Made by a program: the position numbers and the translations under genes. Shown here one piece after another: positions 1 to 64,000 of a stretch of DNA of 64,000 nt. How positions within the stretch are numbered: the first letter of the stretch is position 1; every line of letters begins with the position of its first letter. The DNA is from Daphnia carinata (lineage: Eukaryota), in the NCBI RefSeq assembly GCF_022539665.2, contig NC_081333.1, forward strand, positions 7,068,001-7,132,000, written 5' to 3'. The notes under the pieces are model-generated. The model was not told the DNA's origin and searched no databases. It saw only the letters and a list, made by a program, of their open reading frames with translations.

Positions 1-1114
1 CGTTGCAGAAGAGAAAATGAACATTGCCGAGAAATATCTAATTCCTCAGGCTAGGCGAGATACTGGAGTCAATGACACCCAAGTTACAATCGAATCCGAT
101 GCGCTGCAAACGCTCATCAAATCCTATTGCCGCGAAAGCGGTGTTCGAAACTTGCAGAAGCAAGTGGAAAAGATCTTTCGTAAAGCTGCTTTCAAGCTTG
201 TCAAAGGAGATGCCGAAACCATCACCGTCGGGCAGCAAAATCTTCAGGAATTTGTTGGAAAGCCCATTTTCACACATGATCGTCTATACGACGTGACTCC
301 ACCTGGTAAAAGAAACCAAATATTTTGTTTGCAAATAATTCGGGAAGGATGTTGACAGCTCTCTTCTATAAATCACTACTAACTTTGAATGCTGATAACG
401 TTATTTCTAGGTGTGGTAATGGGCTTAGCCTGGACAGCCATGGGAGGTTCCACGCTGTACATCGAAACTTCGCTGAAGAGACCGTTACGAACTAAACCCT
501 CGAGAAGATTGGAAGAAAAGGAAGAAAAGGAGGAAGGCGCCCAAGGATCTATTGAGCTGACAGGCAATTTAGGCGATGTTATGAAAGAGTCAGTCCGCAT
601 AGCCTATACGGTAGCTAAAATGTTCGCCTCAAAGGTGCGACCCGATGATCGCTTTTTCGCTGACGCTCAAATCCATGTTCATGTTCCCGAGGTATGTTTC
701 ATTTTATTATGCTTACGAATACCCTAATTTTGCTATTCTAATACAATATGTACTCCGCTAAAGGGCGCAACTCCAAAAGACGGACCGAGTGCTGGTTGCA
801 CCATCGTAACAGCACTTCTTTCTTTGGCCATGGACGAGCCCGTTCGCCAAAATGTTGCCATGACCGGAGAAATATCGTTGACTGGAAAAATTTTGCCTGT
901 AGGTGGCATCAAAGAGAAGGTAATCGCTGCAAAACGAGTGGGCGTTGACTGCATTCTATTGCCCGCTGAGAACCGAAAAGATTATGACGATTTGGCCAGC
1001 TTCATCACCCAAGGGTTGGAAGTTCATTTCGTCGACCACTATAGGGACATTTTTCCAATTGTTTTTCCTCACCTAGCCAACCAGGAGCAAGTCCAGTCAG
1101 TTAGTTCTAGTTAA
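1..1114 (+). CDS. LONP1: Lon protease, mitochondrial type, 3' part; exons <1-305, 411-691, 764-1114
   Basis: AAA+ tail [20 protein letters not shown]; protease domain [32 protein letters not shown] (catalytic Ser) and GGIKEK (catalytic Lys). GT-AG introns 306-410 and 692-763 restore the frame. No C-terminal SKL, which argues against peroxisomal LONP2. Confidence 0.95.
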
Positions 1115-1480
1115 ATGTGCCTCTTATTCTTTTTTTGATTGTAGTATCACATCGAGATTTTCATGTTGAAAATACGAATTTCATTTAACAAATGTAAACT
1201 GATACCAACGAATGTTTATTCACATCTTAGGCAAAGGTAATGATACAAGTAGGTAAATGTAACTCTATTCCACTGGTCGAGGTAGACCCCATCCACCACC
1301 CCATAAAAAACCATAAATTAAGAATTTTGTCGTCTTCCAACGCACATAAGCGATATCAAAAGTAGTCCGTATACATTAGTAATATCTGCAGTAAGCGAAT
1401 AAATGTAAACAGGGATAACATTTGAGATTTCCTCTTTAGAACTTGTGTTTAACAAAGATCGTTCGTGGGATGTAATTCGT

Positions 1481-1841
1481 TCAGTATGACAAGCGAGGAC
1501 AACTCGCATAAAGTTCGGTGCAATTGGCTCCTGAACGGCCCATCAGTGTTGCATCCATGTATGAACTGAATCCACCAGTGTGGCGCGTGTGTAATAGATA
1601 GCTCAGAGGCAAACTGCACGAATACGAAAACGAAAACGTATAGTTAAAAGGTAAATAGATTAGTGTCAATACAAGGAATACCTTGATAGCGAAACGGCCC
1701 ATCCGGCTTGCCCTGGTGCAGCCATAGCCAAGCGATTCATTCGGCATAAGGTCTCCTGAGTGCAGACTGTGTTTTCGAGGGCTGCATCCTGCTCCCATAA
1801 TTCGTGAACCATGCTTAACCAAGTCGGACCGTCCAGCAACA
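1481..1841 (-). CDS. Constant module C: exons 1682-1841 and 1481-1613 encoding a DM4/DM12-like cysteine domain
   Basis: Acceptor tcattgcag|TG (phase 1) reads (V)LLDGPTWLSMVHELWEQDAALENTVCTQETLCRMNRLAMAAPGQAGWAVSLS; 68-nt GT-AG intron 1614-1681; then SLPLSYLLHTRHTGGFSSYMDATLMGRSGANCTELYASCPRLSY*. The CxxxxLC...YxxAxxxGxxGxNCxxxYxxCP pattern resembles DM4/DM12 (PF07841) from recall. 54/96 residues identical, ungapped, to C'. Confidence 0.88.
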
Positions 1842-1943
1842 CTGCAATGAATAATCGGGTATGTGATTATTTGTTATAGACAAAAGGGTTTCGCCACACT
1901 TAGCAATTCACTACTAGATAAAGAGAAACCCCTGGAAGATTAC

Positions 1944-2958
1944 CGTCAGAGAGATCGTTATCATCTATGCTGCGCTTAGCTGCCGGTGCAGCAGTAGTGG
2001 TTGATCTTACGTAGAGAAAGAAAGCCAAAAGACCCAAAAGTCCAACCAAAAGAATAGGCAAAAGTTTGTTTTGTTCCTGACAACAACTATCGTATCCGCC
2101 GTATCCTCCTCCGCCGTATCCACCACCTCCACCGTAGCTGCTACCTCCTCCGTAAGAACTTCCTCCGCCATATCCGCCACCGTAGCTGTCTCCCCCACCA
2201 CCCCCGTAACTATCATAACTTCCATCCCTATCATAAGATCCAGATTTCGTACTGCCCCTTTCTATGGAATCCTGATACCCTGGGCTGGATCCGTATACAT
2301 CATTGTAGCGATCCCTATCCCGATAACTTTCGCTTGGATTTGAAGAAGGTGCATGGTATGAATCGGGATCATGGTAACGCTCATTCAGTCGGTTTCGATC
2401 ATCATCGATGTAAGGTTCTTGGCGATTTCTGTCCATGCTATCGTAGTGATCATTGCGGCGACTGAAAGGACGGGTGTCGAACGAACTCGGCCCCCCAATG
2501 GCTCTGGCTGCGGACTCTTCAGGTAACCCCGTCGCATCATAATCCTCAACTGGTTGGCTGGTCGTTCGCAGTCCGAGGACGCGTGGATCGCTCAAAATAC
2601 GCTTGGCCAATTTGCTAACAACTTTGAGAACATCGCCGCTAACACAATCACCGTTCAAGCAATAACCAGAAAATTCGCTACGTGCCACTCTGAAATTTCG
2701 ACTGTTGACTTCTGAGCCAGTACCAATATCTGACATGGCAAGAAAATCGCCACTTTCAGATCGACGTTCTTCAGTTGTTTCATTTTCGGCTGGCGGCCTA
2801 GACGTGGCTGTGTGGCCGTCGGTCATGGCCAGCATTCGAGCTGAAAGCATGACAACAAACAAGGTAGCCACATATCGATTACAACTGCTTCCTTTCCGCG
2901 ATGTTTTCGACGATGTCACTGTCGTTGATCGAGGCATGTCAAACGGACCGGTTTCCAT
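1944..2958 (-). CDS. Variable first exon V1 (joins C via intron 1842-1943; about 435 aa product)
   Basis: Long ORF: hydrophobic signal-like YVATLFVVMLSARMLA, Asp/Arg/Tyr-rich region, GGYGGG repeats, DSCC, LLPILLVGLLGLLAFFLYV, STTTAAPAAKRS. Donor GAC G|gtaatc is phase 1, in frame with C. Start could be ATG 2958 or 2937. Confidence 0.88.
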
Positions 2959-4478
2959 GGACACCAAGAGTGGTCAGGGATTAAGTGAAGTGTATCTACG
3001 CTCAATGTAAACAATAGGTCTATAATAGCTTCAATATATGAACAAGGCCTTGGCTAACAGCCAGAATGGGCTAACTTAATGACAGGACGACTTGATTTAA
3101 TGTCGACTGACCAACGAAGAAGCTCAATGCTAACTGAAGATGCAAGTGACTCCCTGTCATCGAAAGGGAATGCGGTTATGGTAGGAATCAGCGCTACGAG
3201 GAATGGTGGGCAGTCGGAAACTTGAAAAGAATCCGCCTCCTCGATTGTCAAGTAGGCGTTGCTAAACTTTCGTCCACATCAGAGGAGTTCTTACCCTCCG
3301 GTGCAGGTCGACGACCAGAGTGCTTGGCTGGATCTGCATCATCATCCCGATCCTAGCACCGTATGTTTTCATGACAGCATCAGCCGGATCCCGCACGATA
3401 ATTTTACGGTTCATTACATTTTTTTCAAATTCATTCAACAAAAGTGGAAGACCCGTTAGCTCTTATCTTTACCATTCGTTTGGACTACGCCGCTAGTTTC
3501 GTCGCACAAACTTGGCATGATTTACGATCTCAACCAAAAATCGGACGGAGGCGAATGTTAAGTGTTCCCTGTTCTAAGTTCTTGCACCGTGACAGAATAA
3601 TATTACGACGAGAATGGATGCATAAAAAAACATGTAAATAACATGCTGGCAGTTCGCTTTTATGTTTTCTGTCTTTTCTGCAAATAATTTGATATCGACT
3701 GTTTTAAGACCAGCTTTAGGCACAGAATTCCGTTTTTGCCGGAGGAGTTCAACATTCTGGTCGCAACTGAACACACATGACAAAACGTACTTTCATCCGT
3801 GAAATGATGGGACTTCACACGTTTTCTTTCTTCTGATTCACAAATAAGATCCATAGAAATTCGACATGAACAAGAAAGTTATCGCTACAGAAAACCATAT
3901 TCATATATTCTTAGATCATTTATCGTGCTTGTTAAAGAGATGCCACGACTTGTGCTAGCGTGACTCCCAGGATATTTGTTTTGCGTATACAGCTGACGAC
4001 AAGTGAACAAGCTATTTTTTCAATAGAATTAATTCGCTGGAAAATGCTAACAAGTTTCAAGTGGTTGATGGCGCAAAAAATTTTACTACACTTTTTGTTG
4101 TGTGCTAATGAGGTAATCCCCAGAAGGCACTGAACCTGACAGCGCATAAAAATACTCTAGCTTCAAGACCAGACGAAAAAATTTCAAAGAATACCACAAA
4201 AGACCAGCAGTAATACCACAACATACACGACATTGTGGCAGGTAAATGTCTGAATGTGCAGATTTGGTAACCGTGTGGGAAAGTGATTAAACCTAATAGG
4301 ATAAAACAAAACATGAAAGCGTTATTTCTTGCCCCTCTTCACTGCTGTCGTGAATAACGCTAGTAGTCGTTCCATGCCCATTAAATAAGTGTGCGTGATT
4401 GAATAGATTACAAAATAAAATAAAAGTGTCATTCAAATTGGAACGTCCTATAACTTTCGATTTCTAATTGCTTCCTAC

Positions 4479-4944
4479 CTACATCCTGTTCCATGAGAAG
4501 CTGCTCAAGGGAGAGAAGGTCCTTATTATTCGACCGTTTATTACGTGCTGGTGCGGCTGTTGTGGTACTGAGTAGCTGGATCAGGAACAAAAAGAGGAGG
4601 CCGAGTGAAATGATTGAGATTAGCCCCAAATAGTCGTGTCCTTCATCACAGCATGAGTCATAACCGTAACCACCACTGCTTCCGTAGCCTCCCCCATCTC
4701 GTTCCTTTTTCGGAATAGCGCGTGAAGATGAAACCCAATCAGTTGCAAGCAGTTCAGTTGAACGCTTGATCCGTGGATCACTTCGCAGAATGGCCATCAG
4801 TGGTCGGACAAAGGTCAACATGCGCTTCAGGTCATTTTCAGAGTCCAAACTTTCATGGTCGTCGGTAGCAGCCTGATGGCTCAATGATCCCGTCAGAAGC
4901 AAGAAACAGGTGCCAAGTCTTACAATGGCTTTTAATTTGATCAT
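4479..4944 (-). CDS. Variable first exon V2
   Basis: MIKLKAIVRLGTCFLLLTGSLS signal; LKRMLTFVRPLMAILR; GGYGYDSCC; YLGLISIISLGLLFLFLIQLL; STTTAAPARNKRS. Donor GTA G|gtagga, phase 1 (466 nt = 155 codons + 1). Confidence 0.82.
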
Positions 4945-5937
4945 TGTAACAAAAATCACAAGAGGTGGGATCCAAATATTAAAGCCAATAGCTGGGAAAA
5001 TGATCACAAAGCTCGTGGTTGGTGTCTGATGTGAAGGCAACAACTAAATGCAGAAGACTGGACACTAGCGCTGCAGCGTTCAGTTCACTAAAGAATGGAG
5101 AGGAAACGAGATTGGGAACCCCACGGAACGACAACGGTCGATCACTATCAGGAACCGGACGCTTTGCTAACATCCAGCAGCGAAATACGCCAAGAAGGCT
5201 CCTCCTACTCTGTATCATCTTCGCTCCGCCTCTATCGTGATCTGGCTTTCGAAAGTAAGAACATATTTGAATCTTTTTTTTTTACGTCTAAACATCAGGA
5301 GGAGCAATGAACAAAGAATGGGACACATGCTTTTAGTTTGATAAAAAAAAAAATCATAATTCAGTCCGCCTCAAGCCATAATCTATCTATCAAATTTTGA
5401 ACCAACCGCACGTTTTGGAACTGCCTTTCCAAATCGGTTTGAAGGTTATAAAAGCAAAGTAGCCTTATACCATCAATCAAGTTGAGATGATTTAAAACTC
5501 CTATCACGCCAGTTATGCCTACTTACAACATTGTCTTACTCAACATTTTGTATTTACAAAAGTGAACCAAAAACGGGAGGTGTTATAACAAACTTCCGGG
5601 AAAACCGCACGCACTACACACAAGTCTGAAAATTTCGATTTCAATCCTTTCAGTTACAAAAAATAAAAAAAAAATATCGGAAACGTTCGGTCACGGCCCG
5701 TTTAATGGCCAATGGTTCTCACGAGAGCCCACAACTCGTCATGTTCCATTCACCTGCCGTTTAGCAGATACCATTCGCCGGTGAACAGAGAGGACTTGAA
5801 CTACACGCATGAAATATTGTCAGCCACTAACACTTTTTCCTAAACAAGAGGTAACAAACCGTGATATCGAACAAGGTCGATTCTAACTTTAGCAAACAAC
5901 AAGATTGAGAAAAAATGGAAAGGCAAAAAACTATAAC

Positions 5938-6277
5938 CTTTTTCTGCGTCCTGCCCAAAGTTGTCATCCAGTAGAACGGATCGCTTCCGTTTACCATTAG
6001 CTGCTGTGGTGGTAACGGCGGCGAGGAAAAGAACCAAGAAAAGAACTATGTTGATTACAATCAACGGCAATAGTTTAAGGGTTAAACTCAAACTTGAAAC
6101 TTGATCGTCTTGATACTCGTAATCTTGGTAATCCTGGTAATAAGTTTTGTCCAACCAAGAACCAGAACGTAAATCATCTCCATTTTCGTAGAAAACGTCT
6201 CTCACTAGCTCTACGTTTTGAGCAATCAACAAGATGACGAAGAACACCGACACAAACGCCAACGATGCCTTGTCCAT
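5938..6277 (-). CDS. Variable first exon V3 (divergent; lacks GGYG-CC)
   Basis: MDKASLAFVSVFFVILLIA signal; YQDYQDYEYQD; LLPLIVINIVLFLVLFLAAV; TTTAANGKRKRS. Donor AAA G|gttata is phase 1 but weaker than the others. Confidence 0.72.
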
Positions 6278-7730
6278 TTTGAAAAGAAAAATTGTTTTCA
6301 AATTCACAAACCAGCAAAAACCATTTTGCAAAGCCAACAAATGTAGAATATAATTTTTCTAGACTATCGAGAGGATAACGATTAAAAACAACAAGCCGAC
6401 TAGACTGCCACTTCGATACTGCCAACTAATAACCAAATGAAAGTTTCGCAGCAGTAATCGGTTATAGAGATTGCTACAAGAATCAGACATAGCACCTGGG
6501 AATTGATAATGGAAAACCTGAAATCTCTGGAAACCAGTCGCACAAGAAAAAACATTACCAATAATAACGGGTTGTCACCACAAGCGTGAGTGTTTTCCCT
6601 ATATCTGTGAGTTCTTCGCACTCGTTTGCCGTTTTCCCGCTCCTTGAGATAGGGATCCATATTTATTGTGGGTTTTAATTCTGTGGCCTTTTTTTATTTG
6701 TTTTATTTTAGGCTCTAATAATTTTAGGCTAAAACAATAAAGAATGTCCTTTATACTGAAATGCAAGGGAATTTTCGTTTGTGCTGTACCGATAACAAGA
6801 AACAGAAGCGCTGTAGTTGGGTACTGACAGTATTTGCGAATTAGAACATTTTTACTATTTTAAAGGAGATGGATGACTTTCTCTAAATGGTTTTTCTAGA
6901 AAAATTATTGATTACCAAAAATTAAACACTTAAAAATGAACTGTTAATTCGTTTAGTCAAAGGCACAAGAATCACACTAAGCGATATCTAGATTTTGTGT
7001 GTGTGTGTGGCGAGACGTTACGCAAATAGTTAACACTACAAAATAAAAATCCAAATCCTGGCACAGGGGGAAGCGTTCTAGTGACTGAACAACGTCAGCT
7101 CTATGGTTGGTTGCCGCCGAGATAAAATGTCATTTTACGGTGCGTTGCTTTTTATGAGTTTCCTTTCTGTTACGATTTTATTTTGAAATTTTCTCTTAAT
7201 CTGCCAGGTTGCGCAAAAATAACTTCCCCGAAAACGCAAACATCGTAGAGAAGTAAAAAATGTGAAGAAGAATAACGCGGAAAGTACGACCGCCTCTCCT
7301 TTGTAACGCTGTGTTTACGTTTAACATTTATGACATAGAAAGTGGCAACGGTCGGCGATTTTATAGCGGCATATTAGGTAACTTGGTAATAGTATACGAA
7401 CAAAAAAGATGTCATCGCAAGCAGCTCAATAAATCGCTTTGCTTAATAACCGAAAAATAACTAAAGCTTTTCATAATTTATGATTGCTTCATCTATTATG
7501 GCACTACCATGCAAAGAATAGCAAATGAAGTTCCCAATCGCTCTTAAGTATAGCCTACCACAGAGAAACGTCTAGTTTTGTAGTTGGATGGCAATATTGG
7601 CCAATCTGTTGAAAGAAAAAACCGGTTTTTTCTATATTCTAATTTAATCAACCGACTGTAACTGGCAATATGGGAAGTCCGCACGCAACTGCATTTCTTA
7701 GCCTACTCTAAATAATTGTTGACAGCATGT

Positions 7731-7753
7731 CTTATTATTATTATTATTATTAT
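7731..7753. repeat. (TTA)n microsatellite
   Basis: About 7 TTA/TAT units. Confidence 0.85.
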
Positions 7754-7940
7754 TTTTCTAATTCATTAACACGTCGCCGGCTGCAAAACGTTACACGTCC
7801 ATCCTTCATAGCTCCTTTGACAGCTCAGCCATGGGGGATGCCTTTAAGATTCACAATCGCGAAGGAACAATTTTCTGAAACTAGTTGGCAGCTCGTCACA
7901 GCGATATGCATAAAAGCTTAATTCCCCTTTGTTATCTTAC

Positions 7941-8454
7941 CACTGAATTGACTAGATGGATTGCCGATCCAGTTGTCGTCGACAGTCGAATCACTGACTG
8001 TTTCAGGAGAATACCTTTTACGACGTCCACCGCCACCACCACCGCCACCGCCATTGCCATTATTTCCATTGTTAGCACTTGTCGTTGTCGCAATGTACGA
8101 GAAAAATAGCAAATAGAGCAACGCGGATGACAGCAAGGACAGCAAACCCAAAATGTCAAAATTATTTCCACAACATCCTCCTCCACCGTAGCCTCCACCG
8201 TAGCCTCCCCCATAGCCACCGTTCCGACTAATGGGTTGACCAGCTTCACTCTCACGGCGTCGTAAAATAGACATGAATGGCCTCGTTTGCCTTAAAATAA
8301 CTTCAAGTTCACGTTCAGAGTCTAAACGGTCACTGGGCTCTCGATAATTTCGCCATCTGTGATCTCCGGAGGCTTCACTCCAGGTTGAACGACGGAGCTG
8401 AGCCAGTAACAAAGTGAGAACCAGCGGCAACCTCATATAAGTGGGTCTAACCAT
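7941..8454 (-). CDS. Variable first exon V4
   Basis: MVRPTYMRLPLVLTLLLAQL signal; ELEVILRQTRPFMSILRR; GGYGGGYGGGYGGGGCC; ILGLLSLLSSALLYLLFFSYIA; TTTSA..GGGGRRKRYS. Donor AGT G|gtaaga, phase 1. Confidence 0.83.
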
Positions 8455-9116
8455 TTGTAACGCCGACAGCAAATGCAACTCACGGAAGAATATTTGAGTA
8501 TCGAACTAAATTTGATAAGGAAATTCGTCGAGGCCGACGAAGAGCAAACTCTAACACGAAGCCAATGGAGTACCGAACTGAACTGCAATGCTGGGACAAG
8601 ACTAGTTCATTATTAACTGCTGAGATGGGCAAGATCGTGATATGGGAATTCAAAGAAAACCGCTTGTCCAGTTGCTTGACTAATCCACAAATAGAGCTAT
8701 GCCTGGTTTGTGTAAATATGACTCGTCAACATGCGACAAAACAAGTGTGATGTAATAGCGGAGTGCCAGGTGTTTTCGACCAGGTTAAACCGCATATCTC
8801 ACGTTCCCAAAAACCTGGCGTGCAAGAGAGTTGCAAATCAAGTGAAATTTGTCGCTTGTCGCACGACAAATAAGGATTTAAAAAATGAAGTGATTTAGTG
8901 GTTAACTGCAACAGGTGGTTAGTTAACCATCTATACATTATAGCTGTTACGCGAGCTTGCATAGAGTAAGAATGGGTGCCTTCGTGCGGTACCAGAATCA
9001 AAATAAAGAAACATTTCAGCAGATGCGCTTTACAATACAACTGAAACTCTTGTATGGCACCAGGTGTGTGTCAACCATTACAAGTTTCCCATTGATAAAT
9101 TACAACGTCACCTTAC

Positions 9117-9687
9117 CAATATTTTCATCATCCGTCAAGATCCAGTTGCCTTCGTCTTCGTTTTCCTCAGCGGAGCGTTTCTTGAACCGAACAGCCGGTG
9201 CTGCTGTCGTCGTGCTGGCAATGACGATCAGGTAAAGCAAAAGACCAGCCAGACCAAGAAGAGCTAACAGAGGGAGAAGATCGTCCTTTTGCTGGCAGCA
9301 GTACCCTCCGCCACCACCATAGCCATTGCGATCGAAACTATCACGATCGAAGCTATTTCGGTCGTAATCGAAGTCGTTGTAAGATAAATCGTAGTATTTG
9401 CGTTTGTTTTTACGAACTGAACGAGCCGAAAACTCGTCGGAGCTTGTTGGATTTCTTCTTAAGATTGCCATCAAGGGAGCGACGTAATTCAACATCCGTT
9501 TCAGTTGTCCTTCCGATTCCAGCTCATCGTCAATGTTCGTTTCAACTTCCGCACTGTTGATACCGTTTTTGCCTTCCGGTTGATGTTCAGTCTCGGCTGC
9601 GTCAACCACACTATTTTGCGAGCCCGTATGAGAAATGATGACCAGAGAACACAACAGGCCAGCCAAAAAAATTACAAATTTCTTCAT
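9117..9687 (-). CDS. Variable first exon V5
   Basis: MKKFVIFLAGLLCSLVIIS signal; QLKRMLNYVAPLMAILRR; GYGGGGGYCC; KDDLLPLLALLGLAGLLLYLIVIA; STTTAAPAVRFKKRS. Donor ATT G|gtaagg, phase 1. Confidence 0.87.
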
Positions 9688-9781
9688 TTTCGTGTTTCAG
9701 AGAAAACCGCAACTTCTAAACGTTTGTTTTGTTTTTGCCTGGTCCTGCAAGAGGAATTTACGCAATAGTTACTTCTACTTG

Positions 9782-9787
9782 AACTGA
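9782..9787 (-). promoter_or_regulatory. Arthropod initiator-like TCAGTT upstream of V5 (similar hexamers precede the other V exons)
   Basis: Plus-strand aactga at 3132, 8576, 9782, 10780, 16631 and 19772; aactaa (TTAGTT) at 5042 and 6424. All lie within about 20-180 nt upstream of a V start codon. Short motif, so chance matches are possible. Confidence 0.4.
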
Positions 9788-10260
9788 TGTTGTATTGACG
9801 AGAGAGAACCGACGTTGCAATCGTCCAGCTACGGAATGAAGACCAACACATTTTTCTGCCATGGCCAGCTTTGCAGATACACTAGACAATTACCGACAAG
9901 CCCCGTAACGGGTTTTCTTCTCGTCTACAGCGGTATCCACTGAACGACTCCGCCTCTCTCTATGGCTTGTGCCCGCTCTTGTCCCTATCAGGATGTGAGT
10001 GTCGAATGTAGGAAGCGATTTCGTTGTTGCGTGTTTCAAATCTTCAGTCATTGTACAACAGAAACCGTATCATCATACGTACTAACGTTGCAACATTCGT
10101 AACACAAAACAAAGAAATAGAAACACCTGTCAGGAGGCGAAATTCACGCTCCGAAGACAACATGCCTGACGATTTATTTCGAGAGCTATTGGCGATGATG
10201 AATCAAGGGAAGGAAAAAGAGACTTTGGACTGATGAATAACTCGTCCAAAACTGACTTAC

Positions 10261-10762
10261 TTTGTTCCTCTTCTTCTGATGTGGCGACCATGCGACGACG
10301 GCGACCGCTGGTTACTGTCGCGTTGAGCAGGAATAGAAGCAAATAGGAGACAGCCACCAGGACGAATCCGGGAACGACGGTGTGAAAGTCTAGTTTGTCG
10401 CAGCATCCTTCATAACCACCTGATGAGCTTTCTCCTCCGTACGAAGACCGAGTATAGCTGCTAATCATCGATCTTAGGTTTTGCATGCGCAGCCTGAAAT
10501 CCTCTCCCATCCGGCTGATTTGATCCATGCCGTACGATGATGGTCGCTGAGGTCTAGGACCGTACGGTCTGTCGTATTTTTTATTGAAAACGTTCTCGTT
10601 GTATTGGTCAAATTCGTCCAGCTCGCGTTCTTGAGGATCTGAAGATTCGTAGTAGCGCTGGGATGGATATTGTAGATCCATTTGGCCGTGGATCACGATG
10701 ACAACAACCGTCAATAACCACCAGAAGAGGATTAGGCTTCGAGGGCCAGTGTTGAATTTCAT
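10261..10762 (-). CDS. Variable first exon V6
   Basis: MKFNTGPRSLILFWWLLTVVVIVIHG signal; FRLRMQNLRSMI; GGYEGCC; VVPGFVLVAVSYLLLFLL; NATVTSGRRRR. Donor CAA A|gtaagt, phase 1, perfect consensus. Confidence 0.83.
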
Positions 10763-13700
10763 TTTTGGTGAAAACGTCAAACTGAATTCGTGCTTTTGTC
10801 GAATTTCTGAAATTAATTTAAATAACAACTAACAGTTGCTACGCTTAAAGAAGGTTGATGGTAAAACAATGTGATGTTCTGTCAAAGTAAATACGAATGG
10901 GAATGAAACTGTCGAGTCAAATGGTTGCGGGAGAGCGCGTATTTCAGTGCACAGTGGCTCGGTTGGGGAAAGACTGCCGGTATATTCCCATCATTCAGTC
11001 TTGGCCTGCACAGACGCCATCCGCGTATTTCGTTCAGACCTCTAGCAAGCTAGAGCAAGTCTTTTCAAAAATATGTTTTTCTCCCGCTTCAAACATCGCT
11101 TGTGGATAGCAGATACGTGAACGTCTTCTCTCCCGCTATTTTCTGTTCTCGCTCCGAATTGGTGGACATGGCAGTTGTTAATTCCATGCATCGGAGAGGC
11201 GATTTCCGATTTGCCGTCCGTAACCTTTCCCTTCAAATAAAAATGCGGAGCCAAAGGGAGACCTAGAGCGTTGGCGGTGTTATCGTATAACGGGTCCGTA
11301 ACGGGATGCGAGAAGTTGGCGTTTTGATTGCGTCACTCGGCAGAAGGAACTCAAGCAAATCCCAATTTGTTAAACATTTTATGACTTCAGAAGTTTCGTC
11401 GTTCTTTCACCGAAATAAAAGGAAGAAGCGTTAACGATATGTGAAATGACTGGAGTATGTCAGACTGGATGCTATTTAGTTGCCGATGGCGACTGACACG
11501 AACATACAATTACCTTCACAATAATTATACATCTAGTTTCGATTGCTCGAATACCATTTCTTATTCCAAGGTAGGACGGCTAAATAATTTCCTGTTGTCC
11601 CGCACATCTACTATTGTTGGGCTACAAGTGAGACGATCATCCCATTCTTACACCACATAGAACATTATATGTGTAGGGTTTTTTTCTCATCTGTTGAAGA
11701 ACACCGTGGTTGATATAGACCGTTAGTTACCATCAGTAAAACCTAAGAAGGATCTACCGAAGCGAATAACCACAGGTTTTTTTTTTTGAAAGGTTACGCT
11801 TCAGTTTGGATCTTTTTGAAAAGGAATGCTTGAGGGGTAATGCAGCGGGAGATCACGCGCGTTGCACCTGTCGTCCGTTGACGATTTATAAGGAGTCACG
11901 CTGCCTTTGCTTTATTTAAAAGAACGTTTTAAAATTTCGAATCTTCGTCGGCCGAAGCCAACAAGTATCAGTATAGAAGACGGTACTGTAATAGTGTTTC
12001 TCGCCCTTTCTATCCAATCCATTCCTTTGTTTTGATTCTGTGCCTCTTATAGCTAGAGCCATAGAATTCAAGAGAAAAGGAAAATGTTTTTATCAAGTTA
12101 CGATGCGCGATTATGGTGTGCGGTTTGGCTAACGGCTCTTTCCATTATATCAGTGTGTGGCCTGCATACAAATCTCAATTAGTTAAGTTATTTGTGTTTC
12201 ATTTTTGTTTGTATGCAGCTTAACCTAGAACTATTTTATTATCAAATTTCGAGAATATTAATGTCTTGCTGCCATCTTAAGGAATGTCATGAAAATGGAC
12301 GTTTCGAATCTTGCATCCTTCGCAATACAACCGATCGAAATCATTTGCGAAACGTTACACGATTACTACCAAATTTTCATATTAATAGAATTACTATTTT
12401 TTGTCCGTTTTGTGAAATGTGTTAGTCGATTTTTTAAACTTACATTGAAAACATACTCACGCCGTGGAAAGCTATATCGTGTAATTCATTCTATTTGTAG
12501 CCAGTGTAAGTATAGCTTTTCCTTTGAAATCATTTTTACGTATTGCACATGTTTTTCCCATCCCGGGAAGGTAGCACTGACTTAAGTATAACTAATAGGG
12601 AAACCCTACTGGCGTGAGACAGAACAGCTAGAAAAAGGCAATTGGTCGTCATCTCCCCGGGCAAATGGGAAGTTCATCCTTGATGTTTGAGTGTTCCAAG
12701 CTAAAGTGAAAAGCGTCGAATTTCAGGGCATTGACTCCCTGAATTCTTTATGGCCTGGAATCTTCTATATGCGAGCCTGAACGCTGAAAACATCGAGTGA
12801 ATTGTGTAGTTAAAACGCTGACTAATGCATATTTCAGAGAATGGACTGAAATTTTCAAAATGTGCGTCAGTATAACAAGTAATAACGATGACCGGTGCAA
12901 CATGTGCAACAAGGTCCTGAATAGACGAACACGCATAGTGGCTGAAATCGTGCGGATAACGGTTAACAACATTTCTGACTTTTCTTTTTAGCATCGAAAT
13001 TTAAAAAGTTTTGCATCCCGTCTAGTATAACGTCAGAATTCGTGGTGAGAAAAAGAAAGGGTTACAGGCCAGTAGTCTAAAGAAAGAGCACGCATTGGGG
13101 AATCCCGTTTCAGGCCTTCTTCGTCGACGAGTATGCCGACAGTTATGGATGATTTATATCTTTTAACACTGACAGTATAGGACGCCAATATAATTGATGT
13201 TATTATGCCCGCTGCAATGCGTCTATACGTCACGCTTCCGTTAGCTCAAAACACGTCGGACAATCTGAAACGTGTTGAACGGATGGGTGGATATACTGTC
13301 ATTCGGAATTAGCAGGGGGAAAATGAAAAAGCAGGATTGCAATGGAAGAGCAAGAGGGAAGAAAATAGGGCCGTCAACCTAACACCTGTCGGTGTTTTTT
13401 GCTCGTCTTTACATACGGCACGAATAATACATTTCTTTTTTCACGATTAGGTAAAGTAATTCAGAGATGTGTAATTTTGATAAAATAGAAACGGTCCGCT
13501 GTCAGTGCTTTGTTTTTTACTTTCTTTTGGCTGAATATAAAAAAAAAACATTACAGCAGTCTCGGTTGTAAAACACGTTTTGACGAGTGCTAGCGGTAAT
13601 AATTGAGAATTCATAGTTGATTGAACAATGACATGCCAACATAGTCTAAATATGTACCAGATCTATCATAATAAAATCTTGTGCGTCATTGATCAAGCGT

Positions 13701-14948
13701 TGCATGCACGTTTATGTGAAGTGATAGAATATACTGAATACATCTCAATGCTAATGGTGTGCGGCTGTTTCGCTCAATTAATCTTTATTTGGCCCTCTGT
13801 TATAAAGTGAATATAGTCTACAATGAGAATACAGACAAAAAAATACCATTGGGCTTTTCTTCTTTTAAAGGCAGGTGATTGGGATTGTGGCAGCCGTTCC
13901 GCTGTATAATTGGTGGCCGTTGGTGGTTCATTTTACATTTATGCTAGGAAACCGAATATAATTTAACTTCTCTTACAGTTATTTTTTTTTTGTAGTGCTT
14001 TGATCGTTTGACAAATATCAAGAAAGATAGACGTTTGACGTGGATGCCATCAGAGATCGTTATGCAAGGAAAAGGATTTATGCAGTCTACCGTAAAAAGA
14101 ACATTACAGTCTATAATTTAAAACTGTTACATCGAGGTTGTTGGTGATTATTTTCTCTAATTATTGTACAGTTACAATAAGCGCAGTCTCCAGTCAAAGG
14201 CCAACAATAAGACTTGTATGTTATTAGTAGAATTCTAAAATGTCTGTATGTACGCAAATATCTCTTTATATTAAATTAAGGAAATCTCAGCAAAGCCGAA
14301 AAAGCTGTTCATGAAAATTTGAATTCAATAAAGGTATCTGACAAAATAATACTACTCGAAAAATTAAAAAAAAATTTGTTCTATTTCTGCAAATCGTATT
14401 TGTTCGCTAGAAGTATAGAACTGGAAAATGCCAGTCCTTACGAAAAAGGACCAAGAACTTATAGTCCTTACAGAAAAGTTCTTAGTCATTGTAGAGATAG
14501 CACTAATTCTCTCATCGTTCGGTTTCACCGTCAGTCTTCTATATGATCAAGCATGATCCAGCAAAGGAAGTATAAAGGAAATGGAAACAAAATATTGCTT
14601 TATTTATGTTGCCTTGATGGACAATATATTTGTCAATTATTGGAAAACATTTCCCGTTTACATAATCCCTTTGTAACACGCTGCTAATACATAAAATATA
14701 TCCCTTTCCCCTAATGCAACGATAAACATTGACACAACATATTCATTTAACAAAACAATTAACAAATACGGCATACAAATGCCCGATCAAGGAGGTGACA
14801 GCTACAGTCACGATAACGGATAACATCTGGGTTTTGATGAAAGAAATGTTGGTCGGCCAAACTTATTAACAGTATAGGCATACATGTATCAAGCATATCA
14901 TATATCCTGCTATCAGGTAGCATGTGATCAATTTGAACCGTGTGCATA

Positions 14949-15238
14949 TTAATTAAGATGCGGACAGTTATTGAAGACCGCCGTACAATTTTCGCCGAAC
15001 CGGCCTTTCAAAGATGCGTCCAAGTAATTCAGGAAGCCGCTCTGATGTCGGTGGTGGAGCAGATAGCTAAGTGGTACACTGGACAACGAGACAGCGAGGC
15101 CCGTTGAACCCGGTGAATCTAGAGCCAGACGGTTCATCCGGCAAAGGGCTTTCAGAACACAAGCGTCACTGGATTCATCTTCGTCAGCGTTCCATAGTTC
15201 ATTTACCATAGATATCCAGGTAGGTGCATCCATCAGTT
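14949..15238 (-). CDS. Constant module C': single exon, DM4/DM12-like cysteine domain
   Basis: Acceptor ctcttttgcag|AA (phase 1) reads (E)LMDAPTWISMVNELWNADEDESSDACVLKALCRMNRLALDSPGSTGLAVSLSSVPLSYLLHHRHQSGFLNYLDASLKGRFGENCTAVFNNCPHLN*. Paralog of C. Minus-strand AATAAA at 14599-14604. Confidence 0.9.
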
Positions 15239-15777
15239 CTGCAAAAGAGAATGATAACATTACAAACAGGGAATAAATAGTGCCATTCCATCGCGATCTT
15301 TCTACAATTGTTGATTGTGGTGCTTCACTGAACGCTAACATAGCCCGGCGTTTAACGCAGGTTAACGCAATGGCTCAAGGCAAAAAACATCAGCCCTGCA
15401 TCGGATCTTAGCTGGAATTTTCAATGCTTTAAAAATATTTGCCCTTGAAATTCAGCTCTAAAGATTCTCTGTGTGCGTGTCTTTTACTGCCTGCTAGCTT
15501 ACAGCCATCCTAAAATACATCTTTAGGATATAGGTGATAACACTTATGCTAACGGCATAAAAAGGTTGTGCCAATAGTTTTCCACCAGCTGTTACAATGG
15601 AGGTTAAGAGATCGCGCTTGAATATGGAAGATGTGGCCTCTGGTCTTTTCCTGTAACTCTGCCAATATACTAAAATTCATATTCGAAGACAGCTATTCAT
15701 GGTATGGGCTTTAAATCAGGAGGACTAGTCGCACAAGTAATTGAACACACTGATGATCAAACTAGTCTATAATGTAC

Positions 15778-16471
15778 CTATATCAGACCAACTATTTTCG
15801 TCCGTAATGACATCGTTGTAGCTTGGGTCGTCGATCGATCGAGTCTGGGGTCGTCTCACGCGAACTGCTGGAGCCGCAGTAGTGGTTGTTGCAATAGCGA
15901 TCAAATAAAGTAAAAGAAGTGATAAAGCTGTGAGAGCAAGGATCGGAAGCAAATCGTCCTTCTTGTCGCAGCACCCGTAGCTACCACCTCCGCCATAACT
16001 GGAACCTGACGAATACTCTCCGTAACCACTGCGGTCCGGTTGTATTTGTTGAATAGACTTGTACATAGGAGGTCGCCGGCCTGAACCTCGCTTCCGACCT
16101 TCCTCCACCAGCCCACCAAATAAAGATGTACCCAAATCTTCTGCTTCATAATCAAGCTTCATCTTCGTGGATCGCTTATTCAGCCCATTTGTTCCTCGTA
16201 TATTCTTATTTTGTTGAAAAATCGCCATCAGAGGTGTGACATATTTAAGCATTCTCTTTAATGCTAACTCAGATTCGAGTTCTTCTTCCACTTCTTCCAT
16301 GTCGTTCCCAGCTAAATCATTGTAAGAATTAGAGGCCATGTTATACTCAGGTGGTAAGGAATGTTTGGCTGCATCCATACTGGATGGATTCAACGAATGT
16401 TCGGCCGCTTGCCCGGCGATGAAAATCAGCAGTAAACTGCAGGCAGTGTGGACGGCAATGAACTTATTCAT
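15778..16471 (-). CDS. Variable first exon V7 (joins C' via intron 15239-15777; about 327 aa)
   Basis: MNKFIAVHTACSLLLIFIAGQAA signal; ALKRMLKYVTPLMAIF; GGGGSYGCC; KDDLLPILALTALSLLLLYLIAIA; TTTTAAPAVRVRRPQTRS. Donor ATA G|gtacat, phase 1. Confidence 0.88.
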
Positions 16472-19382
16472 ACTGGTTTTGTTCTAACAAATAGAATGGC
16501 AAGAGGTAACTTCTAGAACCTTGAAATCAGCACACCTATCTTCAATTGTCAGCTTTTCGGTAAATTTGTTTCAGTATGATGAGCACAGAAGAAAACAACA
16601 GTGTACTGCGTGCGACTCTGGACGGAAAGAAACTGACTAGCCGTGTGAATGGTCCGTCTGAAAAGGTACCCGGCCACTATCAATGTGTTGTTCACATTTT
16701 TTTCATTTCCCTTTGTCCATCTTTTTCCTTGCTCTTCACTTTCACACTCGTGCAAAGAGCTGGTCGTCGTTCTGGAAGCTCCTCCTCCAATCCCAGGAGT
16801 TCGGCCCAGCAGGCAAAAGGCACCATTGGCTTATATGATTTTCTAAAGCCTTCTATAACACACGGAACTTAATTATATTAGACTTAACCGCAATGGAATT
16901 ATGCTTTCCTTGAAAGCGATATCGATATTCCCAAATACATCGATCTTTCCATTATGACTAACGAGACGAAAATTGCCGGCGGCCGCTGTAAAGTATCTCG
17001 TATTTTAAAGCAGATCAACGGAAATAATATTACTGACATATCCCGAGACTATCCGTTTAAAAATGCGGTCCTCATAAAACGTAAGTTACCATGAAATTTA
17101 TTATTGAACGGAATTGCTGATGTCCAATCGCGATCTCAATGGAGCATTTAGTTGAAGCCACTTTTCATACAATCATAAATCAAGCAACGACAGAATCTGT
17201 TACTTACAAAATACGACTTGAGCCGCCTCGTTGACCACGTACAGTTTCCTTGTCAATAAATTTGTGCTGGTTACAGTCATAACTACTGACCCGTTACGTG
17301 TTGTCCCTTGTAGCTAGATCTTGCTTCGGCTTCCCGGAGACAATTTCTTGGACAGGTCGAACGGGATAGCAATTTGTTGTTACAAATGGAATGCTTGCCC
17401 AAAGGATCGACGATGATATCGGGAAAAATAGATTTGGAATCGAACAGTAGGTTTATTTGATGATGGAAATCTTTAAGCTTTCAGTAAAATTGTAAGACTA
17501 TCAGTAATTATCGCCATAAATCAATCATCCTCGAAAACTCGTGACAATCGACAACTGGGAATAGGTTGACTTTCATGCTATTGCTATAAGAAGTATACAA
17601 GAGATTGCTGTCGAAATTCAAATAATACTAAAGGCTTATATTGTATTCCAGCGCGCTAATGAAATACCATATGGTCGTTGTAAGCAGTTTATTACATCTA
17701 TATCGGTCTTATGAAACCGGCATGTATGCAATCCCTGCTGTATGAAGCGCGAAAAGTCTTCATAATGAAGCAAACGGAGTTATAAAAGTTTGACACGTTG
17801 CAAGTCTAGCTGTAGCATGGGAAAAGGGGGTTGCTGTTCAAGCTCTAGCAAACATTTTCATATAGACAGTCTACGCAGGCAGCTAAACGTATATCTATGG
17901 TTTCATCTTGTTTACCTAGTAGCCGGTTCGTGTATTGTTTTACAACAACCAACTACTTGCAAACGTGAGATTTCGTACACAAGGTTGATGCTGTTTATCC
18001 GAATTCATCGGAACTCGAACAGCTTTATCAGATGGCTGCCAATTAGCTAATTACCTTTACAGCGTACTATAGTATGATTTGAACGACACCACCCAATATG
18101 TATCAAAGCGAGACATTATGTAAGCGAGAGCGACATAATTTTTTGCTCTCCTTGTTCGTAATTTGCTTAGAATAGTGATCGCTGTTTCGAATCGACTTTT
18201 GACAAACGGAATTATTGATGAGCTCCAAATGAAGGAAGTTGTTCGACTTCTATTGGACAAACAAATTTCCTAAGGAAGCAAGCTCAATACCATCTACTGT
18301 AGGTTCCGCACACTATAACCATACGATGCGTTTTGCCGTTATGCTATCGTTACACCGTAGCGATTACGTCAAACGTTACGTCATCCACATCGTGCCGCGT
18401 TCAACCGCAACTTTCTGGGAAAACCCTGGACACAGAGCACCGAATTGTGCTTGATTTGCCAACAGAGAGGCACATGGGCTAACTATGAAAAGTTAGGATA
18501 GGATGATCATTTGTCAACTTCCAAGTCTTCCAGGTGCATCGCTGCTAGACTAGGCTACATGTTTGAGCCATCTCGTGCAACATACACTTTTAAGGGTAAC
18601 GAACTAATGAACAACAATTTACCTCAGAACATTTTCTTACATTGCTCAGCAGGATCAAATGGCTAAAGAGCAACCACTGCTACAGCCACTGCTCAGTTGA
18701 GGAATGTATCCTGAAGGTTTAGGGCGCTAGACCGTAAGAAATTGGTAGCATTTACCGGGTGCACTCACACGGCAAAGCAAACTATCACACATCAACTTCC
18801 TTAAGCCAACAATTTCTTAGCTTACCGTATTCTCACCGAATCCTAAAATTGATTGTTGTGTAAGCTTTCGAAGTTTTCTTGACGTCGAGGATCAAGTAGC
18901 CTATCTGAGATTTATTGTACGTCTGGTCGAAAATTAAATCTCACACCTTTTACATACAAAAACTTGTTTCCAACGGTTTCATAAAATTCTGGAAAAACCC
19001 CACAAATTGGTGCTTCGGGCCAAAACCGAAACGGAAATTCGTTTTGCCAGAAGATATTTTCCTTTGTTTCGGTAAAAATTCACTTAATCGTTGCCAATTA
19101 GGCTCACAGTACTTTGTTTCTGTGTATGATTTCCACTAATCGTCTCAATTTCCCAATCAAGCTAATAGCCGATCACACTGTCATGTTGCTGTTGCTGTTA
19201 GATCAACACCCACGGCTAATTATCAAACGTGCACTTAAAATAGATTCATTTTGGGAAGATACATAAGTGGTTTTCTCCACAAGAGACTAGACCATACCAA
19301 AAGGCTTTCGCCATCTAAATTTTAATTATATCGCTCACCACCTGTTACGGTTTACTACAGAACCCTTATATTTAATAGTTAC

Positions 19383-19638
19383 CTGACGACGTAGATGGCT
19401 TAGACGAGTCAGATTGAAGAACATTGATTGCTCGTTTCTTTCTGCCGCTGCTTACGGTAGCTGCTAGAAGTAAATAAGCCAGGAGTGCAGTTACCAGCAA
19501 AAGTAATGCGATAAGAACAATATCAGAGTCATCCAATCCACAGCATTCGCCTCCGTAATCAGATCGTTCAGGCTGAGCCATTTGAAAGTTCGCCCATAAT
19601 GCGCTGTATCTAGCACGAAAACTATCCCACAAATTCAT
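19383..19638 (-). CDS. Variable exon V8 (no evident signal peptide; 5' end uncertain)
   Basis: MNLWDSFRARYSALWANF..DYGGECC; IVLIALLLLVTALLAYLLLA; ATVSSGRKKRA. Donor TCA G|gtaact, phase 1. An in-frame TAA lies 5 codons upstream of the ATG, and a possible acceptor (tattag|AC) ends at 19641. Confidence 0.72.
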
Positions 19639-20865
19639 GTCTAATATGACTTAGTTGATACAAGTTTTACGAACGATATGGATGGCACTAAGCGTTGTAG
19701 ATGTAGAACCAGAAGATGCAAAAATTGGAAAAAGCACAAAGCACTTCCTTATACAAGGCCTTTTGCTGACTAACTGAAAAGCACGTTACAAAGTTGCGCT
19801 TGTGTGTCTCGTGACGCGCAATCGGTAGAAACGGTGGGCAGCATTGCAACATAGACATTAGGAATCGCCGCCCTTAATATACGTCTACAAGGGTCTGTTT
19901 GCTATTTCTGTTCTTGCTTTATGTAATTGCTTCCGTTTCATTTTTGCTGGACTGCGTCGAGGTAATATTATGTCCGTGAATGTTTATTACATTAGTTTGA
20001 GCAATCCAACGAAAAGAGAAATATACACATATGCTATACTTCCTTCGTAGCTTTGGCGTAGCACGTCGCTATTTTGGGAAGAAGAAAAAGCTATAAAAGA
20101 TTATTTTAAATCATTAAAATGTAGCATTGCAATTTTACACAGTTGTTTCAAGCATTCTAAATTGAAGGCACGGCGGTTGAGAGGCAAACACGATGAAAAA
20201 CAGGAAGTCACAAGGAGCCAAAGCACCGCGCAGCATTTAGTTACCGTAGGTACTCTACTATAATTTTCTCTAATATTATAAACATTTACACAGAGATGTT
20301 ATCAGGTAAAATATAAGCTTTGGTTACGCAACCAAGTAAAAACGCAGTACTTTTAGTTTTAAAGAAATCGGAAGCTATTATATCAATTAAATGTTCACAT
20401 AAAAAACGAGCCTGTGCCCAATATGTAAGCTACACGCATCTAAGTTGGAAAGATCTGATGATGGACACTTTACAACTATTTAGAAATTAAAATCCTAATG
20501 ATGTTCACGAAGTTCCTGATCAATGAAAAGTTCAGTTCAATTAGAACAGCGTGCAGTGCCATGAGTAGTGCAAGGAATCAAGAAGACAATGTAATAAAGA
20601 CATTAGATTGCGACAATGTAAAGAAGAAGCATAACTTCCCAACCTTTTAGAAATTCTTTTTTCGCATCGCTTACATCATATTATTATCTATATTATCATC
20701 TCACCTAAACAGAATCCCTATCGGGAAATTCAGTATATTTAAGAACCAGCTGGTTTGACGAGAAAACGAATAATTTTTCTAAAATAAGTGTTTAATTAAG
20801 AGTATAATGTGTAACTTTTATAGAATTCCAAGTAGTATACCTTTATCGTCAAAATTTTGAGCTCA

Positions 20866-22508
20866 AAAATAAGCCCGACAAAATAAGCCCGACTTTTCCG
20901 CCAATTTTGTATTTTTCCAGCATCTTCAGTTTAGCAATGAACAGGTGTGCTTTAGATTCGAAATCAATGAGAATAACAAAAATGGGCCTGTTTATTTTGT
21001 CGGTTCTTAGTTTATTTTGAAAATGGCTGGTTTAGCGAGAAAACCACTAACATAATCGAATTCAGCGTTCAATTTTGACTATACCACGTGATTTTTATCG
21101 AATTCCGAGAGATGTCGTTTTTTGCCGATTTTGACAAAAGTGGGAAGGCTATAGCCTTCTCACTTTTTCATTTTTGGCCAAATTTCAAATTTGGCTTAAA
21201 GTACATGATTTCGATAGAGAATTGAACGCTGATTACGGAAATCAAGTTTGTTTTTCGATTGACCTTATAGTTTTTGAATTATACCAAAAAAACAAAAAAA
21301 TCGCTAGCATTGTGTAAAATGTTTGGCACATTTTTTAGTTTATTTTGAAGATGGATGGTTTAACGAGAAAAGCAGTAACATAATCGAACTCAGCGTTCAA
21401 TTTTGACTATGCCACGTGATTTTTATCGAATTCCGAGAGATGTCGTTTTTTGCCGATTTTGACAAAAGTGGGAAGGCTATAGCCTTCTCACTTTTTCATT
21501 TTTGGCCAAATTTCAAATTTGGCTTAAAGTACATGATTTCGATAAAGAATTGAATGCTGATCACGGAAATCAAGTTTGTTTTTCGATTGACCTTATAGTT
21601 TTTGAACTATACCAAAAAAACAAAAAAATCGCTAGCATTGTGTAAAATGTTTGGCACATTTTTTTAGTTTATTTTGAAGATGGATGGTTTAACGAGAAAA
21701 GCATTAATCGACCATTCAATTTTGACCATGCCACGTGATTTTTATCGAATTCCGAGAGATGTCGTTTTTTGCCGATTTTGACAAAAAATGGGAAGTGGGG
21801 GGTTTCTGGTATTCCCAAAGTGTTCTATAGCCTGGGGGAAAATTAATCACGCAGAATAATCGAACGTACACTGATTGCACGTTATGTTCAACTTATTTTA
21901 GAATGCCCAGTGGGATATTTTTTCATCAAATTGTTGGACTTGAAAATAAGCCCGACAAAATAAGCCTGACAAACTATGGCCGACTTTTCTACAAATTTTT
22001 TATTTTTCCCAAATGGTACAATTTAGCAATGAACAAATGTAGTTTTGATTGAAAATCAATGAAAATCCCGCAATTTGACTTCCTATTTTCATGAAATCAG
22101 AAATTTATGAAAAAAAGAAAAATCCAAAGTGCTGGCGTGCCAGCACGGTACAGCGCTGTCGTGCTACAGCACAATAGAGCACATGAATTACATTTCATTG
22201 TAGAATTTATCCCGACGTCATGCGGAAGCATCATATGGACACTTGTATAACAATAATAGAAAATTATTTCATATGGCGTGTGACATTTTTACTTTTTTTC
22301 TCACCAGTGTTGTTATGAACACTTACAATTCAATTAATTATGTCTCCTTACTCTTATGGAAATTGAATGAAAGACTATTACCTTTCTATGCAGATGCCTT
22401 AGCCTTTATCTGTAATACAAGATCATGGGCATTTATGTTTTGGTCTTCTCTTTCACCGAAAAATGTCGTTCGCAACAAAAGTCGGGCTTGTTTTTGTTTG
22501 TCGGGCTT
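20866..22508. mobile_element. Putative non-autonomous MITE/foldback-like element with AAGCCCGAC subterminal motifs and an internal tandem array
   Basis: aaaataagcccgac motifs at about 20866-20895; an approximately 110-120 bp diverged direct copy at 21943-22066; an inverted copy (aaaagtcgggctt...gtcgggctt) at about 22478-22508. AT-rich, no transposase ORF. True termini and TSD not resolved. Confidence 0.55.
21008..21795. repeat. Tandem repeat, about 328 bp unit, about 2.4 copies, each unit internally palindromic
   Basis: Anchor ccacgtgatttttatcgaattccgagagatgtcg recurs at 21084, 21412 and 21731 (spacing 328 and 319); copies are near-identical. Confidence 0.92.
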
Positions 22509-23649
22509 AAAAGTAGGGCCAAAGGTTTTCTACTTATTTTTAAAAACCAATATATTGCTAGAAAATCACATCATTTTGGTTCAACGTTAACTGGAAAGAT
22601 CGAAAGCAGGAGAATGTAGTTCGGTTTCCAAATAAGTGATGCTTTTATTATTGGAAAGAATCATTAGATGTCGGTGAATTTGCATCAAAGCTTTCTCCTG
22701 GTATCCAACAGAAAAATGAGCTAAAACTAAGCCATCCCATGTTTTCATCGTTTATTTACATTTTCTCTTCTTTACAGAAAAGGAAGGTCAGAGTGTAATT
22801 TGATGAAAAAAGGTAAGAGTGGCAAAGCGTAATATCATTGAAACTCCTACATATGAAATATATTTCGACAATTCCACTGCACATAAGCAGCAGAGTTTAC
22901 TTTTGTTATATTATGCAAGATAAAGTGGTAAAAAAGATGAATATAACTAACATATATGGACATCGTTTTTTTCTGTTAACAACAGTGAAATAGCATTTGG
23001 TGATTGACGGAACAACGAAAAACACCCGATGTCGCCAACGTCTTAGCAAAGAATACTAATTTCTCGAATTTGACACACGATAGAAAATCGCAATGCCAAT
23101 AATGATACTATATTTTTATTTTAAAACACGAGACGATTCGACTTTTGTCCGGTTGCTTGTTGCCTGTTTTCGAGGAAAATCCGATCGGAAACGTTTTTGG
23201 CGACTAGCGTAAAACAAGTTTTTTTTTTTGTTCTGTTTTTTTTTTTAAGAATGGGGTTGAACGATGTCGACAAATAGCAAAACCACAGCACGGGACACAA
23301 TATATTCACGGCAGGAGTCAGGAATCAAAAGGTAATCAAATACAAAATAAAATAATTAGACTCGTACGACACAGCAGACCTCTAATCGCTTGGGAGTAAG
23401 TTGGTGATTTTAGCGAGATTATTTTAGGGATTTCGTTATTAGACATCACGAACGAGAACCATCCCCACCAGAAACTTTACAGAAATTCCAGTAATGACTG
23501 TCAATCTAAGTGTGACTCATTACAATTACAGTTGTACCGGAGAAGTTTTGTGTTCGAAGCACACGAAGCAGGTCGATGTACTAACAAACGCGGGTTTGTG
23601 ATTGTCACCGTTTACGCATTAATTAGCTCAGGGCAAAGGAGTTTAATGT

Positions 23650-26600
23650 TCACGGGCGTAAGGAGCGCATCAGAATAGTAAGGACGCCGGCCAAAGCGGT
23701 GGCCTTACCCATAAGACGGCCCATGCTCGGGTCACTAACACCCTGTCCGGACGCTTCGGCGGCTGCCTTGAGCGTGTGTAGAAAGGCTCGGGCTACGTCA
23801 CGGACTTTTGGAGGCAAATCGCGGTTTTGCTCCCGTTGGGACACATCCTCGACGGCCAAACCCATGCGCTCGACGAGTACGACGCACTGGGACAGACAAA
23901 CGGCCATCGTCTGAGGTGAATCGGTAACACTCTTGACAAACATTTTCGAAGCGGTGACAAACTGACGCGATTCGTTAATTAATCTATCCCGGGCTGCTTC
24001 CATCTGACTCAAGTCTTCTTCTCCCTGCAAATGAACTTGTTCGGCCTTAGCTACCGGAGGAACGGCTAGCCGTGAAATGACGCGACTGACTGCCTGTTCC
24101 GACTGACTGATGAGGGTAGTGAGGTCGAAATCTGTGCTGCCATCCAAAGAGTCTTGTTCAAAGCTTCCCGAATCCAGTGATCCATTATCTCTCTCCGGTA
24201 ACACGGCACCACTATTTCCCGATTTGCGGTGGTTTGGGCTGCTATTCGTCCACGTTGGTAAATCCTGACCAGGCGTGCCTTTCCCCTCTACTCGAATGTT
24301 CAAACTAATGACATTGTTTCCAATACTAGCATTAGTCCGCGCTCCCAGCTTCGGGCTACTGGTGCTTAATGGAGCTCCCGGTTGGCTCACGCGGCTGCTA
24401 TCAGATGGAGGTGGAGGTGCCATCGTTGTTCTTGTTACACGCGATACAACGGGAACCTGATATTCCGAATGTTTGGCTGGACTTTCATTTAACGGCTTCA
24501 TGACACCGGGTACTGCGTAATGACTGGGACTTGAAGGACTTGGTGTCGATTTGATCGGGGGCGGAGGTGGCGCTGCTGCTTTGGTTACCGTCGTACGGGT
24601 CCCGGATGGGCCGTTAGTGCTGGTCGTCGCCATCTGGACCGAAGGTGGTGTTGGTTTCTGTGGACTGGTTACCGAGCTTGTCACCGGAGGCTTGCGAAGA
24701 CGGGATGGCAAAGCAGGGGGTCTTTGACTTGGTAAAACATTTGCCGTAGTGGGTGTGGATCTTGAATCTACGCTGGGACGAGCCACTCGATTAACGATTG
24801 CGCTTTTTGTTGTTGATTCCTGAGGAATGATAAAGAGGCGTAAGAGATAAAGTATGGTAAAAATAAAAACGAAAACAAATGACTTACGATTTGGGGGGTG
24901 ACAGGCAGCTTTGGAATCACTACTCGCGTTGGGCTGTTACGTGGAGGCAATGGAGGTGTGCTGTCTGATTCCTTTATTGATGTAACTGAAATTCCAGTAA
25001 TAAAATTGCTTGGGGCATTTTTGACGGTCGCCACGCTGGCGTTGGAACCGATAGAATCACTGCTGGACGCCATGCTCAACTTGGAAGGCGACGAAGTGCC
25101 ACTTTGTCCGTTCTTGTGCACGGTTGAGATGCTTTCCGTAGACGCTGACATGCCCTTGACTCCAGCAACGCCGCTGGAGCCCATTTCTTCCATCCGTAAG
25201 CGATGAGTATCGCTCATCCGGCCGGATGAGGGTGTCTTTACGGAAATACGTCCCAATAGGTCACCCTATATTTTACATTGGTATTCCAGTGTTAGTGAGT
25301 GAATTTTACTCATCCATTTTTGTATTTAATAAATACCTGAGACGAAGATTTTGTCAAGAGGCCCGGAGGCGGAACAGTTGCGCTTTCGGATCCTTTTCCG
25401 GGCGTCGAAAGGCGAGCATTGGCAGCTGCAGCGGCGGCTATAATCATTCTTGGAATGGGATTTCTTGGTGGCGGCGGTGGGGGAGGGATGGTTTCGTCGT
25501 CTTCGTCATCATCGTCGATAAAAGTAGACCTGAAATTGGGTCCGTAACCTGGTGCTTTAAGAGCACCGTTCAACGGATTAAGCGCGGGCATTTTGAAATT
25601 GGTGAATCCATTCTTTCGCGGACTGAACTGGCCTGCTGGCTGACGGGCAGGTAATTCAGGTGGTGGGTTACTAGAGCAGTCAGCAATTGACTTGAGTGAT
25701 CCGTAACCGGACGAGTGGCTAGAAGCCGGACTAAGGTCTGGCGTTGTGCCTTTGGTAGACGCAACATTCGAACTTGCCGTTGTCACAGTTACGGTTTCCG
25801 TAACGGCTGTTGTGTTATTTGAGGATGTCAGTAAACGTTGCATCTCTCCTATTTTCGGCGAGACTCCATGGTTAGGCTCTCGCTGTTCGAAGCGCACTTT
25901 CATTTCCACCATGACTCGATCTTTTTCGTCAAAGTTCTTTGCGCTTTGCTGGACGCTGTTTACACCGGAAGGAGGCTCTTCTCTCATTACCTGGAAAATG
26001 CCTTCACGTGCAGCGTAGAGCTTCTGCAATATGACGAGTCCATTATTAGACGAATTGCTGGCATTCGCCGGCGGTGGTGGAATGATGTACGCAGATAAGT
26101 CGTCGTTGCTGAAATCACCCGATCCAGCTTGAGACGAAGATTTGGTGCCGCCAACTGGAGGTAAAGGTACGGCTACCGTAGATAGGAACTTGTCCAAATC
26201 AGGATTGGCTGTCAAATGTTTTCGCTTCTCGTCTGCTATCCATCGCCTCTTGCTCTCCGTCAACGTCTGGACTGACAAGCTAGACGTGGATCCAGCACGG
26301 ACTGAGCTGGCTAGCGAACTAACCGAGCGAGTGCTGACGCCGCTCAGTGAAAATTTGTCTTCCGAGTCATGGAAGTCTCTCTCCTGGCTGCTGTTGAGAC
26401 ACGATGAATCAGAGACGACATCAGCCCATTGAGCCAAATCCGTCAAATCTTGTAATTCTCCAAGATCGGATGGTGAAGGACGGCCACGAGCAGCTGCAGA
26501 CGGCGTCGATTTCATGGCGGCCAGCTCGTTCTCCAGCGAATCGCGATCGGCGAAAGGTGTCGGTGGTTCGTTGATAGTAGCTGGGAACTTCATTTTCAGT

Positions 26601-29600
26601 CCGTCCTCTTCTGGAGTGATGGGCGGCGGAATCATGGTCAGATCGATGATATCCGGATCGAGGTAGATGAGCGATCCTTCGGCTAATGGAAGGTCGTCCT
26701 GTAGACGACGAAGTAGACCTTCTAGATCCTTCTCTTCGTGTCCGGCCACGTTCGGGATGACGTCCGGACTGTGTAGACCGAAGCTGGAATCGCTCGGTTT
26801 GAGCATCGAAGGCGGCCTAGATGGCGGGCCGTTTTTCAGGGCTTCAGCGGATTTGGGCCGCTGAGACGGACTGTGAGTTGGCGTCTGATTGGGCGTCGTA
26901 CTGACGGAATCCGTGTCGCTACTGGACGCGTGATCCGCAGCATCCAACAAGATCGTTGAATTGTCTGGCAATGATAGTTGTTTCTGTCCCTGTGTTAAAA
27001 GCAGGAGCGAATCGCTGTGACGGAGCCGGCCGTATCCAGCGCCGGCACCGCTACCTGACTGATCCGACTCAGTTTTCGATAGCTGTGACATGTCTGACAA
27101 GAGGCTGGAAGTCTCAACGTCAGAGACTCGACTCGCTCGATCCCCGCCGCCCGTCAGGTACTGTTCAGCGTCTTCCACCAAACGTTTAAGCTCTGAAACA
27201 CGTTGAATGACTGCATCGTTACGAGCCTCCGAGCAGTCAGCTAATTGCTGGACAAGCAGTTCCGTCTGTTGCTGCTGGGATTCTAAAATTTCCATCGATA
27301 CGACGCTGGGCATGTCAAACCCTAGTTTGTGACTGGGAACTGCCGTCTCCAGCGTAGAAACTCGACGGGCAGCTGGCATCTCACGTGACGAGACCGATGT
27401 CAAGACTGGCATGCGGTTCTTCATCGCAGCCGTTGCTCCAGCAGCATCAACATTGTTGTTGGGCAGTGGCTTATTCATATTGCTGTCAACCTTATTATTT
27501 TGCTGTGGACACAGGGCTAACGACACGCCTCGAAGAGCGCGTGGACTATCGTAAGTCGCAGTTGGATCGAATGGATCATCGAATTCTCTTTCACCGATGG
27601 CTCCCTCGTCGTGTTCACCAGCGCAAGGGTAGCGATTGTTGGGTAGCTAAGAAAAATTTGAAGATAGTAGTTGCAAACGTCGACCCGAAAGCCTTCTGAA
27701 TTCAAAATACCTGGAAGCCTTGCGGTGGAGGGTGATATGGAGGTGGTACCGACAAATCGGCGTAACGAACTAGTTTTTCTTCAGGTTCGGATGCACCGCA
27801 TGAAGCAGGCGGTTGTTCAACAAAGCTCCATGGAGAAGGAAGTACTGTGTGCCTCGTGTGATACGGTGGCGCTGTTTAAAAAATTGGTATAGTAGAATTA
27901 AAGCACACAGCCATGGTCGATTGCGGATTTCTTCGCAGCCATTTTCAGTCAGTTAACTTACCGGAATCTTGGGTCCATCGGCTTCTCTCTCTATGGACGG
28001 GCAAGACGCGATCAGTGGCCAATTTATGATACCCACGCAAAACGAGGATGATCTCTTCGGCGTCACGTTCCTCCAGGCTTAAGAGCAAAGTCTACGAAAC
28101 GTAGTAAATCAATTTCTTGTTCGTGTTAACACGAGTGGAACGCAGTAATCTTACCTCCTTATCAGGATCTTTCAAACGGATTTCAACGTACTGTATTAAC
28201 TCGTCCTCACGTCTCACATTCAGAGAGGTGATGTCTTCGACGTTACACAGCGTCAAAGGCTAAAAGCGAAAAAAAAATTTAAAATCCATTAAGGTTTCAG
28301 TCACGAAGTTGGGTAGTTACAAGTTTGCGACTAAGTCGCCAAAGTTAAGTGCAATGGTATTTCTCTCACATTTCACGCCAATAGCTAGCTTGGACGGGAA
28401 ATGATATGGAAACGAACATAGGCCCCCTCACCACAGTTTTCGACAATTTCTACTCTTTATCAATGACCAAAAGACATGTACTATCTCACTTAGCAACGCC
28501 CACTGAAGTTTTCCAAGTATTTAAAGTTCTTGGTAGATAATTCGCAGTGATGACGCGTGAGGAGCGTAGACAACCATTTCTTTCATTTATCCTTGCTCAC
28601 CATTCCAACTCGAATTCAATTCAAAGCAAACCAAAGTTTAAAAGGAAATAACCTGAATTTGTTGGGGCCTTACTTGCAAATAGTTGTACAACACTTAAAA
28701 TGAAGGAAGTATTTTCAAAAAGCCCATTAATTTAGCTAATCTTTGATTAGAACTAGCATTCGATTTGATTTGTGTTTCCTCAGATTTACTTTGTGTAAAA
28801 TTTCGATGCAAACAGTTTGGCAAAAAAACCTTGAACTAATCGATGTACAATTGCAGTCCGACAAGAGAAATGGTATGGAAAGAGACAACACAAACTTTTT
28901 CGAATGCCGGGAGCCGGCTGTTACCAAAACATTCGTCTTTCTCCCCCCTCTGCCTCAGCTCTGACAATCAGACCGGCTGCAGCACTCCATTAAGCACCGA
29001 CCATCAATCCGTCACGATCCACTCTGCCTCCACACACATACGCGTACACATACAAACACACGTGAGCTCAAAGACAAATCTACAAAAGACTATAGGCGGG
29101 ATTCTCATTCGTCTGTCTTCATTTCTATTCGAAGCCATCGGGCGGCCAAACGGGATTGGATGGCAATCGAAACCGACAGGGCTTGACGCTGTCGAACATC
29201 AGGCATCGAGACTGATGCATTTTTCACGAGAATCCTTTTTCACTTTACCATCCTGACAAGAACACGGAAGACGTTTAACAGAACTTTTGGCTCGTGCTCC
29301 CGCTACACATAGTTGTCTTTCTTCTTCGATCTGTCAAGCCGTCAGATGAAAGATGTGGTTGTCGCAAGTTACCGCTTTCACCCGCCCTCCCATCCCATTC
29401 TTCACACACACACAACAAAACTAAACAAACAAATTCCACGGCAAACAGGGGGGTCGGCTAACGCTCTCGTCTATTGAAGACCTGGAATTTCTCTTTTTTT
29501 TTATTTTTTTTTTTTACCCTCACAGAGACAGTGGTGCCTAAACCCATTTTCTCCGCCTCGCTCTCTCCCCATGGCTATGGAGTAGGTCGATAAAGATGCC

Positions 29601-32600
29601 AAGAGAGCTCGCGTTCTCAAACGTTAAGAGTTTCGGCTCACTAAAGATGGCCAGAACATAAGAAATTTCACGATATCTGTTACGGTACACGATGCTGGAA
29701 CAGCCACATCGTTTAGACAACATCTAAGGTGTAAAAAGAAATTTCCAACTCACCGCACTGCTCCGCATTCCAGATATTTGACTAACGCCAAACTTCGGGC
29801 TAACCAGTATCACAGTTTCAACGTTTGAATCCGACTAGATAGAACACAAAGAGAAAAACCGTGAAAAAAACTGAAAAAATGGGGATAGAAGGGATACTGC
29901 GAACTTACCTTGAAGTTGGTGGAGAAACACTTTGCGCCATAGCTGGGCAGTTCGGCAATGATTTTGAGGTAGTGCAGCTTGGCCTGTAGGATTGTCAACT
30001 GTTTCTGCCCAGGCGCCGTCAGCTGTTGATTGACTTTGAAAAAGTGCGACAGCAATTTGCGCAGCTCTTTGCGTTTCATCGCCTCGACCAGCGATGTGGG
30101 TACAAAGCGCTCCAGCCCGTATTCGCGCCTGTTGAATCACGCATAGTCAAATAGTGAAGGAATCGAGCAAAGGGAAATTTAACAAGATTTAATTACAGCT
30201 GCCCATTACTGAAAACGAACTAACGGTTGCTGAATACTGATTGCGAAAGAGGATAGGACAATATGCAACAAGCAACTAAAATTACTTACTCAATGTTTTT
30301 GATGGTGAGCTTTCCCTGCATCTTGTTCGTCAAGGCGTGTTGGTACATGTGAAGCGCCGCGATTCGCAAGGCGATATCGTACTTGAGCTCTGGAGCGAAC
30401 CTCTCCTGAACCACATCATTGCAGCACTGCAAAGATAATGGTATTTAATTTGTTGATAATATTAGACGACGATCGCAAAGGACATACTTGTGTGAAGAGG
30501 TATTCAAAACTTCCGGTATCTTTCCGAAGTAAGTCGTAGGCGTCCTTCGGCAGAAACGCTATTCGCAACATGCAGCGCAGATTATGGGCTCCAGGTCGAG
30601 CAGCAATCTGGAAATCAGAACGCGAAATAAAAATTGAAACATGCCGTGACCGTTCTAAAAACAAAGCCGAATGATGATGCGGCAACTCTTAAAAAATTGT
30701 GGACGTACCCATGCGAGCGACTCGGCTGGATCGAGGAGCGTCAGTTTATTCTTGCGTATGCTCTTGACGTGCTCGACGCATAGGGAAAAGTGATCCATCG
30801 ACTTGAAGCCGAGTTTCTGCTGGAGCGAGTTGAGGACGTCGGAGACGGTCGTGGCCGAGTCATACTTGAAAGACTTGGTCTGTCCGTTCTCCAGGTAGAC
30901 CTTCATGACATTGGGCATCAGCGGAGCGCACGGCTCTTCTTTGCTCAGCGACTGGCTCTGCAAAAACGGAAAATCAAGATGAGCGGAAACAGCTGGAAGG
31001 AAATGGGGAAAAAAAAGCGGATTTTACCAGTGGTAACGTGGTGCCATTAATAACCACGCCTTCGGCAAAGCGAACGCGAGACGGATTATTTCTGAGTTTG
31101 GCTTTCTTTGCGGCACTGAGCAGAGCGGATTTGCGTGTCGACTGGAAACCAGAAACAAAAAAAAAAAAAAGAAAAAGGATAAAAAGAAAAATATTTAAAA
31201 TCCCGTAAGTGAGTAAAAGGAAAAGAAATGCGAGGTTTACATTATCCAACGGCGGTTGACAAACGGCAAGATGGACCGTTTCCTTGCAAGAGCGGACCAA
31301 CTGAATGACATGATCGCGTGGCGCGTGTTTGACGTCTTCTCCGTTGATCCTCCAAATTTGATCGCCCGGCAGCAATTTGTCAACACTCGGACCACCTTCT
31401 GTCACGAACCTACAAAATAAACATGAGTGCATGGTTATTTTAAAATCGTTTGCCAATCAATATGTAAAGGAACCAAATCGTTACGAAAGTGTACCTGACG
31501 ATGACCGGCTTTTCGCTGCCGGCCACGAAACCGAAACCGAGTTCTGGATGGCGAGAGAGTTCGACCTCGCGCGGTTGAGGCGGTTCTTCTCCCCAATCCT
31601 TGCGCGGATCCTCGTACGTTGTCGTTTTGTTCAAATGGCTATAAAAAAAAAGAATAAAAGAAGTCGTGAATACATGGCAACACAAAGACTGAACGATCAA
31701 GAGAAGTAGACGGAACACTCCACAGATCCACACAGCCGACGGGCAATTGTAAGATAATCGAATTTGTAATTCCTATCAGTGTGGCTGTGTCGACCGTCGC
31801 TAATCCGAGACTTATCGATCCAATTGTCCAATTGTCGAATTACTCACTTGATGAAGTAGGCTTTGCCCTCTCGGTCGGTAGCTGCCTCCCAGCCATAGGG
31901 CAGCGACATCCCTCCGCCGGCTCCAGCCTGGATGCTGCCATTCCAATTGTCGATTGGGGGTAGCCAAGACGACGTCTGATTGATGTGACTGTAACGAGAA
32001 ATAGAAAAGAAAACGGGGAACGAATGAGTTTCGAATGTTCATCGAGATCAAGGTAGCAAAAAAGGAAAGAAAATAGAAGTGATATTGGTGACGCATCCCG
32101 TTTCTCACAGCCGATTCCATCACGATTTTTCTTATTAACTTAGGATATGATCCTTTCTCATTAGCTGCATACATCGGATAACTGGAGAGGAAACTAAACA
32201 ATCCAATTTTGGCTCATGTTGCGTCATAAACTCATAGTCAACGTCGTTGATCTCAATCAAGACAGAAATGGACCAATACTATAGGCCCTGCTATGCCATA
32301 GGCCTTTTAGGTTGCCACGCGTCGTGGTAACGACACGAGTAAGACAGAAAGGGTTCCCTAACGGCCACAACACGTGCGGGCGTCGTGGCAGAGCGTCGGA
32401 CGAGAAGCTAATATAACCGCCTGGCGCGTAATGAAGTTTTATGAATCGTTGAAAGAGACGCCAGACATTAGGATCGTCAAGTCCCACGTTTCAAAAGAAA
32501 AACATAGGAAGAAGAATCTTACGGATATCTTCGTTTTAGTCGCAAAGGAAAATCAACGAAAAGATTGCGAACACGATACAGGATGAAATACGAAAATTCA

Positions 32601-35600
32601 AAATAGAGAAAAGGGATAAAAGACAAACAGCAGCAAACAGATACAACAGAAAAACTTAGTCGCAACGAAAGTTGGACGTTTTTCAGATTCTCTGGAGAGG
32701 TAATGGGCGATGGCAACACATTCATCTAGACACAAAACAAATGACGTAAACGCATGTAAAATTGGTCGACAAATTGAGCGAAACAGAGCCAACAGAAATG
32801 AAATAATTGCTTTTTATTTGCTTAGAGTGTACATTCAAAAGGGCCACGAGCCTAGTGATCGAAAGGGAAACATCATTGCGAGACGTTCACGTTCTCTATT
32901 TATATTCCTCCCTAGACCCTCTGTTTTGTTTCCAACGTTTACGACGTTGGCAGCCATGCCCGTTACGTTTATATACTTGTAACGTGCACATTCGTTAGAG
33001 AACCGTTATGGCTCGGTACACTTGCTGATTGATTCGTGACTAAATTAAACAAGCGGTAGCCAGGGAGAAAAAAAAAAAAGAAATAACTAATTTATCCTTT
33101 TCTAAAGCTCAAGTTTAACATCCAAATTTAACTCATGGTCGGAATTCAGGTTTAAAAAAAATTCTCGTGAAGGCAAAGAGAGTGAAAGAAGGATACTCGC
33201 TATGCGGTACACAGCACAAGGGAAACGCTTTTCACTTGGGGTTTGGCGATTAGGGACGATATTATACAAGGATAGACAGGAAGTTTGTCTACCGTTTTTG
33301 ATGAATTGGCTGAATAGGTCCCGAGAGCAAACTCTGAAAGAAGACGCGCAAACTGTTGGCCGCCATCGCGTTTTTTTTTAAATTCCCGGAGTTCACTTAT
33401 AACTTTCTCTTCACTTGAGCTTTTCCTTTAATTTTTTGGTTCGTTAGATGCAAGATTTCAAAAAATTACATATATTTTTTGAATACCACAGCTCCCGCCA
33501 CTCTGTCGTCAGTTTCTCTTTCAGTCTATTCTCGCACTCGACTGCAGCTTCAGATTCACGTGAATTGCTCTAGTTTTTTTCTCCGGCGTCTACACGCTTC
33601 ACAAAGCATTGGAGCGGGATTTTGATACTCAATCCCTCGTCAGGCGAAATCTTGAACAGAAACAACAACCGATGCACAAAAATAGTGTTTCAATTTTTTC
33701 CCCCTGTTTTTTTTTTTCTCTTAAATTGGGAGAGTTGTACTGTTCGTTTCTCTTCCTTTCTTGTGTTTCAAGCAGCATCGTTCACTGCTGTTGGCACTTC
33801 ATCGAGTCACGCACGGTCCATGTCAGATAAACGGCGATGACGAATGCCCTCAAAAGACTGCTTTCTCCTCAAAACATTTGTCATGCCTTTCTCTTTCTTT
33901 TGGTTAGATCCGATGTGGTTGCGCTTATGGCACTGCAGTTGCTCTGCGTTGCAACAGTCCATCAAAAGACACTGGACATCTCGAAGGGCTTGCACGAGCA
34001 AAGAAACACTGACACATTTCTTCCTTCGTTTTGATGATGAACTGCCGTGGGATAGAAATAGCTTTTTTTTGTGTGTGTTGTTGGTGGGCGCTTTTCTACG
34101 GTCGATCCTTGCACACCTTCGCTTTGCTAGTGCAAGGATAACGATGGTTGGCTCTCTTGACAAATCGTCACGCCAAGCCGGAAGCAAAGAGATTGGATTC
34201 GCTTCTTCCACTTCCCTCTGTTCTTTTTTTTTTCCTCCTCTTGTTTCCGTACCGTGTTCTATTCTGGCCCACTTGGCACTCAATATCCACGCACTGAGGA
34301 CTCACTCCGGGCACGACGAGCGGGAGACACGGCGCACTTGAACACCAAAATCTACTATATCGAAATGGCACATACTGACCAGTACTTTTTTTTAAAAGAG
34401 TGCTCTTATTTTTTTTTTTTCTTGCTTTTCTTTTATCACACTCGCTTTTACTTTATTCCTGCCCTTTCTTTTCCTTTTAACGCTCTCTATAGAATGGGCC
34501 AATGAAACAAGACACGGTCCAAGTCGAGCGAGACGTTTTCTTCTTCTTCTTCAAAGGGATGGAAGAAGGTGAAAAGGAGGCGGACTGTAAGTGCCCCAAA
34601 ATAAGGACGGATAAACAAAACAAATAAAAACAGTAGTCACACGGCGGTTGGTCCGAAGGGATTTCCGCCAGAGACGCTAATGACGCAGGACTTTTTGTTT
34701 GTAGCGTTGCCAACGGGTCTAGGGTATGATTTTTTTTTTTCACTCCTCTTCGGTCTGTCAGTCTAGCACGCCAAGTAACGAGCAGGCATTGAAAACAAGC
34801 ATTTGCCAAGTTACGTGGAAGACGAGGAGAAAAAAAAACGAGAGCGGACGCACTTGTACCCTAGAGAGGGCGGAAAACAAAAACGATTGCAGTTTGTGGT
34901 TGGCTATTGTTGTAACGCGGCGTGCTTTCCTCGCCGTGCTGGGTACAGTCTTGCAAACCCGATTGGGCCACTCGAAGGAAAATCCCAATCAGGAAGCCGA
35001 TCGCTATGACTACCCAAAATATATCGCAAGTTTCGTCTCGAACAGAAACAATAGAAACTGGTAATGTCGACGTTATCGTAAAAACGGCTTGGTGAAACCC
35101 GCCGCAAACAAATGGCCTTTGATTCGAATTATTTTTAAGGAGAGAAAAATGGCCAGACGTCAATGAAGCGCAAACAGGGAAAGAGTGTGAAAACAACGAA
35201 ATCCGAGGCTCTTCCTTTACGCGTCAGCGCAAAACGACACAGAATGTAGTAACTGTGTTGTCATGCAGAGAGTCATGCGAGCGAGAATGAGGCGGAAGGG
35301 ACAAGGAGGATCATCGCCACGGATGAGTCGTCGAACGGCTTCGGTAGACGGAAAGAGACCAACGGATGAAACCTTTCAACATTCATTGATAAGCCGAAGT
35401 GCAGAAAGGACCGCGCTTTCATTTTATTTCCATTGTTTTAGACACATTTTCGAACGGAGTAACGAAAGCGAGAAAGCAAATGGAGAAGAGCGAAATTCTT
35501 GTAGCAAAAAGAGAAATGGGGATTATTAACATCGATGACAATGAAGCACGCAATCAAACGCCAACAATGCGACGAGTTTCTAGCGCTCGTTAGTCGAATT

Positions 35601-38600
35601 TCGCCAGCCAATGTTTGTTTCCGCTTTTTTTCACACGCAAATCGTTTCCATCTGAACAGCGACGGTCCGTCCGAATAGAATGCGGAACTGATTTGAGACG
35701 TCGGGATACGTGCGCACAAATGCTGAAGTGGGAAATGTCGATAGAGTCAAGTTTGATTGATTCCGCGACGTTAATCAAAACATCCGCTTCGGTAACCGAT
35801 CCAACGGGCAAGTCGATCTCGGTTTCAGGCATCAGGGCAACGAGAGTACACGAAGAACGAGGCAGAGATCAAGGGCCAAGTGGTAAATAAGATCCTGTTG
35901 GTTCTCTCACGTTTTTGTGTATATTTTTTTGCTTTTTGATTGTGCCTTGGCAATGCCCAAAAATATATGACGCATGGATGAAAAAAAAAACGATACCAGT
36001 GGGGATGAAAAGGAACGTGAGCAGAGAGCAAGAGAAAAGCGGATCAACGAAACGAAGTCGAGCACTCGACGAAGGACGACGACTGACTGAATCGGCAAAG
36101 CGAACACGGCGCACTGGCCACACGGGGAATTCGACGTCAGCGATGGCGACGCCCGAAAAGTGTCGGGAAACGAGAGATGAAGGGAATAAAAAGGAAAAAA
36201 GAAAAAGAAGAAGGGGGAGAGAAGAAGGATAGAAGAGGGAAAGAAATGAGAGGTTGCGGTGTGTAAATATACAGCTGCGAAGGATTCAAAGAGCCCATCT
36301 AGGCCTGCAACTGGTTGGTTTGGACTTCCCTCTATCCTGATTCACTTTTGACTCTTTGGTAACCGACGGAGTTTTATTTATATCCACATAGACGGTAGAC
36401 ATATGGACGAAATAACCCATACCCTCGGTGCCAGCGCGTTCACACTCGACAGTGTGAAAATTTTCCCTTTTTGTTTTCTCTTCTGATGTTTGTCTTTAGG
36501 GGTTTGTGTATACGGCAAAGACGACAGACGAACATAAAAACGGAGAAATTGGGGAAAAAAAATAAGGATAGCCCGTAGAACGGTAAAGAAAATAGAAAAT
36601 TTGGAAAAAAAAAGTGGAACCGCTCCGAAAGTCAAAGCAAACCGTGTAGTATGCTAATAAGCTTGAAACGGGAGAAAACGAAATAATCGCCTGTAAAGAG
36701 ATTTATTACACTTATACAACCTCTCGCACGTATATATCCTATGCGTGCATACCGTTAAGCAGTATATATATATATATATAAAGACGTAGGTTTGTTTTTT
36801 CTTTCGGCCGTGCGTCTGGCATGCGCGGAAGCGGCCTACAGTGGCACGAAATAGCAATGGCATCCAGTCGGCATACAATCGAGCAGGTCGTGAACAACAA
36901 CATCGGCACCGCAGCGCCCTTTGCAGGTATACCTTAGCACTGAGCGCATGGGTGTTTATCGATCATATCGAGGCAGCGGCGGCGGCAATATCCGTGTCTA
37001 ATATACGAGTTATTACATTGGCAAACGCAAGCCATCGCCTTCCCAGACGGCCGTAGCCTATTGGCAGTGCTGAAGCTTTAAAGCCCAGCACATCTTGTTG
37101 GCAATTTTTCTTGTGAATACGTACAAAAAAAAAACCATTGCACTCGATCGTCTAACAGGTTTGAGGATCGGGAGATTTCTTTGAAACGGAGCAATGGTTG
37201 TGGGAGAATAGAAACGATAGTGACCTCGTTTGGCCAGTAAAAGCACGTCGCCAAGGCACTGCCAGCTCTGGCTATATATGAAAAGCACAGTTTTCGCATA
37301 TCAATGTTAATTCTGAAGCGCCCTTTCTCTACTCACGTTTACGCAATTTTCTACGTTCCACCTACTCTTTCGCCTCAGTTCTCCGCAATAAACCGATGTA
37401 CCATACTGTTAGCGCAAACGATATTGTGATATACAGTACGTACTTAAATAAAAGGTTTTGACGATCTGGTGTCGAGATCACCGTGGCCGACTCGATTTCT
37501 ACCATTAAAAGGATTGATCCCGCGGTTGACATCAAAATGCCATTGGCGCACTCAGCGATTGCCATTCCAACTATTCATATGAGCTTTTATTTATATGCTT
37601 TTTTTTCTTTTGTTGAGGGTATAGCACAGGAGAAGGGAAAAAGAACGTGGGCGGAAACCGACAGTGATATGGCGGACACGAATGTTTATGTCTTTGCCGT
37701 TCTAGGCCTTTAGTCCTACACATAAATATCTACTACACCGGTAGTGTTCTCGGTCACAAGTACAAGGACTGGCCAAGAAGTTCCCTTTTTTTCCTGTGAA
37801 AGTTTCATAAAGAGGTAAACATACGAGCAAATCCATACGGGAAGAGAAGAATGAACGGAAGACAGTGTTTGCTTTCGACCTTTTGCGGCCCGCCAGTCAT
37901 GTCTATATGCTCTATAGATGAAAATATATTTGCAGAAGATGAAAAGAACATTGCCTTAAAAAAGAAGTCAATGGGACCGAGACGAATGGGCAGAAAGAAA
38001 GGAAAGAAGTACCGGATTATGTGAATGATGTAGATGTTTTATAGCTAATGCCGATCAGGCGTTGTATGAATGAATTCTCAGAACGAATCGATAATAACTG
38101 ACATCGTCTGAAGAAGGAAGAAAGAAGACGGGCGGAACAAGACGGCTCATCACAAATTTAGTTGTACCACACATAAATCGCAAGCAAGCTGTTAAAAAAA
38201 AAGGTATCGGGGGCGTGACTTGATTGAATCTTTTTCGTGTCATGGTCAACCCATGCAAACTTGATTTGATTTACTTGCTAGGATTCCTGTTCGAACTTCC
38301 AAGCCGCTGAGCCTTTAGCTACCAATCGATATGAAGCTTATCTCTTATAATAAGGCTACACGGTACGCACGCATCAGACGGCAATATTCCCGCAAAGTAC
38401 CATACAAAGTCGGGTTGCAAAAGGTTTCGCAATGGCACGCATTGAATAGATCAATCCCGTACGCCAGGAAAAACATGTAAAATGGTAGACAGAATTTTAG
38501 CTTTTAGAGCGGAAGTTGCGTCAGCAAGAATAACGCTAGCGTCGCTGCGTATATACAATAACAAGTCGCTGTAGAAGGGGAAGAAGAAGGAACAAAACAT

Positions 38601-41600
38601 CCGAGTATACATACAGCCCTAATAACAACAACTCTAAGCAAAAAATAAAATAAAAATCTACTTGAACGCGTCTCTTTCCCAAATCTTTGAACCTCTCCAA
38701 GGACTAGGCGTCCTCTTATTGTATATTCAACAAACATGGCGTCATCCGTACACAAACACAAGAAGCACCTAGATGCAGACAAGACCGTCAGCCGGACTTG
38801 TTATTTCCTGCAAGTGCGCTGTTGCTTCGGGCTGTTACACGTACAAGTCCCTTGAAACGTCTGCTTTCGTTTCTTATTACCTTTCCACTTGCTGTTTTCA
38901 GTAAACTACAGTGAGTTGCTTTAAGTTGCACAGAACAGAGGCGAGCAACGTTTTACATGCATAGTAAAATTGGTCGACAGGGCTGTTTAAGGAAAACAAC
39001 ACATTTTCATAAAGGGCTCCCCCGTTCGTCCTGGAAAATCAACAACAAGTAGGTAGACGCTGCGTGGGTGCTGCCACTAACCCACTTTACTTTACGCTTA
39101 AATAAGTAAACAGACGTTATCGTCTTCTGCTCGAATTCAACTCGAGTTTTTTAACGGATATATTCTACGTCTTTACAGTCACGTCAGATAGCGCGAACAA
39201 CTCTGACTCACGAGATTCCCGTCTGGAATGGCTTGCCATGTTGTATGGAAATGAAGTAGAAAAACATTCAAACGATCTCGATTGAAACGTTGGATACCCC
39301 GCTCCCTCCCGGGGGGGGAGGAATTGAGGAAATAACGGGGGGGGGGGCGTTATTTTCTCAATCAATGCAGGCTGATGCGTAGGCCGTATCCCAAGCCATT
39401 AATGAATTTCATTATCTTAATTGCGTTGGTATGCTGTCGCCACGAAGGCACAAACGTGGCGAATGAAGGGGGGGCAAAGACGATTCAATTTCCAAAGAAA
39501 AAAAAAGAAAAAATGAACACAAATTACAGGGTCCTGACATCAATTTCCCCCCCCCCCCCCTCCTACTCTTCGGTATTTTTGATTTCAGAGTCATTTTATC
39601 GGAGACCCAGGCGTGGCAATCAGTTGGAGCTGATTAGAAAAAAAGGCAAAATCACCATGTTTTGCATGGTACATGAGCTTTCAACGCGCGGCGCGGGGTC
39701 GTCTTCTCAATTTAAACTATCAGAAGTTGATTGCTTTTGGCAACTAGGGTGAAATAAAAGTCGTCACGAAGAGCGCGATTGTCTGGCTCTTGATTGTTGA
39801 CTAAGAAAAAGCATGAGGACGTAGCTAGAGGATTGGCCATCGACAAGAGAAGCAGCTATACTCACATCTACTACAGCAGTATCTTTCGATGACCTGCTGT
39901 ACGTTTGCGGATAACATTCAACACCAAACCCTCGCTCTGTTTCATGCACGTCGGTCATGTGCTACCACACGCGTGTAATCCCATGGGCGGCCGCGAGCTT
40001 CTGAGAAAACAAATGAAAAAGAAAAAGGGAACCGAAAACGAGGCCAGGAAAAATAGAGAGATCGAAAAGAAATCCGAGCGAGAGAAAAGAAGGAAGAGTT
40101 GGAAATCCAACTTCTTGTTTTTTTTTTTATTTCTTGCTATATCGTCAAGCGAGTGAAGACCTGGTTTTGACAGTGCCTGTCATCTTTGCTTGGCGCTCCT
40201 TCGCTCAAAACTAACGAGTTCATTCCGCTTTTATAGCCACGCATGGAAGGGAAAAAAAAAATTATTCACGACATCGACAACGCAGCGAAAAATGAAATCC
40301 TTTTCTTTTTCATGCAAGGACTGTGCACGCAGCGAAGGTGGATCAATCTGACATTTCTTCGAATAAAATTGACATGGAGAGACGGCTGATGCATGACGTG
40401 GAATTACTGCAAACCGAGGGCATCTTTTTATCGAACAATAACAGGAGAACCAACTTATGGGAATACCTGCAAAGGACAGAGTCCAAGCTTATGTAACCCC
40501 CCGCAAAACTTCAAGCCAATCGATAAAGGAATCAACACTATGATATCATATGCTATCACAAGATGATGGCTCTATATCTTCCCACTGGTCTCGACCTCAA
40601 TCGTATTATTATCCCCTCTACAGAAAGCAAGTAATGGCCACAGTGTACATCGCTTGTCGCTCTGGGTCCTTTATACTGGCCGGCATGATCCTCTACGTGA
40701 ACAGCTGGGTACTGGGCACATCCTCTTTTATGGATTACATACGATAAGAAGAAATAAGACTGCTTTCCGATTTATCGGATCTTCATCCAGAAATAGCACA
40801 AGATGTTGAACGATATCGTAATAAACCGACGCCACTGTGGTCGACATCGAGGATCCTTATAACATCCATGAGATAAACCACCAACGCAGGATAAAATAGA
40901 GCAAAATAAACAAAAGGATGAAAGAAAATGCCGACGAAAAGAAAAAACAAGGTCCCCTGTTGCGATTCATGAGGATTCTTGATCTTTGACTATAGCAAGA
41001 GGCATTCAGTTATGTCACATGTCCACAGTGTCCATGTCGTTACGCTAATGCTTCCCAACTAGTAGCGCCTGCGTCCCTCCCACTTGCTCACTTCTAACAC
41101 GGTCTCTGCTCGTGCGCTCGTTGTCTGATGCAGTAAATTCGCTTTTAATGACACCCGGGGTGGCAGACAAGTAGGAGAGAACTCCCTGGGTGAGCTCAAG
41201 AGTGAAATGAAAAAAAAAGAAAAAAAAAAAAAAAAAAAAGATAGGAAGCAAAGCAACCCGTACGTATTGTTGCGTGTTAAGGTCTGCATACAACCAACGC
41301 CTCCCTCCTGAGCTATACTAACAAGATTGGTTTTTTTTCAGTCTTCCTCTTTTTTTCTTGTGTGTTTCTTTTTTGTGAAAAAACAGCTGATCCCGTCTGG
41401 TTTCTAAAAAAAAAAAACTCGCATGAGGACAACTTTTTAGATTATTTTGTTCCGTTTTCTTTGCCATGTCTTGTTGTTGCCATTTCAGAGTAATCCTTCA
41501 TTTTTCATTGCTCTTCCGTTGACTGCCGCCTCTCTTTTTGCTAACGTCAAAGCCCGTCAACATAGTCTCGATTCACAGGCATGCCACTCAAAAGCTTCAT

Positions 41601-44063
41601 CATAAAAAAACAACAAAATCTAATGTTTTGTCGTTGCACGAAATTTGCGAGGTTGAATGGCAAAAAAAATGAACGCAAATGGATCCGTCACTTTGGTTGC
41701 GCTTCGAATCACCGAAAAACAAAAACACGAGAAGACCTGTTGTGTTCGTTAAAGGGTGCGAACTAAGAAGCGCCACGTAAAGGACGTGAAACATATAAAT
41801 AAAAAAAATTAGGGCGATTGGTTCTATGGTAACGGGACTGGAAATATAGGGAGGGTGAAATCCTGCGTGATATGTACACATCCAGATGGGAGCAGATGTT
41901 TGCTTGTATTATGAGTGCCAAGCCTATGCTAACCTTCTCACCTCGGTACAATAGAGGGGACGGCATTAGGACGACTGTGAGACGCGCTCCAACGAAGGCG
42001 GACGTCAAAACACTATTAAGGCACTCTCACAAAATAAATAGAGACATTTTTTTTTTTAAGAAACCAAAGAGTACCGGAAAAAAAACGAAGAGCTTGAGAG
42101 ACAAACTAACGCATCTAAGATGGCATTCTCTCACAAACTTCTCTACATAAAAGTCATTTCCTTTTTCTTTTTTTTCTTCGACGACAGCGCCGCCTTAAAA
42201 AAAAAAAGGAATTCATCGTAAAGAAGGGTAATTGAATAACATCGGCAGCTGTTTAGACTGCGATGCGATGCCATTAACAACACGGTTGAGGCCCGAGATG
42301 CGTACCGAGTTGTACAGAGAATTGCTCGGGAATCTTGTTTTTCTGGTGTGCTGGTCTCGCCCATTTATCACGCGTCTTTTTATTTCCCCCGCCCACGACA
42401 AAGAATTGACTGCCGTTAATCTATAACAACCTCATTTTTTTTTCTTTCGTGTTATACATGTATAAAAAAAAAAGGAGGATGCGGGAACTTGGGAAGGATA
42501 CAGAAAGAATGTAGGAGGAGTCTCTTGAAGGGCATAGTATTACATCCCGCGTCAGTTCCGGCAAAGTCGGGGCTTCTGCCGGAACTCACGCCAATAAGCA
42601 AGAGCCACCTAGTGTTTGATGGTTCCACCGGAAGCTAAAAACCGCCCTGGCCAAATGCAAGCCACAGGCAAAGAACGGACGTGCGGAAATCATTATGACA
42701 TTATATGGTCACACGGTTTCCGGTGAATGAGAGAGACACTGGATACTTGTCCCTAATTTACCGCATACGCGCGTGACCCCCTTCGCTCTTGTTAACGAGT
42801 ACAGGAGGGTCTCTTAACTAATGAGTCAGCGTCCCACTTGTACGAGCCTCTGCCGAGAATTTGGAAGCAGGTTCCCTCTCCCCTCCCCCCAATAGCCCAG
42901 TTATGAGTTGTGTATAACGAGACGGACTGCAATTGCATGACGTGGCCTTTCTTCATCGGCACGTCACTCCGACACGACGAGCAGATCGATTGAAGCTTCC
43001 GCAAGAAGAGAGCCGGAGGAAAAATGCCCAATAATGCGTTTGATGTATGAGACATGTAAAAAAAAAAAAGCAATAAGGAACGATTCCCCCACCCCCACAT
43101 CACGGTATACTTGTTATTCGCTGGGTTGCTATAGAGTCTAGCGTTTCAGATCTTAACTAATACCACACGGTCGAAATCGATGTAGTCCATCGATCTTTCC
43201 AGTTGCGGGAACAAACAGCAACATACATTTCCGAGAAGTCTAGTTCAAACAAAATAGAGGGATGATACATACGAGGGATATACGAAGCGACATCGACGTG
43301 AAAACGAAATAAATTCACAAAGGAAGTAGATTCAATCGTGCACGGTCAGCTTGTCCACCTTTATGTTAAAAAGCAGCTTTTTCCCTTAGATATTGTTTCA
43401 AAATTCAGTCTCTTCTCTTGATGTCGTTTGCAAGTCGTTGTTTACTTATAGCGTAGCACGTCATTCGTTAACAAACGCACCAACATACGAATCGACTCGG
43501 CTCCAACGCATATTGCAGATCTGTGTCACGGCCGAAGAGATGAAACGAACCGTTCATCCATCTACTGTTATGTATAAAAAGAAAAGCCGACAAAAGACAG
43601 CGGGGGGATTTCTATAGTCTATTAGGTCGGATTATGGTATAGGAACAATAAGAATAGAGTCGACGGAGGCTTGTTTTGTAGCCCACAAACGGAAAGAACG
43701 GAATAAAGAGGGCATTTGACAGGCCTACAGGAAAGACATTTCTCGTGTCTATTGCGCGCTATTGTTGCGGACCAATTCCGTTCTGACGGATCACCGCCTC
43801 TATATATTCTAATTCGCATTTAGTTTATTTCTTTCCCGCAGATCCATCAGTCACCGTAACAACCACCAGCAGACATTCGCCCCATCGTTCTTCTCTTTTC
43901 ACCATCTTCTTACTATATCCTTTGCCAATTCTTCCGTTTTGGCTTTATGTTTTGTGTGACTTCCAGATTGCTGCGTGCGTCAGCAAGTCAGATAAGAATA
44001 GGGTTAAAAGGAGGAAGAAAAAACCACAATGCAAACTTTTGGGATGTGTTTAGATACAGTATA

Positions 44064-44111
<48 letters not shown>

Positions 44112-47100
44112 TAACACATTTTGGCGCATAGCTTCCTGCCCCACTAACACTACTGTCACGCTAAGGGTACGTCAGGCTCCCTCTGAGGGTGGATTCGTTT
44201 ATCCTCGTCTTCCAGTGCCACACGGGATATGACGTGCTCGTCAACGTACAATGCGCTACCCAAAAAGATCCAGATGTTGTGTCAAACGAAGCTTCCGCGA
44301 CAGAATGATGATGAGCATTCTGACGCAAAGCTAGGAATCGTAAAAAAATAAATAAGAGAAGATCTAACACACGTAAACGTATGTAGCATTTTGTCTCTAA
44401 TTCTTTTTTTCCCCCTACTTTTCTCACCCAAAAACCCTTTGCAATGTTATCTGCCATTTGGATTTTTATTTCTAGGCAGCCATAAACGAGTACGACATCT
44501 GTCATCCATACCGATCACGGTTGCTACCAATTGGGCCGTTGTTCCATCTTCTACGCCAGCCGCGTTCATTGAAGACTCGCATTCTACCAATTTCTCAATT
44601 TTTACTACACTGTTTTAAAAACGCGCTAAATTAAAGAGTCCTTGAGCTACGAATTCCGAAAGACCGTATGGTAAAATGTTCATTTGGTTAGGGGGGACCT
44701 CTCATACACTCGTTAATAATGTCACCAGATGGAAGTTGTGGAGGAGTCGTTCCAGCTACGCAAAAAGCACGCGAAAACAAAACAAACAAAATCCGAATCT
44801 GTTATGCAAAAATAAATATGCCCCTGCCCCTCAAAAAAAAAAAAGAAGAAATGTTAATAATAATAAACAGAACCCTTTATAGCGCTCGTTGAGAGAGTGC
44901 AAAGCCGCGAGTTGACGACCGTAAATGACACATGATTCACGAGGCATAAGGGGAAAGAGAACCCAATTCGAAACGAAGAAGATATTTATAGACACGCGGC
45001 GGAGTATAGGCAGACGTCCGAAATGATGAAATAAATTGTCAAAAAAAGTTGTACCGCAACGTAGAGTGCGATGATGGAATACAAGTTTCCTTTGCTGACA
45101 CGCAAACACGGTTGCAAATAGCATATAAAAACAAACACAAATGTACACACAAAAAGCGCACCGATGCGTGACAGTCGTAGGTAATCAACTTTCTAACCGA
45201 AATAAATAAATAAATAAAGAACGAAAGAAACGTCAAAGCTTTCCCCGCTCTTGTCATCATCATCGATTTCTTCATCGTCGTCGCTCGTCGGTGAAATTCA
45301 ATTTGTGAATACCGAAAATAGCAAGATTTGAATGGTGGGCGCATAGAGACATATGGTTGAAGCGTCAGGGAGGCTTTTCATACCATCAGAACGGGAAAAA
45401 TATGAACGGAAACGGGCGAAAGAAATTCGCAACAAAGGGATTTTCATCTGGTGAATGACTGCCGCTATGGTTTGAAATCGCAGAAGAAAGTCATCCGAAT
45501 TCTGCCGATGGCATTGCCACTTTTTCTTTCTCACCCATTTCACATTCCGAGCTGTTTTCTTCTTTTCTTTTTCTACTTCAAAACCGAATCCGATTTTTCT
45601 TTGATCATTCATTTGTTATAATCAATCAAAAAAAAAAAAGTTATGGTTTTGCTTGCTGTCATTTTTGTTTTTTTAATCCAATTCTCACGCAATCAGCGAT
45701 TTTTGCATGCATTTTCTTCGCTGTTTTCTCTTTGATTTCTCTTCTTTGGCTTATGGTAGATGTACGCAGCAGTCGGCTTGGTTCAAAGAAAAACAAAATA
45801 AAGGATTTAGAAGCCACGAGATAAACAAAATAAGTGGTAACGTTAGGATGTTTGGATGTACAGAATTACTAAAGCGCGGCTCTTTTCTTTTGTGCCCGTT
45901 TCTTTGTCGGCAAAGGTTTTCGTTTTCCTCTTCACATTTCACGACGTCACAGATCGATGGTCAGTAACTGATCCCGAAAGCCTTACAAGTCTAAATACGA
46001 CGCTTGACGCCGGATTCTTGCCATTTTGTAATTCGATTGATCTCGAATGTCAAGACCTGAATTTTCAGTGATGCAATCAAGCCATGGTGAGACGCGCGAC
46101 CATTAGAAATCAATCGGGCACGAGCGAAAAGAGGCCGACAGAATGGAATGACCAACATCATTAGCATAGTTAACCTCAACGTTTCTCATTCACAGATCCC
46201 GCTGAAATACACGAACGTAATGGTCCCTTTATTTTTCATTATCAAAGCGACTCTTTTGCGCTTCCCTTTCATTTCCCTCTTGCGCTCTGACACTCAGCGA
46301 GGGAACGAGTGAGTTGCAACTGAAGCGTTAACCGAATGGATATGGACATGTTTTACGTTACCTGGTTCGAAGAGATTGAGCGATTTTAGAGCGTTTCCTG
46401 CGCTGCCACGACCACAATAGGGTCGACTGCTTGTTGCCCATCTCTCGGGACCCTGAGAGAGGGAAAAACGAGTACCACTCTTTCCACCGTGTTTTTTCTT
46501 CTTCTTTCTTTTTCTCCTTTTTATTTTTTTGCCCGTTCACGCAAGTTGTGTGTGTGTGTATGTTTTTTTTCTACGGTAGGACGAAGTTGTCTGGTCTAAA
46601 TCTGGTCCAGATAAGCAACGACGTACCTTCAGCGTCACACTAAGACGACGTTAGCGAAGGCGGGCTGCGGAGTTAGGGCCGATAACACAAGTAAAAGCTC
46701 CATCAACTCGTAACGAGAGAAAAAGAAAGAGACTAAATGTAGACATCCACAGGGATCGGAGGCGTTCGGATCGTGTAGGACCGTCGCAGTAAGACGCCCC
46801 CCTTTTTTTCTTTCGCCTCCTTCTGATTGCCTTGTATGTGCGTGTTTATTCACTCGCTTCCGTTGCCACCTCCGTGATTGCCAGCACGTGGAAATCGGGA
46901 AGCGCAAGACCGTTGAACTGATGCGACCCCATCGAACCACCGGACAGTAAAAAAACCAGGCGACATTATCCGTCTTTGCTTCCTTCTTTTTCTTCGATGG
47001 CTACTCGATGGGTTTCCCAATTGTCAATTCACTTTTAACGAGCGGCTCAAACTCACGAATTTTCACAGCCAACCGTCACATCCAAACGTCCATCTTGAAT

Positions 47101-50100
47101 ACCGTAGTCGTGCATTCGCTCAGTTCGAACTGAACCAATCACCCAACTAGACGAGACTGCTGCTGTTCCATATCCATCGCTAGCGTGACTATTGTTGATG
47201 ACGTCGATTGAAAGAAAAAAAAAGTAGCACCACCAGACGAATTGATCTGCCCAACTAGGCCACCGCTAGACGAAAGTACCACTACAGAGAAGGATACGAC
47301 ACGCAATGGATCGCCGAGAAGGCGGTGCCATTTGAAATTACACGACGAAGCCAAAAGATACTACACAGCAATGAAAGCAAAAAAAAAAAAAAAAAAAAAA
47401 AAAGAGAAGATAGAATGAAAGAGAGACAGAGGCCTATTACATGCGGACCGTTCGGTCACGGATCGCGATGCCAACTGAGATGATACACATGTGACGTTCC
47501 AAGGAGCAGAGGCAAAAGCGGCAGGAGGATGGCAGACGAGGGAAGACCGAGGAGGAGCTAATACCGTGTACCGCATGTTGTTAGTATAGACTTTTACGTG
47601 TGTGTGCGTGTGTCTTGCTCCAGTTGGCCTTTTGACACGAGCAAGAAGAAACAACATGTTACAAAAATGAGGGAAGACTCGAGACTAATTGTAGGCAATT
47701 GAAGCGAACGAGACGCAAAACAGAAACATCAATGTCATGTTTTAACGTCGAGTATCGAAATTCGGTACAGTTCCGACAATATCACTATAATCATAAACAA
47801 AATCGATGTACATAGATAAACTGGAAATTTTAAAACGAAGTTAAGGAAGATCGAACGCGAAAATATTTAAATTTCAAACCAATGGATGTGGAATGAGACA
47901 TTGAATAAGAAACGTGAAAACAACACTTGAATTGAATAATCACCTGACAATCCCATCTATTATTCCATGTCCATTTGTTTTTTTTTCTTTACTAGCTAGT
48001 ACTACTCTTGATTTCCCCCGCACGTTCAATTTCTCAACTCGACTTACGGCCTGAGACCGTGCGCACTGTCGATGACAGCCGCGCTATCCACCTGGGTAGT
48101 TTATGGTGCGGATATATAGTTACATCGAACAAACATACGACCCCGGAGGACCAAAAATAAATGTATTGTGCGCCACTGTGCTGTCAGAAAACTCTAGTTG
48201 AAAGTCGGAAAGAAATGCACCTCAAACACGCAGACAAGAGAGAGAGAGAGAGAGAGAGAAAACAGTGCGATCCTGGGGGCTATGCGAGGATTGGAGGACG
48301 AAGAGACGACGACCCTTCCGATCGACTAAGTTCGATCATTCCCCAAGTGGATAACCTACTACGTTATCATCCGATTGTATCGCAAAAAAAAAAAACGAAA
48401 TAAAAACAAAGGGAAGGACAGATAGACAGAGAGGAAGATTGCAAGATAGCAATGGCTAATGCACGTCACACATCGCTCTTATATTTCTCGGTTTGTGGAA
48501 CAAAAGAAAGAGGCACACAAAGTCCTTGATGTTGCGGGTCAAAAGAATGTTTTCGGTTTACGTAGTACATGAGATCCTACGCTGACTGAGAATACGGTAC
48601 GCAGTTTATTTATTCTTGTACTCTTCCATCCTTTTTAAAATATTCTGCGCCTGTGTAATTTAACGGGCTTCAGCCGCAAGGCTGCTACTGTTGATAAGTG
48701 TGTAAAAACGTGCTAACGTAGACAATGGGGAGATCGTAAAGCCGGAGATGAAGGGTCAAGTGCCGATACGCGATCTACGCGGAAAGAGATATTTTCGAGG
48801 GTCAAAGACAAGACAAGTTTGAAGATAAGAAGAGAATCCTGAGATGGAAGGACCAAGGTTCTTCAATGTCATAATTGATTGAATTCCGTCGGAGCAGAAG
48901 GGAAGAAGCCTCAAAAAGAAAAAAAGGAAGTTTCGTCTTAAAAAATGGAGATGGCCTGACTTGATCGTCATGCAAAAAAGCTGCTTCAGGTCTATTTACA
49001 AGTCAAGTAAGTCACTGTGGCTCTGGGCACCAATAAAAAAAGAAGATATAGGTCTGATGCTTGAGTTAACTTTTCTTTTTAAAAAAAAAAAAAAGCTCTT
49101 GAACACACTTGGCTAGCGTTTGGATTCCAAAGTCAACAGTTCGATCGGCACGAGAAATAATACGTCGTTCAAGTGTAGCTTGTTATGTAGGACAGGCCCA
49201 AAATTAATGGCCAATCAGCGTGAAGGTTAGTGCGCCTCTAATCGGTTGTTGAGCATGATTCATAATTGAGCTTCTTCTTGTGTGTTGGCCGTAAAAAGTT
49301 GTTAGTTATCTGTCACGGTGGTGATCACGGCGTGCTTTTAACTTCTGTTGGAATGTCCCCGTTAAGAGACCGACCGCGGACAAAGTAGAGTTTCGTTCTC
49401 AAAGACCCCGTCTTTCAAGAGCCATTCATGAGAATGAAACTTGATGAACTCGGCGGGACTTCATCTCTGTGAATGTGTGTAACTTTGGGAAAAGAAACTT
49501 GAACTCCTTGTTCTATATTCTTCTTTCTTGCTTTCGTTACGTACCGCATTTGATTTTTCACTATAGTTTGAAACGCAAGTTACTATGTGTGTTCCGTTCA
49601 ATTGAAATTAGGAGCTCCGAACATTGGATAGACCTTCACCAAAGAAGATCAAGCCTGGTTTTTGATGTCATTCAAACTCGCAGCGAGTTCCTGCTGCACA
49701 TGACGTTTTAAAAAGGATCCATGTCGATTCAAAGTCAGACTTGCACGAGACGGGTCAATTTCGAATGCTGGTATCCCGGAGGTGACGCGCTACGCCATCA
49801 TCTCTTTTTCATGACCGAGTTTCCGTGGCCACCCCTTTTGTGCATTAATTATTCAGACTGAAGGGTACAGCTTGACGTGACGTATCTTTGGCCTGCACGA
49901 TGACGTGAAGAAAAGAAAAAAGTACTGACACAAACCCAAAAGGAAAGAACCCAAGAGAAAAAAGAAAAAGGGTAAAATTGGAAAAGAATCCAACAGCCTA
50001 AAGGGAGAAGCCGTGGGATTAGGAAACCAACTTAAAGACGCAACGTGATCCATCTTGTTTTGTGGATCGGGAGGATTTCCTTCTGGGAATGATTTGGAAA

Positions 50101-50783
50101 CAGCCCCCGTGTTTAGACGCCAAGATGATTGACTGCCGGCTCTTCGACGATGCCACCGCCCGCGTGATGAACACTTGAACAGCCGGCCGGCCACGCAACC
50201 CAAAACATCTCCATTCTATATTATTGCCTTCTATTTTGATTACTCTTTTTCTTTTTCGGGTTCTAATCTAAGCTTTAGTTTTACACACAAACATAAAAAA
50301 GGAGGGAAAAAGGAAGAATGCTGTTTGAGGTTTCAAAAGAAAAGTCAATAGATCTTCAACGACGCGTTGATTTACGGCATGAGCGGTACGTGTCCAAGAC
50401 GTCGTCCTTTCTAAAATTCGAATTTCTAGTTGCCATGAATGATATAAAACTGAACTTCATCACACTTGAATCGTTGTTGGCAGTGTTCCTGGCAAGACGT
50501 TTTAGTGTGGAGTGGATCATTTGATCTCGGGCTATGAATTCGGACACTTTAGTATTGTATCCTAAAAGGAAAGCTGGTATGCGTCAAGCAAAGAACCTGT
50601 CCTTGATATATCCATTTTATACGGTTTTTAAATATCTTTTTTTGTTTTTTTATGGGCAGTACTTTTATCGATATCTTCCTCGACGTAGTGCGCCACTAGT
50701 ACGAAAGAGGGCTCGAGCTGTCGAGTAGAGCTATAGAATTTCTCCTTTGAAAATAAAAAGCCATAAGAGGTCGCCCACACCGA

Positions 50784-50814
<31 letters not shown>

Positions 50815-53800
50815 TAAAACAAAACATAGAGCGTTCTATTTTGCTAACGGGGTAAAAATTCATAGGAACGAACGATCATAATTCCTATGCACGCGCGTTT
50901 TTAAACCTAACGGCGGGTTGGGTGTGTTAATCATCCAACGGGAGATGAGAGACGAGTTCACTCTCTATGCCTCGCAGTGCAGCTCACGAACCAGAATCCA
51001 GTTATCGTAACGAGTTTGCAAATGAGATGGGGCAAAAAGAAAAAAAAATAACTCTGGATTTCAGCCGTTAGTTGTTTTCAATGATTCAATGGGCATCCTT
51101 GACGTGATGGCCAGCAGCTTGGTACTGCAGTACGTTCCACGTCCAGCGCATCCGTTCTTTTTTTTTCTATCTGCATATTATCGTTAATTACAGATAACGA
51201 CCAAAGACCGATGCGGATTTGCATGCAGCTTACATTTGCAGGAGCCAGATCGTAAAATAAACAGCGGGCCATCCGTCTATTCGTTCGACGTTGACGCCTC
51301 GTACACATAAAAAAATAAAATAAAGAAACGCATATCCGTCACCGTCTGTCTCCGTGCGCGGCTTGGGTCAAATCACATAACAAACAAGCTCACCGCATAC
51401 ACAAAAGAACGCTAATATAACATATCACTCGGTTCCAAGAATAACAGCGTGAAAAAGAAAAAAAGGTCCCATCAATACAAGATGATAGGTTAAAAAAAAA
51501 AAAAAAAAAAGGCGGGCGAGTGCTGGGCAAAGTGCCTGTTGTTGCTCACACCACATCGCCAAAATCCCATCAGTTTTATTTCTATAAAGAAAGAAAAGTA
51601 ATAATAAAAATAAGAAATAAAAACGTGTCTGAAAAGACGAAAACAGCAACGCACTTGGCATGACGACAGTAAAAATTCTACTGAAATGTGTAAATATATT
51701 TTTGTTAGAATTACTTTTCCCAAGCCCATTTAGAAATTTTAACAACTACGTACAATTGGTTATAATCAAAGAAATAGAAACGGAACAAATCAAGGATTTT
51801 TGAACACACACACACACACACAAAAACGAAATGAGCAAACAAAACAAATGAAATCACCAACAATTGGTTATTTGTTTGCGCATCATTTTGTTTCGATTGT
51901 TCTCGCTATGTGGTTGTTGATCAAAGCGATTCGGTCATTAATGAGATCTTAGAAAATCAAAACCGAAAAATGAGGCTTTCACACCGATTATAAGGCACCA
52001 CTCGATTAAGAATAAGGACAAATTGGGTGCTGAAACCCATTTGTTGTTAAAGCTTCACATACAAAGGCAGCATTTAAAAAGAAAATAAAAAGGATAAAGG
52101 GCCATTGCCAATAAAAACGAAAACACAATCATCCATTTCCTGTAGATTTTGATTACTATCGCTTGTATTCCTTTTGTTTCCCCCATGGCATAGTATAGCA
52201 TCTCGCTTCTTTAATATGAGAACCTATTACGATAGAGGCACCCTAGTAGGTGGTATTTATAAACGAGGCGTGCGGATAAGAACGAAACACACAAAAAAAA
52301 AGAGAAAAAAGCAAGGGAAGGTTGACGCCAGAAATTCCCATCATCACCCGTTTACACATTTCACGAGTCCTCTTTTTTCATTTTTCCTCACTTTATTATT
52401 ATTTTTTTCTTTACCACGGTTAAAAGTAGGTAACGCATCGTTGCCAGGGATTGTTGTCCCCTATTTTTTTCTTTCCCAACATTCGTTTACGACATACTAT
52501 ACGTTTTTCTTTCTACATATTCGACAGTTTTGGCTCCTGCTAACATAGCCATCAGGCGCAATCATACAATAACCCGACTTGCATATATACATATAAAGAA
52601 AATAAGAATTTGTATGAGGTAACATAAAAAGATAGGCAAGAAAAAAAATATCATCTTGGTTGGTTTCAGTTTTTTTTTTTCATATCTTTTTATTTGACCC
52701 CGAGCTGCGCCTATCGGCATGACAAACTCTCATCAAATTGCCGCCGCTGCTAACAAGCACGCATTTTTTTTTTTGTGAGCGTGTGTGTGTATTGAGAAAA
52801 CGGATTCTTTTACCGGTTCAAACCTATAGTCACTCATTTCATCTAGCATTCGTCGACCTCTAGAAGTTTCAGTCGCATTGCCTGAATGTGATTGAGCCAC
52901 GCAAACGTTGACATGTACAAACGATACAATAACAAAATTGGAAGCCATTCAACTTTAAAAAAAAAAAAAGGGAATATATTGTAGAGATGAGCACAGGAAG
53001 TGACCGGAGAGATTGTACGTTACATCATGGGAGCGATCCAGAAGCATTCTGGCGTATCGAAAATTATTCGTTTAACAAGGAATCGTATTATACAACCTCA
53101 CAACCGGTCTGAGATAATCGTAGGGAAAAGGGAGGGCATGTCCCGGCTACCCAAGGCCATCAACATCCGGCCGTCTGATATAACCACAATGTTAAATAAG
53201 GCGGACGGGCACGCACCGTCTCACTGGAAAGTGGCAAAAAGAAAAGAAACGAACAAAAAACAGACCCACAACAACTACAAACAAGGCAAACTGTATTGGG
53301 GTCCGCAGAGGACCTCATCGAGCCCAACTCTTTTTTTCCCTTCGTAACGTAACAGTTAGAAAACGAAGGACATCACATCAACGATCACAACAACAAACGC
53401 CTACTTGTTGCTACGTAAAAGTCTTGCTTCACATAGAGAAATGCTACCATCAGAGGTTAAGGCTATCGAATGAAAGCCGCAACGTTTCATACAGTAGAAC
53501 CAGCAAAGCAAAAAGCAGGCAATCAACAGTATCGAAAAATTACTCACGGCCAAAAAAAAAAAACTCAAGGCAATGGGCATGAAAGAGCTTTTCCCAAAAA
53601 CCGACACCTTGATTACTTTAACGTAGCGTTCAGCGAGCAAAAAAGTTAAGAAAAATGCCGCTCTTAAATCAACTTCAAGTTCCGTATAGATACACCTCGC
53701 ATTCAATCGTTGAGAAAGACAAACGAGCGCAAACACACAACAAAGATTGGAGTAAAGTAAACAGTGCTAAACTTTTCGAAAAGAAGTTTACATCCGCAGC

Positions 53801-56482
53801 CCAAAGAAATTAAGCCGCCAATTCATTTGATTTTTAAGAACGACGTAGCAGCACGCGACACGACGGGCATATCAATAAGGAAGAGCAATAAATCGCAAGG
53901 AAGTGGGGACCCATCCTTACACTTGGTCCATGCGCTGCAAGGTCATATACCGCGTCGAAAAGCCGGAACGAGAGAGCGGAGGACCGTAGAATTTACAACG
54001 AAAGGTGCAGCTGCCGCAGTTCTAGCTGTAATTAAACAGGACCTATGGGGAATATTTCTTCCAAGTTCATCTTGTCTTCTTCGCTTTCCCTTCGTAACAT
54101 TAAAGAAAAAAAAAAAAGGGCAAAATGTTTCAGTTTCTACCCGGCCGGTTGATATGCGCACGTTCCGCGCCCAGGAGTCCGCATTGCCGAGCCCTACCCT
54201 TCCAGCCCCCGATGGCAATTCGAATACGTAATCAGATGGTAAGTCTGGATGTCTAAATCCGACGACTTCCCTGAGCGTGATTATTGGTTTAAGAGTCTCT
54301 CACTGGGGGGATTTGACAAAAAAAAAAGGGGGGAAGGGAACCATCTATCGGTATATAGTTTATCTTTGAAGTAGGTAAATGCATCGCCTTATCTACTCTT
54401 GCCGCCGTCTATTCATACGACATCCAACCAGATGTTGACACTAATAATATTATGCTGCTTTCATTCCTTCGCTCTTTTCCTTAGATTCTTTACTTAAATA
54501 TACTTATTTTTATACTGCTGAGAATGATGTTTTTCTTCTTCTTTTTTTAGATCTTCGTTCTAGAAGAAGAAGGAGAAGAAAACAAGCGAAAATGTCTTAA
54601 GGATTTGCAGCATTGGAAAAAAAAAGCATCAACTGATGCGAGAGCAACGAGTGAAACGGTTGTGAAACAATGAGCTGATGCTCTACGCTCTTCTTTCTAG
54701 AGGACAAATGACGAAAAGAGGTATTAAGTCTGAAAATCTTGGTTGAAAATGTTAAGTTTCCAACAGATTTAGACAGCGACGATGTTGCTTCTCAAATCTG
54801 TTGAATACTTTTTCCCAACATGCAAATAGCGAAAGGCAGCACATAAAGAAAGTGTCACATCAACAGATTACCCACTTCACGTGGAAGCCCCGTTTCAGCA
54901 AGAGAGAAAAAAAATAAATTGTTTGACTAGTTGATTTCTGTTCGTTTTTTTTTCTGTAGCTTAATCCTTGAAGGTCTTAGATTTCTACAGAGTGCTGAAT
55001 CAGTAGAAGGCCCTTTATCAGGCGAAAACCAATTGTTTCTCGGTAAGCACATTTATACACACAGTCAAGAAATTCTCGCGCTGGTACGTTAAGCGAACCC
55101 TTGAAAATACGTTGACTTTGTCTCCGCAACGTAGCATATTGCATTTCCGTGTAATTGTTTTATTGAAATATGAGAAATTTCCCTCGTACACACGTTCTCC
55201 TCGCTTTTTAACGCTCACAAAGTCCTATAAACGATTGTTTTTTTATTCATTTTTCCTTTCTCGATTTTTTTTCTCCCGAAAATTTTACCGGATGGCCAAA
55301 CATTTCTCACACCGTTTTCGATGGGTGTACAGATTTTTTTTATTTTTTATTATTATTTTTTTTTTTTTAAAGGAAGAGCGTCGTGTAGGCGCCATTTACA
55401 TACGCTGGCATCGCATGGCAGCCATAACTAGAACCTCAGAACGTAAAAACGAACTGCAAGTCGACCGTATCGTCGAATAAATGGCTGTCGATAAACTTGA
55501 TCCGATTTGCATAGCACGTACACTGCGCTTGAGACATTGACGATTGGCAAAAGAAAAAGATCTCGAGAAACACCGAGAACATCTTAAAAGAGTTACGTAA
55601 AAAAAAAAAAAAAAAAAAAAACACATACACACATAAAAAAAAAAAAAAAAAGTAAATCCCAAAAAGAGTACGGATTCAGTGAAGAAAGTCTGAGTCTGTA
55701 ACGTTGCCACCGGGACGGAAACAATCGATAACAGTCAAGATATACGGGTTTTAAGTTGCGCTTGGATGACGAAAGCGACCGTCACCGGCATTGCAAACGA
55801 GAACTAACTGCATCGGACTTGGCCGTAATGGAACTTAAAAGGATCAAGCAAAGAAGCAAGACGTCAGTTCTGTGATCTACGGTCGACTGGGTACTAACAA
55901 TAGTAGCGCATAAATCAAACAGGTTGAAAAGCTACGGAGAAATCAGAAAGACTAACAACAACAAAAAAATTGTCAATTAAAACTCGTGGTTTTGACCTCC
56001 AGTTGAAATTGGACAGTAAAAAAATCTGAATCGAAAATGACGCAGAAAAACGGAACAAAATATAAGCCACCCCTTACACTGAAAACTTTAAGCTTTCTCT
56101 CCGCTCTACTTCTTGTTCATCAGATAATGAGTTTCCAGAGTATAATACGCATTTACTTATATAGGTCGAGGAGGACGCACGGAAGCGGAACCAAAATTAA
56201 AGTAAACTTGACCGAACGATCAGCTAAAATGATTGACTTCGCCTACGATTACCATCACGACCCTGACCATCATCATCATTTTCATCAGGCGTCGGTCGGT
56301 CGTCTTGCTGCTTCCTGTGTTTGGACACTAGGTTTTTCGCTCTTCCGGCGTCATTAGGACCATCTATCGAAACGATGGCTACTGCAATCGGAACTAAGCG
56401 ATTGACGTGCTTGACGTGCAGTCTCCACAATCGACGCAATGCTTGAACGCTATTGTAAAAGTATTTTCCTTAAAAAACTCTT

Positions 56483-56513
<31 letters not shown>

Positions 56514-58817
56514 GAAAACATAAATTGGGTTCTGTTTGTGTTCGGTTCGATCAGGGATGCATCAACGGTCCACAGAGATGGAGAAAAGGTGGAAGGCGAA
56601 GTAGAATTCGATTTAAAAAAAAACAAAAAACAAGATAAGATCTAAATAGATTCAGGAAATGCCAATAAGGTCAACTTGCCATGAACGTATCTCCATTTTC
56701 AACTAATGACTGTGTCGCAATTTTTTATTGATCAAAGTCAAACAGAATCGAGACGTAATCAAGGTCTACGGACGACATTCATTCGGGCAAATTGCTCCCT
56801 TGCATCACAAGTCACGTCGCACTTTGCTGCCATGCCGCTATGTCTAATAAAACTACCGGATTCTTAGACAAGGCGTTAACACGACGGCGTCAAAAAGAAA
56901 TCAAACGACAAAAAAAGAAAAAAAGAAAAAAAAAAAAAAGGCCATCACCTAAGGGCCGTTGGTTTTCTCTTCAAACAAGCGAGTCCTTTTCTTTCTTCTT
57001 TCATCAATGCGTAGAATACGTCGCCGAACGACAGCCCGCCTTGATTGTTACAGGTTTTCGTACTGATGACTAAAATTAATGGAGATATGAGGAAGGTAAA
57101 ACACTTGCCAAAAATAAAAGAAAAAAAAAAAAGGAAATTGGAAGAGGAAAAAGAGCTGAAGGCGCAAGAAAGCAAAGATGCGTGAAATGGCCTACTCATC
57201 AAGCCGGGCCAAACTTCCCATGGGATTGTTGATTGCGACGTTCTCGCTATTGCACTTGCTGCATACGCTCAAAGAACGGACAACGAAAATTAATGGCCGG
57301 ATTCAAAAACATTGTCGTCATCTTTTCCAATTGAAGTGAACGTGGGAAATAACGACGCCATCGAATTTTCAAGGTTCCTTCCCGATTCAACGACTCCGGA
57401 GCGCCCTCCAAGGAGGCGGACGGGAGGGAAGGATCTAGTTTACATAAACCAAAGTGTCTACGCTATTGTTTGATAACGTGATAACAAGTGGAAAACTAAT
57501 GTCACAAGAATCAGGTGGCGATATGCCAACAATAAAAAAAAAGGGCCCCTATGGCAATTGGTATTTTTTTTTTTTTTTTGTTCGATGGTCGATTCCTTGC
57601 CGGAAGGTCCTTATTTTTTTTCTTTTCTATTTAGACAAATCCGAAACGCTTGCCACCTGTGCAACGGGGCGGCAACGTGCAATGGCGTCGTCACTGGACT
57701 GTGAATTGTTAGCTGTCGGAACGACAAGAAAATCTCGTTGCCAACCCAGAACAAAAAGAAAATAAAATCAAATCAAACAGCAAAAATTTACATAAATAAA
57801 AAGAAAAAGCAATAAAGAAAATGGTAAAAGATTGACGACAGTATACGTTTGCGCAGAAGCTTTTGCAATAATAAAATAAAAAAACGGATTGTTTTTTGGG
57901 TTGGCTAAACGAACCAAAACCCCTTGTCGAAGCTGCAAATTCTTTCGTAAAGCGAGTCGGTATTTTAAAAAAATTAAAAAAAAAGAAAATAATGGAGAAA
58001 TTCCGGAATTTTTAATAGTCTGCACAAAAAGAAATTTTTGCGTGTGCGTTACGTGGCGGAATTTCGTAATCATCGTCATCAACGAACCGAGTGGGCGGTA
58101 GAGTAAAAGCTCGCGCTAGCCCATCAAAGGAAGGAGAAGAAAAAAAAAATATATATATATATAAATAGAGCCGAGTCGTCAAGTGTTGCGAATATGAGTT
58201 GAAAAAGAAACCCAGCATCTGCCAGTTGTATAAGGAATACACTCAAAAAAAAAAAAAAAAAAAAAAAGAAAAAGAAAAAGAGAGACAGGAACAACGTTGT
58301 TAAAAAAAAAAAAAAGAATGCCTCCTTTCCTCCCCAGCTCGGCGGATGCCTGAATTTACATTTGAATGTGAAAACGTGTGAGCTGTCTGCATAGCACCTG
58401 ACGGGCCAACTACATTAAATAAACAAAAGACTGTTTCGCTCTTCGTGCGAACGATGACAACACAGGAAAAATAAAGCGAAAATCAATAAGAAAATAGACG
58501 TCACGTCTACTTTGTCTGAAACGAGTAAATATCGTTTACGTACCCACAAATTCCCCGGGTTTCATTTTTCATTTTTAGGGGGGGGGGGGGGGGGGGGTTC
58601 CGTATTTCTTTGAATTTCCTATATACCATCATTTCCAATTTTTTTTTTCTTTACGGATAGCAGGGTTGGGTGGGGAGAAATCTTTAATTAAGTTTTGGGT
58701 CATTATGCCAAGCCTCCGGAATTCTTTCGCCTTAAATACGTATTGATAATGAGACAATGTAGGACCCAATCCTCCCTTTCTCCCTCCGCCAGAGGAATAG
58801 ATGAGAGTTGCAATATA

Positions 58818-58862
<45 letters not shown>

Positions 58863-60286
58863 CTCGACATTTCATTATGAGGCTTACATTTCGTATAGCT
58901 CCACAATCATCGATTCTTTCTCATTGCAGCAGCCGGTGCAGAGAGAGAGAGTTATAGTCTTACATTCTCTTTCTTTTCTTTTCTTTTTTTTATTTATTTA
59001 TTTGTTTATTCGTTCAAATGTGACCGTGCTAACGATAAGGAGCCATCGGCTATGGCTCCTCTTACACTCGGCGCTAACCGGATTTCGACAATCATTGCCG
59101 TTCAAGATTTTTTTTTTCTCTTTCACCCGACAAACGCACGCCCATCCGTTTAACTCCCGCCTTCTATCCCAGTAAAAAAATGAAAACGGGACATTAAAAT
59201 TGTTTTTAAAAAAATAAACCTCGACTGATTTATGATTTCCTAGTTTTCGAACAAGTTTTTCAACTGCGATGCAAACACACTCCAAAGTTCTTTTGGCGTC
59301 AATCTGTTATCTGCCGTTTTGCGTATCACTTCGGCTATAAATCCAACGTAATTTCGACTCACGCAAAGGCTTCGGCAGGTGTTATGACGCTACGGTAATG
59401 ACCCAGGACGAACGACGATGATAATGGGCCCCATGATGAATGATGCCGCTGTTTACCATCTTCAATATATCCCTCGCAGGCCCTTACAAGTTCACAGCCG
59501 TTTACCAAACGTGAAAACGAAAGCAATTGGTCCGCTCGCCCAAAGCCATCGCTTTCGTTCGTACGTCAAACAAGATTTTTTTTTTTTTTTTTTTTAAAGC
59601 ACATCGTTTGACTGTCATGAGTTATATATATTTTTTTTACAACGCGGACCGTGCTGTGCTGCAACAGCAATAAATCTTTAAGGCACTCTCGGGCTAGCAA
59701 AAAGCGACGCAGTTGCTATGACAACAAGGGGAGCCCCAAACGGCTTGCGTAACTTGGCCCACGACGTCTATATGATTTTGTCATTGTCACGGGCTGCGAA
59801 ATGTATGCGATTTGACAATCGCGCTGACCCGGCAACAGTTGACGACAAACGTTTCTTTTGACTGAAAAACGCAATCAGTTTGCAACCGAGAACAATTGCA
59901 AAATTAACACCATTGTAATAATGGAGAGAAAGAGAAAGAGAGAGAGAGTGAGAGAGAGAGAGAGAGAGAGAAGGAAAAGAGAGAGAGAGAGGCAGCCAGC
60001 AGAATAAATACGACGAGTCAACATCAACACATAAATGTAGGCTATAGTACAGTCAGCAATAGTTGCGCAAATCCCAAAAGAAGAGGGTGGCAGACAAGAC
60101 AAAGAGCTGTTTCTAATGAGCAGACCAATTAGTGAGAATCAGCCTCTCAATCCCCCGGTAGTACGACACACACACACACATAGACGTAATAATCCTAAAG
60201 CTGTTAAATGTACCGCGCATGAAGGAACGTCTGCACGGTATGAAAATTCCCTCTGGTGATTATCTGTGGCGGATGTCCGACCCCAA

Positions 60287-60323
<37 letters not shown>

Positions 60324-63300
60324 GTGTTAGCCAACAAAGTGCGGCTTAGTAGATTCAGTGGGGATAACAGACCGCGTTTATCGACTCGTTTCTACGGCTC
60401 GTGAGTATGTGTACAGTCACTTTTGAAAAGCCGACCTGGAACGCACACACTGCGGTGCACGACCATTGGACAACAAGTTGACGTCATTTGCGGTCACCGA
60501 CAACTTCTTTCTCTCACAATTTTTTTTTTTTTTAAACTGCGATAGCAAACCCCCCCAAAAAAAACAACGTCCGTAGTTCATTTAGACGGACGGAAAAAAA
60601 AAGCGCGGCCGAGCGGAAAACGGCAGATGTACTTGGTATATACAGGTACATTCAATTCACACACTCGTCGCACGCCATTAATACGATATTATTCATCCGC
60701 TTTTTTCTATTTCCGTACAGATACCCTCCCCTTCCCCCCCTTTTTTTTCTCTTCAATTAAACGCTTTCGTCTAGCCGAGGATTTCTCAGCTCCCTTACCA
60801 CCCACTTTGAATGTAAGTTGGTTAAGAAACAAGTAAGCTAGGCGGTCGGTCGTTTACCTTTAAAACAAAGAAAAAAAACGAAAGTGAAACGAAAATTAAA
60901 AAAAAAAAAAAAAGAAACATGGATAAAAATAACAAGGCAAAAGGTGAGAAAAACGATAGTTGAAAAAAAAAGAAACCAGAAAAGGCGGCCGACAATAAAA
61001 ACAAAAAAAAAAAAAAAAAAAAAAAAAAACAGGGAGATAATTATAGACATCGTACCGCGCATCTGTTACTACGTCTAAATGCTCTATTCTCTTGCTTATT
61101 CATTTTTACTACTTCGCTTTGTGTTCTTCGAATTTCCAGAGATTACCAACGGAGTTCCCGACCCAGACGCTGTTGTTGTTACAGCCCACACAAAACTGCG
61201 TGTATACATGAGCGATGTCCCTTGTATTATTACAACGCTATTTTTCAAGAAAAATAACAGAAATAAAAGCGGTTTTTTTTTTTTTAAACGGATGTCGTGT
61301 AGAAAGAAGAACAAAAAAAAAAAAAAATGATTGATTTAGCCGTCTTTTTGCGCCCAAGAAACGAATATATGTATGTAATAACATGTTAATGCGAAGTAAT
61401 AAGAGAATGGAAGAACGAAAGAAAAGAAAAACAAGATGGGAGTCCGGATGCTAGCGCACGTAATTCCATTGATCGAAAAAAAAAAAAAAGAAAGAAAAAG
61501 ACATACGTGCAACGTCGGTCCGTATGTTTTTTTTTTCCTTTCCCTTCGATGTGCAAATACAAAAAAAAAAAAAAAAAAAAAAATGTAACACCTTTGAGGA
61601 CGAGACGGGGTATACTGTATGTGGAATGAAAACGATTTGTTCTCCGTCGTTGAGTTTCTATACCGAGTCGGTCATCAAACGAATGAGATAAGAAAAAAGA
61701 AAAAAGCAGAAGGTGGCAACATCTGCAACGTAGCTGCAACATAAAAACACCTAAAAATAGTAGAAGCCTTGCCAAACGAACTGTACCGAGAATGAAACGT
61801 TTGTCAGAAAAAATTACAAACAGCCAATCCCAAAAATAAAAATGAAAGAGGTAAGCCTCGTACTTATTTTTTGTTTTCTAACGTGAATTTCATCACGAAG
61901 AAAAAAAACAAACAAAACAAAACAAAAGCGGTCATCCCTTTAGCTAAGAAGGAAACTTTCATTTTGGTGGTCAGAACGGGTGTAGACAAACGATGAGATA
62001 AGCTCCCGTGGCTAAACCTCTTCATGTCCAAAGATCGGATTAACTTCCCATGTTTTCCTTGTCGTCCCTTTTTTTTCTATATATATTTTCTTCTCTCTCC
62101 TTTATTTTTTCAACACGCATTGGCTTCTTTTCTTTTTACTTCACGAAGGCAAAAGGAAAAAAAAAAATATATAGGGAACTGACAGTAGGGAACAAAGAGC
62201 TATGGTGACTCGTGACTCGAGAAGATTGGGCGGGCGTGAATTCTTATCTCATCTAGCCAGTAATTCTCTGTTGCACGGCGTTTCATTGAATTAGATGGAA
62301 CATATGGTGAGTCGTGCGTAAGGGTCACACACACACACACACACACACGCAGGGTTGGTGGTGGTAGTGTTAGCCGAAGCGTTCGTTTTCTCATTTCTTT
62401 CTATCGGACGCGAAAAAAAAAAATAATAAATAATGACATTGCAATACATGTAGATCACGCCATGTGTTGGCATTTGGCGAGATGCTACGAGACTCGACTT
62501 TGCCCAAAAACTAAGCAAAAAGATTTTTTTTTTCTTTTTCACTCTTCAGAATAAAAGAAAAACAAATGAAAAGAGACGTGAAATGAAATGTTCTTTTCAA
62601 CATCCCTGGATTATTCTTTTTTAAAGGAGGAAAAAAAAAATGTGAAGTAACATTTCAGAGGAAAACGCATTGAGCGTGTGATAATAACGCGTTGGCAGGC
62701 ACGTTATTATAGAAAAAAAAAATAAAAAGAGAGGCAAACATCATAATAACTAAGAAGGATATGGTAAGTACAATAGTCTCCTATCCTCCATTATTCCATA
62801 TTCGAATGACTAGTATTCAAAGCCACGCCACATTGCAACATGATCGAGAGAGATAAGCGAATTCCGCACTCGTTTTCTGCGCTCACACGCATCCGAAAGA
62901 CACCCATGGATTCGCAGTTGTAATGGAATTCAAGACAAACGATGACACGATATATCATTTCAATCAAGCCCTCGGCTGATTTACGTGTAGCCCCCCCCCC
63001 CTTCCCTCCACCCAAAAGAAAAATAATTTTAAAAAATCGCCACTTACTTGCAGTAGAATAATCTTCCTTCTTGCGTCATGTGGGCCGTCCATCCGCACTT
63101 GAGTCGATTCTTGAACGGTTCCGTTTGTTCACCGGACGGACGGGTTGCAACATCGGCTTTGATGTCGTCGTTCTCCGGTTTAGCGGCAACGCTGGCTGCA
63201 ACATTTAAACTCACCGTTGGTGGACTCTCTTGGATGTCGGTCGCCTCTTCTTTGACGGCCGCGTCCTTCACTTCCGCCTCGGCCACGGGCGCCTCTTTTT

Positions 63301-63373
63301 CCGCCGCCGTCGTCGGCGCATCTTCGGTTGCCGGGCCGGCCCCGATTTGGCCGTACCACGGATTTAGAAACAT
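23650..63373 (-). CDS. FERM and PDZ domain-containing scaffold (FRMPD4/Preso-like): WW-WW-PDZ-FERM, long disordered region, C-terminal helical bundle; about 1984 aa. Exons 63048-63373, 31848-31988, 31495-31638, 31241-31409, 31028-31141, 30709-30957, 30488-30607, 30290-30426, 29909-30128, 29754-29834, 28155-28259, 27962-28091, 27711-27871, 25337-27646, 24888-25265, 23650-24819
   Basis: All introns are GT-AG and phase-consistent (5955 nt in total). WW1 [32 protein letters not shown]2 [91 protein letters not shown]...[10 protein letters not shown]. An upstream non-coding exon is implied by the acceptor ending at 63457. Confidence 0.92.
44066..44106. repeat. (TG)n microsatellite
   Basis: About 20 uninterrupted TG units. 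Confidence 0.95.
46362..46441 (-). CDS. Candidate alternative first coding exon of the FRMPD gene: [26 protein letters not shown](S)
   Basis: ATG at 46441 in gagATGG context; MGxxxS myristoylation consensus; RRKRSK basic cluster. Donor AG|gtaacg is phase 2, matching the acceptor at 31988. Confidence 0.62.
58821..58860. repeat. (GA)n microsatellite
   Basis: 20 GA units; related GA tracts near 48237-48258 and 59925-59990. Confidence 0.95.
60291..60326. repeat. (TG)n microsatellite
   Basis: TG run with a single CG interruption. Confidence 0.9.
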
Positions 63374-63695
63374 TGACGATGGAGCTGCAGTTTCCCTTCG
63401 GGACACGAATTACTTAGCAGTAGAAGCAGCTTCGCGACGATGGCTCCCGTCTACAGCTGCATAATAAAAAAAAAAAAACGGAAACAATTAGTCATTTTTG
63501 CATGGCGCTTTCGTCAGTGTGACCACCGTCAGGTGGCAAAGATGGACAGACTAGAATTTGAACAATAGAAAACCGGAGGCATGCACTACTCGTCCAAGGC
63601 AGCCGTTACACACAACAAAAACAGCGGGCAAACCCAAGTCCGTGATGGCGACTGTTCCGCAACCGGAACTCTTTGACGTGAAATACATCATTTGC

Positions 63696-63728
<33 letters not shown>

Positions 63729-64000
63729 AACTTCCTTTTTGCTTTCTTCACCACGGACTGTTTTGAGTGAAGACGAGGTTTTTTTTTTTCTTTCTTGGCT
63801 TGGATGAACGGAGCCCTCCCGCCGCTGTGAGCTGGCAGATGGCCGCTCAATTCATGCGAACAAGGATCGTCTCTTTTACTCTTTCCATCCGAAAGCGGAC
63901 AGACACAACCCGGCAAACGCCCCAAAATTGATGACGCACACGACACAATGAGACATAACGTCTGTGGAGAAAGAAAAAGAAAAAGATGTGAAGATGCGAC

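Follow-up and report, generated by a model that had tools for sequence, protein, structure and literature searches.

On the minus strand of a 64,000-nucleotide stretch of the Daphnia carinata genome (here called the window), six paralogous exons, V1 to V6, lie one behind the other, and the question they raise is whether they are separate genes or alternative beginnings of a single one. The initial annotation had taken them for alternative first exons sharing one constant exon, on the model of the clustered protocadherins and UGT1A.

Exon anatomy of the array

All six co-oriented exons, each with a phase-1 GT donor, were found where that annotation had placed them. They are listed here together with the constant region, C; for each V exon the higher coordinate is the ATG and the lower one the last exon base, and a slash marks the exon boundary.

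1944..2958, minus strand: V1, proximal first coding exon, 338 codons + 1 nt, with a long Gly/Tyr-rich tract; donor G/GTAATC; 102-nt intron to C1
4479..4944, minus strand: V2, alternative first coding exon, 155 codons + 1 nt; donor G/GTAGGA
5938..6277, minus strand: V3, divergent alternative first exon, 113 codons + 1 nt, without Cys-Cys; weak donor G/GTTATA
7941..8454, minus strand: V4, alternative first coding exon, 171 codons + 1 nt, with a weak signal segment; donor G/GTAAGA
9117..9687, minus strand: V5, alternative first coding exon, 190 codons + 1 nt; donor G/GTAAGG
10261..10762, minus strand: V6, alternative first coding exon, 167 codons + 1 nt; donor A/GTAAGT
1682..1841, minus strand: C1, first constant exon, with a phase-1 acceptor, called from sequence and conserved splice sites
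1481..1613, minus strand: C2, second constant exon including the stop codon; C1 and C2 together encode a 97-residue four-cysteine DM4/DM12-like domain with a predicted SAA-like fold
1215..1220, minus strand: AATAAA, candidate poly(A) signal 261 nt past the C stop, from sequence only

Every V exon is 3n+1 nucleotides long and, as had been claimed, its frame closes soon after the donor if read through (14, 16, 32, 7, 5 and 43 codons from V1 to V6). The acceptor at 1841 reads CAG/TG and restores the frame for all six, giving predicted precursors of 435, 252, 210, 268, 287 and 264 residues. The initial annotation was right about the phase of this acceptor and about a single C copy downstream of V1 to V6, but it described one constant exon where there are two, separated by a 68-nt intron (1681-1614); reading on from 1841 without splicing meets a stop after 58 codons. 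Lying in tandem, bringing their own start codons and sharing one splice phase, the paralogous V exons have the arrangement of a variable-first-exon cluster. The Cys-Cys pair that V3 lacks is present in the other five, and V2 resembles V5 at E 5e-7. The C1 splice sites are kept in four metagenome loci (L001 to L004, the last missing its 3' end), and the V1 donor and C acceptor are conserved in four of five such loci. Because a crude U1-match score does not single out the V2 to V5 donors (at V2, V3 and V4 other GTs score as high as the named donor, and at V5 the named one comes second), the donor calls rest on conservation and on joined proteins.

A second cassette, V8-V7-C', lies upstream of the array at 19638-14949.

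14949..15238, minus strand: C', single-exon paralogous constant region, 57% identical to C; PF07841 at 28.2 bits against a cut-off of 22 bits
15778..16471, minus strand: V7, first exon joined by splicing to C'; the V7+C' product matches D. carinata XP_057364430.1 at 100% identity
19383..19638, minus strand: V8, V6-related exon without a signal peptide; phase-1 donor G/GTAACT

Spliced V7+C' forms also occur among Logan-only proteins. V8 falls in the V6 clade (support 95/84 and 96/94) and, to judge from its sequence, is probably a second front end for C' (or C); a V8-C' product was not found among the proteins retrieved. Sensitive tblastn with the C and C' peptides found only 1839-1484 and 15236-14952 among the matches listed, where the best match between 1944 and 14948 had E 1.0 and the best elsewhere E 0.20, bearing out the earlier judgement by eye that no C motif lies between the V exons, and no C-like frame was found at the 23 strong acceptor sites scanned. 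The V exons share one constant set, with no private copy behind each of them.

Likely splicing of the V exons to the constant region

Direct V-to-C joins are on record in relatives for three of the six V exons. V5 joined to C1 and C2 is found in the Logan-only protein P0092, which at 287 residues has exactly the predicted length and junction residue; V6 joined to C is found in RefSeq as isoform X2 of D. pulex (XP_046441977.1) and of D. pulicaria (XP_046642049.1); and V1-like fronts precede C in the JGI protein P0006 and in Artemia (P0009; XP_065566896.1). Two JGI proteins carry an identical tail behind a V1-like and a V6-like front. The initial annotation had predicted six isoforms with an identical Cys domain, and these joins uphold it for V1, V5 and V6; for V4 the one join to C seen, again at the same residue, is in KZS07943.1, a gene model from D. 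magna, and among the proteins retrieved no joined product was seen for V2, which also had no orthologue there, or for V3.

The gap at V2 and V3 leaves room for a smaller array, in which only V1, V5 and V6 (and V4, perhaps) are spliced to C, V2 and V3 being decaying copies, or short stand-alone membrane peptides made by read-through, like the single-exon protocadherin-beta genes. The weak V3 donor and absent Cys-Cys would suit such a reading, as would a phase-1 GT at 4545 in V2 that scores equal to the named donor, and the unspliced V5-like RefSeq model XP_045024173.1. We consider it unlikely. The V2 and V3 frames are intact, and V3 orthologues, 80-89% identical up to the donor, keep a Gly at or beside the boundary and diverge beyond it. 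No AATAAA lies within 700 nt past the V2 donor, and past that of V3 there is only ATTAAA. Unspliced forms, moreover, dominate the listed clusters even for V5, whose join is on record (1 of 13 members of three clusters). Unspliced proteins show SK at the boundary in 44 of 47 of the V6 type and GK in 45 of 46 of the V5 type.

Several deposited gene models instead chain the V exons into one long multi-pass mRNA: KZS07943.1 reads V6-V5-V4-C, KAK4003039.1 V5-V4, and EFX76994.1 and CAH0098190.1 V6-V5, with a further case in Artemia (KAK2704371.1). These models differ in how they join the exons, the window holds no in-frame phase-1 acceptor (at least 9 of 13 pyrimidines) into V3, V4 or V6, and direct V5-C and V6-C products are on record, all of which makes chaining highly improbable. 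Gene finders do mangle the locus, as had been foreseen (KZS07943.1, KAK4003038-40, EFX76994.1, CAH0098190.1).

Where transcription begins is a separate matter. No 7-, 8- or 10-mer shared among the 450 nt upstream of the eight exons exceeded background in a simple k-mer test, which is blind to a degenerate element. The motif TCAGTY is enriched (6 of 8 exons) and ambiguous, being readable also as an acceptor. With no conserved promoter element found, a single upstream promoter with a non-coding leader exon could be imagined, the V exons being mutually exclusive internal exons, as in Dscam1, or the leader being trans-spliced; pyrimidine-run/AG sites precede the ATG in V1, V2, V3 and V5, and the D. 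pulex X2 isoform carries a 39-residue N-terminal extension. Against this, each V exon has its own ATG and N-terminal hydrophobic segment, V4 and V6 lack the acceptor pattern, their TCAGTY sites having no pyrimidine run, and V6 is only 8.4 kb from C, with spacers of 1-2 kb that give room for separate promoters. We regard a common leader as very unlikely, and a separate promoter for each V exon as likely.

Taken together, the exon anatomy here and the joined proteins in relatives indicate that the six start exons likely each splice onto the same two-exon tail. We put at about 0.78 the probability of the whole explanation, a single Daphnia gene in which six tandem paralogous starts, each with a likely separate promoter, would lead to the same two constant exons. 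A transcript starting at a given V exon would use its own donor, and the V exons downstream would be skipped as intron. The result would be six precursors with different fronts and one identical four-cysteine tail with a predicted SAA-like fold.

The constant domain and the fate of the precursors

C shares with DM4/DM12 proteins (PF07841) a C-terminal domain of about 90-115 residues with four conserved cysteines; in an alignment of 16 members, C27, C33, C85 and C92 are invariant or nearly so. PF07841 matches 15 of the 16; C' passes the profile cut-off, whereas C itself, at 19.8 bits (E 0.0013), falls below it. C differs from other DM4/DM12 proteins in forming a long-branch, branchiopod-type subfamily, and it has no DUF1676, so it is not an Osiris protein: no PF07898 match was found in the exons or joined proteins, and no AQXLAY motif in the alignment.

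The predicted fold of C is a four-helix cone with a short fifth helix, matching SAA structurally from end to end. A four-helix core with a short fifth helix is also the plan of the SAA-like (SAW) clade of the Lipocone superfamily, as described in the available part of PMC12419801, and C may resemble SAA-like proteins further in a small-x-x-x-G-R motif closing helix 4. With the sNxxGR register set by eye, A75 and G79 are invariant in the alignment, R80 is common and there is no Asn at 76. C differs from SAA in sharing only 12-19% identity with it, in its added four cysteines and sequon, and in being made as the tail of a larger precursor. PF00277 matched one of the 16 members (E 0.031, 5-87 against 7-91 of 102), and SAA was not among the matches listed from PDB profile searches. 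No conserved columns in the alignment correspond to the active-site triad of His (helix 2), Glu (helix 3) and Asp (helix 4); the superfamily also takes in inactive proteins, among them Wnt, and its listing in the same portion of PMC12419801 does not include DM4/DM12. The modelled fold hints at a lipid-carrying role for DM4/DM12, an arthropod family without an assigned function.

A signal peptide had been ascribed to every V exon. By hydropathy only, it is clear in V3, V5 and V6, modest in V2 and delayed to residues 29-46 in V1, while V4 stays below threshold. Each V exon also encodes a strongly hydrophobic 19-residue segment ahead of a basic site. The precursors would be routed into the secretory pathway, where furin-type cleavage at the basic site past the hydrophobic helix would free the constant domain as a non-enzymatic carrier of lipid or another hydrophobic ligand, probably for handling lipids in the cuticle or elsewhere outside the cell. 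V exon choice would set the time and place of synthesis and which Cys-Cys hydrophobic peptide accompanies C. We hold this account of secretion and release tentatively, at a little under even odds. The same gene structure could also yield type I membrane isoforms that differ in their outer parts and have C in common as a tail in the cytosol, a true protocadherin analogue in which the basic cluster is a stop-transfer signal and not a furin site. In most of the 45 sequences the signal peptide and the single 19-residue helix, with acidic residues ahead of it and basic ones behind, agree with the positive-inside rule, and in planthopper Osiris17 and Osiris24, which have a transmembrane region, DM4_12 sits close to the C-terminus, according to the portion of PMC12825958 at hand. 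A cytosolic tail nevertheless seems somewhat unlikely, given the four conserved cysteines, the sequon that 16 of 17 tails carry, the Ser or Asp that comes after the basic motif in 14 of 33 cases, the Thr-rich stalk past the helix and a predicted fold that matches a secreted protein.

Relation to known systems and significance

Like UGT1A, GCNT2 and the clustered protocadherins alpha and gamma, as summarized in PMC1885805 (available in part), the array has tandem paralogous first exons of one phase, with a putative signal peptide each, likely spliced singly to shared exons, and duplicated cassettes. It differs from UGT1A and the protocadherins in having no sequence homology to them (no Cadherin, UDPGT or Ig domain was matched by Pfam in the exons or joined proteins), six variable exons in about 9 kb against a dozen or more, no conserved promoter motif found, and low-complexity stalks with a hydrophobic helix in place of folded recognition domains. 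The protocadherin analogy may also mislead about function, because the constant part resembles a secreted SAA-type domain and not a cytosolic signalling tail. In chelicerate sDscam, 5' variable cassettes with alternative promoters precede 3' constant exons in neighbouring clusters, and mite cassettes reach the constant exons of another cluster (PMC9258826, in the part available); by analogy, V7 and V8 could in principle reach C. Unlike sDscam, the array has no Ig domains, and we saw no sign here of homophilic binding or trans-splicing.

In Drosophila Gr39a, Gr28b and Gr23a, large exons that bring a start codon and a donor of their own are spliced to small constant exons that hold the first acceptor, and the Gr39a duplications are dated after the Drosophila-Anopheles split (both from the accessible part of PMC2204066); these genes, unlike the array, encode chemoreceptors. 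With this layout known in insects and part of the locus already modelled by RefSeq, the novelty claimed by the initial annotation was overstated: the array is a well-supported new case of a known layout, bringing a new structural clue but no new principle. Its V1 type is shared with Artemia, which makes an old origin of the array probable, and the split of V1 from V5/V7 appears to predate that of Artemia and Daphnia.

To the known cases of isoform choice by alternative first exons the array would add one that is compact, probably old and found in a crustacean that is a tractable model animal, and its layout explains the conflicting Daphnia annotations of the locus. A broader proposal, which we regard as decidedly doubtful, is that DM4/DM12 belongs to the SAA/Wnt (Lipocone) superfamily as an arthropod branch that is catalytically dead and has gone unrecognised, and that a branchiopod promoter-choice cassette kept since before the Artemia-Daphnia split couples one lipid-pocket domain to a panel of Cys-Cys hydrophobic peptides; the furin-freed domain would escort or deliver lipids or peptides to the cuticle surface, the V exons selecting cargo and not forming a recognition code. 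The predicted SAA-like lipid pocket makes DM4/DM12 function a testable question of retinol, lipid or hydrophobic peptide binding and, if the link to SAA is true, would suggest that sequence divergence has concealed an SAA-type protein family in arthropods.

Layout of the array and its probable promoters

The array occupies the minus strand, with the 3′ end of a Lon protease gene on one side of it and a long gene with a PDZ domain on the other. The features of the window are as follows.

1-1114, plus strand: Lon protease gene, 3′ end, tail to tail with C
1841-1682 and 1613-1481, minus strand: exons C1 and C2 of the constant region, C
14949-19638, minus strand: second cassette, V8-V7-C′
21007-21795: repeat, 328-bp unit in 2.4 copies, 94% identity
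23650-31456 and 63044-63373, minus strand: long gene with a PDZ domain

Each of the six alternative first exons (V1, proximal to C, to V6) is 3n+1 nt long and has its start codon and its GT donor where the initial annotation placed them. It had also credited each with a signal peptide, and an N-terminal hydrophobic segment is indeed found in every one, weak in V4 and delayed in V1. A low-complexity stretch comes next, and then a Gly/Tyr run that ends in Cys-Cys (absent from V3); beyond it lie a hydrophobic helix of 19 residues, a stalk rich in Thr and a cluster of basic residues. V2, V4, V5 and V7 share a predicted helix, ESE..LKRML.[YF]V.PLM.I[LF], in their outer part, with a basic site after it; this helix is the sole folded-looking element of the variable region.

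The acceptor exon described at 1841 is present, although the constant region is formed by two exons rather than one; with the junction codon they encode 97 residues. As proposed, no copy of C lies among the V exons: a permissive tblastn search gave no other copy except C′ (15238-14949), the best match between V1 and C′ having an E value of 1.0, and an acceptor scan between V6 and C1 showed a C-like frame opened by none of 23 strong acceptor-like sites. The V1, C1 and C2 splice sites are kept in four of five metagenome loci; the fifth was dropped as a false match.

By analogy, the V exons are each likely to have a separate promoter. TCAGTY, which we take to be the arthropod initiator, occurs in the 200 nt upstream of six of the eight start codons; among random windows, 12% contain it (P 7e-5). 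It is absent from this interval at V2 and V3. For V1 and V8 it could plausibly be read instead as a 3′ splice site, and no longer motif common to the V upstream regions rose above background.

At the other end, about 100 nt separate the candidate C poly(A) signal (1215-1220) from the Lon stop, and the two 3′ ends may therefore overlap. The domain order of the PDZ gene is reminiscent of FRMPD4/Preso: besides the PDZ domain there are two weak matches, one to WW about 32 kb upstream and one that is VBS-like at the C terminus. Each 328-bp unit holds a 32-nt near-palindrome (21136-21167, 21464-21495), and direct repeats about 1.08 kb apart (20842-20974, 21919-22066) lie on either side of the repeat, which resembles a non-autonomous mobile element or satellite.

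Joining of V exons to C

Splicing was tested indirectly, through the proteins and gene models of relatives. The homologous protein P0092 is 287 residues long, as predicted, and passes directly from a V5 orthologue (90.5%) into C1 and C2 (98.9%). It occurs in Logan assemblies only (2 contigs, longest 2314 nt), and with two introns removed its contig is most simply spliced RNA, or less probably a processed copy. In D. pulex LOC124192619 and D. pulicaria LOC124327165, RefSeq isoform X2 joins V6, the exon farthest from C, to C, and both junctions carry the Met predicted from the window's bases. JGI proteins P0005 (V6-like) and P0006 (V1-like) have identical C ends with the C1/C2 intron removed.

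Unspliced homologues, leaving out proteins that contain C or do not reach the exon end, retain GK at the exon end in 45 of 46 aligned V5-type sequences (of 55 best matches) and SK in 44 of 47 aligned V6-type sequences (of 51 best matches), counts that include many near-duplicates and reduce to 22 and 26 distinct contexts, respectively. Identity is 68% before the exon end and 17/59 positions after it for the V5 type, and 53% and 23/192 positions for the V6 type. Because the GTAA donor dictates these residues, their retention indirectly supports joining of V5 and V6. Direct joining of V4 to C is present only in gene model KZS07943.1, and none was seen for V2 or V3 among the retrieved proteins of relatives. 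Deposited models chain or truncate the V exons in conflicting ways, as had been expected of gene finders. At least three V exons very probably have C in common, and we put the probability that all six do so, with separate starts, at about 0.78.

Paralogous copies and history

The cassette V8-V7-C′ repeats the order of V6-V5-C and appears to be an old partial duplicate; D. carinata XP_057364430.1 matches its V7+C′ gene at 100% identity. V8 lacks a signal peptide, and its phase-1 donor is strong; in gene models of D. magna and D. sinensis it is fused to V7. Either V7 or V8 could, in frame, reach C at 1841 as well.

In trees built on a conserved core of 54 residues, and so on few columns, V1 falls together with JGI, ENA and Artemia sequences (support 86/91 in one tree, 100/98 in another), V8 groups with the V6 group (95/84 and 96/94) and V7 falls among V5-like rows. 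The three Artemia cores as one group, a grouping named after the first tree was seen, were rejected (p-AU 0.018). The split between Artemia and Daphnia dates back several hundred million years. In Artemia, V1-like and V5/V7-like fronts both occur on proteins with identical C ends; these do not prove a single shared C, since two near-identical RefSeq genes there point to a duplicated cassette.

A further copy of the array seems to lie on the same chromosome in D. sinensis and D. magna. P0004, P0054, P0074, P0075, P0078 and P0109 carry distant locus tags on the same chromosomes of these species; they are paralogues of the V6-like, V5-like and C-like kinds, with identities to those of the window of about 50%, 48% and 90%, respectively. 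D. sinensis KAI9561773.1 has a V6-like part (50%) and C (90%), and D. magna XP_045024173.1 is V5-like (48%) in a model without C. P0165 combines a ribosomal L24-like N terminus with a C-like tail that P0164 has in identical form, and is probably a gene model that reads through into a shared constant exon in another species.

Possible role of the proteins

The choice of start exon would set the front of the protein while the tail stays constant. A lumenal location and shedding of C are suggested by its four cysteines, by a sequon that 16 of 17 distinct tails contain, and by a furin-type motif beyond the helix in 33 of the 45 V sequences (5/8 in the window). A furin-type motif also precedes the Cys-Cys pair in 10 of 45, with Ser next at 8 of these sites. 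The charges on either side of the helix fit instead a type I protein with C as a cytosolic tail, a reading that we consider less likely; we tentatively favor a secreted precursor that frees an SAA-like carrier. The Gly/Tyr runs, together with DM4_12 in Osiris17/24 (PMC12825958), lead us to infer a possible role in the cuticle.

The layout matches those of UGT1A, GCNT2 and the protocadherins (PMC1885805), fly Gr39a (PMC2204066) and sDscam (PMC9258826), without homology. A limited literature search brought up no publication that treats this locus or links DM4/DM12 to SAA. The variable-first-exon layout is already known, and the lead on the fold is the part that adds interest beyond architecture.
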